Source: Podospora anserina (lineage: Eukaryota). Taken from it: 64,000 bases of DNA. Of the stretch, positions 1 to 64,000 are shown piece after piece. How positions within the stretch are numbered: the stretch's first letter is position 1; the number at the start of each line of letters is the position of its first letter. The DNA lies in the NCBI GenBank assembly GCA_017654855.1, contig CM030338.1:806001-870000 (forward strand), given 5' to 3'. The position numbers and the translations under genes are program-made. A model generated the notes under the pieces. The model saw nothing but the letters and a program-made list of their open reading frames with translations. It made no database searches and was not told the DNA's origin.

Positions 1-3000
1 CAAACTGATCAAAGTCAGGCAGCTCAAACCCGTGATCCTGAAACGGTGGTCTCGGCTGCCTGGTCTTTGTCGGCGTCTGATCACGGTCTCTGTCCATGAT
101 CTCAGGCACCCTCTCATCCGCCGGCATCTCCACCGGGAACGGGTTCGACAACTGCACCTGTTGATACTGCTGCTGCAGTTCCAACTCACGCTGCTCCAGA
201 ATCTGCGGCGCCGGTTCCACGTTCCTCAACGAGCTGCTCCCCGGTTGGATCGCCCCGCTCGACGAGCGGAAACTTCCCACGCTCGCACGGTGAGCATCTA
301 TCGTTGGGGAGTCTGGGTGGTCGCTTGATGGTCCGAGTGACTCTCTGTCCATGTCCTTGATAGCGAACTGGGCCATGGTCCGCATCTTCCTGCTGACCCA
401 CCCAGCCAGGATCCTTCCACGCTGCTTCTCTCCCAAACGACTTCGGGGGAAATCTCCCTTGTTGACAAACGCAACGATATCAGTCACGATCTGATGTTCG
501 TTGAGGACCGCATTCACAATGACAGGAACAATGGAAGCAAGGTATGCCTTGCGGGCCACCTCGGCAACAACCACAACAAGACCACCGGCTTGGAAAACAG
601 TACTGGAAAAGGATGTGTCAGCAAAACATGGCCAAGGGTTAGAAAATGTGGACAGAGAACTTTACCATCCACCCGGTACAATGCTGTGATGGCATCGTTC
701 AACCGAGAACTCAATGTCCATTGGGAAATGGCTCAACCCATTGATCTCAATCGTCTCCCCAATGTTGCCGAGGACAAAGACAACCTGCATGTCCACCAGC
801 GCGCCGCCTGGCCCAATAGGCCTCCTTACACTGTGCAAGAAACCCAGGTCTCCAGTGCGAACATACTGGATACTCGGGTCCTCCACCGTCCGCCCGTCAA
901 ACCGCTGCACGTCGAACGCGTCCTTGGACCTATAGAACGCCTTGGCGCAGGCTTCCGAATCGACCCAGATCTCACCAAACTCTCCCTCACTGCACAGCAT
1001 ACATGTCTCGGGGTTGACAATGGCAATCTGTGTCGAGACCGGCACCATTCCCGAGTCTTGAACAAGCAAAGCCTTGGGATCCCGCTCGGGGTCTGTGACT
1101 TGAATGAGACCCTGACGCAGAGCCTTGCGGTCCAGCCAGAGCTCGATGGGCTCAATGCACATGTACGACCGCGAGGCGATCATCGGGTTGAGAACATGAG
1201 AATACACCGTGTTGATGGCAGTACGGTCAAGGCCGGCCGTGGCAAAATGCATCCGTACCTTCTGGAATACATCGACGCGGGGCCTGGCCTCGGCCGATAT
1301 CATCATGTTTTTGAGCTCATGCAACGTGAACCCCTTACCCGGCACGGTTCTCATGGCGTAGTCAAGCATCTGAGGAGTGGCGTAAGTATCCTTGATCTTG
1401 TACCTTGACAAAATCAAGAACAAAGAAGCAGGATTCTGGGCAAACTCGACCGGGGAAAGCAGGTACGTGGGCGTGCCGATGTAAATGCCCATGAGACACG
1501 TGTGGAGGAACCCGAGCCCGGTGGTACTCCTGACACAGCCAAGAACTGGCCGGGAGCTAGTCATCTGGCAGGTTTCCTTCTGCACTTTACACATGCCCAG
1601 GATGGTATCGTGGCCCAGCTGAACCGCAATACGGCGCTGGTCAGGCGTCCAGTACGTCCATATAACCACCGGATAACCAGGCTGAACCCACGCCGGATCC
1701 ATCGTGATGCCCAGGTCTCTCAGGCCGCTGTTCTGCTTGGGCGGCTTGGTTGTGTTGAAGATGTTGGGCACCATAATCTTGAGAATCTGGGCCGACTGCT
1801 TGATGTGCTGAGCAACTGTCTTGGTTTTGAGAAGGTGGTCGACCTCTTGATTCACCAACACAGCTCTAACCGAGTAGTCTGCCAGCAGATGCAGAAACGC
1901 AGGCACATCTTCCGAGAGGCGATTCTGGTCCATCGGTGCGATGGGGATGACAATCACGCCGAGGTTGATGCAGGCGTGCACAGCAAAGACAAACTCTTCC
2001 GAGTGTGTGTACATGAGCACAACGTGGTCGCCAGACTTGAGCTTGACCTTGTTGCGGAGGTAGACAGCCACCGCAGCAACCTTGACATCAAACTTCTTCC
2101 AGGTAATGCCCTTGCCTTCTTTGCCTCGCCCATCAATGGTGCAGATGGCGAGCTCCTCACCCTGTCTAGCAACTCGCCACTGAATCAAATCAGTGATGCT
2201 GGTAAAGTTGTTGAGCGGAGTAGAGGTCCTGTCATCCATCACCACCTCTCGATGATCGATGCCCGAGTACTGCTTTTCCGCTGACGCGAGAAGCCGGGAC
2301 CGAGTGTCAGACGCCATGGCGGACCAGATGCCACCAACCGGGTCAACTCCCACGGGCAGGTTGAGCACGGCATGCTCCACTGCAAACTTGACATGAACGC
2401 AGGGCAGGTTTCCCAGGTCAAACTCTCTCCGACAAAGCATGTTGCCGATTTCACGGCGTCCGTTCTTGAGCACTCTTGGCAGAGAGTTGGGGGCTGTGAT
2501 CATCACACAGTACAACCGGAGGTTGTGTTCCTGCATCAGAACGTCCATGCATCTTTCAGCGAGTGCATCAAGCAGTGCTGTGTCCAGCTGCCGAGGCGGT
2601 CCTCCATTGGTGGCCGGCGCAGTGGATGCCGCTGCCGACTCGAGGACCACGACCGGCAGGTGTTCCTCATTGACAAAGACGTCAAAGGCAGAACAATCAA
2701 AGATTTTGGGCACGTTCTTGATGATGCTCACCACGAGGTGCTGCACAAAGTAGTAGCGATTCTCAACAGCCTCGTTTCCACCGTGCTCGACCCATTCAAC
2801 CCTTTGTCTGATCCGATCCTCGTACAAGCCGAGGACAAAGACCTTACCTTCAATGACGGTTCCCAGCAAGCCGGTTCTAAGAAACTCGGGCTCCACCATG
2901 GTCGGCGTGGCTTCGCCCGGGTTGAACTTGAAGGGCCGAGCATGGAAGATGGTTTCGGTATGCTTCGGGAGTGCCCAGAAGCCACCCGACAACGATGGCG

Positions 3001-5546
3001 AGTCAACCCAGATTTCTCCCACCGTGTTGGGAGGTGCCAAAAGGGATGTTTCTGGATCCACCACAGCGAGGGTGGCGTCAGGAATGGGATAGCCAAATGC
3101 CCCAACACGGATAGTACCTGGCTCATTGGCAGCTCGCTTTCTGGCTTCGTCTCCCATGGCGATAACCACCACCTCATTAACCTTCAAGGCCTCCCTGTCA
3201 AGGAGGACCTCACTGAGCTCGGTCTTGGTGTGCTGCTGTGTGGCCGTCGTTGTCCCTTGTCCGAGTAGAGTGGAGAACCCCGTGGGAACTGCTGGCTTTT
3301 CTTCCTTCTCTTTTTCATCTTCCGAGTCTTCGCTCGACCCAATGTCAAGTTTCAGAGGGCAGCCCATCCTTTCTTCACCGCCTAGCCAGTCACGGACACT
3401 GATCACCATGCCGCCGTGCTCTGGGAGACAAAGCATGGGTGCCACGACCTCGTTTGGTCGAGTATTGCGCAGCGGGCGAAACCAACGATCGGCAAGAAGC
3501 TCGTTGAACTCGCTATCTACTGTCAACGTGTCGATGAAGCATGACTTGACGGTTTGAAAGTTGGGCTCCATGCCCTTCTTGTAGTTTCGTGTAGCCATGG
3601 GGTCCGTCTGATAGTTGTAGGCGGCCCTTTTCAACCCCGGGTAGTCCGCGACCATGACCGTTGGCTTGTACTTGGTGATCAGATGGGCGTACAGTCCAGG
3701 GACCTCTATGGCTTTGTTTTCCAGCCATACAGTGGTGTGTCCGCCATATACGGCCAGTAACACACCAAAAATCATGCCGATACCTTGCCGGGGGTCCAGA
3801 TAGGAAAGCATAATCTCGCTGCTTGCCCCACCCCCTATTAACCGGCCATTCTTGTCCCGTAGGTTCTTGTTGAAGGTGTCTGCCGGTCCGTTGCTGGGAA
3901 CAGTGGAGATGATGGCGCTAAGGCAAGCCAGCTGGTGCATGATGGTCCTGTGGCTCAGAACCACGCCTCTGACATCACCTGTCGGGGCCCTGGAGAACTC
4001 GATGTAGGCCAGATCAGGGACCGTCAACGGGGGCGCGTCTTCCTTCTTCTTTGGGTGATAGCTGCCGAACTCATTGGTCTTCCACCACTCGACCCCCTTT
4101 GGCCAAGTAAGTTTCTGAGCGGTGATATCGCGCTGAAACGTCTTTAGATTGTTGTCTGTAGTCAGAGCCAGATGAGCTTGCGTCTGAGTAAGAATCATGT
4201 TCAGTTTCTGATAGTCTTGCAAGTCATTGATGGGTACAGCGACGACGCCTGCAATGAAGCAGCCAAGCAGAGCAATGGCAAAGTCAATGATTTCCGTGTC
4301 TCGGTATATAAGCGCGACACGATCGCCCCTATATAGCGAGCTCTTGTCACGGATGACTTGTGCCACCTTTTCGGCCCTCGACGCCAGCTTGTCCCATGTG
4401 ATGGAAACCGTCTCTTTTCCCTTGCTGTCCAACACCCAGTAGGCCGGGGCCTTGGCTATTGTGCGGCCTCGGTGCCTTAGCACAGCGGCAATATTTTCAA
4501 AATTGGACATTGGCGTGTGCTCATCATGTGCGTCGTGGATGGCAAACGGAACATCACGTGGCTCGAGGGGTAACAAATGGTTCAACACATCTGGTGGAGG
4601 CAGATCGCTTGCTGTTAGCATTGGAGGCGCAACAGCTACTGTTGGAGAAAAAGCATCGCTAGATGAGTATCGTTGTGGACCGCCATATTCTCCTCGCGCC
4701 TGCTGATCGTATGCTTGTTGTTGGCCAGCAAAGTCGGAAAAGTAGGCTTGAGATTCTAGGAGTGTCCTAGATCTGCCATCGTACGCTTGTTGTGGTGGCC
4801 CATCTCTGTAGACGCCATGCTGTTCAGGGTTGAAAGCGTAATCGCCCGAGACCATGGTCCCCGAACGAGTGGAGGTGTCGTTCATGGGAGCGGCTGATAG
4901 AAACAGAGAGTCGTGCTGGCGCATACTCGGACGGCTGTCGGCTATTGGATCATCAGAGCTCAAGTACGGCCCTAGATGGGCATCTTGGTTCATCAGATAC
5001 GGAGACTGAACCTGGTTCAGATAAGGGGAAATCTGAGGCTGGTTGTCTGTTGGTGACACGCGATGCTCGGGGGATATGGACGCTGGCGAGTGATACGAGT
5101 TGGCATTCAGAGCCGCCAGAGAGGCGGCCCGATGCCCATCGTCGTTGACATGAGGCGGTGGTGGGTAGTAGTTGTTGTCGTCGTCGGGTGAATGAATCCG
5201 AAGCCCGCCCGCTCGTGGCTCTTGTTGCAACAGGTCGCCAATTCCATATTGCGAGAAGAGTTGGGTGCGTCGTTTTTGGTACCTGCAAGGGAGATGTCTC
5301 GGTCAACACGATGCCGGCGCCAACTTTTATACGGACAGCTTTTTTTACCCTTTTTGCGTGATGTCGCCCTCCTGATAAGCAGAGACAGACATGGTCAGCA
5401 GCTACTCCCAAGAATCTGGTACCAACCATCACAAGACTGCGCAGCGCAGGCAGTGGAACCTATCACCAATTCAAAAAGCCACTCACTTCCAGCTCCCTCT
5501 CGAGCTCTTCCAGTTTGTCTTGCAGTTCGGGACTGAGTCCAGCCAT
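1..5546 (-). CDS. CPS1: DIP2/Cps1-like protein (N-terminal DMAP1-binding domain plus two AMP-binding/acyl-CoA ligase-like domains); 3' end runs off the window
   Basis: Exons 5546-5487 (MAGLSPELQDKLEELERELE), 5371-5349 (EGDITQKG), 5282-666 and 602-<1, all joined by GT-AG introns. The spliced N-terminus ELEEGDITQKGYQKRRTQL is the DIP2-family DMAP1-binding motif. Two adenylation-like domains are present (LAYIEFSRAPTGDVRGVVLSH...LRTGLLG and VRTGDLGF). The last exon (CTVFQAGGLVVVVAEVARK...FPRSRLGEKQRG) stays open to base 1. Confidence 0.9.
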
Positions 5547-6600
5547 GGCTGTGGTAGATGGGCGTATGCGATATGGAATGGATCGTTTGCCTTCGAGGCG
5601 CGCGCGCCGTTGAGCCGGAGAAGGCGCCCGGTATCCGTATACGTATGCAAGATTTGCAGTCTCACCCGACCAAGCGGCCGCAATGTGCAACTGCTAATGA
5701 GCGCAAGTGATGGTGGAGAGAGGTCAGATGTGGTCGTGTTGTGTTGTTTGGTCTAACCCTGGACTCTACAACGGATGCTCTGTGTATGTAGTGTACACTA
5801 TCTGTATGGGCTGCCAAGTGTGGATGTTCGTGTATACTGGCCTGTATAGGGGTTCTGATCTCCCGAGTTTCTTCGACCTGACTCTTCAGGGTTGTGACGT
5901 GTGACGTAGTTGGGTTTTGGATGGAAGCCCAGGAACACATTGCCATCTCCAATCCACGGCGGGCATGTCGCCAGATGGCGGGGCTGTCTTCCAACAGCTG
6001 ACCAGCGATCCCCGGTTCACTTGCCCGCAAACCCCTGACCCGCCCCGTTTGTAGCGCAGGGTCTGCCAAGAGTTCTTGACAGGTCCTGCTTTGCTAATAA
6101 AACTTAAAAGTACACTGGTTTTCCATGGACTTTGATCAACACTTTTCTGTCTGTTGGTTATTAGTCTCCTCACTATCGTTCCAGTTATCTCTTTCTCAGT
6201 GCTTTTGTTAGGATTCGATCGGTAGAGAGTACTCTAGCTTTGGTAGGTGGCTTTGATCCATCGGCCCCGCGTCTTCAAGTCTCTCTCGGCGGGGTTTACA
6301 GTTTGCCCCACTTCATTCTCGGCGCCAAAGAACAGCCGATCCGGCAGGAAAACCCACGCGGAAAGTGGGGCCACTCTCCCGACTGCAAAACTTCCAAAGC
6401 CTCTGATCAAGAATTTTTGCAAAATCCATTCTCTTCCAGAAAACCACTTTTCGACGCAGCATCTGCTCTTCATGACATACGGAAGGGCACAAGATGTCTG
6501 TGATTAGAATATCATGCTAACTCGATAGTCACTTGCAGTATTGCCCACTCTTGGTATGTTCTTTCTTTTCCACAGTTTCTGCCCCCCAGGCATCACAACA

Positions 6601-6683
6601 TTTTCATGATGATATAAACGCAAACTCACAGACCTGTTCTGAAATTTTACATGTTGAGAGCACGCTTTATTCAACTGACTCTA
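6601..6683 (+). ncRNA. snR56: Box C/D snoRNA, snR56/SNORD25-type guide for 18S rRNA 2'-O-methylation, intron-encoded
   Basis: Box C ATGATGA at 6606-6612, guide TCACAGACCTGTT at 6626-6638 directly before box D' CTGA (6639-6642), C'-like ATGTTGA at 6651-6657 and box D CTGA at 6675-6678. The guide is the reverse complement of conserved 18S AACAGGTCTGTGA, and the D+5 rule points to the first G of AGG (yeast Gm1428). It lies inside a GTATGT(6554)...GCTAAC(6732)...CAG(6747) intron. Confidence 0.85.
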
Positions 6684-7217
6684 TTCCCTTCCATCACAAT
6701 ATCATATCGAGATCGAAGTTGCAAAACTCTTGCTAACTCCTCTCCAGAATCGATACCCGTTCCTGTTCATCACCAACCTTCTTTGTGCTTGCAAGCTTAT
6801 TTTAAGCGTCATGGCAAGCCGTCAAGGGTACCCGAGAGCCGAGTCTCTGGCTTTGTTCTCGCGGTTCCTATTGTCTCTACTCTAAAAATACATGAGTTTT
6901 TCTCGACTACAATGCCATTCTTAGCCCACACCACCACCATGCCTTTGATGCTATAGTCTAGCAAGTTTCATGTCCTCGTCTTTGTGCCAGGTATAAGTCC
7001 TGTGTGTTGCTGTGCATATAATAGTCGACTACTCCCCCCAGACAACTCGATTGTATTCGCCTCATATCATTTGTTTCTCTCCATTCTTTTCGTATATTCA
7101 AGGGATCTTGAGGCGCAGCTTCTTGTGCTTTTCGAAATCCTCATCATCATCAACTAGAACACTCTCTCAAGTATTGCAGGCGATACTTTTCACACTCGTA
7201 CCCCATCAACCACCAAA

Positions 7218-9149
7218 ATGGATACCACCCTCGGATCAGAGTATGGTCATGATGACCTCTTCTCCAACTACGTTGACGATGTCTATGACTCGATCTACCC
7301 GGACTTGGACTCATCGGAGACCACATCTCAACCTACTCTCACACTCCCGGAGGTTGCCCAGAACCCTCCCACCACTGAAACTGCTCAGCGGAACACTTTC
7401 ATCTTTGGTTCCGATAACAACACCATCATTCAAAACACTGCTCAGCAGGTGTGGAACTCTAACGCCATGAATTCTTTCTACGATATCTTTAGGGCTCCCT
7501 CCCCGGTTTCTGGTAACACCCAAGACCTCGTCACTGAAACCCCCGCAACTCAAAACCTCATGGGCCCTCAAAACAAACCTCGAACCTTGTCGGACAAGCT
7601 TCGCCAGGGCAAGAAGATCATTCTCAGCTGCAGGAACGACGGAAAGGTCAAGAACGAGGACCCTGCCGACATCTACGAGAAGCCCCCCACTGTTCAAGCC
7701 TGGGGCCCTCTTATCAAGCACGCTAGGGTTACTGAACATCTCTTTGAGTACTGCAGGTATTACGTCGAGTTGAATCCGGCCAAGCGATTCACCCAGGATG
7801 AACTCATCCTCTTCATGAAGGGTACTGAGTGCCCCAACCCGGAGAGAAAACTCACCCTTTGGATCCAGAACTCACCTTCTCAGGTCAACGGCCGGTACGC
7901 CATGGGCGGTAACTCCGCTAAGTGCCGGTATAAGCATTGTCCCGGTAAGTTCACCATCTGGAAGGGTTTTCTCCGAATTGCCTTTGATGAGTTCTCCGAC
8001 AAGACCGGTCTCCATCTCGATCCCTTTCACAATGCAGGCTACATGCATCTTCACTGCTTTGAAAAGATTTTTGATCTTGCCTACCTTATTCACTACGGCG
8101 CTGCCCAGTATGGATTTCAAATCAAGCCCGATGTGCGGACCTTCCCCATCGAGTCCAGAAATCCCATGTCTCTACTCCGCGATCACCCCCAGATGCTCAA
8201 TGCCTACTATCAATGGCTGCGGGACAACAAGCAGCGCTGTGATCTACTCTTTATGGCACAGGCTGATCATGACGGCTTCCATATCCCTAGCCCACCTTCT
8301 CACCACACTACCCTCGGGTACAAGCTCACCATGTACCACCTTTCCCATGAGGTATCGCACAGGGTGAATATGCGTGAGAACCGCGGTGGTGCACACATTG
8401 GTATTCACAAGGGTAACCTGGAACGTTTCATGCACATCAAAGCCAAGATGCGGGATGGAAAAAACAACGTCAACAAGCGGCGGTCCCATGATGATGACAA
8501 GGAGGAGGAGGAAAGCGACACTCAGGATAGCATTACTTACAACCCTAGGCCTACCAAGAGGCCTAGGGGTCGCAAGGTTGCTTCCATCGACACCTCCGTC
8601 GACTCTACTCCTACTCCGGTCAACATCCCCTTCAACACTGACCTCAACACCAACCCCATTGTCATGGGTAACTTCAATTACCAGATCCCTGACTTCAACA
8701 TGATGGGGATGGAGATGGGGATGGGGAATCTCACCGGCTTCCCGCTCAACTTCAACACCTACCCGGTCATTACTAACCCACAGCAGCGCATCCTTCCTAC
8801 CACCACAATTTCCCCCACCACCCTCCAATCCCCCGGACCTCGCACGCGCCTTAGAAGCCGTCAGATGTCCACCTCCCTCGTCGGCTTCCTCAACACCCAC
8901 CCCAATCTCACCCTTACTCAAGCCCAGGAGATCGGTGCGGCCATCGCCGACGAGCCCTCTTACATCCAGGACAATATCCTCTCGGCTGTTCAGCCTGAGA
9001 CGGCCAACACCCTCCTGCGGGATGGGATTGTCCCGGAGGTGGAGAGCAAGATCAAGAAGCTGAATAAAAGGCAGCTGAAGGATCTGGAGAGGGTGATTGA
9101 GAGGATTGAGAAGAATGGAAATATGACGAGGGCTTCGAGTATGTGGTAG
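7218..9149 (+). CDS. Hypothetical protein (643 aa) with a central Cys/His-rich globular domain and basic NLS-like segments
   Basis: Long intronless ORF, good start context (CCAAAATGG) and C-ending codon bias. The central domain reads LTLWIQNSPSQ...KCRYKHCP...GFLRIAFDEF...DPFHNAGYMHLHCFEK. Confidence 0.8.
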   Translation: MDTTLGSEYGHDDLFSNYVDDVYDSIYPDLDSSETTSQPTLTLPEVAQNPPTTETAQRNTFIFGSDNNTIIQNTAQQVWNSNAMNSFYDIFRAPSPVSGNTQDLVTETPATQNLMGPQNKPRTLSDKLRQGKKIILSCRNDGKVKNEDPADIYEKPPTVQAWGPLIKHARVTEHLFEYCRYYVELNPAKRFTQDELILFMKGTECPNPERKLTLWIQNSPSQVNGRYAMGGNSAKCRYKHCPGKFTIWKGFLRIAFDEFSDKTGLHLDPFHNAGYMHLHCFEKIFDLAYLIHYGAAQYGFQIKPDVRTFPIESRNPMSLLRDHPQMLNAYYQWLRDNKQRCDLLFMAQADHDGFHIPSPPSHHTTLGYKLTMYHLSHEVSHRVNMRENRGGAHIGIHKGNLERFMHIKAKMRDGKNNVNKRRSHDDDKEEEESDTQDSITYNPRPTKRPRGRKVASIDTSVDSTPTPVNIPFNTDLNTNPIVMGNFNYQIPDFNMMGMEMGMGNLTGFPLNFNTYPVITNPQQRILPTTTISPTTLQSPGPRTRLRSRQMSTSLVGFLNTHPNLTLTQAQEIGAAIADEPSYIQDNILSAVQPETANTLLRDGIVPEVESKIKKLNKRQLKDLERVIERIEKNGNMTRASSMW

Positions 9150-11358
9150 TTCCACATCTCTTACTCCATCTTCTTTCCCCATTTTTTCTCACACAAATCT
9201 CTCTTTCGTTGTACTCTCAATGGGTTGTGGTAGGTTGTAGATCGTAGCACAGACGAAAAAAATGGCCACGTAAACGTAGAAAAAAACGGATACGGATATA
9301 TATACATAATGGTATTGGAAAATAATAATGTTTAATAGTCTTTTATAATTTTGTTCAGACAACTGCTCATGTGGAAATGTGAATTAACTTGCCGTCCCCT
9401 TGCCCTTGTAGTTAGGACCTTTGATGATAGAGTGTACTACTTACTTACTGTCTTACCTACCTACCTACGGCCAGCTGTGTAGCTCGAGATGAAGCAGCAT
9501 ATTCGTGGTCCCTGGTTTCATGTGAGGCTAAGGGTGCCAGCCAGTACACACTCACACAACACCACTCGGTGAGCTTGATATGCCGTGACTTTCCAACCCC
9601 TCAGTAGTCATGACACCCATTGGGTTTTTTTTTGGTTGAATATTGTCAGATTGTTCGGGGAACACTGGTTCGATCATGTTGGACAATCCGAATGGGTCGA
9701 CATATTCGCTGTCTGGAGAAGAAGGCTGGACAAATCGGAGATCCCACTGCTTGACTCTGATCGATGCCCCCTGTTTTTTACACTGTAGATAATGCAAAAT
9801 ATGAGGGAGGACATATCGCACTATTGAATGTTGCCTTGGCCGGTGAGAGCGAGAAGCCCCTCGTTGATCGGGGTGCGCATGTGGCGTCACAATTTGCTTG
9901 GATGGGATGTTGACAAACTCGGTCACATGCAGACTGGGTATCTATCTACCTAGCCAAGGTGTAAAAATGTATCACAGATAATATCGTAACTTTCACCTCG
10001 ATCGAGCGGCATGGGATGCACCAGGAGAACGAGATGTGGGCGGTTGAATGAATGCAGAGGACCCGCCGCCTTGCATCGGGAATGCAGCCCCCCCAACCCT
10101 CTCCCACCAACGGCATCCCCGAAGACAACCCCCCGCCATGCCATACACACCCCGGGCCTTCCATTCAACGTCACCACCACCGATCGAGCTCCCCCGGAAT
10201 CTTCCAACGTCGTCCTCCAAGGCGCTAGTCGACGATAACGACACCCCTGAAACCTGGATAGACATTCGGATTCGTAAGGCGAAACGGGACACGGATTATA
10301 AGATCGAGCCCTGAATTCCCGGCTGCCACTAGCTCCCGCCCGCGTCCTGCCTGGACCGAAAGCCAAGTTTGCGCAACAATGGAGGGGCATAGGGAAACTT
10401 TGTTGCCTTGCCAGAGCGGCCTCGCCGGCAGGTGAAAGAACTTAGGAACCCTCCTCTTCCCACCGGGGCGCGCTGAATACCTGCGGTAGGGTAGGTACCA
10501 ATTGGGAAGTCCCATCCCGTTTTCTATAATAGTCCGATGGACCTCTCTCTCCTCTTACAATTAATCATCTTGGACTCTACACCTCATTCTCGATCAACAC
10601 TCAAACTCGCCCGCCCCCATTGCAGCAATACCTACCGTCGTGCCGCCGTCGAGCATTTGGACCTACTACTGCAGGGGAACGGCAGAGGCCAGCCCCAAAG
10701 AAACGTCTGCGGTTTGGGAACAAGCGGCCTGTTCCTCAAAAAAGCCACGGCACTGGAACGGCGCCATTCGAGAAAAGCTTCTCTGTCTGCGCTCCAACAT
10801 AAAACGGTCCCTCGCCTTCCACGGCCAATTCATTTTCCCTAGAAGACTTCCATTGTCTTGTCCGATATACAAGCTACAAGTTCAGGGGGTTAAGAAAAGG
10901 GTATTGTCTTACCCACCGGGTTCAGCTCTCCAAAAACCCACCCGAGACCCAACCTACCTTACAGCAGCACCATCTCACCGGACCTGGCTTCCTGCATTGC
11001 AGCAGGGGAATCCCGCATTACCTTTTCCCACCCCCCAACCACCTTACGGTGTCATCCTATCGCATCGCATCGCCACCAGCAGCAGCACACACGCTCAGCG
11101 AACAAACGGTCGCGGAATTCCCGATTGCTACACACAATCTATCTGCTGGTTCCTCGCATCCTGGATCCTGGGATTCACAGGCCAGGCAGGCAGGCAAAAG
11201 CCACTCGCACTGCGACCTACCCTTCTCTGATCTCTATCTACACACGCCCACCAACCCGCCGCATAAACACCGGAGAGGTATCCGATCTCCCGACCTGAAT
11301 CATTGTCGTATCTTCCAGGTTCCTTCTTACCACACAGCGTGCCAGCAAAGCCGAGCTG

Positions 11359-14098
11359 ATGGGGGGCGGAGGAGGAACTGATGTCGCAAATGGGGAGGAG
11401 GCTGTTGTTTCTGCCACGCACAACAACACCAATGCTGGAGATGATGCAGCACAGCAACAACAACAACCTGCGCTGCATGTCATTGTTCTTGTGAGTTGGT
11501 TATTCCTATTGTCTTCATCATCATATCTGGAGTTTTCTCTTTGGTCTTCCTTTTCCTTCAGTTTGTTTTTATTTTATTTTTATACTCCTCTTTCCCTCAC
11601 CCATGTCTTGGCCGATCTTACCTCCGGTTGCCGGTCGTCAACCTTGTCCAGCTTCGGGGGGGTCCACTGAAGGAAGTTCAGCTCCACACGATTAAACTGG
11701 CTGGACCCCACCAACATTCAGCCCACCAAGACCGCCTGCCCCTCCCCCTCCCTCTCTGAAGGGTAAATCTCATGCACCTACCCGCGACCCCCTCCCCCGT
11801 CCAGGGCAGTCTCTGTTCTCGAACAAGCCAACAAAGACCACGGAGAGAACAAAGCCACAGGCACAGATGTTGTTGTCTGGTTCAGTCTGTGTTGCGTCAT
11901 GGAACACCCCATGACTCTTGGGCCAGTGACAAAGAATGCTTTGTCGTTCCATCTTACCTCGCTGATCCAGCTTGGTCTCAGCGCGGTGGTGGCTTGCTCG
12001 ATTCCACTCTGTCGGGTCGCTGGGGTTGTTGGGCCATGAAGACATGTTGCGGCTTCTAGACTGGTCTTTTTTTTTTTTTTTTTTCTACGTCTTCTATACT
12101 GTTTACTTTTTTGTCTTTCATGCTTGTGCAAATGTAAATAATAGCTAATATGTGTTTTGTACGTAGGGCTCGGGAGGCGGGCCGTTCGAAAATAATGTCA
12201 CCTCGTTCTTAGTACGGTCTGTCTCGTCAAAATGGGGCAGGAGTTCGGTTGTTGCTTTTGATGCTGGTGTTCATCTGGGGGCTATCGCGAAGATATTGGA
12301 GGACACCCAACCAATGACGTTGACAAAGGAGTCGCTTCCACATACTCTGACTACCGGTCCTTTTGCCGGACTCGAGATCAATAATGTCAGCCCCAAGGCG
12401 AACGCCCTTGATATTGTGCAGGACTTGGTCGAGACCTATGTCATCAGCCACCCGCACCTGGACCACATTGCTGGGTTGGTCGTCAACACTGCTGGCATGC
12501 GCCGACCCAAGAGGCTAGCCGGTCTTCCAGTGACGATAGAGGGGTTCAAGAAACACATTTTCAACAATATCATCTGGCCAAATTTGAGCGACGAGAACAA
12601 CGGCCACGGGCTGATTACTTACATGAGGCTGGTGGAGGGTGGCTCTCCAGCTCTCGGGGAGGGGGACACCAGAGGCTATCTCGAGATAGGGGATGGCCTA
12701 GCCATCAAAGTCTTCAGCGTCAGCCACGGCCACTGTGTAGAGAAACACAGCCACCGAGGCAGCACAACCAGCATGCGACACGGCAGCTTCGACGCCTCTT
12801 CCCTCGGCCCGGCGTCGTTCGATCTCAGAGGTAGCATGTCCGGCCGCCGCTCCCCCAGCAGGTCAATAGCCCTAGGCCTCAACCACCCCGGCACGAGCAT
12901 CTCCCTCCCGCCATTCATCCAGCTCCAACAACAAGAACGCGCCCAATCAGTCGCCCCCGGCCGAACCTCTTCCCTGTCTGACCGACTCCCCCTCGAAGAA
13001 TCCTACTGCGTCTACGACAGCTCGGCCTACTTCTTCCAGCACGTCCCCACCGGAAGGGAAATCCTCATGTTTGGCGACGTCGAGCCCGACAGCGAAAGCC
13101 TCACGCCCCGCAACCTATTCGTCTGGCAGATTGCCGCGCCCAAGATCGCGGCGGGGAAATTAACAGCCATTTTTATCGAGTGCAGTTATGACAACTCTGT
13201 CACCCGGGACAGGTTATACGGCCACCTGGCACCGAGATATCTCGCCGAAGAAATGACGGCTCTGGCAAAGGAGGTTTTGGCAGCGAAAAACGCGCCCCCT
13301 GCACCACCACCACCACCGCAGACATACCCTTCTTCTCGAAGACCAAGCCATGCTTCTGTCATGCCTAAATCCCGAAGGACAAGCCACGCGGAGAATGTGC
13401 TCTATCCTCAGAGCAGAAGGGGTAGCATAACCAGTGCCCCGGCTGCCGACAACAAAAAACGGAAGAGGGAAGCCGGTGGTGCTTCGGGATTGGAAGATGG
13501 GGCGAGCATACAGCTGTCCAAAAGAAAAAGTACACCCCAGCCGCAGGTCAAAACGGAGGGGACGGGGGCGGGGAATACAAAGCAGCCGGAAAAGGAGGAC
13601 CATCCCATATCACCGAGGACGGTGCAGCCTAATCGTCGGGCTGTAGATGGCACCGTTCCACAAGATTACTTTTTGCAGGGTGGGAATAATCAGGGGGGTG
13701 GAAACCAACCACCTACACCGCACCTGGCGACCCCAACGGGGGAGTTGAGCTTGTCGGACGTCGAACCTGCTGGTGTCCGACCCCCCCAGGAGGATGTCAA
13801 CATGCAGGAGGGCCCGGCGACGCCGCTGAGCAACGACCCCTATGCTACACTGACCGAGTCGGTAGAAGGAGATGGCGACGACGAAAACCAAGACAAGGAG
13901 ATGATGGAAGAGGAGAATGAGCTGAGAGGGCTGTTGAGGGGGTTGAAGGTGGTGATTATACATGTCAAGGACAAGTTGGGGGAGGACGGGGTGGAGGCGA
14001 GGGAGGTTATACAAGAGGAACTGAGGGAGGTGGAGAGGGGGTTGGGGTTGGGGTGTGAGTTTGTTGTCTGTAGGCAGGGGGATAGTTTGTTTTTATAG
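11359..14098 (+). CDS. PDE1: Low-affinity (class II) 3',5'-cyclic nucleotide phosphodiesterase
   Basis: Exon 1 (11359-11490, ending PALHVIVL) joins across a 676-nt GTGAGT...GCTAAT...TAG intron (11491-12166) to GSGGGPFENNVTSFLVRS. It carries the class II PDE signature ISHPHLDHIAG plus FNNIIWPNL, FGDVEPDS, IFIECSY, LYGHL and VIIHVKD. Confidence 0.92.
12067..12084 (+). repeat. Poly(T)18 tract in the PDE1 intron
   Basis: Read directly from the sequence. Confidence 0.9.
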
Positions 14099-14752
14099 GT
14101 ATGATGTGATGATATGTATGAGGGATGAATGGTACTGATGGGTTTGATTATAATGGCAAATCATGATGGAATTTTGCAAACGTAAAGATGTATTACGGGA
14201 TATGTGGTGATGATCCGGGTGAGCGGGGGATCATCACTGTGTCTGCTTGCGCTTCCCTCCTCTTGGCAATTTTACATGATACCCATTCTTCATTGGGTTT
14301 TGGAGGTTTCAATCGGGAGGGGAGGAGGGTAGGTTACTTTGTGCAATATTGTACAACATTGTTTTCAACATGTCTTTCCACGTTATAATGCAAAATGGGA
14401 TTGAAGTAAATATAAATAATATACTAGGTATATATTAATAAAGTAGGTAGGCACTAAATATCCAAAGGTAACCAACCTCTTCCCCCCACCGGATATGTCA
14501 GATGATGATGATGATGATAATAATAATATGACTAAAAAACAATGCTTTGTTCCGCCCCTGTTTTGTGCCGTCCGTTGACCCCAACCAATCCTAACCTCCC
14601 CTGTTTGTTTATCTCGTGTGAATCACAAAAGATCTCGACAATATAAATAACCTCCCGAAACGCCTTTGCAATGGTATAATCCCCCCTCTTCCCTTTCCCC
14701 CAACCTTATTACTTTTGATATCCCCTTATCCCGCCAGGTTCCAAATCCAAAA

Positions 14753-16967
14753 TTACCTACCTTCTGCTGTCCCCTCCCCCTTTTCCATCTCCATCTCCCT
14801 CCTCCTCTTCTCCCTCGCCTTCGCCTTCTGCTCCATAAACAACCTCATGTCCGCATCCGAAAACAAATCCGCCGAAATCAGCACCTTCTGCTCCGCCACC
14901 ACCATCCCCGCCCCCGCCCCCGCCCCCCTCCTCCCAGATGAAGAGTCCTGCTGCTGCACGCTGTAGACCTGGAACGGCAGCTGGGGTGCCTCGCCCGGGA
15001 GCTCAACCTGCGTCATGGGGTGGAATTCGGGGTAGTACCCGTCCTTTGTGGGGGGTAGTTCCGCTCCGGCTTGGGGTTCGGGCATGTTGCGGATGGCTCC
15101 CTTGGTCATGGCTTCGAACTCGATCTGGGAGGCATAAGGGGGGAGGCCGCCTACGGGTGAGGAGGCGCCGAGGAGGGGGGATTCGTCCCAGGAGAATTGG
15201 CGTTCGTGGTGGTGGTGGTGGTAATCGTTTCGGTCGTGGTTTTGTTCTGATACCTCGGCGATCGCGGGGACTTGGTAGGGGGGCTGCTGTTCTGGGTAGT
15301 TTGGTTCGTGGTAGGTTTGCTCTTGGTAGCGGCGGTTGATCATGGTGTCGTCTGGGGGGACGGTGGGGGAGACCACTTGTGGGGTTGGTGTTACTCGGTT
15401 GGGACCATAAGATGTGACGGCGTTGGGCGACACAGTATGTCGCGGTGGGGAGGGGTGCGGATGTGGTAGTTGTTCGGGTATTGATGATGGCCTGGGTGGG
15501 ACTGCTGCTGGTGCCGGGGCCGGGATGCTGTAGCCCGTGTAATTGGGATATTCTGGGAAATCAGGCACGATCGGCATTACTGGTACCACCGGGACGGCTG
15601 CTATGCTGTCTGGTGAGCTGTGGGGAGAGGTCCTCCTCTCTAGTTCTATTACTCGTGGTGTAGGTCGTGGTAATGTTGGGGTAACGGGGTTAGGGCCGTA
15701 TGAGATGACCGGGGGGATGGCTGTGTTGTGTTGTGATTTCAGACGAGCAGCGGCGAGTTCATCTGCCTCCATGCTTCGTTCCTGCGGCGGCGACCAGTAG
15801 CTGTTTTGGTGGGGTGCTGTCGGCGAGTGATGGCCGTTTGTTGGTGAGTGAGAGTGGCTGGTGAGAGAATGTAGCGAGCGAACATCTTCGTATCCCATCG
15901 ACCCCGGAAACCCATCGTAGACCGGCTGTATGGGAAACAGTGCCTCTTCGTCCGACCTTGCCGACACTATCGAGGGCGCGCCAGGACTGCGCTTCTCCGG
16001 TTTCCTCCCCTTGCCACGTTCATGATCCATGATGGCACCGAGGTGATCGGCATCCTGGCCTCGGCGACGGCGCCTGAAGAATACCATGGCGATAACGGCG
16101 ACAATGGCGACGCAGATAAGGCTGATGCCAATGCCGATACCAGCTTTGGCTCCAGAGCTGAGACTGTCTCCCCCGGCCTGGGGTTCCGAAGGCTCTGAGA
16201 CGACGGTTGTGGGGGCCGTCGAGGTTGTTTCTGCTCGAAGCTGCAGATGTTTCTGCCGGCGGGTCGTTGTAGTTGTCCGTCTCGGCGCGGCGGGTACGGG
16301 TACTGGCGTCGATATCGAGACTATCGGCGAAGTGCCGGTCGCTGGGCGCTGATTCGTCAAGACCACAAACCTATCGCTAACGTCTCCACAATCCCCAGAC
16401 TCTGAGGTGAGCTCGAACCAGCAGGGAGCGTTTATGGAGGAAAAGTTCAGTTGAAGGCGAGCGGAGCCGTTGAACGGGCTGGCATGGCGGGTGCTGAGCT
16501 CTGAAGGGGTGGTACAAATATCGCATCAGTCAGCAACCCGGCAGTGGTGACAGCAGGCGTGCAGAAGGGGGCAAGCCACTATCGAGAAGTAGGGGGGAAG
16601 TGCTGTGCTTGGCACCTCAGCCCGAGAGAGAGAGAAAGGAAGTGGTGGGGTGAGAGACTCGAAAGGAGATGGAAGTGGAAAGAAACAACTGACTCTGGAC
16701 GGCTGCTTTGCCGTCTTGACCTCCACACCAACACGACAGAGTGGGATTGGCAAGGGTGGACCGGTACGAGACGGTCAGGATGTCGAGATGGTAGAAGAAG
16801 TCGAGATTCTTGGGAAAGAGAAAGTCGGCTCCGCACTTGTTCGCGGTCGTTGCGGAAGCGGGTGCGCTTGCGACGGCGCCGCCGCCAGGTCCAGAAGCTG
16901 CTGTCAGCAGACTCGGGCTTCTCGCTAGGATGGTGTCCGCCGTCGCCGTCGCCGTCGCCATCGCCAT
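14753..16967 (-). CDS. Single-pass membrane protein: Cys-containing ectodomain, Ser/Thr-rich stalk, one TM helix and a Pro-rich cytoplasmic tail (Mid2/Wsc-like architecture); start uncertain
   Basis: An intron at about 16693-16501 (GTCAGT...GCTGAC...CAG) joins ...SCWCGGQDGKAAVQ to KLSTRHASPFNGS...PCWFEL. The TM segment LSSGAKAGIGIGISLICVAIVAVIAMVFF is followed by the stop-transfer sequence RRRRR. The first in-frame ATG is at 16967. Confidence 0.8.
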
Positions 16968-18636
16968 CACGGCCGAGGAGCCAGGAAGGAGAGGCGAGAT
17001 TATGGTTTCAAAAGACACATTTGCAACAGGATCACGCAAATAGCAGCAAACAAACACTTTGGTGGAGAGAGTGACGCCCAAAAGAGACACAAGAATCAGA
17101 GGAATACCCGACAAAAGAAGAAGGACAGGGGAGGGGTGCTGTGGTCTGGGTGGTCGGTGTTCTGAAGGGAAGGAAAGCCGGGTGACAGGCCGTCGATGGG
17201 CTGAAGAACAGCGGGATGGGATTGGATGGCAGCAGCCAAGACCGCCCCCAATCTCTCGGGACCCCGTCCGGCTGCCCTACGAAGCACAGAAGACCATCGC
17301 GATGCCACCCCAGCGGGCTGTTGGTACTTGGTCTTCGGTCTTGGTTCTCTTGCTTGTTTCTGCGGCAGTTCCTTGAAGACAAATGCTGCGCGCCGCCATC
17401 TCGCTTGCCCTGCCCACTGCGACTCCGTGTTCGTTGCAGTGTTGATGCGCCCAAGATGCCCCAACCAGTCAAGACGCTGCCCGGGGCCCAGCCTTTGGAG
17501 AGACAAGTGTATCAGCCCCGACCCGCGTCTCGTCTCGTCTCGTCCTGGTGAGGTCTGCCAGGGCCTCCGAATGGTGGTGTGATTCTTGGGGCGAGGCTCT
17601 GTGCCGGCTACTTGCATGCCACAGTGTTACAACTTCGTGATGGCGAGGCTTTCTTGCTCTGCATGTCTTGCCGTCTCTCCACAGCCAGCTCGTGAGAACT
17701 GTATGCCCATCATATCATAGAAAAGTGAGACCGAGAGATCTTGCCGTACCTTGTCTGACAGAATCTGTAAGTGAGGGTGCCAACAAAAGCCAACGTGCGC
17801 TTCTCACTTCGCCCTGAGCCATATTTAGCTTAACGGTTCTCCACCGACGCTCGCGTGGGGCGCATAGCGTCCAACCGGGACAAGGGTGATTGGATGGTTG
17901 AGCGCGTGGGATTTCAGCTGAATGATCGAAACCTCAAACAGTCTCCCCGAGAGGAGAAGATATGCGCATGGCTTGATGACCCCATCACAGCACCTGGAGC
18001 CAGGAGGCATGGCAAATTCCCGGTCCGAAGGCCGCGCCCATGGCCGGGGCAGCCCGCTCCGTGCGGGTCCTCCCAGAATCCTCGCTGTCGTACAAAATGG
18101 ATGATGAATGGACTGCCGAAAATATCAGACATCTTCCTGCAAGAACAAAACGTGGTCAGCTTATTCCGGGCACCTGACGTCAATTGGTTCCCGACTTTTT
18201 CTTTGAGATCTGACACGGTCAGCCCTATAGCTGCTGCCATCCGGCCCACTTCTCGTTGCCTGGCGTCCGGGGCATTCAGCATTGCCAGGTCTACACATGG
18301 CTGGCTGATGACAAAGAGTCCGTAGTTGTAGACATATACATCCATGTTGAACTTTGGCAGAACACTGACTGCCAGCATCCTATGTCGACGTGCTTGTGTA
18401 AGCCGGGTCCCTTGGCCCGCCGCCTCCACATCTTCCGGCCCTCATTCCGCCTTCCGTTACCCGATGACAAGCGCAGCTATCATTATCGCCGACGACCCCT
18501 CCCCCACCTTGTGCCGGCATCAACGCCGATATCAACATCACCACCAGTGACCCTATTTACATCCGCACCAACCCCGGGTTTTTACTACAGGTCTTTCCGA
18601 ACAGTAAGCCCTATACTCGGTAAACAACAGCCCACC

Positions 18637-19545
18637 ATGGCCGCCGAAAACACCTCCAACTGGGAGTCCAAAATCCAACGTAACCCTCACCCCGACTTCA
18701 AAGCCGTTGAAGCCTCCCGCCCCCCCTTTGACACCACCAAAACCTTTTCCTATACCCAAACCCCCCAGCCCTCCTGGACATTTGGTGCTGGCGCCAACCA
18801 CCTCTCCACCCGACAAGACAAAGAGAAACCCCACCGCCAAATCGACCCCTACTCCCCCACCCGCCCAGCCCACCTCAACTACAAACTCCTCATCTCAGCC
18901 ATCGTCCCCCGCCCCATCGCCTTCGTCTCAACAGTCTCCCCCGATGGCAAAGTAACCAACCTCGCCCCCTTCAGTTACTTCACCGTCATCTCCCACGACC
19001 CCCCTCTCTTCATCATCGGCTTTGCCTCCTCCCTGGTGAACCCTGACCCCACCAAAGCAAAGGACACCCTCCGCCAGCTTGACGAAGTAAAAGAGTGCAC
19101 CATCAACATCATTTCTGAAAGCTTCCTCGAGGCGGCGAATTCCACCGCCATCAACGCGCCGTACGGGGTGTCAGAGTGGGATGTTAGCGGTCTGACGCCC
19201 GTGTATGATTGCGAGCATGTCAAGGCGCCGAGGGTGAAGGAGGCGGTTTTCAGCATTGAGGGCAAGTTGGAGAGTCTGAGGGGGTTTGAGAGCAAGAGCA
19301 CGCCTGGGAAGGTGAGCAGTACCATGGCGGTGGTTGAGGGTGTCAAGTTCTGGGCGAGGGAGGATGCGATCAATGAGGAGGGGAGTTTGCTGGATATTGA
19401 GGTTTTGAGGCCGATAAGCAGGTTGGGCGGGATCACCTATGGGAGGGTGACGGAGGGCGTGGAGCTGCCGAGGCCGGATTTTGCGAAAGATCTTGGGGGG
19501 CACGAGGGGGCGGCCAAGTTGGAGAGGAGGGAGCAGGTGAACTGA
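18637..19545 (+). CDS. Flavin reductase-like FMN-binding protein (DIM6/NTAB family)
   Basis: Motifs YKLLISAIVPRPIAFVSTVS, NLAPFSYF, KDTL and RPISRLGGITYGR. ATG at 18637 in CACCATGG context; the frame is open further upstream. Confidence 0.9.
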   Translation: MAAENTSNWESKIQRNPHPDFKAVEASRPPFDTTKTFSYTQTPQPSWTFGAGANHLSTRQDKEKPHRQIDPYSPTRPAHLNYKLLISAIVPRPIAFVSTVSPDGKVTNLAPFSYFTVISHDPPLFIIGFASSLVNPDPTKAKDTLRQLDEVKECTINIISESFLEAANSTAINAPYGVSEWDVSGLTPVYDCEHVKAPRVKEAVFSIEGKLESLRGFESKSTPGKVSSTMAVVEGVKFWAREDAINEEGSLLDIEVLRPISRLGGITYGRVTEGVELPRPDFAKDLGGHEGAAKLERREQVN

Positions 19546-19979
19546 GGATGAGTCGAGTATAAACGGGTATATAGACATTGATAAGATGTTAGATCATGTT
19601 TGGCATAGATTATGTGAATGCATAAAAGGCCCACCTGGTCGATGGCGCCTTCCCTGGTTGTGTGGTAGAAGGGGGTTCCTTCCTCAGTCTAATGAATGTG
19701 AGTTGTTCCTGCCGTAAGTATACAAATGCCACCCACCCTACGAGACTGGGAAGGTTCGGGCCCAAGTCCTTCTGATGTCGTCGATATAGGTATTCACAAC
19801 AGATGTTTTAACAAAGTCATCTCATCCGTAAGCTACACATATCTTGTTCACTTTCGTTGCCGACATCAATATATCTTCCTTCGTTTATTGACATCATCTA
19901 CCACCACTCGTTATCATCCGTCCACCTGCCAATCAGGCATTGGACACCCATCTTCGCCGGGAACACTCGTTTTGCCAGC

Positions 19980-21938
19980 ATGACATCCACCCCCAACACT
20001 CACCACGGCGTTCCTCCTTCTTCCTCATCCACGCCAGTCTTACAAGCTCCAGCAACCGAGAAGAAAGCCCCCCTTCCTCCACTCCCTCCACCTCGCCAGC
20101 ACCAACCCCCACCTCAACTCTTCACTTGCACATTTTGCTAGCGGCTCTCCTCCCCTTCGCCTTGGAATTCAAAACCTCACGTTCTCGGCTCCTCGGCCCG
20201 TTTAGCATGCCACGCCTGCTACATAGCCATCACCAACCTGGCAATATGCTGGGTCTGCAACGAAATGGTCTTCCGCGGGGAGGACTGTGTCAGCTTGGGG
20301 TGGTGCTTCTGGCACAAGGCATGCTACGGGTGTTTATTCTGCGGGTGCAAGAATGTGGTCAGGGGAACACCGCTCAAGGAATGGTTTGAGGACGATGGAA
20401 CTGGAGAGGAGGACAAGGCGAAGGAGGTGGACACGGTACCGATGTGTATCAACTGTTTGGTTGATGTGCAAGATCAGCAGGGTGCAGAGGGAGAACAAGT
20501 GAGCGAGGCCGAGGTGGTGCAGAAGGCGCTGAGAAAGGTGGAGAGGGCCGAGGGGGATAATGGGCTGGCGAGGGGTAGGTGGGAGGGGTTGAGAAAGGGG
20601 TATAATGAGAAGAAGATTCATTTGCATAGGCGGGTCAATGAGGAGGGGGCAAGGTCGGATTTTGATGAGGGAGGTGATCAGGGGAATGACCAGACGACTA
20701 TTTACGTGTCGCTGTCTGACCCGCTGGGAGAGATATCGTTTCGACCGAGTCCGACAAAAGGGATTCCGTCTTTCTTGCAGCCTTCGCCCGCCTCGCCGGT
20801 TCAGTCTTCTCATCAAGTTCCTGTCCCAACGCAGCAAGAGTCCCGGATCAGGCGCCACAATGTCCGTTCGTACTCTTCGAGGGTCAGCAACAACTCCCAC
20901 GCATCCACCGTCCGTCTCGAAGATCGGTATTTCTCTACTTCGGATAGCAACAGAACGCAGTACCCTCACAGCGAGATGTCAGAGGTGCCTTCACTCCAAA
21001 ACACACCACCCACAAGCAGCCCACGACGATTTATCCACCGCGGTGCACCATTCGTCTCTAACCAGACTCTCCCCTCCTCGCCCATCCAAAGAGAAGCAGC
21101 CCCCCAGGACAGCCTGTCACACAACTCAACCACGTTCTCCTCATACGAAACCCCCCCAGAGTACCCTTCTTCCCCCGTCTCATCATCAGGCCGACAAAGC
21201 CAAAGTTTAGGAGCTGACGACCCCTTCACTAAGATCGACTCGAGGATGAACCGAGCCACCTCCTACAACCTATTCCCTACAGCATCACACACAGGCGTGA
21301 CATCGACACGACAGTACTCCTCCTACCATTCCCTCCGTTCAAACCCATCCGCGAGAGTAGAACCCCCCGTGATGTCGATCCACATCCACCAAACCAACCC
21401 AAGGATGTCAACCGAGTATCTCCAGCCCCAGCGGCAAGCTCACCAGTCGAGGTCATCACCACAGTTGCAGCCACCACCAGCGCTGTCGATCACGCCAATC
21501 AACACCCCACCGGCACCTGTTGTTCTTATTGGGAATAACACAACACCCACTAACAACCCCAAACAGGGTTTCCTCCGGCGGACAGTCTCTGGAAGAAAAC
21601 GACAAAAGTTTCCTCGAGGAGAGGATGAAGAGGCACGGATGGCAAAAATTGGCACAGGGAAGAATGGTAGCCTGGCTACCGCGCCAGCAGTGAAAGCAGA
21701 GCCCAGCGCTGGACGGGTTCAAACCCCGGAGATGGTGGCCACCACCGCCACCACCGTCACCACCACAAGAGGTCACCAAGAAATAGGGCAGACGATCCCT
21801 ATCGGTGCCCTTGAGGGAAGAGATGAGAAAAAGGGGGGAAGCGGCGGTAGTGGTGGTAGTGGCAGCGGGAATGGGGGGAGCAGTCGCAAGAGGAGAAGTG
21901 TACAAGCCGACCTTTTGAGGAGGTTTTTTGGACGATGA
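19980..21938 (+). CDS. LIM-type zinc-finger protein (652 codons) with one in-frame TAG at 20139-20141, a candidate edited or read-through stop
   Basis: The frame from ATG 19980 continues through the TAG without further stops into the 557-aa ORF. It reads CTFC*RLSSPSPWNSKPHVLGSSARLACHACY...CWVC-x18-HKACYGCLFC...CINC, i.e. a half-LIM finger plus a LIM-like domain. Confidence 0.75.
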
Positions 21939-22450
21939 CTCAAACAACTGATAGAGATATGAGTAGGTATCAAGACAACGCATAACTACATCTCCAATGA
22001 TGAAAAAGCAGCAGCTCGTGCAAAAAATAGCTCTCAAGTTGATAATCCTACAGAACTCCCATGCTCATCCGACAAGCCCAATCCCCAGCCTATTAACGCC
22101 ATTTTCCCCCCTTCTTCATATGAAAAATTTCTCCCGTTGTCCCGAAGGCCGCCGCTGCCGCCGCCTTAAACTCCCCTCAAATGATGACGTGTAATGTATC
22201 GTTACAAGTGAATATAAAAAAGCAACCCAGATAACTTATGCACCTTTCCCACTCCCCTAATAATACCAGTATCAACTCCCAAGGAAGCTTTTCTTCGTCA
22301 AGGCTAACTAAGAATGTGGTGTCACCCACAACGCCCAAAGCTCCCCCGTATCGAAAAGCCACCGACTGCCCTATCCCAACAATATGCTTCATCACCGGCA
22401 GCAAACGCCAAGTGATTGACATGGCAACACAAGGCCAAGTGGGAGTGTCT

Positions 22451-24692
22451 TTACTTCCTCACCTTTGGCCTCGACAAAGCCTGCAACCGACTAAGACTAA
22501 TCCCACCCCCCGTAGTCTTCTTCTTCATCGGGCTCGGCGTCCCGGGCGCGCGACCAGGCAAAGCCGCCATCTTCCTAGGACTAGCACTTTGCATCCCCGT
22601 CTTCTTCGCGCTCGCGGCAACCAGCCTCGGAGCAAGCAACGCATCCCCCTCGGGAACATGCTTCCTCTTCTTGGCCGCCCTATCCGCCGCCTCTCGCTCC
22701 GCTTCTTCCTCCTCCTCATCCGACGTAACCCGATGTCGCTTCTTGTTCGTCATGCCATGAGGCAGAGCGACAAACACCGTGCGCGGGGCTTCATTCTCCT
22801 TGTTTGAAACCGTCGTCGACGATGAAGTGCGGGGGAAGCTGCCGGGCATGTTCTCCGTGGGCAGAATAGATGGGCGGACGGGGCGGATGCTAGCTTGCCC
22901 GGGGGAGGAGCCGAATGAAGAGGATGGACCGCCGAAGCTGATGGTGTGGTCGCCTCGGAAGGAGAATGTGCCTGGGACGGATGGCTCGGCGGAGGGGGCC
23001 TTGGTTTCGGTGGGCACGTCTGGGAGGGGGCGGACGGTGGAGAGGTCGGGGTAAGACACATCCTCGGCGCTCTGCTCAGCCAGGACGCCGTCCAACGATG
23101 GGTAGTGGACCTCTCCAAGTGGCTGCCTGACAGCGGGAATGGGGACGCCAGACTTGACCGGCGATGGAGAGTTCTGAGCCATCGCAGCATGTTGAGTGTC
23201 GGGGGTGAAAGCCACACGAGTGAGCTTGCGGGCAGGGGTGGTCATGGGGACTGGAGGAAGCTCCTTTTCCAGACGAGGAGGGGCTGGTGTCTTGGAACCA
23301 AGAGCAGAGGGCATCGGAATAGTGCTTTTAGGCTTCGCAGTACTGGCCTGGGGGCGGCGGAAAAGAGACTTGACCTGCTCGAAGCGGCTCTTGGGGGTCT
23401 TGACCTCGACGGCCACCTCGGGACTCTTGGGCTCGGCTGTCGAAACAGCTGCCTTGGGGCTCTTGAGATCATCAGTGGTAAAAAGCACTGCCTTTGAGCT
23501 TTTGACCTCAACCGTCTTCGTCGTCTCCTCCTCAACGGCCGCAATGTTGCTCGTCGTGGCAGACTTGATGAGACCGCCCAGCGCAGGCTTGGAGGGTGAC
23601 CGCAGAAGCGAGCCACGTACAGGGGTCTTGGCAATGGTGCTGCACGATCGAGCAAGCGAAGATTTGGTTGGGGTCATCAACGATGCAAGATTAGATTTGG
23701 ACCGAGGTAGGGCCATGTTAGAAGACGACTTAGGCATCGGAATTGCGCTCGCATCTCGTGAAATTGGACGCTTCGTCGTGGCATCGTCCTCGATATGCTG
23801 ACGAGCACGCTTGATAGGAGACTCGACCTCCTCAACACGCTGATTGGCCTTGAGAATCGTCGAGACTGGAGTGGACTGCTTAGAACGAGCATGCTCGGGT
23901 TCGTCGAGATTGGCCTTGGATTGGCTGCGCTTGACGCCTTGTTTGAGTGGTGTAATGCGGCTCGACTGGGCTCTGAAGGCTGAGGGATGGTTCGCGATCG
24001 AGTCCATTTTCTTGAACTCGTTCATATGGGCTGAGCTGAAACGGCCGGCCTTGCCTTTGGCAGTAGCAATTTTGCGATTGTTAATCTGCTCTTCTTCGGC
24101 CTTCTCTGCCTCGCGCTGGGCGGCCAACTCGACTTTGATTTTGGCGGCCTGATCGCGGATTTGGTCCATCATGCGCTGAGCCTCAGGCCCGAGTTTCATA
24201 TCTAAGTGACCGGGTTGTCTGAATGTAAAAGAGGAAGATGGGACTGCAATCTTGGTGGGTGTAGATTGAATGGCGCCGGGAAGTGCATCGCTGCGAGAAG
24301 AAGTGGGCTTGACAATGTCGGTGAAGCCTAGACGCAGACCGGACGAAGGTGGCGCCATGGTCGGATGGTATTTGGCAGGATGCATTTCTGTGGCAGGAGG
24401 TTTAATGCGAGAAACCTTGCCAGCTGGTGTCGCGGGCAGCTTGGTAGGAGTTGGGGCGGGAGCTGGGGCTGGGGACGCAACGACAGCATCAATGTTTTGA
24501 ACCGCGGCACTCTCGGCGGGAGTGTCATCTCGCTCGGCGACGGCAGCTAGGACTGGTTCCTCATGGGACGGCTTCATCGCCTGAAGTTGCGAAGCACGGG
24601 TTAGCGGCATTGTCGTCGAATTTTGGCATGTTTGTCTTTGTTTGTTTACTTACCCTTTGGGCGCTCGCCAGGCGCGCTGAACGGCGGGCCAT
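22451..24692 (-). CDS. Conserved fungal basic, Ser/Thr/Pro-rich protein with a NuSAP-like motif
   Basis: Exon 1 (24692-24654, MARRSARLASAQR), a 73-nt intron (24653-24581, GTAAGT...GCTAAC...CAG), then the long ORF. It contains KGKAGRFSSAHMNEFKKMDSIANHPSAFRA and many S/T-P-x-K sites. Confidence 0.82.
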
Positions 24693-25792
24693 GATGTCGG
24701 AAGTTCGCTGCGATGGCGGTGCAATGCAGGGGAAATGCGGTCGAAGAAACAGCTATTCTGACAATTTGTCGGTGTTGGAATGTTGGTGGAGAGATGGAAA
24801 TGATGTCAGGTTGAAGACGCGACAAGGGAAGAGGTGCGACTGTGCCAGCGATGTCTGGTGGGGTGATAATTTTGATTCGCTGGCAGGCCGTTGAAGTAAA
24901 CAAACCCTTTGATTTTGTGGGCCCGTGTCACCGGCGTGAGGTGAGTTCGTGGCACAGACCAACTGCTCCCGACTCCCGACAGTTTGGCACTCGATCAGAC
25001 TTCCTAAACTCGACGCATACTCGGCTGCACACGAACACTATCGATACTCAACTTAACTCTCCTGAAGCTCAACGACAGTCTATGGCCCCACAGCTACCAC
25101 CGAAGCCGGCAGTAATCATCGCCTTGCTACTCGAGAAGCAAACAATTTGATTATTCCCCTCAGAGCTTACCCTCCGGCCGGCGCTCCCAAGCCCAGGACA
25201 GAGCCAAGTGCCAGAGTCGATATATCCCTCCGCAGCGAGATATCTCGGCCAGAGGTAATATCCAGCTGGTCAAACAACACATCCTTCTCTCGAAGAACCT
25301 ATATACTGTGGTCTTGAGCATTCCGTTTTTCACCGTCTCGAACCCTCACCATGCCCACAGGCCCTCTCAAAAGACACTTTCACCGTTGACGGCACCGTTT
25401 GGAAGCTGATACAAGATGTGGTTCCCCAACTGCGGGTATCTTCACCATCGGATCTGGGACCTGCATGGAAGCCCTGATTGATCTTCTTTTCGTCGACGTG
25501 CAGACGATAGCTGCGAGAAATATATGTGGTTGAAACACCACTAACCCCCACGGCCAAAGAATCGATACTGATGAGCGCAAATTTATCGATCAGCTGCGCC
25601 ATGATTGGAGCTCGACGTCTTGGAACTGCTGGGCGACTGCATCATCACCGGCACCTGTCAGATCGAATTTCCCAGGATACCGAGTTGAGAAAATGCCGCA
25701 CCCAGGAAATTGCATCAATCTGGTGCCCCAGACGAGGCTCGAGACGGGGTACGCGACGTTGAAGTCGTCGATATCAGAGGCGGACGAGCGGG

Positions 25793-26151
25793 GTGTTGTC
25801 TAGGGAGGTCTAATTAGCAGCGGGGGGCGTGGGCTCGACAGGGTGTATGCAAAAGGACGCTTGCCCGCCAAAAACTGCCACCACCACCAACTTTTTTTTC
25901 CAGAATACAGAATAACCCGAAGCCCTAACCATAAACCGAATCTAACCACTAACACTAAACATAACCCGTACCCTAACTACTAACTCTAACTCTAACCATC
26001 GCTCGCAAGCTCGCGATTTGGAAGGCAGAAAATGGCAGCTTGTTGTCGAGCGCGCGTGCGCCAGTGGTGGAGTGATGGCCCGTGCCAGGCCTGTTGGGCG
26101 TGAGCGTAGTCAATAACCCCCTCCCAGTAATTAGACCTCACTAGAAAACAC
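25793..26151. mobile_element. MITE-like non-autonomous DNA transposon (Mutator-type signature) with internal telomere-like repeats
   Basis: Terminal inverted repeats GTGTTGTCTAGGGAGGTCTAATTA (25793-25816) and TAATTAGACCTCACTAGAAAACAC (26128-26151) are 22/24 complementary. Flanking direct repeats are GACGAGCGG(G) (25783-25792) and GACGAGGGG (26152-26160). No coding capacity. Confidence 0.72.
25912..25997 (+). repeat. Degenerate interstitial telomere-like (CCCTAA)n array, about 14 units
   Basis: ATAACC CGAAG CCCTAA CCATAA ACCGAA TCTAA CCACTAA CACTAA ACATAA CCCGTA CCCTAA CTACTAA CTCTAA CTCTAA CC. Confidence 0.8.
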
Positions 26152-29100
26152 GACGAGGGGTGGTGAACTGGTTGTGGCTGACCCCCACCACCACTGCTCT
26201 CCGGTACTGGTGGCGCCACAAGACGCTAGAAACATTCCAGAAGGCGTAGAAGTTGCTTCTCAGTCACATTGCCCGATGCGGTCGACAAGTCCAGACCAAT
26301 GAGCTTCTCATCCCGCCATCCCATGCGAAGCCTCGATGAAGAATGTCCGGCATCTGCATGTCGACCATCTGGTGATTCATGAAAGAAGAAATTCTCGCTC
26401 TTCACCACCCCTCTAACCGGCCTTCTGGGCGTTCGGTCTCTCTGCCAGCAAGACGAGTATCGGACCAGGGACGAACACTGGTACAACTCTGTTGAACCTG
26501 TACAGGCGGTATCGGTCTCAAGATGGAAGTGCGGACTTACAGAATCTCTCGCGATACTCAGGGTTGAGAGTCCTCAGTCCACTCACTGTATGGCTGCCCT
26601 CGTATAGGCCTCCGTGAAGCGGATCCTTCCGTGCAAGTTGATGTCATGGGAGGTGAACCTCACCACCAAGAACACCTCATCGGCCGGTGAGCCAAGGATC
26701 GATGAGCTCCTCGGAGATGCACAAAACTCGATGCCTTGGGCGTTGATCCAGCGCCAACAACCCCGCCCCGCATGTCTGGGCACTCGATGGACTCGGGTAA
26801 TCACCCCCCCTGTTGCTAGCTACTTTGAGCTTGTTTAGACGAGGCTTGTCGAAAGACAAGTTGACGACCCCAAAAAAAGCCAAGTCGAATGGTGCAACTT
26901 TGCAAGAGAATCATCGCGGCACTGCTCAGCTGTGATCAAAGACAAAACATCTCGGTTTTGGGGGATCACAATTTCTCATCTCAAGCAGAAGCATTCGGGC
27001 AAGAGGTGTCGTCGGAGGATGCCGTCTCTTAACTCTCGGCGGTCGCCAGCTTTCCCGTCCAGGCCGTGCGTTGCGGAGCGGCGGCGGAGGCGTGAGGAGT
27101 TCAGGGATGGCTGCCAGGGGTGGCTGGGGGCCAAAGTGGAGGGCGCGGCGGGTGCATCACTCTGAAAAAGGCTTTCTTTTTCCAGTGGTTGAAGGAAACG
27201 TCACTGGAACGTCGACCAAACGCAACCGCAAACGCTGAAGCTCCCACTGCTCCCCGAACACCGAGAACAGAATCTCGAAAGCCTTCTGGTTGGATGACTG
27301 CCGACATTTTAATCTATCGATCTCACAGCGCCTGAGCATACTTGAGCTGCCCCTCCAGTCTATTGGAAGCACAAGCCGTCACCAAATATGCTCACGAGCC
27401 GCAAAAGTTTTCGTGGCCTCATTGTCAACACCCAATAGGTGGTCTTGCAGCACCCGGCAAGCTGTTCAGCAACCCTCGCCAATGCCAATCTTGGAAACGT
27501 CCCATTTCCATATACAACATTGGTCTTAAATGGTCTTTCAAGTTCTTTTCTTTTCCTTCTTGCTAATCCTCAAAAAAAGTCTTCAAGATCGACGCTGGTA
27601 GGACTCTTTTCCACCGAAGTCCTTCGTCAATAGTGGTACGCGGGAGGTGTGTACCCCCCAGCGCTTGGGTTCCAGGCGGGAGGAACAGGTGGGTTGTGAA
27701 CAGCGGGCTGTCTCGCTGGCTCAGGTGACTATAAAATTCTGGCGTTCTTGGTGTCTTGGCGAGGCGTCGTCAAGGAATCTGCCCCGCAGTTTAAACCCAG
27801 CCAATGTTGTTCCTGAACGCTGAACGACAGGCTGAGCATGTACCTGACAACCACCCCCAGAACAAGCCCAGTGCAACAGCAGTGGACGAAATCTCTGAAA
27901 TGCCTCCACTTCCAGCCCCTCTCCACCATCGACAAGGAACACCGATGTCGGTGGCACAAAAGACTTGAAGTGGTGATGGCCTGCTGGGCAAAGCGCCTCT
28001 GGAAGGCACGGCATCCTCAGAACGCTGCCCTTTCTCGTGGTGAAGAGTGGTGGCATGTAACTGCAGCGTGACTATAAACCCGCATATGGCAGCTCGTGAG
28101 TTGTTCGAGACTCGTCAAGATCACGCTTCATGGCAGGGTTTCTAGCCCATCTCCTCCTCTTCACGGATTTCGGCGGCTCAAAGCTGTTGTGCTGGAGAGG
28201 AATAACTCGTACAAATACCAGCATGTCCCTATGATGTGAAGGTTGTGCCTGACACTCCTCTATTCACATGACAACACCATCATTGATCCAGATTATTTGA
28301 TCCAGCCAAGGCCTGATATTCATCCCTCGACTTGACTACAATCTTGGCTTCAGTCTCAACCCACTCTGAGAAGTCTCCCCGGGCCCTCGCCAAGGCTGGC
28401 GATAGATCTCGGGCGGGCAATGAGACCGAACGGGCGAGGAGGCGAGTGGAATTGGTAAGCGGTAGGACTTTTGGGAGTCATTCAGTCATTCCAGAGTTTC
28501 CAAAAGGCAAAAGAGAGGGCAAAACGCTGAAGAGAAACGCTGGTAAACGCTGAAAACTCGAAACTCTGAGAAAGGGGGGAACTTTGACCTGTTATTGCCC
28601 GGTTGACCAGGTGCATGCAGGACCGCTGTGAGGGGAAAAGCCATGTTCCGTCGCAGACTAACGAACGATGGTGGTCGCTGACAGAAAGGGTCGCCTGTCA
28701 AATCTCAGATGACAGCTGGCGGACAGTGGTCCGAGCACCCTGTAAGGGTTCTGAAATGAGAGCCAGCTCTTTCTGTCACTTGCTGCGCAACAGGTTGCGT
28801 TCCAACAGAGCAGGGAGTCAAGTGACTTGTGGCCGAAGTACCTGGTTTTCATTAGTCACTTATAACAGGGTGTGCCACCCAGCCGGAAGAGAGTTCAGAG
28901 CAGAACGAACAACCCTCCTCTCTCTCAACTCAAGCTCACAGTTGAGCCTCTGACGACAATTGAACAAGACTGATTGAATCGACTGTTTATCCAAGACAGC
29001 CAGCCAACCAGGAACCATCCTCCAAGGGCTCAAAACAAGAGACCGGGACATCGCCTCCATTGCTTTAGGGGCAACCCCTCTTACAACCTCTTAAACAGCT

Positions 29101-30504
29101 CTGAACCAAGAGATCCCAAGAGCTCCCAAAGCAGTCCATCCCGGCTTTGTTCCTCGTGGCATCGTCTGCTACTTAGCCGCCATCTCTCCAGGGCCCAGAA
29201 GCTTGTCTGTCGATTGTCTTCACCGCACCCACCGGGCCGGGAACCTAGCAACTCTTGTTGAGACTTCACTTGTCCCCCAACGAATAGGATCCTGTCTTTG
29301 AGATCCCATCAAGGCCCACGGGGACAACTCCCATCTCCATACATCATCAGAAAGCCCAACGACAGCCAGCTCATCCTTCTCCAACAAGTTCAAGTTCCGT
29401 CCCGAGGCTCCAGCTGCAGGTCGACCAAATCGGTGTCTTCTTCTGTTGACGTTTCCAAGGCTTGAGTCTTGAGCGGATTCAGAGTGGATACTGGACGGCC
29501 CATCGGCTGATCGAGCAAGTTCCGTTGTGCGAAGAGGGGTGTGAAGCGAGCGAGGAGCCGGAAGTCGGACAACAACCTGGAAAGACACCAAAAAAGAATA
29601 AAAGCTGGTGCCAGTGCCAGCACACCCGACAACCAGCACGGCCGAGAAACAAAACACTAGTTGTCAAGAATTCGGAGCCAGATCAGGATCAGGAACAAAT
29701 CGCAAAACGCAGGCGTCAGCGTGTGAGTGACGGCAGCCAATCTAGTCACGGCGTGGTCTTGGTCCAACGACAGAAACGCAGCGTGACCTGGTTCAACCCA
29801 GAACGGAGGTCGGGGCTGGGTGGAAGCACCTGGCTATTTGTCTCCGTGCAGGCCCAGAGTCCTAGCGGCGGTCTGCGGACCCCTCCCACCACCACCGGCA
29901 TTAACATTACATAAAACCCTCCATTCTGCTCTTTTCTTGACACATACCCAACCTGTCAACGACCTTCTGCTTATCTCTGACCCTCCCGGAATCTCCCTCG
30001 ACAATCTTGGTTTTGACACACGAAAATCTGGGGAATCCAACACCTCACTCAGCCTTACCTTATCGCTGGGACAGATACCACCGATACCAGATCCCCCCCG
30101 TTGAAACGAACGAACAACACCCGGTCCCAACCTGCCGGATCCCGCAAACCGTTTATTCCAGATGACGCACTGATTGGCGCCCTTCCCCGGCTTTTGTCGA
30201 ACTGTCACTGCTGTCATCCCACCACCAAAAAGTCCAACAGAGTTTAGGTGTGCATCGCCTGGCATTCCCGCTGCAGCATAGCGCCCTACTGCTACTGCTT
30301 CGCCCCCGCCCAAAATCAGGTACATACTACCTCTTTATCATCTGTCTGATATCTCCTGCCTCGTCGAGATACCTTGGCCGACGCCTACCGAGCTGTCAGT
30401 GCGGCACGGCACCACCCCTATCGACGACAAGCTTTTTGGAGAAGAGCCAAGTAAGGTCTAACGCCTCTGTTATCTGCCTTAGCCACGAACCGGACAGCAA
30501 GGAT

Positions 30505-31905
30505 ATGTCCGATAAGATGTCTGTCGACAAGAAAGATCCACCCAAAAACGACCACAGTGAAGTAGAGTCCATGGCGTCCAGCCCGGAAGGAGAGGCGCCT
30601 CCAAACAACGCCCCGGCCCAAGCCGAGAACCAGCAGCCCAAGCGAAAAGGGGGTCGCAAACCTGTACGTACTCTTTTGTGCCCACATCGCCATGTGCTGT
30701 GGGTCACGTCTGATCTCATGACAAACGTGTACTAACCAGCAAAGTAGATCTATGCGACATCTGAGGAGAGAAAGCAGAGGAACCGTCAGGCCCAGGCTGC
30801 TTTTCGTGAGCGCAGAACCGAGTACATCAAGCAGCTCGAGGAGGCCATCCGCACCCATGAGCAAAACCTGGCTAACCTCCAGGCTGCCCATCGCCATGCT
30901 GCCGACGAGTGCCTGATGTTGCGCTACAAGAACTCGCTTCTTGAGCGGATTCTGCTGGAAAAGGGTATTGACGTGCAAGCGGAGCTGCGTGCTAAAACTG
31001 GCAGTCCGAATCTTGGGCCGACTCACATGCCCCAGAACCTGGTTCAGCCGCCTCCGATCCAACGTGCTATCCTGAACCGCCACCATGCTCGCCGGTCCAA
31101 CTCCAGCATCGCCCCGAAACTGGAGCCGGGAGCCATCTCGCCGCTGCCTCCTCCGGTTCACTCTCACGTCTCGGCACTGTCGCCCAAGAGTCGACACACG
31201 CCCTCGTCCCACTCGGCCTCGCCCACGGCGACAACCTCGTTCGGGTCTCAGCATGCTGCCTCACCAGCAACCTCTGACCACATGAACGGCTCTGTTCGGC
31301 CCTCGATGGCGCCAGTCAATGGTATGAAGGCACCTCCGCCTCCTCATCTGGCCCCGATTCATGGTTTGCCAGGACCTCGCCAAATGCAAATACCCGGAAT
31401 CCATCAGCCCACGAACCATGCGAGACAGAATGTGACGCAGAGTCCCGCCGCTTTCTACCCTACGCCATCGTTCCAGAATCATATTGAGCAGCTCGGCAAG
31501 TTGTCCCATCTCTTTTCTTTGTCCCCTCTTCGTCCTATAGAACTCTGTCGTCCTAGGTTTTAATATTTGAATACAGAACAGGAATATGATGCTGCAGCCG
31601 ACATGATGGATGAAGGTCAGGAGGGTCCTGACACGCCCAACGGCGGCCCTGGACCCTACCCTGGTCAGCCCTACACTGGTGAGCCACAGCCCATGTCGCT
31701 ATCATCGCCAGTCACGACGGGCCCCCCTGGGACCCAGGTCATTGCCGGCCAGTCGCCGATCGACAGCCCTGCTCACACCCAGCAGTCGGCATATCCATCG
31801 ATGACGCAGCTGCTCGACCCTGGTTATGACTTTGATCCCTTCGGACTCAGTGCCAGCATGGCTTTCCCCACTCAGTTTTCGTTTGACACCAGCAACATGC
31901 GGTAG
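30505..31905 (+). CDS. bZIP transcription factor (fungal AP-1-like class)
   Basis: The spliced basic region reads KRKGGRKP|IYATSEERKQRNRQAQAAFRERRTEYIKQLEE, followed by a zipper (intron 30664-30747). A second intron with a GC donor (31496-31576) restores HIEQLEQEYD. The protein ends DPFGLSASMAFPTQFSFDTSNMR. Confidence 0.9.
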
Positions 31906-34103
31906 TCGCGGACTCCTCAGGTGACAGTGGTACGTTGGAGAGAGTTCACAGGTCATGGCTCAGCCCATGCCTCAAGACTCCGCTCTGGCGGTGTTCTCCT
32001 GTGGAGGGCCAAGCTATCGCTGAGGAGGTATTTTTTTATGGCTAAAGTCGGTCAGAGAAGGAAAAAGAAGGAGAGATGGAAACTTTCAGATGGTTCGGAC
32101 CAGTTCACATCGGCACAGGCCCAACAAGAGGCTATTACGGCAAAGCGCGTTTTTTACGATACCCCGGAATCATTGCATTGAACAGCGGAACGACATTTTT
32201 CGAGACACCAGCCATTCATCCCGGTTCAGGAACACGATATCTGAGCCGCCGAATGACCGACGACGTGTTTGTTTTCTTTTCGGATTTTCTCATTATTGTT
32301 TCAAAAAGTATTACTGCCGGTTCTGGGTGCATTCGGTTTCAGAAAATCACACATCAACATCATACTCGCATATTTCGGAGAAAAAAAATAACTATACCCA
32401 GGACGGCGGGCGGCACCATTTGTTTTTATCAGCACATCTGTTCGGCGTCGAATTCTTGAGGACGCCTGAATCTCTTTTTTCTGGTTCATGAAAAAAAAAA
32501 GTTTTGCTCTTTACGAGGTGCATATAGGAAGGGATATTGGTACAGATTAGGATATACGACATACGACATGGACGACATAACAGCTACTTAATGGGTCCGC
32601 GGCTTATTACGACAGTCGCGGTAGGAAGAAGGATTGGGTGGTGGTCCGCGCGAGGAGAGGGAAGCATAGGCTTGGGCTGCTCGTGAGGGAGCTTTCGGGG
32701 TGTGTCATACTCGTATGGCATATGTCGGGATTATCTTTCATAGTTGCCTCGAATCTGTGGCCCTTTTCACGGAGGGAAAGTATGGCTTGGGGATGAAGGC
32801 CCCGTGTCGTCCGTCGGTCCGTTTTTTTACAATTCACCTCACTCAACCCCTCTTCAGCATTTTCCTCTTGGCCATGTTTCTTATTCCATGTGTCATGTTG
32901 CTTCATGTGTGATGGTTTTTGGTTTCCACTCTTCTCTGTTTCTTGTTTCAGGTGTGACCTTTCTGATCACAAAAGCGAGTGTTTGTTCTTGATGGACTTT
33001 TACAAGCAAGCAGAACATAAGGGTCAAAAGTTCAGAGGGAGGCTGCCACACATCTTATGTATTTTACAAACTTCTTCTCTCTTGCCGCCGGATGGATGAC
33101 ACGGGGTTGGAGGTAGGTCCCTCAACTCTCCTCGTTTTGAATCCGTTTCATTCCTATCCCACCCACTTGGGCTCTTTAGTAAAGGGTGCAGGCTGGGTAC
33201 ATAGCCAGAGTAAGATATATAATGATGAAAAGAAGTTAGCACAAGTTTTGTCAGGACTCAATGCTTGAGTCTGTTGTTGATCTCAGACATGTCTTGTTAC
33301 AGAGAGTATTTATTCACTCAGGTACGAAGCTGAAGGCAACTAAGAACGCGGTATGTCTATGAGAAAGCTTCTAGCTGCAGTAGTATTGAGCTCATGCCAC
33401 CAGACCAGTGGCTGGAGACGGGAAGTCAAACTCAAAATCTGCAACGGAACTATTACAACGAGATCGAAGCTCAACGCCACAAGCCACCAGACTGGAGCAG
33501 AGCAGTGTTTGGGCGGACATGTTTCTTTATGCGAACGGGGCGTTCCCTTTGTGATGATTTCCTGCGGGGATCACAACGGTTGCAGCGAGCAGCCAGCACC
33601 CGGCGGCAGCAACAGAAAGCAGCGCTGCCCTGCCCGGGCGCTGGGCGCGCAGTCTGCTGCAGAGCAAAGGCCAGGAAAAAGGAGCGGAACGGGAAGCCCT
33701 AACCGCAATAAACGAAAAGCGCACTGAATTTTCCAAAAAGGAAAAACACTCAGAGTGTGCGGCGGGCCACCCGGCGGTCCGTGCGGCAGCTCCCCCTCCT
33801 CCCTGGTGGGCATTTGGTGGGCTTTTGAGCACCAAAATCTTTCACCAGCCCGACAGCCCACCTACCCACCACCCCCAGTTGTTTTTGTAACGAAACGACG
33901 GGTCCCATTTGCCGTGGAAAAGCACCGCAACAATCCGGCGCAGTTGAAAACAGGGCATGTCCTGCTAGGCGCTTGCCTCTCTACTACACCTCCGAGGAAT
34001 TTTTCTCACCACCAAACCTCTGCCCCCTCTTCCTCCGCTACGGAGCCTTTTGGTCGGACCATATCACAACGCCTTGAGTAGGCGATAAAACCTCGGCGGC
34101 AAG

Positions 34104-35531
34104 ATGTCGGTCGCCTCTAAGGTGAGTCGAGAATACCTTCCCTCCTCCTGTCGCCGTCCATTCCAGTTCTTTTCCTTGCCGCGAGAGCCTGCAATCGCTG
34201 GTGGTTGGAGGTCACCTTGAGTCACTTTGCTGTCCCTTCTCCTCCCCCGCTCATGGAGGGGGACAGAAGATGTCGCCCACTTATTATGTCGAATTGAGAT
34301 TGCTGACTCGTTGGGCTTCAAACAGAACCTTTTCGCCATTCTCGGTTGGTCTCCCTTGCTATACCTCTCTCCTTCCCCGCGAGTTCTCGCCACCCGAAAC
34401 GAACCTCGAGCACCTTGGCCCTTCGGAGCCCTCGGGAACGGATGGGATGAGCTTCGAGCTTCGAGCTTGAGCTTGAGCAGGGACTATTTTTTTTGTTTGG
34501 CAGACGATGGGCAGTGACTGACAGGCTGTCAACGATATAGGCAATGACGAGGAACCTCCTATCCCTCCTCCCGTCAAGACTGTTGAAAAGACATCGACAC
34601 ACACTGCCAAGCGCAACACCGATGGCGTAGCTCCCTCCAAGGGCCCTGCCCCCGCTGGTGGCAACCGCCGCAACGCCGCTACTGGCAACGAGGCTGGTGT
34701 GTAGCTGTTCCGATGTCTTCAGATATTGGCCTTTTATTGACCTTGTTTCCAACAGCTTTCCGGGACCGTAACGCCGGCCGCGATTCCAACCGCGGTAAGC
34801 CCACCGATGAGGTCCGTGGCGGACGTCGTGGTGGCTTCCGTGGCAAGCGCCCCGAGGGTGATCGTCACCCCCACAAGGCCGCTCCTCAGTATGTTTTGGC
34901 TCGGCCCCCGACACTCAGATACGGGACATGATACTAACAGGTTTCTAGTGGTGGCTCCGCTAAGACCGCCGAGCAGGCTTGGGGCGGTGAGGATGGTGAG
35001 AAAGCCCTCAACGACGAGAAGGCTGGCGAGGCCGATGCCACCGTCGAGAAGAAGGAGGATGAGGCCGCTGCCCCCGCTGAGGAGCAGGAGCCCGAGCCCG
35101 TCGTGAAGACCCTCGAGGACTACTACAAGGAGAAGCCCAAGTTCGAGGCTCTCAAGCCCCGTGAGGTCAAGGCCGAGAAGCCCGAGGGCATGGTCGTCGC
35201 CAAGAAGACCGAGGAGGACTACGTCGCCGCCAGCGGTGGCAAGAAGGAGCGCACTCGTGAGCGCAAGCAGAAGCAGTTCGTCGAGATTGAGAACCGCTAT
35301 GTCGAACCCGAGCGCACCGGTGGCCGTGGCGGCCGTGGTGGTGCCCGTGATGGCGCTCCCCGTGGCGGTGCTCGCGGTGGTCGTGGTGATGGTCCCCGTG
35401 GTGGTGCCCGTGGCCGTGGTGGCCCCCGTGGCGGCGGTGCTCCCCGCGGTGCTCCCCGTGGCGGTGCCTCTCAGGCTGCTCCCGTTTCCATTAACGATGA
35501 GAACGCTTTCCCCAGCCTCGGCGGCAACTAA
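34104..35531 (+). CDS. STM1: Stm1-like ribosome/G4-binding protein (Stm1_N domain, RGG repeats)
   Basis: Exons read MSVASK | NLFAILG | NDEEPPIPPPVKTVEK...TGNEA | AFRDRNAGR... | ...AWGGEDG...KTLEDY...RGG repeats...DENAFPSLGGN. The N-terminal SKNLFxxLG and C-terminal FPSL motifs are typical. Strong codon bias suggests high expression. Confidence 0.88.
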
Positions 35532-36584
35532 AATGCTTCCTCATCTCGGAAATCATCTATCCTTGATGTTAAGATCAGACACGTCCGTTTTGATCTTATG
35601 ACTCCATTTTCTCTGGTCCGCACTACGAAATACATCACCACATAACGGCAATCTGGACGGGGCGGTTACTCAACTGAATGGGAAAAGGGGTTGGGGCACT
35701 GTTTGATGGCGGTTTTTGTAGGCTTTGGTTGCGTTTGATGTTTTTCTTTCGGCGCAACCGGGTCCCCTCCAGGTTGCGGAAAGAGAAAAAAAAGGGCTAG
35801 CAAAAGTGTCTAAAACGATTTTATTTTCCCTCTTCTTCACATGATCATTATCATCATAGTGTCTCGTTGCTTTGCTCTTCTGCTTGATAGTGTCCTCTAT
35901 ACGTATCTCGGTCGGTTGTCGTGTGAGTCCTGGGAGGTTGAGCGTGGAGGTGAGGGCTAGTTTGATATTTATAGTCTGCTTGGGTGTGTACTGGTAGAAG
36001 ATGAGGGTGAAATGAACGTTGGAGTTTGGCTGTGTTGGATGCAGGATTTTTCTGCTTGTTCTATGATGCAACGTGATGAGATGAACGGGTACTGTTGGTC
36101 ATCTCTGCGAAGATGAGTTCAGTCTGTTGGTTCAGTTCAGCGGCCGTAGTCTTCTCCCTCGCAAGAGCTCACCAGCACTCTTTTGGTCTTGTTGTCTTTG
36201 ACCTGGTCCCAATACAGACAGAACGAACGGCTTGAGCTGCATATTCCAATACCTGTAACGCAGTTACAACCAATTGTGAAGTGAGAGGGGGGTGGTAGTT
36301 CATTACAGCTTACCAAACTATCCTCGGGTCATTGCTCACAATCTCACAATGTGTTTGGGTACGGAAGTCTTGTCATCATCATCAAGAGCTGAGATAACAG
36401 CCCCATGAACTTATATTCAATGCCCAGGTTTCAACCCTCAAGACCCCAACTCCTAACCATGTTTTCTTCTTGTAACCAGCAAATCGTCACAGCCCAACCA
36501 ACTTGGTTAAAACAACCGATACGCACCTCTACCCACACACCACCTCTTTGCAACCTCCTCTCCATCTATCTTGACAAACAGCGG

Positions 36585-38513
36585 CTAATCCAACATGACC
36601 CTTCTACTCCTCCCCCTCCTCTTCCACCCCCTCCCAACATCAACCCCCACCGCCGCCACCAACAACAAAGCATTAAACCCCCCCATCAGATAAAACGGCG
36701 CCCCCTCCCACCAAGCATCAAACAACCACCCCCCCAGCTTCGTCAACAGCAATATCGCCAACCCCCCGCACCAGCTATACACCCCCGCCACCGACCCCTT
36801 CAGCCTAACCCTCGACACCGTATCCTCCGGCACGACATCCTCATTTTCCAAAAGCGGCGCCGTGTCCCCCTCCCCATCGGCACTCTCGATAAGCGTCTCC
36901 CCCCCATCACTCCCCGGCACAGCCAAAACATTAACAATATCCGTCTTCAACACCCCCTTCCCCAACGAGCCAAGCGAACAAACAATCGCGCCAATCTGGC
37001 TTATACCCATCAGGGCCACAAGCAGAAAAACAACCGGTTTCCCACCGCGGGAGTCGACATCTTTAAACTCCGGGCTCGCAAGAGACGGGAAGATCATGTA
37101 CCCTATTATACCGAACAAGGTAGCAATGACAATAGGCCAGTTGACCCTATGGTGGGGTTTATGACTGAGATACCCAAAGAGAGGGGCGCAAATCAAACCC
37201 ATCAGCTGGGCGACTCCGGTTAGGATGGCAGAGAGGATGTACGCCTGGCGGCACTCTTTTTTCAGTTCCGGGGAGGGATCGTTGGGGGAGCCCTGGCAGT
37301 AGCCGTGACGCATGAAGAAGGCGTTGATGTAGAGGGGGATGAAGAGGGATATGGCGACGGTGGAGGCGCGGGCGACGAAGCCGCCTAGGTAGCCTAGGCA
37401 TATGTCGCTGTCGCCGAGGGCGAGGAGGATGGAGTCTCTGAGGAGGTGGGGGTAGGGGATTGCTTTCTGGGGTTGGGTTAGTGATGGGCATAAGAACAGG
37501 GAGAAAAGGGGCGGGGAGTTCATACGCTTCGGGGGTGGGCTGAGGCAGCGCCTTGGGGGGTTGAGCCCCGGAGACCAAACAACATTCGCCAGCCCTTGCC
37601 TTCTTCACCTTTGATCTTGCGCAGACCAAAGAAGACAAAGATGGCGACCAGAAAGGAGACCACGCCAACGGTATAGTAGCTATATTGGACGGCCAGGCCG
37701 GTGGTGACGCCCTCGATTTTGCCGAACCGAGCGGGGAGTGGGAGGAACAAACTGAGGGCTACCAGGGCACCGCAGCCGGTGAACAGCCCAACGAAGCCGG
37801 CGAGCGCTGATGGCTTTCCTTGTTTCTTTCCCTCGTCTCCTTCCACCGCGGTGTTTTCTGTCGAGGAGGCATAGTTGGAGCTGGTATTGCGAAACGTCTC
37901 AGGAGTGATAGTCACTTCCGAATCGACAGACAACGCAACGCTTGTTCTCGCTCTCCCTCTTGTGGAGGGTTTGCGCACATTCTCGGCCACGGGACCAGTC
38001 TCATCGGTCAAGGAGGGAAGAATAGCAGTAACCATGGTAGCCCTGTATAGCTCACACGTCAGCATACCATACTTCCTACCTAGAACCAAGCCTCCCAAGG
38101 AACACCACTTACGCAGCCGTCGCCCCGACAGCAAAGAATATCCTCGCCAACAACAACTGAGGATACACATTGCGCGCCTGCACAAACAGGAACAGCGCGA
38201 GACCAATGACAGCATACCCAGCAACAGCTACATATCTCACACCAGCTCTATCCGACACCAACCCCCAAATCGGGCAAGCCACCAGCGCGACGAGCTCATC
38301 GACAAACCCCAACGTCCCTACGATATCCCCCACTCCTTCCTTCACGCCTATCAAATCGGTAATCACAAAGGACAAGCTGCTGTTGAGGAAGACGAGGAAC
38401 GAGATGCTGAAGAGGGATATCCCGAGGAGGTACGTCAGCGCCTGCAGCGGCGTCGTCGAGCTCGAGAAGGGCAGGCGCTGGAGGATGCGCTGGGGTGTTG
38501 TGCCGAGCGTCAT
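36585..38513 (-). CDS. Major facilitator superfamily membrane protein
   Basis: Exons 38513-38113, 38042-37526 and 37466-36585. Multiple TM helices, the MFS motif A-like WGLVSDRAGVR and LLLARIFFAVG. Confidence 0.85.
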
Positions 38514-39288
38514 ATTGTGTGTGTGTGGTAGGGTGATATAACCCCGTTGAGGTTATATCGATGGTCGGCGGGCCAAAAAGGTAGTGTATAGTCCAAGAGT
38601 AACTGGACTACTCTAGACCATGATGCGATGTATGTTTGTGTTTGTTTCCGTCGCCAATGCTTTTTCTCAATTCTTTTTTTCTTTCTCCAGTATAACCGGC
38701 CTTAACAACCCTTCCTGCTTAAGCTCTGACTAAAAAACAGAATGCTGGGCCAACCAAATGGCAACCAAAAACGATGATTCAATGGCTTTTGGAAACCAAG
38801 GTTGCAAGTCTGATCAATGATGAAGCTGGGCGAGGGCAAGTTCCGAGTGAAACCGCGCATCCCTGGCTTGTCGTTAAGCCGCGGGCGGCGGGCGATCCAG
38901 ACCCCGCAATCTGAGTCTGGCCCCCCAGCCCACTGCTACCCGCTATCGTCGGGGTTGTCTCCACCGACGTCGGAGGCTGTTTTTCAGGGACCGACTGTTT
39001 CCACCTTATCTTTTTTTGTGAAAGAGCCCAGAGCGAGAGTGACTGGAATTGGGCTTCGTTGAAAGTGTTTGGCTGTTGAGAAGAAGAGGGTATCACACCG
39101 CTTCCCTTCACTTTGCGCCTTGTTTTTACTTGAAAGTCCTCTTTCCTATAGGGCTGGATATTATCTCTACGTTGAGGGGTTTGGTTATTCTGTGAAGTGG
39201 TTGTTGATATCACCTCCGCTACGGCTTAAACGCGGTGTTGATACCCCTTGTCTTCTCACGGTTACGAAAAGAGTCACACATACACACA

Positions 39289-40523
39289 ATGTCTTCGTCT
39301 CTGCCAGGCGTCCGGCCACTTCCCGACTCTCAGTATGATCTTAGCACCTACTGGGGCCGTGTGAGGCATACTGCGAGCATTACAGATCCGAGGTGAGAGC
39401 AAACTGACAACCTGTCTTATAACCATAACCTACCAGGTCGATGAGTGAGGTGTGAGTGAGTAGGGGACTTGTACCTGCCGGCCCATCCCACATCACCAAC
39501 CTGCCTTGCTTTTTATGTCGTGCCAGCATATACTAACCTGCGACCGTCAATAGGACCCTCCTCGTAGGCAGTGCCGGTCTTACAGATGCCAAAAACCTCC
39601 TCATCGCCTACAAGAATGGGCAAATTCCACACATGACCCCCGACCTCTGGAAGGCCAAGAAGATTGTCGACTCGACTCTGCACCCAGACACAGGCGAGGC
39701 GGTCTTCCTCCCCTTCCGCATGTCATGCTTTGTCCTCTCCAACTTGGTGGTGACAGCGGGCATGTTGACCCCTGGCCTTGGTGTAAGCCCTGTACCTCCC
39801 CCCCTTTCCGGTCACATACTCACCTCCATACAGAACCGCGGCACCATCGCCTGGCAAGTAGCCAACCAGTCCCTCAACGTAGCAATCAACTACTCCAACT
39901 CCAACAAATCCTCCCCCTTATCCTGGTCCAAAATCGCCCAATCCTACTTCCTCGCCGTCGGCGCCTCCTGCTCCGTAGCCGTAGGCCTCAACTCCCTCGT
40001 CCCCCGTCTGAAATCCATCACCCCTTCCACCCGCCTCATCCTCGGCCGCCTCGTCCCCTTCGCCGCCGTGGCCTCGGCCGGTGCCCTCAACGTCTTCCTC
40101 ATGCGCGGGGAGGAGATCCGCACCGGCATCGACGTCTTCCCTGTCCTGTCTCAAAAGGCCAGGGAGGCGTTTGCTGCCCAGGGCAAGTCCCCCTCCGAGG
40201 TGGAGAGTCTGGGCAAGAGCCAAAAGGCGGCAACGTTGGCGGTGGGGGAGACGGCGGTGAGCAGGGTGCTGAATTCGTCCCCGATCATGGTCATCCCCGC
40301 GCTGGCGCTGGTGAGGTTCCAGAGGACGGAGTGGCTGAGGAAGAACCCTAGGTGGACGACGCCGTTGAATTTGGGGTTGATCTTGGTGACGTCGTATGCG
40401 GTTTTGCCGTTGGCGCTGGCGGCGTTCCCGCAGAGGCAGAAGGTTAGGGCGGATAGTTTGGAGGAGAGGTTTCATGGACGGGGTGGGGAGGGGGGGTTGG
40501 TGGAGTTCAATAGGGGTATTTGA
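39289..40523 (+). CDS. FSF1: Sideroflexin (mitochondrial tricarboxylate/serine carrier family)
   Basis: Motifs YDLSTYWGRVRH...TDPR|TLL, HPDTGEAVFLPFRMS, WQVANQSLNVAINYSNSN and C-terminal FNRGI. Introns at about 39393-39553 and 39782-39833. Confidence 0.92.
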
Positions 40524-42053
40524 GGAGATATAGGGAAATAAACGAATGGTTCAAGATGCATGGTGTTTTGGAGGCTGAGGGGGTGAAGGGTTTAAAAAAG
40601 AAGGTTTGCCTGGGCGTAAGAGCGTTGCCAGTTGTCGGTGTTAGCTTGAAGTCTAATTCCCCTTCTCCAAGATCCAGAATCCGGGCAGAGAGTTCGGTTT
40701 TCCAGCAAGTCCTTCTCCAACCAACACTCAAACTTTATCCAACCAGGTCCAACACTTCGGATTCCCCGAGTCCACTGGGACATGAGCATCTAAAACATTG
40801 TCTTGCGTAAAGACACTCACCAACTGAAGATACCCTACCCAAGACTCCCGTCTCAGTGAACAACATGAGATCCGTTCACAAAACAAGGGGTGTAATCTGA
40901 TGCAAGTCCCACTTTCGTCACGGTGACTTGAACCCAGTAGGTGGAGCCTGTGAAACAGTTGTTGTTGTTACTGTTGTGGTGCGTGAACTGTTGCACGGCA
41001 GATGGTGAGTGAAACCACACTTGTGTAAATTTCAAAGCCCCAGACCTTCAAAACACATCCATAGGCCTTGAACTATCTTTAACACGCTTTCAAGAACAGA
41101 TATTTGTGAGAATAGACGAAACAGGCGGGAAAATACAAGTTGAATTTTCACGCTGAGAATGAGGAGTTGTGAGAGAGGCTCTCCAGGCAGGCAGCCTAAC
41201 CCCACATATCTTATCTCATATTTACGCTTGCCTGTTATTGATCATGTGAAGGAGTGTGAATGCTCCTTTTTTTCGCAGGCAAGTCTTGGGGACCAAAGAT
41301 AAACATCACTGGACTGTTTCGGATGAGGAGGGATCGGTGCCCATTTTCACTTGATCTGCTTGTCAGACCATTTGATTTGGAGGGTTTGTGAGATGAGACC
41401 ACAGACTGAAGCCTTGAAAGCAAATTGAGAGGAAAGTGGGCATGTCAGTCATTTCGTTTCGAAATATGGATTTGATGAAGGTTTTATGCAAACTTTGCTG
41501 TGACATGGTTGATTTGGGGGCTGTGGTGGTGGTGTACTGGGTTGGATACCAAGCATAAGTTGGGTTAGGGTAGTTTATGGGCCCTTGATTTATCCATCAC
41601 CCCGTGTTTGTGAATGATATGAAGGCAAAGTATTACACCGTAGTAAGATGTCCCTCACCTAGGTAGCCAACCTTTACCCCACCACTTGCTTTGAGCAGAT
41701 TTTGTTGATGTTATTGTTTTAGTCCGAGCGGAGGACGGTCTTTCATGATGGTTGGGTGGTCACACCCCCACTAACCCTACAGCGGTAAAAGACCGTTGCC
41801 ACCTGCCCGTTCGGATTCGTTTCCTTTCTTTCTTCAACAAGGCTCTCCTTGCTGCAGATAAGGATGAAGTCCTCCTGCAATGCAGCAGCCACAACCCCAA
41901 AAAGTGAAGAAAGAAGAGAGGATTGCAACAGGAGCGGGGAAGTCCTGGTGGTGCTTGCTTGCCAGTTGTTGGTCCACTGACGAAAGAGAGGGGTCATCTT
42001 CTTTGGATTTTGGCCACTGCGGGGCAGCCACGGCAACCAGCCAGCGAGCACCC

Positions 42054-42073
42054 CACACACACACACACACACA
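42054..42073 (+). repeat. (CA)10 microsatellite
   Basis: Read directly from the sequence. Confidence 0.9.
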
Positions 42074-43486
42074 CCACACCATCCCGGCACAAAGTGTAGC
42101 GGGATCTCGTGGACCCTTGATATTGTCCAAGGCGACCCTGGAGTTGCAAAAAGAACCGGGCCTAGACAAGGCTTGAAGGGTAAAGGAGAGAGTAACGGGG
42201 AATTTTGAAATCTGTAAGCTAATTCGGTTGTTCTCACAGTCTCGTCATGAATATCACGACAAGAAAAAGCCAAGAACCGGCTGGTTGCCTTTGCTGACAG
42301 CCGGACGTCGGGTCACAACGTAGATCCATCTGGGCCTGGCGTGTGTGCTTACCGTCCTGTATTAGCAAAAGTTGCACGAAGAACCACCATTGCCCATTGG
42401 AAGGAAAAGAAGTTGGTTGTGGTTGGGTGGTTTGATTGCGTTTCCCCGACAAAACCCGCCTGCTCGTTGCAGTGTGTGCACACATATGGGATCGCGCTAG
42501 ATACCGATGAGGAGAGATCCCGGGGTTCTGCATGTGCATGGAGGGGGACGATGGAGGGGGGGATGTGATCTTTTTGGCCCGTCCCACCTTTATCAGTTTC
42601 TTGTTAATGTGGGAGCCAAACTGTTGATCACCACTTGGCCCCTTTTCCCCCTTCTTGGATGCTGGTTTCCAGTGTGAGAAAGGCACAGCATACACTTATT
42701 CATTGCTGAGAAAAAAGGAGGAAGCTGGGCGGTCAGGTTTGGTGCGAGACGGACTCGGTAGCACTGCAGGGCTCCTCCGCCATCAAGCGCGCACCGAGGC
42801 TTCCGTTTTCCGCAACCGCCAGGCAAAGAGCACCTTCGGCTTGGGATGGAATGCTGCGCTGAGTTACGCGATAGCCAGAGAGAACAGCTTGCAAGACGAC
42901 AATCAGGGCCAGCCTCTTCCATACAGAGGCTTGTGCAAATTCAAATCGAAAATCAGAAAGCCACCCAAGGAAGACCTGACGATACCCCCGTCTTATACAT
43001 TTCTCTTTCATCATTGGCGGGGCTGGCTGCCGTAGGACAGGGTTGCTGGCACTGTGGAAGGCTGTAATAAATCGCCGAAGGTGCCCCCAAGCAGGCGCGT
43101 CTCCATAAAGAAGGTTGTTATTGTCCCTGTTCGATCCCGCTCTGGGGGCTGCCTCTTGGGAGCTGAGGTGAATCAACACCACACCTGGTGGGAAATGGAA
43201 GTCTGTCACCCTGCCGCGTGGTTGATGACTCGGAAATCAGGTCCACGACTGTGGAACAGAGTGGAGAAAGATCAGAGACCCAGAGTCTCATCAACACCAA
43301 CCAATCCTTCGATATATATGCAGCTGCCTTGAACGTAAGAAATGCTTCAACATGAACGAAGTAGGCCGATTGCAAAAGGCACAGACCACGCCCCCAGACC
43401 ACGGCCGATAACCCATCCGTTGATCCTGGGAGATGATGTAAAGGTCCAGCTCGTTTTCTCTTGTTGTCTTCTTATTCCGGAACAGC

Positions 43487-43510
43487 CAGTCAGTCAGTCA
43501 GTCAGTCAGT
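43487..43510 (+). repeat. (CAGT)6 microsatellite
   Basis: Read directly from the sequence. Confidence 0.9.
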
Positions 43511-45110
43511 CAGCCAGCCAGCCCCCAGGCACTGCCCTGGCCGGACCTAAAAGAACCACGGAAACACACAGAAAGAATGAACAGCAACTGGAAAAGCAAG
43601 AGGGGAGGGAGGGACTGGTGCTAATTAATATCAATGAAGGAGGGACTGAACCCGCGCTGGCGCATGCAACACTCCATGCCAGGTGCTTCCGGAGCGGCGT
43701 ACATGTGGTTGTCCATTATCCTAGCGAAAGCCACCGTACGCACAGATGGATGGATGGGTGGATAACTGGTAGCTCTTTCACAGTCACTTCCACGACGAGA
43801 TGATGACAGCCAGCTACAAGACATAAAAAGGTTACAGACACATAACTGAGGAGGGTTCGAGATGCTTCAATGGGCATATCTCATGATGTTGAAAAGTGGA
43901 AGGGATCCGCACTGTCCTACCACACTGTGTTTCTACCTAAGAAGCCTCGAAGAGCCCCACCTAATGTCAAAGACGGGCACACGAATCAGCGCATCGGGTC
44001 TGATGTCAGCGTCGCAAACACCACTAGAGGAAAGTGCGAGACTTGGGAGGTCCACACTGTGCCAGGCATTGGTGGCGCGGGACCAAGCATGGTCAGGTCA
44101 GGTTTCAATAAGAGTGGAAGGCGAAACTCGAGGCTTGGCAAAGCCGAGATGTGAACGTACCCAATGGCAGGGTGGGCTTTTGGCCATTTTCCATCTGAAG
44201 TTGCTGTGTTGTTTTTGGGACGTTGACGACGGGCGCTGCTGCGGTATATTCGTCATTGGCTCTTTTGTGCAAAAGTGAAGGTGGTTCCAGCCCTGTGCTC
44301 CTGGTGCTGGTTCGGTGTTGACATCGACAAGGTGTGGTTTGACCGAGAGTCTGCTGGAGCCAACGGGTGAAAACCTAAACAGGGTCGCCAAAGTCACCAG
44401 TCGCCCGTTCCCCTTCGCCGAAGACACCAACTCTTGAGCGAAACATTCTAGGGCAATCAACCGTCCTTTGGCCGCGGCGAAAAATATACGTCCCCCTTTT
44501 CCACACCCTATCAAAGACACTCAACCACTCAAGCACCAGTGGGCGAGAGAGTTCCCTCAGCCGAGCGTACACCCAGCACCACTCACCACACCCAGCACCA
44601 TTCACCACACCCAGCACACCCAGCACACACCCAAGCAGCGCAGCGCAGACACCAGCGACAAACGGGGCTTGGGCTTCCTTCCCTCGCTCCATCTTCGCGC
44701 CAACCTGCTTTCAGTCCAAATTCCGGCTTCCACCTTCTCCATTCCTTCCTCACCAGCATCATTGAGCACCTTCGACGAGAGAGACTCGACACTCGACACT
44801 CCAACCGCCTTGATTTCTATCGTGTCGTCAATCGGTCGAATGCTGATACCTCCGTGACGGGGCTCCCAACGGCCAGCCAGCGCGCGAGGGCTTCGCCAAA
44901 AACCCCGACGTCAGCTAGGAATACCACTCGCCGGTATTCACCCAGCTCGGGACGCAACCCTTTCACTTGGTGTCAAACCTTAACCACCGACTGCCTCCAC
45001 CTTCCCCGGGTCAGACACGATACGGGACCTTCCTGCCCTCGTCCTCTCCCACACTCTTCCCATTTTCCCAATCCTGCCACCCTCTTTGCAGAGAGTAGCG
45101 AAGCAGGACA

Positions 45111-47497
45111 ATGTCGACTCCGACTACTGCAACTGCGACGCTCCCTCCCTACAGTCACAGTCACTTTCACTACCCACACCACCACCAGCAGCATAAATCG
45201 TTCCCACAACCAAATACCTCTGCCTACCGCTCTACGAACCCGGTGCTTCCTCCTGCCTCCCGTCTCGTTTATCCCTCTACCTCCGGCTACAACACTCACC
45301 CGGCGACACACGCCGCGTCAAATGGAGCGAGTCTGATGCCCCTGGAGCCATCGAGACACCACCCACACGACTCGGCCGACTTGGCCTCCCATCGCTCGGA
45401 ATCGCTCTACTCAACCATGCCGGCAAACTCGCAGTCAAGCCGAACCCAAGTGGTGACCAACCCGCCGCCGTCGTCGTCAAAAAAGAGACAGAGAGATGTC
45501 GATTGGAATGATTTCTACAAAAATGGCCTGCCGACCGAAATCATCGTCATTGATGACTCCCCCGAGCCTGAGGAGCCGGCAACGTCCAAGAACCTGACCA
45601 ACGGACATTCCTATGCCAGCGGCCCGACCGATGCTTCGGTCGCCCCTCCGGCCAAGAGGAGGAGAAAAGAGACTGATGCGGCGCCTTACGACCCTGTTCA
45701 CCATATCGCATCACACACCCACACTCCTCGCCAGTATGGGTCGCCAAGCAAATCGACAACGTCAAGTGGCCGTACCAACTCTGCCAATCATACCACGGCC
45801 GCTACCTCACTTGGCTCACTTTCATCAAACGGTCAGTATGACCACGAGTTGCAGCAGGCGAGCCAGGGCCAGAAGCGGAAAAGAACCCGGGCGCAGACGA
45901 ACAGCGAGGCGAAGCGTCGCGAGGCTCTGGTCACAGATGCTTTTGCCAGCTACATTCCTCCTCGGCAGCCCATCAAGAAGTCCCGAGATGTCCCGGTCCA
46001 GATCATCACTGATGTGAGCCATTTCCATCACGGTGCCATTGTGAATAGCTACACTAACCACCAATGCTAGCCTCCGCACATGCAGACCTCGCGGGTCGAC
46101 GATGACGAAGGTCACTACATTGTTGTGCCGGACAATCCCTTGACTGAGCGATGTAAGTTGTTGCTCAATTATGATGAACGCCTCGGCATCCTGTTGACGC
46201 GAATCTGGAACAGATCAGATGGTCAAGCTGCTTGGACAAGGCACGTTCGGCAAAGTCGTCCAAGCCAAGGACAGGCAGCGTCCAGGGAAGTTGGTCGCCA
46301 TCAAGATCATTCGCTCGGTGCAAAAGTACCGCGAAGCCAGCAAGATTGAGCTCCGAGTCCTGGAAACGCTCAAGGCCAACGACCCGGAGAATCGCAACAG
46401 GTGCATTCACCTCCGAGACTGCTTCGATTACCGCGGCCACATTTGCATCGTTATGGACCTGTTGGGTCAGAGCGTGTTCGACTTTCTTAAGAGCAATAAT
46501 TTCGTCCCCTTTCCCAACAGCCAGATTCAGAGCTTCGCCCGCCAGCTGTTTACCAGCGTAGCCTGTGCGTACCGTTTTCTGGCCAAACACCACGGGATTT
46601 GTGTTGCTGACTCTTTCTTTTCGCAGTCTTGCATGATCTCAACTTGATCCACACGGATTTGAAGCCCGAGAATATCTTGCTTTGTCATAACGAGTACCAG
46701 ACGTTCACGTACAACCGCAAGATTCCATCCTCGAGCAGCAATGTTGCCCGCCAGGCCACACAAAGAAGAGTATTGTTGGACACCGAGATCCGGTTGATTG
46801 ACTTTGGGTCTGCAACATTTCAGGACGAATATCACTCGTCCGTTGTGTCAACTCGGCATTACCGTGCACCCGAAATCATTCTTGGTCTTGGCTGGTCTTT
46901 CCCCTGCGACATTTGGAGCATTGGATGCATTCTCGTCGAGTTCTTCACCGGAGATGCCCTTTTCCAGACACACGATAACCTCGAGCATCTGGCCATGATG
47001 CAGGCGGTGGTGGACGCCAATATCGACACTCACCTTGTCCAGTCTGTAAACCGCCAGCCACGCAATGGCACCAACCCAGCATCCAGGTAAGATTCTCGGA
47101 AGACGCTCTTCGCTGGAGCAGCACAACTGACAGCACAATAGGTACTTTAAGCGGAACAAGCTTGATTACCCGACAGCAGATACCACAAGACAGTCGAAGA
47201 GATTTGTCAGAGCAATGAAGACACTTCCGGTTTGTGTTTTGTTGCGTGGACCCATCTATGACGAGTCTGCTAACCCTGTTGCAGGAGATCATTCCGCCGA
47301 ACAACAAGTTCCTGAAAGAGTTCTTGGCCCTTTTACAAAAGATCTTTGTCTATGACCCTGCCAAACGGATAACGGCCAAGGAGGCTCTGAGCCATCCCTG
47401 GTTCCAGGAACACGCTTACCCCGACGACGGAACCGAAGCTGCTCGCATTCGCGCCGAAAAGCAGAGACTCAACGAACTGTCGGCCATTGCGCCATGA
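45111..47497 (+). CDS. lkh1: LAMMER (CLK-family) dual-specificity protein kinase, Lkh1/Kns1 type
   Basis: Motifs [52 protein letters not shown] and EHLAMMQ. Five GT-AG introns at about 46014-46070, 46153-46213, 46565-46626, 47087-47141 and 47230-47285. Confidence 0.95.
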
Positions 47498-48434
47498 GCA
47501 GAACGTAGGCAGCCACCCACGCTGCGCCGGAGAAGCTTTAAGCAATTTGTCGCTGGACGTCGACATGAAAGAAACGAAGAAGGTCGCGACAAGTGACGGG
47601 CAGTTTAGGTGATGATTTCAGCGTCCGAGGCGAGCATCTCGTGTCAAACCCGGGCACATACAGCATACATCAGCAAGTGCCATGGCTCGGTGTATCGTCA
47701 TCCACGGTTATGGGTTTTTGGTCCGCATTTACCGTGCGGTGGTGATTGCACACCTTTTGGTCTGCAAATGAGATATGAAGACTGGTGTTGGGGGTGGGAG
47801 GGTTTTTGGGGGAGTCGTAGGCTGGTTCACTTTGGCATGGTTTTATTGGCCTTTCTTTTCTGGGATGTGTGGTATAATGTGTGTTGAGGTTCGGGAGGGA
47901 CTGGAGTGCTGCTCGGATCTCATAGAGGGAACTTGTTTCACGGGTGTTCATGGGGTGCCTGCAACATCATGGTGGCTGGCGACAGATGAAGGCTTGCCCG
48001 CTCGCTCTGCTTGAAATGGTGATTTCATATCGGTGCTGTCGTCCCCCGCAGTGCAACACGGTCAGAAAGGCTTGATTGGTTTTGGTTCATTTCACACAAA
48101 GTATACCCTCGACTATGCACCGGCAGTCGTTATGGATGTATCTAGGATCTGATGGAGGTTTTAAATGTGCGTTGCTCCCGCTCTCACCTCTGTTGGTGTT
48201 TTGTGATTCAGTCTTTGCTAACATCATGGAGCTTTTAGCGTTATTCGGCATCTTACTACATACGTTGCTTCAACCCATAAGCGTGCGATTCACCAACGAT
48301 ATGATATCTATCATATACAACTGCCACGCCTGAAGCGTTGGTCGGGAATAATGGGCAAGGCAACAGCAACATGGATGGGTGTCTTGTTGGGTGGCTATAT
48401 AGATAGCAGACAAATGTTTTATTGGGGTGGTTGT

Positions 48435-48457
48435 TGTGTGTGTGTGTGTGTGTGTGT
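48435..48457 (+). repeat. (TG)11 microsatellite
   Basis: Read directly from the sequence. Confidence 0.9.
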
Positions 48458-48819
48458 ATCTGTGTGTATTGTTGTCAGTGTGTGTCTGCAATAAAGACAG
48501 AAGAAAGAGGACTATGGACTGGGTTCCTTTGTGACGATAAGGGGGTTTTGTTGATTGAGCCAGGGGGTATTGTCATAGTCCTTTTGGGAAAGGGCTCGCG
48601 GTGATGATCTTGTTGCTTGTAGCTGGTACTGGTCGATCTCGTTGCGCGTTTTATCATCGTTCTGCGAGCGGAATATCGAAATCATCATCATCATCAAGCA
48701 AGCAAGCAATTCAGAGAATCGATCTCCGTCTCTCGACTCGTCCCCTCAGACATCAACGGCATCGAATCGAATCGCCAGCCCGTTGAGTGATTGATTACAG
48801 ATTAGGTATCCAGAAGAGC

Positions 48820-50403
48820 ATGACCACCACCCCGTCGCCTCTACTCGCCATACGGAGCAGCTCCCTCCAGATGCTCGCCTCGTTGCTCCGTCTCCCGCCC
48901 GAGATGATGGTTGGGGGGGTAACCACGAGGGAGATGCCTGCCCAATGGCTCGCGGAGCAGAAGCAGGTGGTTGACTCGGGGGTTTTGCCTTTCGAGGTGC
49001 TGGCGAAACCCACCACCACCGCGAGGGAAGTGTCGTCGTCGTCCAGGTGGAGGAGGGTTGTTGCTCCGTTCTTGCTTACCGGCAGTCGTCAACGGGGGTT
49101 GTGTCAAGCCCATGGTGGTCTCGATTATGATCTTGTCAGGGAGGTTTATGGCTTGGTTAGGAAGGAGGTGGTTGATGGCGGGGAGGGGGTGAGGTCTTGG
49201 TTGAGGTTTATTTCTCGGCGTCGAGAGGAATATAAACGGGATGATTGGAGGGATGTGAGGGGGTTTGTTGAGGATATGGCGGGGGTGGTTGTGTTGATGG
49301 AGGGGTTTGAGGTGGGTGACGGGGTGGATGAGGAGCGGTGGGAGGGGTATTTTGGAAGGGGGGTACGGATGGAAGATGTGAAAGAAAGGTTCGGGACGGG
49401 GTGGGAGAGGGTGGGAAGTGGGTGTTTGGCTTGTGTTTTGGGGGTTATTGGCGGGAGGAAGGAGGTGGTTGTTGGGTTGAGGGGGAGTTGCTTATCGCGG
49501 GCGAAGAGGAGGACGCCGAGGCTGGAGGGACGGTGGTTGGGGGGGTGGATGGATGGGGAGATGGTGAGGGAGAGTGAGGTGCTGGCGGGGAGGTTGAGGG
49601 TTGTGAGGAGGCTGCAGGAGGGGAGGTCTGGGGGGGAGGGGGTGGGTATGGATTTTGTGAGGGGGGTTGAGGAGGTGAGGTTGGGTGACGATGCTGGTCA
49701 CCGAGCTGGTGGCAATGCGATATATGAGGGTGAGGGCAGCAGGCAACTCAGCACCAACAACCCGTACAGACCTACTGACCCTAAAAGCCCATCACCACCG
49801 GTACCACCACCACAAGAACCATTCGGCGGGTTCGACGGCGCCTTCGATTCCGACGATGACCACTACCAACAAATCCTCAACACCCTCGTTCCCCCCGGCA
49901 ATCACATCCAAAATCCCATACCACCCCCAACACCCCCATCCATGAGTGACTCTAGAGACTATCACCCCCCTCGCCAAAGCTGGACAGCCCCCATACCCCC
50001 CCTTTCCCTCCCTTGCCGCTGCCCCCCACCCCATCATTCTCACCCTCCTGCAAACTTGAATCCCCAAGTTCACACCGCCATCATCCCACCCCCCTCCTCA
50101 AGCTACTACGCCGACGAAATCCTCAACCATTATCAGGATTATCAGGATCACAAACCATCAGCCAGAACAAGATCCAGCCCCATCTTCTCTGGGAGACCCC
50201 GGCCAGAAGAATACGACAGCTTGGTTACCATGGACAACAATGAAGCGGCTTTGTTGTGTCGCCGTGAACATCAGAAACGTTTGGACGAATGCTACAGTGA
50301 GAAGAGCACAAAGGCGAGGCTGAAAAGGGGGCTCGAAAGGGGCAGGAGCAGTCCAGGAAGTGATGGGGGCAGGACAGAGTGGAATGATTTCTGTCGGTTT
50401 TGA
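48820..50403 (+). CDS. Hypothetical protein (~527 aa); N-terminal helical domain with LCQAH and GCLAC motifs, Pro-rich C-terminus
   Basis: Long intronless ORF with first ATG at 48820. No family I recognise. Confidence 0.65.
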   Translation: MTTTPSPLLAIRSSSLQMLASLLRLPPEMMVGGVTTREMPAQWLAEQKQVVDSGVLPFEVLAKPTTTAREVSSSSRWRRVVAPFLLTGSRQRGLCQAHGGLDYDLVREVYGLVRKEVVDGGEGVRSWLRFISRRREEYKRDDWRDVRGFVEDMAGVVVLMEGFEVGDGVDEERWEGYFGRGVRMEDVKERFGTGWERVGSGCLACVLGVIGGRKEVVVGLRGSCLSRAKRRTPRLEGRWLGGWMDGEMVRESEVLAGRLRVVRRLQEGRSGGEGVGMDFVRGVEEVRLGDDAGHRAGGNAIYEGEGSRQLSTNNPYRPTDPKSPSPPVPPPQEPFGGFDGAFDSDDDHYQQILNTLVPPGNHIQNPIPPPTPPSMSDSRDYHPPRQSWTAPIPPLSLPCRCPPPHHSHPPANLNPQVHTAIIPPPSSSYYADEILNHYQDYQDHKPSARTRSSPIFSGRPRPEEYDSLVTMDNNEAALLCRREHQKRLDECYSEKSTKARLKRGLERGRSSPGSDGGRTEWNDFCRF

Positions 50404-50621
50404 GCAAGCGGGAATTGTGTTGTGAGAATAGTGGCATCATTTATTTCACTTGTGAATAGCATAATTATGTGAGGGCTGTCGTAAAATAGTTGTTTAACTT
50501 GATATGCATTGGTACATGTGCTGCGTTGATAATGTCCAGAACAAAGTACTCGAGATATAGGCCTCTATATATCCTGAATGCAGGTCCCTCTAAAGATGGC
50601 CGTCTATGGCATGCTCATCAT

Positions 50622-53600
50622 CTATGTCATGACGACATCCTCTGACTCTTTCACTTCAAGCTTTTCGACACCCTCTTGAGTTTTGACTTCCTCTGACTTT
50701 GCGTCGCCCTCAGAGCTGGTCACCTCCTCGGGTTTCTCCTCAGGCTTCTCTGTACCTTCTGGCTTCTCACCACCCTCACCCTCCTTCACCATCTCCGCCA
50801 CCTTCCCCCTATTCTTCCCCTTCCCCTTCTTCTGCTCCATCGCAGCCTTGGCATGCTCCAGCTTCTTCTTCTGCTTCTCCGCCTTCTTCCTCTCCTGCTC
50901 CTTCTTTTTCTCAGCCTTCTTTGCCGCCTCCTCCCCACCCTCCTCCCCTTCTTCCCCATCCTCCCCCTCCTTCTCCTTCATCTCCTCCTCCAACAACTTC
51001 TTAATCGCAGGAATAAACTCCTCCGCCTGCTTAAACTCCCCCAGCTTCACCCTCATATGATCAAACGCGTACAGCACCGCCGTGTCCTTCCCCAACTCCA
51101 CCTTCTCCCCCTCCCCCTCAGGAGCAGGCAGCTTCGGGTACCGCTGGCTAAAATGCGTGAGCAAGATCCTTCTCGCGCCCATATCCCTCCCCACCGCGAG
51201 CGCCTCGCTGATGGTGGAGTGTTTCTTCGCCACGGCATCCCCTTTGAGCCCGTCTTCAAAGGTGCACTCGTGCAGCAGCAAATGCGCGCCCTTTCCTAGC
51301 TCCGCGAATTTCTTAGACGGGCGGCAGTCTCCAGAGTAGGCGATCTTCAGGCCAGAGGGGGCAAAGGTCATGACGATGGCGGTGGCATTTTGGCAGTGGT
51401 CTACCCAACAGATCTCCACCTTTGGGAAACGTTCCTGCATGGTATTGCACTCCGACTGGTTCAAGGTGGGCGGAAATTTCCAGCCCAAATCGGCGTTGGG
51501 CTGCCCCCCACGGTAGGGAACGATGCCGACTACGCGGTCCAGACCCAGAGGCTCGACGCCGTCGTACTCGAGCATCCAGGAGTGGAACCCTCCGGTGGCG
51601 ATGACACCGAGTAAAGCGTCGGTTCCGGCGGTCACCTTGTTCCAGCGGGCCATCATGCTGGCGGTGCCAAAGTGGTGGTCGGCGTGGAGGTGGCTGATGT
51701 AAATGGCGCGGAGGTCTTTGAGGACCTCGTCTGTGCCTTCGTTACCATACAAACGGCGGAGTTGGCCAAGTGTGTTCTCTCCGCAGTCGAACAGGTAGCT
51801 GCCGTGGCCGGGGACACGGATGAGCGTGGCGGAGACGTTGCGGTACTTGGACGGCAAGGCAGAGCCGGTACCCAGCGGGATGATCTCTGTGTCACGGTTG
51901 GGGATATCCTTCTGGGATTCCTCAACTTCGACAAGGAAGGCCGGGTCGGCAATCTTCTTGCTCGCCTCTCTTGCCATCTCTACCACCTCGCGGTGCTGTC
52001 CAACCAATGCCTTGAGGGTGCCTATTGGGTCGATAGGGGAAACCAAAAACTCTGAAGAAGGCCCTGGCTTGGGATGCAAGTTGATTCTGGCGCCAGCCGC
52101 GCCAACATCGCCCGCACCCACAGGGGCAAGCGGCCGGCTGTCGAACTTCAGTAGAGGGAACCGATCGGGGTCAATGAAATTCAGCTTGAGCGTCTTGTCG
52201 GCTGGATCCTGCAGCGCCAGTGTGTTTGGGCAAACATCCTGGCCGAGCAGAACGTGCTGTACCGAAGGAAACTTCTTCATGAACTCAACGAGCCTCTCAT
52301 CACGGTAAGCGCTGAACTGCTCCGACGAGATCCAATACATCACGTCAATCCCGCTCATAAGCGCCGAATCCGACCACTCTGGACGAGCGAGGAAGCTGTT
52401 CACCATGTCTTCGGCTGGTATGTCGATCACGGCAAGGCCTCGCCCCGCGACAGTAGGCTCCATGACCATGTCAGGAGTCACCACTGTGCCATTCTCGAGC
52501 GTGATAGTTTCTCCATCGATCAACTTTTTGAAGTCAAACTTTGAAACACCAAGCTTATTAGCTTCCTCGGGCTTGAACTTGCCACGTCGTGGGTGGCACT
52601 TGGCGATATAACACAGCGACTCGTTGGACGGCTTCGTAATGGGGAGCGTCTCAATCTTGGCCGCCGGCCATGGCGAACGGATCAAGACCCTAATATCTGG
52701 CAACTTTTCAGTGTTGCCAGGACGAGGCCCCTTGTACTCCTCGATCATACCGCCTTCGGAACGGAAAAAGATCTTGGCCAATGGGTCGGCATCGCGCAGG
52801 TTCACCTCGTGCAGGGTATCAAGACTCCACGTCGAAGAAAACATGCCCGCAACGGCAGCCTGTCTGATGTGCTGAGCCTCCGCATCCGAAAGCTCAGCCT
52901 GCTCTGTAACTGCCGTTTCGGCCTCTTCCTCCCCCTCCTCCAAGTCGCTGTGTTTGCGTTTTCTAGACCCTGGACGACTGGCGCTTGAATTCGAGGTTAT
53001 TGGTAGGTGCCAGATACGGACGAGATCATCCTCAAAGTCGGGGATGGCACGGTCGTTCCTCTGAGACGGCGAATCGGTTCGGATCTCGTTCAGACTAAGG
53101 GGAATGCCCTTGCGGAAGATAAACCGTCGGGTAGTAGCCAGAGAATGTACCAAGTTCCTACCTCCGTAGATATGAAGGTCGTCGTCGATATCCCTGTCCT
53201 TCGACTTCAACCCCTTCGCTTCCCGCACGGCAAGCTCGTCGGCACGAGCAGCCTTTGCTCCTGCCACAACGTCGGCCAGAGTCAACATCAAGCCCGGCAA
53301 CCCTCCCGTCGTGCTCCAGTCGACCGTGCCCGTGACAAAGATATTATGGATCTTCGCCATCGCAACCTTCCTCTGCACCATCGCCCTCTGTGTTCCCTCG
53401 GCCATGCGCCCAAAGAGATAACGGCGCCGGTCGAAATGCAGCAGCACACACGCCCCCGGCGTGTCAGCCGTGGGGGTGGTGACCACCTGGGTGTAGGAAG
53501 TCATCGTCTGGGCGTTGCCCTGGTTCTTTTCCGGGGCGACGGCCTTGTTTATCGTCGTGATTGTCGGGTTTAGCTCTCGAGGAATGTTCAACACAGCTCG

Positions 53601-53813
53601 GAGCGTGTGTCCTCTTGGTGACCGGCCTGGATACGGAAACCAAACCGAGGTGCCGTCTGACAAGAGCTTGGGTATGTGGTGTCGGGTGATGACACCAATG
53701 TAGGAAGGAAAGCCAGGCGGAACCTTCTTCGTTCGTAGAGCAAGTTTCGAGGGGTGGCTCTTTAAAGATGGTCGAGCAATCTTGAGGCGGCTTGGGAGGC
53801 GCAAGCGGTTCAT
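50622..53813 (-). CDS. TRZ1: tRNase Z (long form, ELAC2-type tRNA 3' endonuclease)
   Basis: Motifs TPTADT, YLFGRMAEGTQR, LGTGSALPSKYRNVS, DCGENTLGQL, SHLHADHH, YSGDCRP, HECTF, KKHST and LTHFSQRYPK. Confidence 0.95.
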   Translation of the reverse strand: MNRLRLPSRLKIARPSLKSHPSKLALRTKKVPPGFPSYIGVITRHHIPKLLSDGTSVWFPYPGRSPRGHTLRAVLNIPRELNPTITTINKAVAPEKNQGNAQTMTSYTQVVTTPTADTPGACVLLHFDRRRYLFGRMAEGTQRAMVQRKVAMAKIHNIFVTGTVDWSTTGGLPGLMLTLADVVAGAKAARADELAVREAKGLKSKDRDIDDDLHIYGGRNLVHSLATTRRFIFRKGIPLSLNEIRTDSPSQRNDRAIPDFEDDLVRIWHLPITSNSSASRPGSRKRKHSDLEEGEEEAETAVTEQAELSDAEAQHIRQAAVAGMFSSTWSLDTLHEVNLRDADPLAKIFFRSEGGMIEEYKGPRPGNTEKLPDIRVLIRSPWPAAKIETLPITKPSNESLCYIAKCHPRRGKFKPEEANKLGVSKFDFKKLIDGETITLENGTVVTPDMVMEPTVAGRGLAVIDIPAEDMVNSFLARPEWSDSALMSGIDVMYWISSEQFSAYRDERLVEFMKKFPSVQHVLLGQDVCPNTLALQDPADKTLKLNFIDPDRFPLLKFDSRPLAPVGAGDVGAAGARINLHPKPGPSSEFLVSPIDPIGTLKALVGQHREVVEMAREASKKIADPAFLVEVEESQKDIPNRDTEIIPLGTGSALPSKYRNVSATLIRVPGHGSYLFDCGENTLGQLRRLYGNEGTDEVLKDLRAIYISHLHADHHFGTASMMARWNKVTAGTDALLGVIATGGFHSWMLEYDGVEPLGLDRVVGIVPYRGGQPNADLGWKFPPTLNQSECNTMQERFPKVEICWVDHCQNATAIVMTFAPSGLKIAYSGDCRPSKKFAELGKGAHLLLHECTFEDGLKGDAVAKKHSTISEALAVGRDMGARRILLTHFSQRYPKLPAPEGEGEKVELGKDTAVLYAFDHMRVKLGEFKQAEEFIPAIKKLLEEEMKEKEGEDGEEGEEGGEEAAKKAEKKKEQERKKAEKQKKKLEHAKAAMEQKKGKGKNRGKVAEMVKEGEGGEKPEGTEKPEEKPEEVTSSEGDAKSEEVKTQEGVEKLEVKESEDVVMT

Positions 53814-54120
53814 TGGGTCATGCCCGCGGCGCTATCCGACGAGGATCTGTTCATAATCGGGTTGAGCGCGGGTGCCTGTTGGCCGGTGAGTCAAGGACCG
53901 AAGCCGACGTACGGGAGTTGTGGTTATGGCGGGGCTGCCTGTCGCCCTTCAAACAATTGTTCAAGACCAGGCGCATTTTCTCTTTCTGCCGCTCCACCAA
54001 AGATTCACTATTTTAAAGTGGGGCAAACAAGATATAATAAGGAAGGCGGTGTAGCAGGAGGGTTAGGGTTGTCTATCCAAAATATGTAGATTCATGGTCT
54101 CATCATTCATCACAACACCC

Positions 54121-56502
54121 CTATCTTTTATGGGCCTCCTTCAGTGCCTCCTTCACAATACCCTCCGCCTCCTTGATTACATCCTCGCCTCTTCTCCACG
54201 TGTACAGCGGCACTCCCATCCCATCCAGTGTCTCATGAGCTCGTGCCAACCGCCTTAGCCACATGTCCACCTTCTTGTTCAAAGCAGCTGCCGCGTTGTT
54301 TGGTGGAACATTCGGGGGCGTCAGTGACCCTTGGCTAGAGGAAGTAGAGTGAATAATTCCATCAAAACTGGCGTTGGCTCGCTTCACTGGATGTTGCGCT
54401 TGCGGCAGACTCTGCGTACTCGATCCCGTCCCACTTCGCCTAGGTGGGGGAGGTGGCGGTGGTGTCGTTCTATCACGGCTAGCAGCAGGAGAACTAGCGG
54501 TACTGGTGATTGGTGGTCGAGAGCCGCTCGACACAGATAATGCGTGAACACGGGGGTTGGGTGCAGAAGCAGGGCTGTCCCGCGAGCTAGCAGCTGTGTC
54601 TGATGCCGAGGCGCTCCTCAAAGCATCAGGTTTGGCAGGCCGAGGTGGTGGTGCCTTACGGAGGGGAAGTTCTGATGAAGGCACCGCCGTTCTCGGCCTC
54701 TCCTGGTTACTTTCTCTGCGGCTTTGGCTAGGGCTGACCTGAGTTGAGTCATCGGAGAAGTCGATCAAGGTCCCTTCCACAGGCCCTCTAGATCCCGCAG
54801 ATGAGGCTGACGTTCGGGGAGGCAATTGCGGCCGTGCTTCCTCATTTCTGGGCTCACTTTGCTGTTCAATCCTCGCTCGAGTAGCCCTTAGTGTACTCCG
54901 CTGGTCACTGTCAAGCTTGAACCCAGAGTCAAAAAAGCCAAGCTCGTCAGGGGTAGTGACATCGCGAATGAAGATACCCAGCACGCGCCCAGGATTCTGG
55001 ACTGCAAGGTCGGTATAGACCTCGAGATCAGCCTCACCGCTGTCGCCTACTAGGATGAACCTCCTTTCAGGAAAGTCTCGCAAGATAGCCTCGAGTGTCC
55101 CCTTTTTCCTCTCCGCCACTGGTTCAAAAATTCCTTGCAACATCCCGCTGTAGTGCTTCAGGTGTATAGAGCCCTGTGGCAGCCCAGCCATGTGGAAGAA
55201 GGTCGCAAGTACCGGAAACAATTGCCATGGACTGTTGGAGCAGTAATGCAACTGGACCCCAAGATCGTGCATAGTATGATACCACTCGGTGACTCCAGGA
55301 ACAGTCAAATCCGCCAAATCTCGAATGAAAGTGTTACGGAAGATCTCGCGAGCTCCCATGCCAATATTGGAGCGTTTGATTGTGTCGTCCACATCGCTGA
55401 TCAAGCTTACACCGGTAGAATCGATAATCTCGATGGGATTTGTCGCCGAGATGTTTTCACTCGCCAGTACCCTAACATGGGTGGGCACAAAGTCCAGAAA
55501 CACGCGAACAATGAAATGCCCCGAGTCATCTGTCTGTATCGTACGAGATCTCGATCGAGTATCGTTGTAGAAGAAGAGTGTGATTGGATGCTGGACAAGA
55601 GGCGTCGTCATGAACGGTCCTATTCGCGCCATGAGGTTCGCATTGGCCACTGCCAGCTCAGCCTCTGTCAGGTCGGCTGGCCCCCCCGTATTCGTCCTTG
55701 CCGGCAATGGTGGTGATGGTGGCGGGGAGTTCGAGGCTGTCCTACGGGCTGCAGTTCGTGGCCCCCGGGCCGAGTCACTTCGGTCTGGACCCTCGCTGTA
55801 GCCCCCTCTTGTCGCAACCTCCTCTTCCTCTCTGCCCTGCTTCTCAATCCTCTTTGCCTCTTCTGCGATTCTCTTCTCTTCTTTCATCTGCTCATGGTCC
55901 TCGGCTGACGAACCTGCCTGCGATGTCGTCGGTGGTGGAATGCCACTGAGCCTCCTGGCAAGACCAATCACCATGCGATTTCTTCTGGTCATCGGTCCCG
56001 TGTTGGGCATATATATCCAACCCCTGATGTCAACGTCCACGACCGCGTTATTGTCGGCATTCTTATCCCACTCATCCTTCCAAAACCGTTCCTGATTTTG
56101 CCCCTGAGATTGCCCATCCCTAGTCTGCTGCTGCTGCGGTTGTGTCTGAACCACCACATGACCAGGCGGGTGTCTTCCAGCTCCCTTCACATGCATCTTT
56201 GCATAAGTAGGAAATAGCACCATCTGCTCCTCCCCCTTGTGAATGATCTTGACATCGGGAAACGACCCAGGAATAGAGTACTGGCTCGCATCCATAGACT
56301 CCACATTCCGTATCCGGGTGTTGTTGTACTGCTCCTTGATCTCCGACGCAGCAGCAGCACCAGCGCGATATACACTCCCAGCAAAGGCAGCTAATTTCTT
56401 GCGCCGGGCACCAGCCTCCCGTGGGGGTCCAGCCTCGCCACCGCTACCATAGCCGCTAGGGTTGGAGGCGTAATTATAGTTGTAACCATGACGTGACGCC
56501 AT
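54121..56502 (-). CDS. APP1: App1-type phosphatidate phosphatase (actin patch protein)
   Basis: Catalytic DxDxT motif ISDVDDTIK, plus HYCSNSPWQL, FPERRFILVGDSGEADLEVY and IFIRDVT. The first ATG is at 56502; the frame is open for at least 118 further codons upstream. Confidence 0.9.
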   Translation of the reverse strand: MASRHGYNYNYASNPSGYGSGGEAGPPREAGARRKKLAAFAGSVYRAGAAAASEIKEQYNNTRIRNVESMDASQYSIPGSFPDVKIIHKGEEQMVLFPTYAKMHVKGAGRHPPGHVVVQTQPQQQQTRDGQSQGQNQERFWKDEWDKNADNNAVVDVDIRGWIYMPNTGPMTRRNRMVIGLARRLSGIPPPTTSQAGSSAEDHEQMKEEKRIAEEAKRIEKQGREEEEVATRGGYSEGPDRSDSARGPRTAARRTASNSPPPSPPLPARTNTGGPADLTEAELAVANANLMARIGPFMTTPLVQHPITLFFYNDTRSRSRTIQTDDSGHFIVRVFLDFVPTHVRVLASENISATNPIEIIDSTGVSLISDVDDTIKRSNIGMGAREIFRNTFIRDLADLTVPGVTEWYHTMHDLGVQLHYCSNSPWQLFPVLATFFHMAGLPQGSIHLKHYSGMLQGIFEPVAERKKGTLEAILRDFPERRFILVGDSGEADLEVYTDLAVQNPGRVLGIFIRDVTTPDELGFFDSGFKLDSDQRSTLRATRARIEQQSEPRNEEARPQLPPRTSASSAGSRGPVEGTLIDFSDDSTQVSPSQSRRESNQERPRTAVPSSELPLRKAPPPRPAKPDALRSASASDTAASSRDSPASAPNPRVHALSVSSGSRPPITSTASSPAASRDRTTPPPPPPPRRSGTGSSTQSLPQAQHPVKRANASFDGIIHSTSSSQGSLTPPNVPPNNAAAALNKKVDMWLRRLARAHETLDGMGVPLYTWRRGEDVIKEAEGIVKEALKEAHKR

Positions 56503-57350
56503 CTTGTTTTCTCCGCCAGCGGTCTCGTCCGAGATCTCGTTCGGTTTTGCGCCTGGAGTCAAGCGTCGGGTGGGTTTTGCGCCGAGCTGGAATTGGCGAA
56601 GAACAATGTCCACCAGCCTCCTTTGCTCCAGGCGCTTCCGCTGTCGTTCGGCAAGAAATCTATATATTCGACTCTGCGCGCTCTGCTTATATCGTGGATG
56701 TCTGTTTAGGCGAAAGTCGAGAAGGCGCCCTTGAAAGCGCCTGCGTAGGGCGTAGAAGGGAAAAAGCTGGCGCAAAAGTGAGGAGTTGTTGTCTGAAGGT
56801 GCCCTTGGCGGGACCTTCGACAGAAGATTGAAGAGACGTTTGAAGCTGGGAGCCACGTTTGCTAATATGATTGTAAAGGATGTTTGTAGAGGAAGTCCGG
56901 CGTCACACTCGAGCGGACGTGACTGTAAGAAAAAACCCTGTCAAAGGCTGACGGTAGGATAGGGGACCAGGAAAACTTGGAGAGCTGAGATCGTGGGGTG
57001 ATGCGGGGAACTTTGCAACCAGCGAAAAGAAGGCGAGTAGAGCCCTTGGTGTCTATTGACTCGGGTTTAATTCTTGACAAAAGACCAGTCTCAACAAAAT
57101 GCCCAAACAATGCTGGGGTTTCCAAACAATGTCCAGACGTGGTAAAAGCTGGAGTGTTGCCCAACTTTGGAGCTCAATTGCTGCGAATTACGTCACTGAG
57201 CTAGGCGACCACTCAACTGTGAGCTACTTGGGGCACGAGCCACACACACAGCGCCCGCTGACGTGAACAATGAACGAGAACTCTCTCGCAGTCCTGAAAA
57301 ATCGCCAAATGTTGTATTACACTGCTGCTAACGGGATATCACTGTGACTT

Positions 57351-59798
57351 CTACCTCCTCTTGAACGACTTCTTGCCAGCCGGCCCCTTCGTCTTGGGCT
57401 TCTTCACCTTGGAAAGGTTCAGGACCGCCCCCTTTCCAGCTCTCTCTTCCTTGCCCTTCTTCCATGTCCTGCCTTCCTTCATTTCTTGCTTGGCATCGAG
57501 CTTCTTCTTATCCTTGTTGCTCAGCTTGCCTTGGCTCTTCTTCTTGAGCTGTTCCCTTATGCCGTTGAGCTCTTCGCGGCCCGCAAGTTTGGCGGCTCTC
57601 TTGTCATCCTGGGTCTCGAACCATGTACGCTTGGGTCGCGAGGCGATCTCCTCTTCGTACTTGATCATGTTCTCACCCTTCTTGACCTGCATCTCCACTT
57701 GTTGAAGTTGCTTCTCCTCCTTCTCTTCCTGCATGATCTCCTTGATCTCGCCCTCCATCTCGTCAATCTGATCTTGCCACTTGTCGGCATCAGATGCCTC
57801 GATGATTCTGCTGGTAATCTTTGCGCCCTGAGCCTTGCCGGCCCTGACAGCCGCCTTGACAACCTTGCGGTCGGGCTCGGCTGCCAGCGTGAGGGCAACA
57901 CCGCTACGGCCCGCACGGGCAGTACGACCGATACGATGGATGTAGATTTCCAAGTTTTGAGGGGCCTCGTAGTTGATGACAGTGTCAACACCCTTGATAT
58001 CCAAACCACGAGAGGCCAAATCTGTAGCTAAAAGGAAATTGACCTTGCCGTCTCTGAATGCTTCAACACTAGCAATACGCTGCGATCTATCAGTATCATG
58101 ATGTTAGTCAAGACCAAGAAGAGAACATACCTGTGCTTGGTTCATGCTGCCGTGAAGCTCTGCGCAGCTCATGCCTAAAAGACCAAAGATGATGCGAGTC
58201 TCGTGCGCAATCTTCTTTTGCCTGAAGAAAATAATGACGCGTTCTGTGTAAAGGGTCTTGCAAATGTGTACCAGGTATCCCATACGCTTCTTCTCACGGC
58301 CCGGCCGCAACCGCACAAACTCTTGTCTGAGGTTGCTGGCAGTCTTCTTTTGAGAATCAACCTGGATGCGGACAGGCTTGTTGAGACCGGCACGAATGAG
58401 CCTGTCAACGGACGATGTCATGGTGGCCGAGAAGAGCATCGTTTGCCTCGACTTGGGGAGGGTGGTGAGAATTTCGTTCAGTTCATCCGCGAACCCGTCT
58501 TCGAGCATTCTGTCGGCCTCATCAAGCACCAGAATCTCGACAGTCTCAACAGCAAAGCTGGCAGAGTTGCGCATATGATCAATGAAACGACCAGGGGTGG
58601 CGATGACCACATCAGGTCTCAGGCGCAGCTCCTGTTCTTGAACCTTCAAACTAAGACCACCAACAGCCAGACAGAACTTGATGTCTGTGTGCGATGCCAG
58701 CTTGACACCGACAGCGTGGCACTGAATGGCCAACTCACGCGTTGGCGCCAAAATGACGACTCTGGTTGTCGCAACCTTCTTTGACCGGTAGAGGAGACGC
58801 TCGAGAATGGGTACGAGGAAGGCACCCGTTTTACCGGAACCAGTCACGGCACCACCGACAACATCCTTGCCCATGAGTGCGATTGGTATTGTCTTGGACT
58901 GAATTGGCGTGGGCTTTGTGAATCCGACCGAGTTCAGACCCTTGAGAATAGGACGGGAAAGCGACATCTCGAGGAAGGAACTGTGGACGCCCTTTTCTTG
59001 CTTGACGTCGTCCTCATCGGCAAAGAACTCTTTCCTCTTAGCAGCCTCCTCGGCATCTTCTTCATCGTCTTCGGATTCGGAGTCTTTCTCGTCGTCGGGG
59101 TGATTGATGGGTGTCGCGACCGAGTCATTGTCCGAAGCAGCATCGTCGTCGTCGTCGGCCTCGCCATCCTTCTCCTCGTCCTCATCCTCAGAATCGGAAC
59201 CGTCTTTTGGCTCCTCCTCCTCCTCCTCCTCGACATCAGACCCCACGCCCATACCAAAGCCATCCTCCGCCAACACCTCATCATCGTCGTCGTCAAGGTC
59301 CACTTCCGCCATCTCCTCATCCTCTTCTTCCACTTCCTCCTCCTTCTCCTCCTCCTTCTTCTTCCCAGCCTTGGCCTCCTTCTTCGCCCTCCTCCTCTCA
59401 ATGATAGCATCCAAATCAACCATAACCTTATTCTCGCCCCCCTTGAGCATATTCTTCTTCGCATCGTCAAAACCCCACGCGCCGTCGAATTCTTCCCCAA
59501 AGTCGTTCACACCTTCGAGCGCAAACTCAAAGTCGGAATCCATAGCGCCATCATCCCAAACAGCCTCCTTGTCGTCCTTCCCCTCCTCTTCTTCCTCATC
59601 CTCCCCCTCCTGTCGTTGTTGCTTCTTCCCCTTCTTGCCCTTCTTCTCCTTCTTCACAGTCTTGGTCTTCTTTTTTGGCCGAGCGGCGGCGGCGGCAACC
59701 TCGACGTCCTCCTCCTCGTTTGGGATTTCCTCATTGTCGGAGATGGTGAGGATGAAGTCGTCGTCGACGGTTTTTCTCTTCTTTTGAACGGGCGCCAT
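57351..59798 (-). CDS. DRS1: DEAD-box RNA helicase Drs1 (60S biogenesis)
   Basis: Acidic N-terminus, then [50 protein letters not shown] and RPKRTWF. A 51-nt intron lies at 58130-58080. Confidence 0.95.
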
Positions 59799-60475
59799 TT
59801 TGGGGGTGTGAAATTGGATTTTTTTTGCCCGGTTTTGGCTTGGTCGGAACAGTGTTTGGAGATGCTGCGAAAGACTTGTTGCTGCAAGGTCAATTGCTGG
59901 TGGGGCCGAGTTGTTCAAAAATTTGGGACAGGGAACTTTTTCTGCCGGGCGGTGGGGCGATAAGATGGTTTGGTGTGGGTGATAAGACCTATACCTGGAA
60001 TTTGCTACCAATTGCTTTCCAAATTGCAAACGGGGCAATGAAAAAGAAAGAACCTCTTTTTGAATGCACTGAGTCTTCTTATTTAGGAACCGCAAATTGT
60101 ATGTGACAAGTTGTGAGCTCGTTTTGGAAAAGATTCCTCACCTCGAATTCAAAGATCAGTCTCCACTGTAGCTCGCCGCTCAGACCCGCTAACAACGCAA
60201 GGCTGGGCGTCCCCACAGCAGCTCGCCCCACCTGGCGTGCACGCGCATCATTGTTCACTGACAGAGCGTCCAGCCTCTCTCTCAACTCATTCCAGAGATC
60301 ATCACCAACTTAACTTTCGAGTACACCCACCACAAACAACGTCGCGCAACCAAGCTTTTCCCCCTTCCCACTGTCAAAATCAATCAACATCAACTCCCAC
60401 CACTCTCTCAACTCTCCTCCCGTCTTTTAACCCACCTATTTTCCCCTCGACCACACCACTTCCCATTTGGCCAAG

Positions 60476-61022
60476 ATGGCACCCGTAACCTCCGACCTCC
60501 CCCAAGTCCAAGGTGACCCCCTTTCCCTTTCCCTTCCCTTCCCCCCTCCCGTCCCATTTACTAACCCCCCTTTCTCTTACAGACTCCGTCTCAACAACCC
60601 TAACCCTCCTCTTCCAAACCCTAACCAACATCTCCCTCTACGACTCCGCCGGCCGCCCCTCCGCCCCGGTCCTAGCATCCGACCTCACAGCCCTAGACGA
60701 CTCCCTCCTCAAAGTCTCCCGCCTAGCCAACGCCCTCCCCCCCTCCGCCGTGCCCGGCATCCCCCTCCCCCTCATGGAATACGTCGAAAACGGGCGAAAC
60801 CCCGACATCTACACCAGAGAATTCGTCGAGCTGGTCAGGAGGTTGAACCATCTCACCAGAGGCAAGATGCACGCCTTTCGAGATTTCAGGGATGTCCTCG
60901 CGAGAGAGATGGCGGCGGCTATGCCTGAGGTGAAGGAGGATGCGATGAGGGTGGTGGAGGAGACGGGAGGGAAGGGGCCGGTTTTGTTGGGAGACGAGGA
61001 AGGGAAGACGGAGGGGAGGTGA
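60476..61022 (+). CDS. NUT2: Mediator subunit 10
   Basis: Exon 1 at 60476-60512 and intron at 60513-60582. Signature IPLPLMEYVENGRNPDIYTREFVE...RGKMHAFRDFRDVL. Confidence 0.92.
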
Positions 61023-61605
61023 TGCGAAGGGATGAGATGGGAATGGCTCAAGGAGTAGCGGTTGTCGAGTGGGGGGGGAGATGCTCAGAATATTGGGTGA
61101 TATTTTTTGGCGTTTGGGAAACAGGGCAAAGATACCAGCGCATATGCAGGCGCAACTTTTAGAGACTGGGATGATTTGGTTTTCGGCGCATTTGGCAGAT
61201 TTGATATGTTTTGGGACAGTCACTCGCATAAGAGGGCAGAGACAAACAATCAAGAACAATTATTCAATTTTGTACATCATATATCTAGTATAATCCTGGC
61301 CGCCTCTTCCCTCTCCATCTAGCCCCTTTTGATCCCCTCCCAAAACCAGGATATCACCCGCTTGCTTGCTCAATCGAAACACCAGCAAAGACAAGACCCT
61401 CCTACATCTAATGCTGATACAAACACCGAACCCGCCAACTCAGCAGAATGCCTGGCATGGAAGACGAAACAGAAAACCGAGTCGAACCATCAGCGACCCC
61501 TCTAAATTATTCCACAATAAAACAAACAACTAACAGAATGTATAAAAGCAAAGCTCTTTCTTCCCTCCCAATAAAATAATTACGTTTTACCCTTCCTCCC
61601 CTCCA

Positions 61606-64000
61606 TTAATTCTCCGCCACCGCCTTCAACGCCACATTCAAAGGCACAATCTTCAAGCTCCTCGCTCTCCTCAACCCGCCACCCTTGTTACTTCCCGAGC
61701 TGCTGCTTCTTTGCGGCTCGCCAGCTGACTGTTGTTGTTGCTGTTGCTGTGAGGGCACCACCGTCCTGGTGGGACTGGCGCTGTCTCTCCACTTTCTGAA
61801 CACGGCTTTCAAGTCTCTTGGGATACCCTCCAACACGACGGTGGCAACAGGGACAAACGGTCTGTCCTCCATGCCGGCGGCAAGTATGGCGTATTCTTGA
61901 GCAAAGTCCAGCGCGATGTGGAAGGCGGCGTATTGTGACTGCGACTTGCCTCCGACGATGATGTAGATTTCGAAAAAGGCGTCGAGGACGTAGATCTTGG
62001 ATGGCGACAGGTCTGTTTGGCTAAAGGGTGACAGTTCCTCGATCTGGAGCTATGTTAGCATGGTAATCCAGCGATTCAAACCAAAGCATAATCATACCTG
62101 TGTGCTGCTGGAGGCATCGGCATTGGCAACAAACAGCCTGTTGCTGTATCTGCCATAATTCGTCTTCAGCCTCCAGTGATCCGCCGAGATAGGCCGCGTG
62201 TTGGTGGTGGCCCCTGCCCCAAAGAGAGCCCAGAATCTCGGAGTCTCATAGCCCTCGTCGACCTCGGCCAGATCGCCCGACAACGCAAACTCCATGCCCA
62301 CCAATCTCGCACAACCCAACTCCTCCATGTCACTGCCTTTGCCCTTCCAGAGAGTACACTTGCCTTCCTGGGTGATCAGATAAGGAAAGCCAGAGCACAG
62401 ACTCAGAGGCGAGAAATCAACCTCATCGAACGCAACCTGGCCGTGGTACCGCCTGCCACAGAGCATGTGCGGCGCAAGCGAGTCGTATTTGTTGCTTGAT
62501 CCACGTCGAACAATGATAATGCCGCCGAGAGCCTGCAGAAATTCGGAGCTCTCCTTGCCCTGTGTTAATTTGATGAGCTTGCCGCCAAAGGAGCGAGCTT
62601 CCCTCGCCGCAAAGAGGTACGTATCCTCCACGACAGGCGAGGGAACCTCGTCGCCGGCCCAAAAGTAAATTTCATTCACGTTCCTCCCAGTGCTGTCAAT
62701 GAAAGAGTGGGGGCAAATGTACATCTCACGCTCGAACAAGACCCGTTCGTGATGTGGCGGCACAGGTATCTTTTTGCCCTCTGGGGTCAGTTGGAAAAGC
62801 TGAGCCAGTTGAGTGCGAACGGGCGCGGTCGATACCGGCCGCTTTACGAGAATCTCGGCCGCGTCGGTAGTGTACTTTCGCCGAGGACGCTCTGAGCCAA
62901 AGAAATCGGTAAGCATAGACGAAACATCCGAAGCATGCTTCGTAGGAGACCGGAAAGAAGGGGATTGTACAAGAGGTGGGGGGGACGCGACCGTCCGAGG
63001 AGGCGTAGATGTGACCGCGGGAGGCTCGGGAAGAGGCCTAGCGCCCTTGGGGGGCACTCTAGGTGGTCTCTCGAATTCTTTGGTGTCTTTTCGAGGTGGC
63101 TTTGGGGCCACGTCCGACTGTGTCAAGCCCAAGCCGACTCCGCCACCAAGCACTGGGGGGGTGCTCTTGATGGGCGCTGATGGCTCGAGCTGGGGCCTTT
63201 CGCTCAACAACTGCTTTCCAGCCGAGGGACTAGCCAGGCCCGAGAAGCGGTCCTTGGACGGTGAGGACGACCGCAAAGCGAGAGGCTCGGGTTGCGGGCT
63301 TGCAACGGCGGTGAAGCTCTCTTTGGCAGGTGAAGCGGGTCGTGACTTCACAGGCTCGGGCAAGATAGTGGCCTGGTCTTGCTGATCCATAAACTTGGAG
63401 ATCCTCTTCATATCGAGCTTCTTTGGGCTTGACGGTGCGGGTGTAGCGTCCTCCTCAGCGGCACCCAAGGCCTGGTTCTTGGCCGCAAGGGCAACTACCT
63501 GGTCAAACACCTTGGTTGGAGAACGGGAGCGGGTTCTGACAGGAGTAGACACAGCTGCTGGTTCTTCGGCAGCTTGCTGACCCTTAGCAGCAAGCGCTGC
63601 AGCCTGTTCATGAACTTTGGTGGTGGATCGAGGGCGGTTTCTGATGGGAGCAGAGGCCGGTGGAGCCTCATCCTCGGCAGGCTTTGATGCTTGTTGACTC
63701 AATGCCGCGAGTGCTGCCACCTGTTCATGCACCTTGGTCGGCGACCGGGCTCTGGTTTTAACAGAAGGAGATCCAACCAGAGAGATGGGTTGGCCGGTAG
63801 GCTCAGCTTCCACTTTCGAAGCCCGGCTGGAAGAATCAACGAGTGCAATGACCTCTGCAACAGACTTTCGCCTCTGCAGAATGAACGACTTACGCCGTTC
63901 CGCAACCGACTCACTGTCTGTCTTGGAGCCAGAAAACCTGTCCGGCTTCGGGGATGTCACTGGCTTCTCGGTCTTCGAGGCTGCGGTGTCGTTCTCGGCC
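61606..64000 (-). CDS. Gelsolin-repeat-containing protein (low-complexity N-terminal region, C-terminal gelsolin-like folds); 5' end outside the window
   Basis: Motifs LFEREMYICPHSF, YFWAGDEV, QGKESSEFLQALGG, LCSGFPYLI and LWKGKGS. An intron at 62097-62044 leads to IEELSPFSQTDL...IYVLDAFFEIYIIVG...DRPFVPV. Confidence 0.85.

What the first reader, a model, noticed from the sequence alone, without database searches (positions are those of the whole stretch)
19980..21938. LIM zinc-finger gene interrupted by a single TAG: candidate A-to-I premature-stop correction
Seen: the ORF track splits this gene, but ATG 19980 and the 557-aa ORF share a frame and the only stop between them is TAG 20139-20141 (TTT TGC TAG CGG). 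Read as Trp, it completes a zinc finger C-x2-C-x23-C-x2-C (CTFC-W...LACHACY) directly before a LIM-like domain. Starting at the downstream ATG 20265 would cut off the first LIM cysteines (CWVC). There is no good GT donor or CTRAY branch site for a small intron removing the stop. Known: Sordariomycetes carry out sexual-stage, ADAR-independent A-to-I mRNA editing that converts UAG to UGG in pseudogene-like genes such as Fusarium PUK1, preferring U at -1 and purines at +1/+3; this site is U-A-G-C-G. Inference: full-length protein is made only in fruiting bodies, i.e. an editing-gated LIM scaffold.
Basis: partly seen in the sequence, partly recalled or inferred. Interest (0 to 1): 0.85.

Follow-up and report, generated by a model that had tools for sequence, protein, structure and literature searches.

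The report
Stop codon replacing conserved tryptophan
A Podospora zinc-finger gene carries a stop codon where its relatives have an invariant tryptophan, and since relatives acquired the same kind of stop several times it is probably repaired by RNA editing, although the one RNA assembly that covers the site still shows it mostly unrepaired.

Summary
ATG 19980 and the annotated 557-aa ORF (ATG 20265 to TGA 21938) share a frame, and TAG 20139-20141 is the only stop between them.

The TAG replaces a Trp that is W in 55 of 66 full-length family members. The 41 codons between the TAG and the annotated start keep every family-invariant residue, including the first Cys pair (CWVC) of the LIM-like domain.

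One RNA-like assembly (X2) crosses the TAG in a single colinear 865-nt contig. This rules out a dominant spliced form in that run. The contig keeps A at 20140. The same run has two A>G recoding changes further down the gene, both after U (20946 Ser>Gly, 21528 Ile>Val), so the transcript does look edited.

Among seven DNA-level family members, four carry one TAG each, at one of two invariant Trp codons. Each has a TGG-bearing nearest relative. In three of them no downstream ATG could produce the LIM core.

Best reading, confidence about 0.55: this is a new member of the known class of Sordariomycete "pseudogenes" restored by sexual-stage A-to-I editing (UAG to UGG). Editing at this site would be below 50% in the data I could see. 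Rivals are use of the downstream start, translational readthrough, and a decaying N-terminus.

The parts
19860..19979 (+). Probable 5' untranslated leader. RNA-like contigs of two studies (X2, X7) both begin at 19860, and it contains no ATG, so ATG 19980 would be the first AUG.
   Evidence: table 8 (a weak hint only; no DNA run was laid beside them). Sequence.
19980..20138 (+). Upstream coding part, 53 codons from the ATG. It is a Pro/Ser-rich N-terminus ending in the invariant FTCTFC zinc knuckle (C50 at 20127-20129, C53 at 20136-20138).
   Evidence: C6, T7, F8 and C9 of alignment A2 are invariant in 21 of 21 rows.
20139..20141 (+). In-frame TAG at the position of a conserved Trp (W54). It is the candidate UAG>UGG editing site, with the edited A at 20140 and context U-A-G-C-G.
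   Evidence: The position is W in 55 of 66 full-length family members (H 7, F 3, Y 1). The contig base is A in run X2.
20142..20264 (+). 41 conserved codons between the TAG and the annotated start. They hold the second Cys pair (C77, C80) and the CWVC pair (20250-20261) of the LIM-like domain. There is no in-frame ATG in this stretch.
   Evidence: invariant G26, R30, C33, C36, L43, C46, W47, C49 of A2. The AlphaFold2 model gives pLDDT 83-92 over this stretch.
20265..20267 (+). ATG used by the public gene models (557-aa product, identical to P0049). It is the third AUG on the transcript, after 19980 and the out-of-frame ATG at 20246.
20250..20456 (+). LIM-like double zinc finger: C-x2-C-x17-H-x2-C-x2-C-x2-C-x34-C-x2-C.
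   Evidence: phmmer E 0.06-0.6 to seven CRP/MLP/CRIP LIM chains, aligned over CWVC...WHKAC..C..C; the top Foldseek hits are tandem-LIM proteins, best E 2.7e-3; no Pfam hit.
20946..20946 (+). A read as G in run X2 (AGC Ser > GGC Gly, residue 228 of the 557-aa form), context U-A-G-C. Probable A-to-I editing site.
   Evidence: table 3 (contig depth 114.7; A in X1 and X7). P0055 = P0049 + S228G + I422V, found on 4 contigs.
21528..21528 (+). A read as G in run X2 (ATT Ile > GTT Val, residue 422 of the 557-aa form). The A is the first base of the 3-nt loop of a 10-bp hairpin. Probable A-to-I editing site.
   Evidence: table 3 (A in X1, X5, X7). fold (-7.8 kcal/mol; probability that the A is paired 0.00)..
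20718..20768 (+). Conserved motif DPLGEISFRPSPTKGIP in the otherwise disordered C-terminal two thirds of the protein.
   Evidence: invariant D247, P248, F254, P256, K260, P263. This was the pattern used for the metagenome scan.
21936..21938 (+). TGA, end of the ORF.

Best explanation
The gene lies in a genome of the Podospora anserina species complex. Sibling species name their orthologues with locus tags ending _702830. It encodes a 652-aa protein made of an N-terminal C4 zinc knuckle, a LIM-like double zinc finger and a long disordered tail.

Its 54th codon, ancestrally TGG (Trp), has mutated to TAG. I read it as a 'premature-stop-corrected' gene of the kind described in Fusarium graminearum and Neurospora. 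From the first AUG (19980), unedited mRNA yields only a 53-residue peptide. When the sexual-stage tRNA-deaminase-based A-to-I editing activity converts UAG to UIG (read as UGG), the full-length protein with Trp54 is made.

Shown here:
- the TAG, its frame and its position at a conserved Trp;
- conservation of the coding sequence on both sides of it;
- a colinear contig across it in an RNA-like assembly;
- two other A>G changes in the same transcript;
- four independent TGG>TAG events in the gene family.

Inferred:
- that A20140 itself is edited, probably at under 50% in bulk RNA or only in particular cells or stages;
- that editing is confined to fruiting bodies;
- that the full-length protein is the functional product.
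For: 1. Position. In alignments A1 and A2 the TAG aligns with the W of the invariant FTCTFCW motif. One search finds W there in 55 of 66 full-length family members.

2. Constraint upstream of M96. All 12 family-invariant residues that lie before M96 are intact in the window. There is no frameshift and no second stop. The AlphaFold2 model is most confident exactly there, with pLDDT 83-92 for model residues 1-50 against 58-78 after the annotated start.

3. No splice seen. X2 contig 6 (865 nt, depth 61) covers 19860-20724 with 0 differences and 0 gaps, and no joints are reported.

4. The transcript looks edited. X2 contig 7 differs from the DNA at exactly 2 positions, both A>G, both after U, both recoding. 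One sits in the loop of a 10-bp hairpin. The same pair defines P0055, seen on 4 contigs and in none of the named genome-derived proteins of the cluster.

5. Site context. U at -1 and G at +1 and +3 match the preferences stated in section 5 of PMC11156358.

6. Family signature. Seven DNA-level sequences cover the sites (window, L001-L006).
   - Four carry one TAG each: window and L006 at W54, L002 and L004 at W92. None carries TGA or TAA in the domain.
   - Each TAG-bearer has a TGG-bearing nearest relative in the tree: L004/L003 100/99, L002/P0028 93/82, L006/P0026-27 91/85.
   - After the TAG the ORFs stay open for 693 (L002) and 587 (L004) codons.
   - The next in-frame ATG lies 72, 106 and 155 codons downstream, beyond the LIM core.
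   - L003 (TGG) against L004 (TAG) gives pN/pS of 0.05/0.28 upstream and 0.04/0.40 downstream of the stop.
   - Only 6 of 96 single-base paths to a stop in the window's domain are TGG>TAG.

7. Match to the published pattern. Passages of PMC10776026 describe TAGs mostly derived from TGG, repeated independent origins at the same site, sites mostly N-terminal or before domains, and enrichment for disordered proteins.

8. Gene models. 43 of the 109 family proteins that have the core motif lack one or both Trp sites. Nine of them jump from the first knuckle straight to the codon after W92.
Against: 1. The only assembly that covers the site (X2, 1 of 4 runs laid) has A at 20140 as the contig base. 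In the same run two other sites read G. So editing at the TAG was not the majority form there. PMC10776026 reports a median level of 79% for such sites in F. graminearum.

2. No 652-aa form is in the 15-billion-protein collection. The exact look-up was negative. No Podospora-complex hit extends past M96 among proteins of 358-1141 aa. P0055, the form carrying both edits, is still the 557-aa ORF.

3. The local RNA fold is weak, and the A is more often paired than not. The probability of being unpaired is 0.30, the 22nd percentile of the gene's 46 UA sites. Fungal editing prefers hairpin loops.

4. In L006 the knuckle upstream of its TAG has lost an invariant Cys (CTLS). This hints that not every TAG in the family is rescued.

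5. The RNA nature of runs X1-X14 is the tool's guess, and contigs drop minority variants.

6. I could not obtain DNA of the close relatives (Cercophora samala, Apiosordaria, Triangularia). The age of the window's TAG therefore rests on where their gene models start.
Confidence: 0.55

Rival explanations
1. The annotated model is right. The TAG is a true stop, and the protein is the 557-aa form started at ATG 20265. It would be translated from a shorter transcript or by reinitiation. The upstream 53-codon ORF would then act as a translational damper, or be a remnant.
For: All 10 named gene models start at this Met: five sibling Podospora species plus Cercophora samala, Apiosordaria backusii and Triangularia setosa among them. 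ATG 20265 has G at -3 and +4. The X2 contig keeps the TAG. The downstream ORF is intact at 71-85% identity across three other genera, so some product is under selection.
Against: The 557-aa form lacks CWVC, the first two zinc ligands of the LIM-like finger. The 41 codons it would leave untranslated keep all 8 of their invariant residues and are the best-folded part of the model. If transcription starts near 19860, ATG 20265 is the third AUG, behind a 53-codon ORF and the out-of-frame ATG 20246. In L002, L004 and L006 no comparable downstream ATG exists.
Confidence: 0.22
2. Ribosomes read through the UAG at a low rate, without any change to the RNA. UAG followed by C is a leaky context (recalled, not from a call). 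This would give a little full-length protein in all tissues.
For: The contig base at 20140 is A, yet the coding sequence is conserved on both sides. C at +4 is in the sequence.
Against: All 4 stops seen in the family are TAG at Trp codons and none is TGA. TGA is reached from TGG by an equally easy transition (6 paths each). By recall it is also the leakier stop and the one read through as Trp. Readthrough of UAG usually inserts Gln, Tyr or Lys (recalled), not the conserved Trp. No known readthrough motif follows the stop.
Confidence: 0.12
3. The TAG is a lineage-specific loss-of-function mutation. The N-terminal module, or the whole gene, is decaying in the Podospora clade.
For: There is no direct evidence of rescue at 20140. 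L006 shows decay of the knuckle upstream of its own TAG.
Against: The 598 codons after the TAG hold no further stop or frameshift. The ORF is kept at 557-565 aa in at least 10 named species. The gene appears in RNA-like assemblies of four studies. All invariant residues on both sides of the TAG are intact.
Confidence: 0.08
4. The TAG is removed by splicing (for example as a 3' splice site), or it is an assembly error.
For: In-frame introns that end in TAG do occur in this window, for example 46014-46070.
Against: X2 contig 6 is colinear with the DNA from 19860 to 20724 and no joints are reported. There is no GTRNGT donor or CTAAC branch signal upstream. An intron would delete residues that align with orthologues. 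Six DNA-like runs hold 1.00 of the sampled words, and sibling-species models share the downstream start.
Confidence: 0.03

Closest known systems
Premature-stop-corrected (PSC) 'pseudogenes' of Fusarium graminearum: PUK1, AMD1, FgAMA1, FgRID and 67 others. Source: PMC10776026 and PMC11156358; I read passages of the first, and passages plus section 5 of the second.
   Same: An in-frame TAG lies in an otherwise conserved CDS of a Sordariomycete. The TAG derives from TGG and sits N-terminal to the domain. The protein is rich in disorder. The family shows independent origins of TAG at equivalent sites. The site has U at -1 and purines at +1 and +3.
   Different: Editing at the TAG is not demonstrated here. 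The contig base is A in the one assembly covering it, whereas the published median level is 79%. The gene family (C4 knuckle plus LIM-like) is not named in the main text of PMC10776026: a whole-word search for 'LIM' and 'zinc finger' gave 0 hits. I could not see its supplementary gene lists.
FgAMA1 (PSC33): six independent origins of a premature TAG at the same site. Source: a passage of PMC10776026.
   Same: TAG arises repeatedly and independently at one conserved codon in different Sordariomycete lineages.
   Different: Here two different invariant Trp codons (W54 and W92) are used, two events each among the seven DNA-level sequences. The taxa are Podosporaceae, Xylariaceae-like fungi and unnamed metagenome fungi.
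CHE1 of F. graminearum, with a conserved premature stop edited in hyphae under oxidative stress. Source: PMC11169179 (title and start of the abstract only, from the listing).
   Same: A conserved premature stop is corrected by A-to-I editing.
   Different: That editing is reported in vegetative hyphae. I did not test any relation to this gene.
LIM-domain proteins: CRP/MLP, LMO2, FHL2, PINCH.
   Same: The C-x2-C-x17-H-x2-C-x2-C-x2-C...C-x2-C spacing. Weak phmmer matches aligned over the first finger. The top Foldseek matches are tandem-LIM chains.
   Different: No Pfam LIM hit at E<=1. No Foldseek hit at E<=0.001, and TM-scores are about 0.3. The second finger carries a 34-residue insert. An extra C4 knuckle precedes the domain. 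In some members the first Cys is Tyr.

Membership tests
Sordariomycete PSC (editing-restored) gene | An in-frame TAG inside an otherwise intact, conserved coding sequence | tested here: met
   it is the single stop, and all invariant residues on both sides are present.
Sordariomycete PSC (editing-restored) gene | The host belongs to a lineage with sexual-stage A-to-I mRNA editing | tested here: met
   The cluster mates are Podospora species of the order Sordariales. Editing is described as common to Sordariomycetes (passage of PMC10776026). Two A>G changes after U occur in this very transcript.
Sordariomycete PSC (editing-restored) gene | A>G at the stop codon's A in RNA from sexual tissue, absent from the DNA | tested here: inconclusive
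   1 of the 4 runs laid covers the site, and its contig base is A. Contigs hide minority variants, the tissue is unknown, and raw reads were not available.
Sordariomycete PSC (editing-restored) gene | The ancestral codon is a sense codon, usually TGG | tested here: met
   the position is W in 55 of 66 full-length relatives, and the nearest clades have W.
Sordariomycete PSC (editing-restored) gene | Preferred sequence context (U at -1; A or G at +1 and +3) | tested here: met
   U-A-G-C-G. The preference is taken from section 5 of PMC11156358.
Sordariomycete PSC (editing-restored) gene | The edited A lies in a hairpin loop | tested here: not met
   the fold is weak (-4.7 kcal/mol over 51 nt) and the probability of being unpaired is 0.30. 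This is a preference, not a requirement. In L004 the equivalent TAG is the 3-nt loop of a strong hairpin.
Sordariomycete PSC (editing-restored) gene | The full-length protein is needed for sexual development, and the TGG-locked allele is functional | not testable with these tools
   This needs genetics.
LIM domain (Pfam PF00412) | A significant match to the family profile | tested here: not met
   0 Pfam families at E<=1 for the 652-aa read-through protein.
LIM domain (Pfam PF00412) | C2HC + C4 (C2-C2) ligand spacing and the LIM fold | tested here: inconclusive
   The spacing is present. phmmer to PDB LIM chains gives E 0.06-0.6. The Foldseek top hits are LIM proteins, but the best E is 2.7e-3 and TM is about 0.3.

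The most novel reading that the evidence does not exclude
This LIM-like gene family would be a hot spot for editing-gated expression across Sordariomycetes. Two invariant Trp codons in its zinc-binding module would have been turned into UAG switches at least four times independently. A large share of public gene models would be mis-built around them. In Podospora anserina, a genetic model for which my searches found no published editome, the switch would be edited only weakly or in few cells. Full-length protein would then be restricted to a small part of the fruiting body, with most transcripts staying silent.
Probability: 0.4. Interest if true: 0.6.

Novelty: new member of a known kind. Interest (0 to 1): 0.45.

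Why it matters
If the TAG is edited, the public annotation of this gene is wrong by 95 residues in at least ten species, and it removes half of the zinc-binding module. The gene would become a tractable case of editing-gated expression in P. anserina, where TGG- and TAA-locked alleles are easy to make.

The recurrent TAGs at two Trp codons would add an independent gene family to the evidence that editing lets premature stops become fixed. That question is still debated (PMC13431901; PMC13684035, listing only).

If the TAG is not edited, the case is still useful. It would be a stop that looks exactly like a PSC site and yet is not rescued.

Tried and rejected
- Intron hypotheses were rejected (19828-20141, and small introns around the TAG). 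See (colinear contig, no joints; no donor or branch signals).
- Pfam scan of the read-through protein: 0 hits.
- Whole genome of the window: none is held. I could therefore not survey the genome for other TAG-interrupted genes or for the editing enzymes.
- Sequencing runs: no RNA holder is listed. No listed run is on record as RNA, and X1-X14 are guesses.
- Parts without cover: runs X1, X5 and X7 do not cover 20139-20141. X1 has nothing between 19657 and 20250, and X2 has gaps at 20725-20844 and 21685-22050. I draw nothing from these holes.
- Search for short proteins matching residues 1-100, meant to catch upstream ORFs of relatives that end at the stop: 53 candidates, none at E<=0.01.
- Exact look-up of the 53-aa upstream ORF and of the 652-aa form: neither is in the collection.
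- Earlier notes of this scan: nothing on this genome or on this protein. One unrelated dinoflagellate psaA note turned up and was not used.
- Literature (main texts only): 'Pa_7_2830' gave 0 papers. 'LIM domain' + 'A-to-I' + 'ascospore' gave 0 papers. The Podospora + editing searches gave no Podospora editome in the 20 and 15 records listed (of 463 and 25 found); the preprint 10.1101/2024.12.09.627484 only notes deaminase genes. Supplementary gene lists of PMC10776026 and of the Podospora papers were closed and may bear on novelty.
- The second TAG junction in the window (46068) is an ordinary intron.
- DNA of Cercophora samala, Apiosordaria, Triangularia and the named Xylariales could not be fetched with any tool. 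Their TAGs are inferred from the shapes of their gene models only.
Full report
**What is in the sequence.**
The + strand has an ATG at 19980. An open frame runs from it to TAG 20139-20141 (TTT TGC TAG CGG) and continues in the same frame to TGA 21936-21938. Read with TAG=W, it gives a 652-aa protein, P0001, with W54 at the stop.

The cysteines are arranged C50-x2-C53-x23-C77-x2-C80. A LIM-like pattern follows: C91-W-V-C94-x17-H112-x2-C115-x2-C118-x2-C121-x34-C156-x2-C159. The ATG used by public gene models (20265, M96) lies just after CWVC, so the 557-aa product lacks those two ligands.

**Whose gene it is.**
The 557-aa ORF is letter-for-letter identical to P0049, a protein held by NCBI and seen on 14 contigs. 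Its 90% cluster holds the orthologues of Podospora comata, P. pseudocomata, P. pseudopauciseta, P. pseudoanserina and P. bellae-mahoneyi, with locus tags ending _702830. The window is therefore from the P. anserina species complex. That the P. anserina gene would be called Pa_7_2830 is my inference from those tags, and no paper in the library mentions that name.

Every named model in the cluster starts at the downstream Met. So do the next relatives, Cercophora samala (85% identity), Apiosordaria backusii and Triangularia setosa. Six DNA-like runs from two studies hold 1.00 of the sampled words of the region. A sequencing error is therefore unlikely, although one of those runs may be the window's own source.

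**The TAG replaces a conserved tryptophan.**
More distant Sordariomycete orthologues have full N-termini that read FTCTFC-W-R/H-L. They include Echria, Podospora didyma, Cladorrhinum, Lasiosphaeria, Coniochaeta, Xylaria, Thyridium and Chaetomium, plus the Leotiomycete Pseudogymnoascus. Their W aligns exactly with the window's TAG.

- I examined 171 family proteins: 46 and 125 from the representative search.
- 109 of them have the core motif, and 66 of those are complete over both zinc knuckles.
- In those 66 the TAG position is W in 55, H in 7, F in 3 and Y in 1.
- The Trp of CWVC is W in 66 of 66.
- In alignment A2 (21 rows), 12 invariant residues lie upstream of M96, and the window has all of them.

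An AlphaFold2 model of window 20112-20492 (TAG=W, 21-row alignment) has mean pLDDT 74. It is most confident over the first 50 residues (83-92). That stretch spans the TAG codon and everything the annotated start would discard.

**Is it a LIM domain?**
Pfam finds nothing at E<=1. phmmer against PDB sequences finds only weak hits (E 0.06-0.6). Seven of the first nine are LIM domains of CRP, MLP or CRIP proteins, aligned over CWVC...WHKAC..C..C. Foldseek's top matches are tandem-LIM proteins (LMO2, FHL2, PINCH LIM4-5, LMO4), but the best E is 2.7e-3, none reaches 1e-3, and TM-scores are about 0.3. 'LIM-like' is fair. Membership is not established.

**RNA evidence.**
No listed run is on record as RNA. 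X1-X14 are the tool's guesses. Their small assemblies and gene-limited cover fit RNA. I laid X1, X2, X5 and X7, from four studies, as Logan contigs. Only X2 covers the TAG.

- X2 contig 6 (865 nt, depth 61) runs from 19860 to 20724 with no difference, no gap and no joint. In that sample the dominant form is unspliced across the TAG and keeps A at 20140.
- This contradicts the 19828-20141 intron, because the contig begins inside that interval.
- Contigs of X2 and X7 both begin at 19860. That is a weak hint of a transcription start. No ATG lies between 19860 and 19980, so ATG 19980 would be the first AUG. ATG 20265 would be the third, after the out-of-frame ATG 20246.
- X2 contig 7 (20845-21684, depth 115) differs from the DNA at exactly two places, both A>G. 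One is 20946 (AGC Ser > GGC Gly, context U-A-G-C). The other is 21528 (ATT Ile > GTT Val).
- X1 and X7 keep A at both places, and X5 keeps A at 21528.
- A21528 is the first base of the 3-nt loop of a 10-bp hairpin. That is the kind of site fungal editing prefers (PMC11156358 section 5).

The same two changes define P0055. It equals P0049 plus S228G and I422V, is seen on 4 contigs, and matches none of the genome-derived proteins of the cluster. I take this as good evidence that the transcript is a substrate of A-to-I editing.

The same data count against efficient editing of the TAG. P0055 is still the 557-aa ORF. No 652-aa form exists in the protein collection. The published median level for such sites in F. 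graminearum is 79% (PMC10776026). Contigs drop minority variants, so editing below about half is not excluded.

**Family-level evidence.**
A metagenome scan with alignment A1 returned eight loci. Six of them cover the N-terminal module.

- L006 has TAG at the same codon as the window (tcc TAG cgg).
- L002 and L004 have TAG at the other invariant Trp, the W of CWVC (tgc TAG gtg and tgc TAG gcg).
- L001 and L005 have TGG at both sites. L003 has TGG at the second.

So four of seven DNA-level genes carry one TAG each. All four are at Trp codons, and none is TGA or TAA.

In a maximum-likelihood tree of 31 rows, each TAG-bearer sits next to TGG-bearers:
- L004 with L003 (support 100/99);
- L002 with Xylaria sp. 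P0028 (93/82), inside a Xylariaceae clade (100/99);
- L006 with P0026 and P0027 (91/85);
- the window apart from all of these, in an unresolved group with TGG-bearing Cladorrhinum, P. didyma, Lasiosphaeria and Echria.

By parsimony that makes four independent TGG>TAG events.

After the TAG the frame stays open for 693 (L002) and 587 (L004) codons. The next in-frame ATG lies 72, 106 and 155 (L006) codons downstream, past the conserved VSLGWCFWH core. That core can therefore only be translated through the stop. L002 has no in-frame GT donor that could remove it.

Between L003 (TGG) and L004 (TAG), pN/pS is 0.05/0.28 for the 35 codons upstream of the stop and 0.04/0.40 for the 38 codons downstream. 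This is a small sample, and it shows constraint on both sides.

In the window's 216-codon domain, only 6 of 96 single-base routes to a stop are TGG>TAG, or 6 of 20 if only transitions count. TGG>TGA is equally accessible and was never seen.

**Gene-model anomalies.**
Of the 109 family proteins with the core motif, 43 miss one or both Trp sites.

- Ten keep the first knuckle but skip the W92 region. Nine of these go straight from FTCTFCW... to (V/A)CGE, the codon right after W92. Examples are Hypoxylon, Biscogniauxia, Poronia and Microdochium. It looks as if a predictor had placed an intron ending in that TAG.
- Twenty start just after W92. Two of them start with the V of VCGE.
- Eight start between the two sites.
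- Five have an unrelated N-terminus joined near W92; four of these resume at VCGE.

Some of these will be truncations at contig ends. Their TAGs are inferred, not seen.

**Match to the published pattern, and counter-evidence.**
This pattern matches what PMC10776026 describes for editing-restored 'pseudogenes' (passages read). There the TAGs derive mainly from TGG, and premature stops arise repeatedly and independently at the same site in different Sordariomycete lineages. The sites lie mostly N-terminal to or before domains, and the proteins are rich in disorder. That paper's main text does not mention a LIM or zinc-finger gene. I could not see its supplementary lists.

Two results cut the other way. 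In L006 the knuckle upstream of its TAG reads CTLS, so it has lost an invariant Cys. That suggests relaxed constraint there. The window's TAG has an unfavourable, though weak, local fold, with probability unpaired 0.30 (22nd percentile of the gene's 46 UA sites). L004's TAG is the loop of a strong hairpin, L006's is 0.84 unpaired, and L002's is paired.

**Verdict.**
- The most likely mechanism is restoration of Trp54 by sexual-stage A-to-I editing (UAG>UGG). This makes the gene a new member of a known class. I put it at about 0.55. The case rests on strong comparative evidence and on editing seen elsewhere in the transcript. The site itself was seen only unedited, as the majority base in one assembly.
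- The main rival is use of the downstream start with the upstream ORF as a damper (0.22). Readthrough (0.12) and decay (0.08) follow. Splicing or error is nearly excluded (0.03).
- Raw perithecial reads at 20140 would settle it.

Noticed in passing
window 20946 and 21528: Two probable A-to-I recoding sites (Ser>Gly, Ile>Val) in this gene. They are seen in run X2 and in a protein form found on 4 assembled contigs. I found no published editome for Podospora anserina in the library searches.
   Followed up: partly
window 46014-46070 (+): The only other single-TAG junction between long same-frame ORFs in the window. It is an ordinary 57-nt intron (GTGAGC...CTAAC...TAG) in a LAMMER/CLK-like kinase gene (DDDEGHY...LGQGTFGKV). 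A second intron starts at GTAAGT 46153.
   Followed up: yes
L006:1-700 and window 22451-24649 (-): The metagenome locus with a TAG at the same codon also carries a homologue of the window's neighbouring gene (...NKENEAPR...LSRLQALSRPKVRK), but in the opposite relative orientation. The neighbourhood is kept, with an inversion.
   Followed up: no
family proteins P0012, P0016, P0024, P0035: In several orthologues the first Cys of the CWVC pair is Tyr (IYWVC). The first zinc site of the LIM-like finger may therefore not be used in the same way in all members.
   Followed up: no
L004:2594-2644: The in-frame TAG of this metagenome orthologue forms the 3-nt loop of a very stable hairpin (-33.6 kcal/mol over 51 nt). 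This is a textbook-looking editing substrate, unlike the window's own site.
   Followed up: partly
protein cluster of P0002: The cluster holds an unrelated 51-aa member, P0056 (MNAGSALSIAS...). It looks like a clustering oddity in the protein collection.
   Followed up: no
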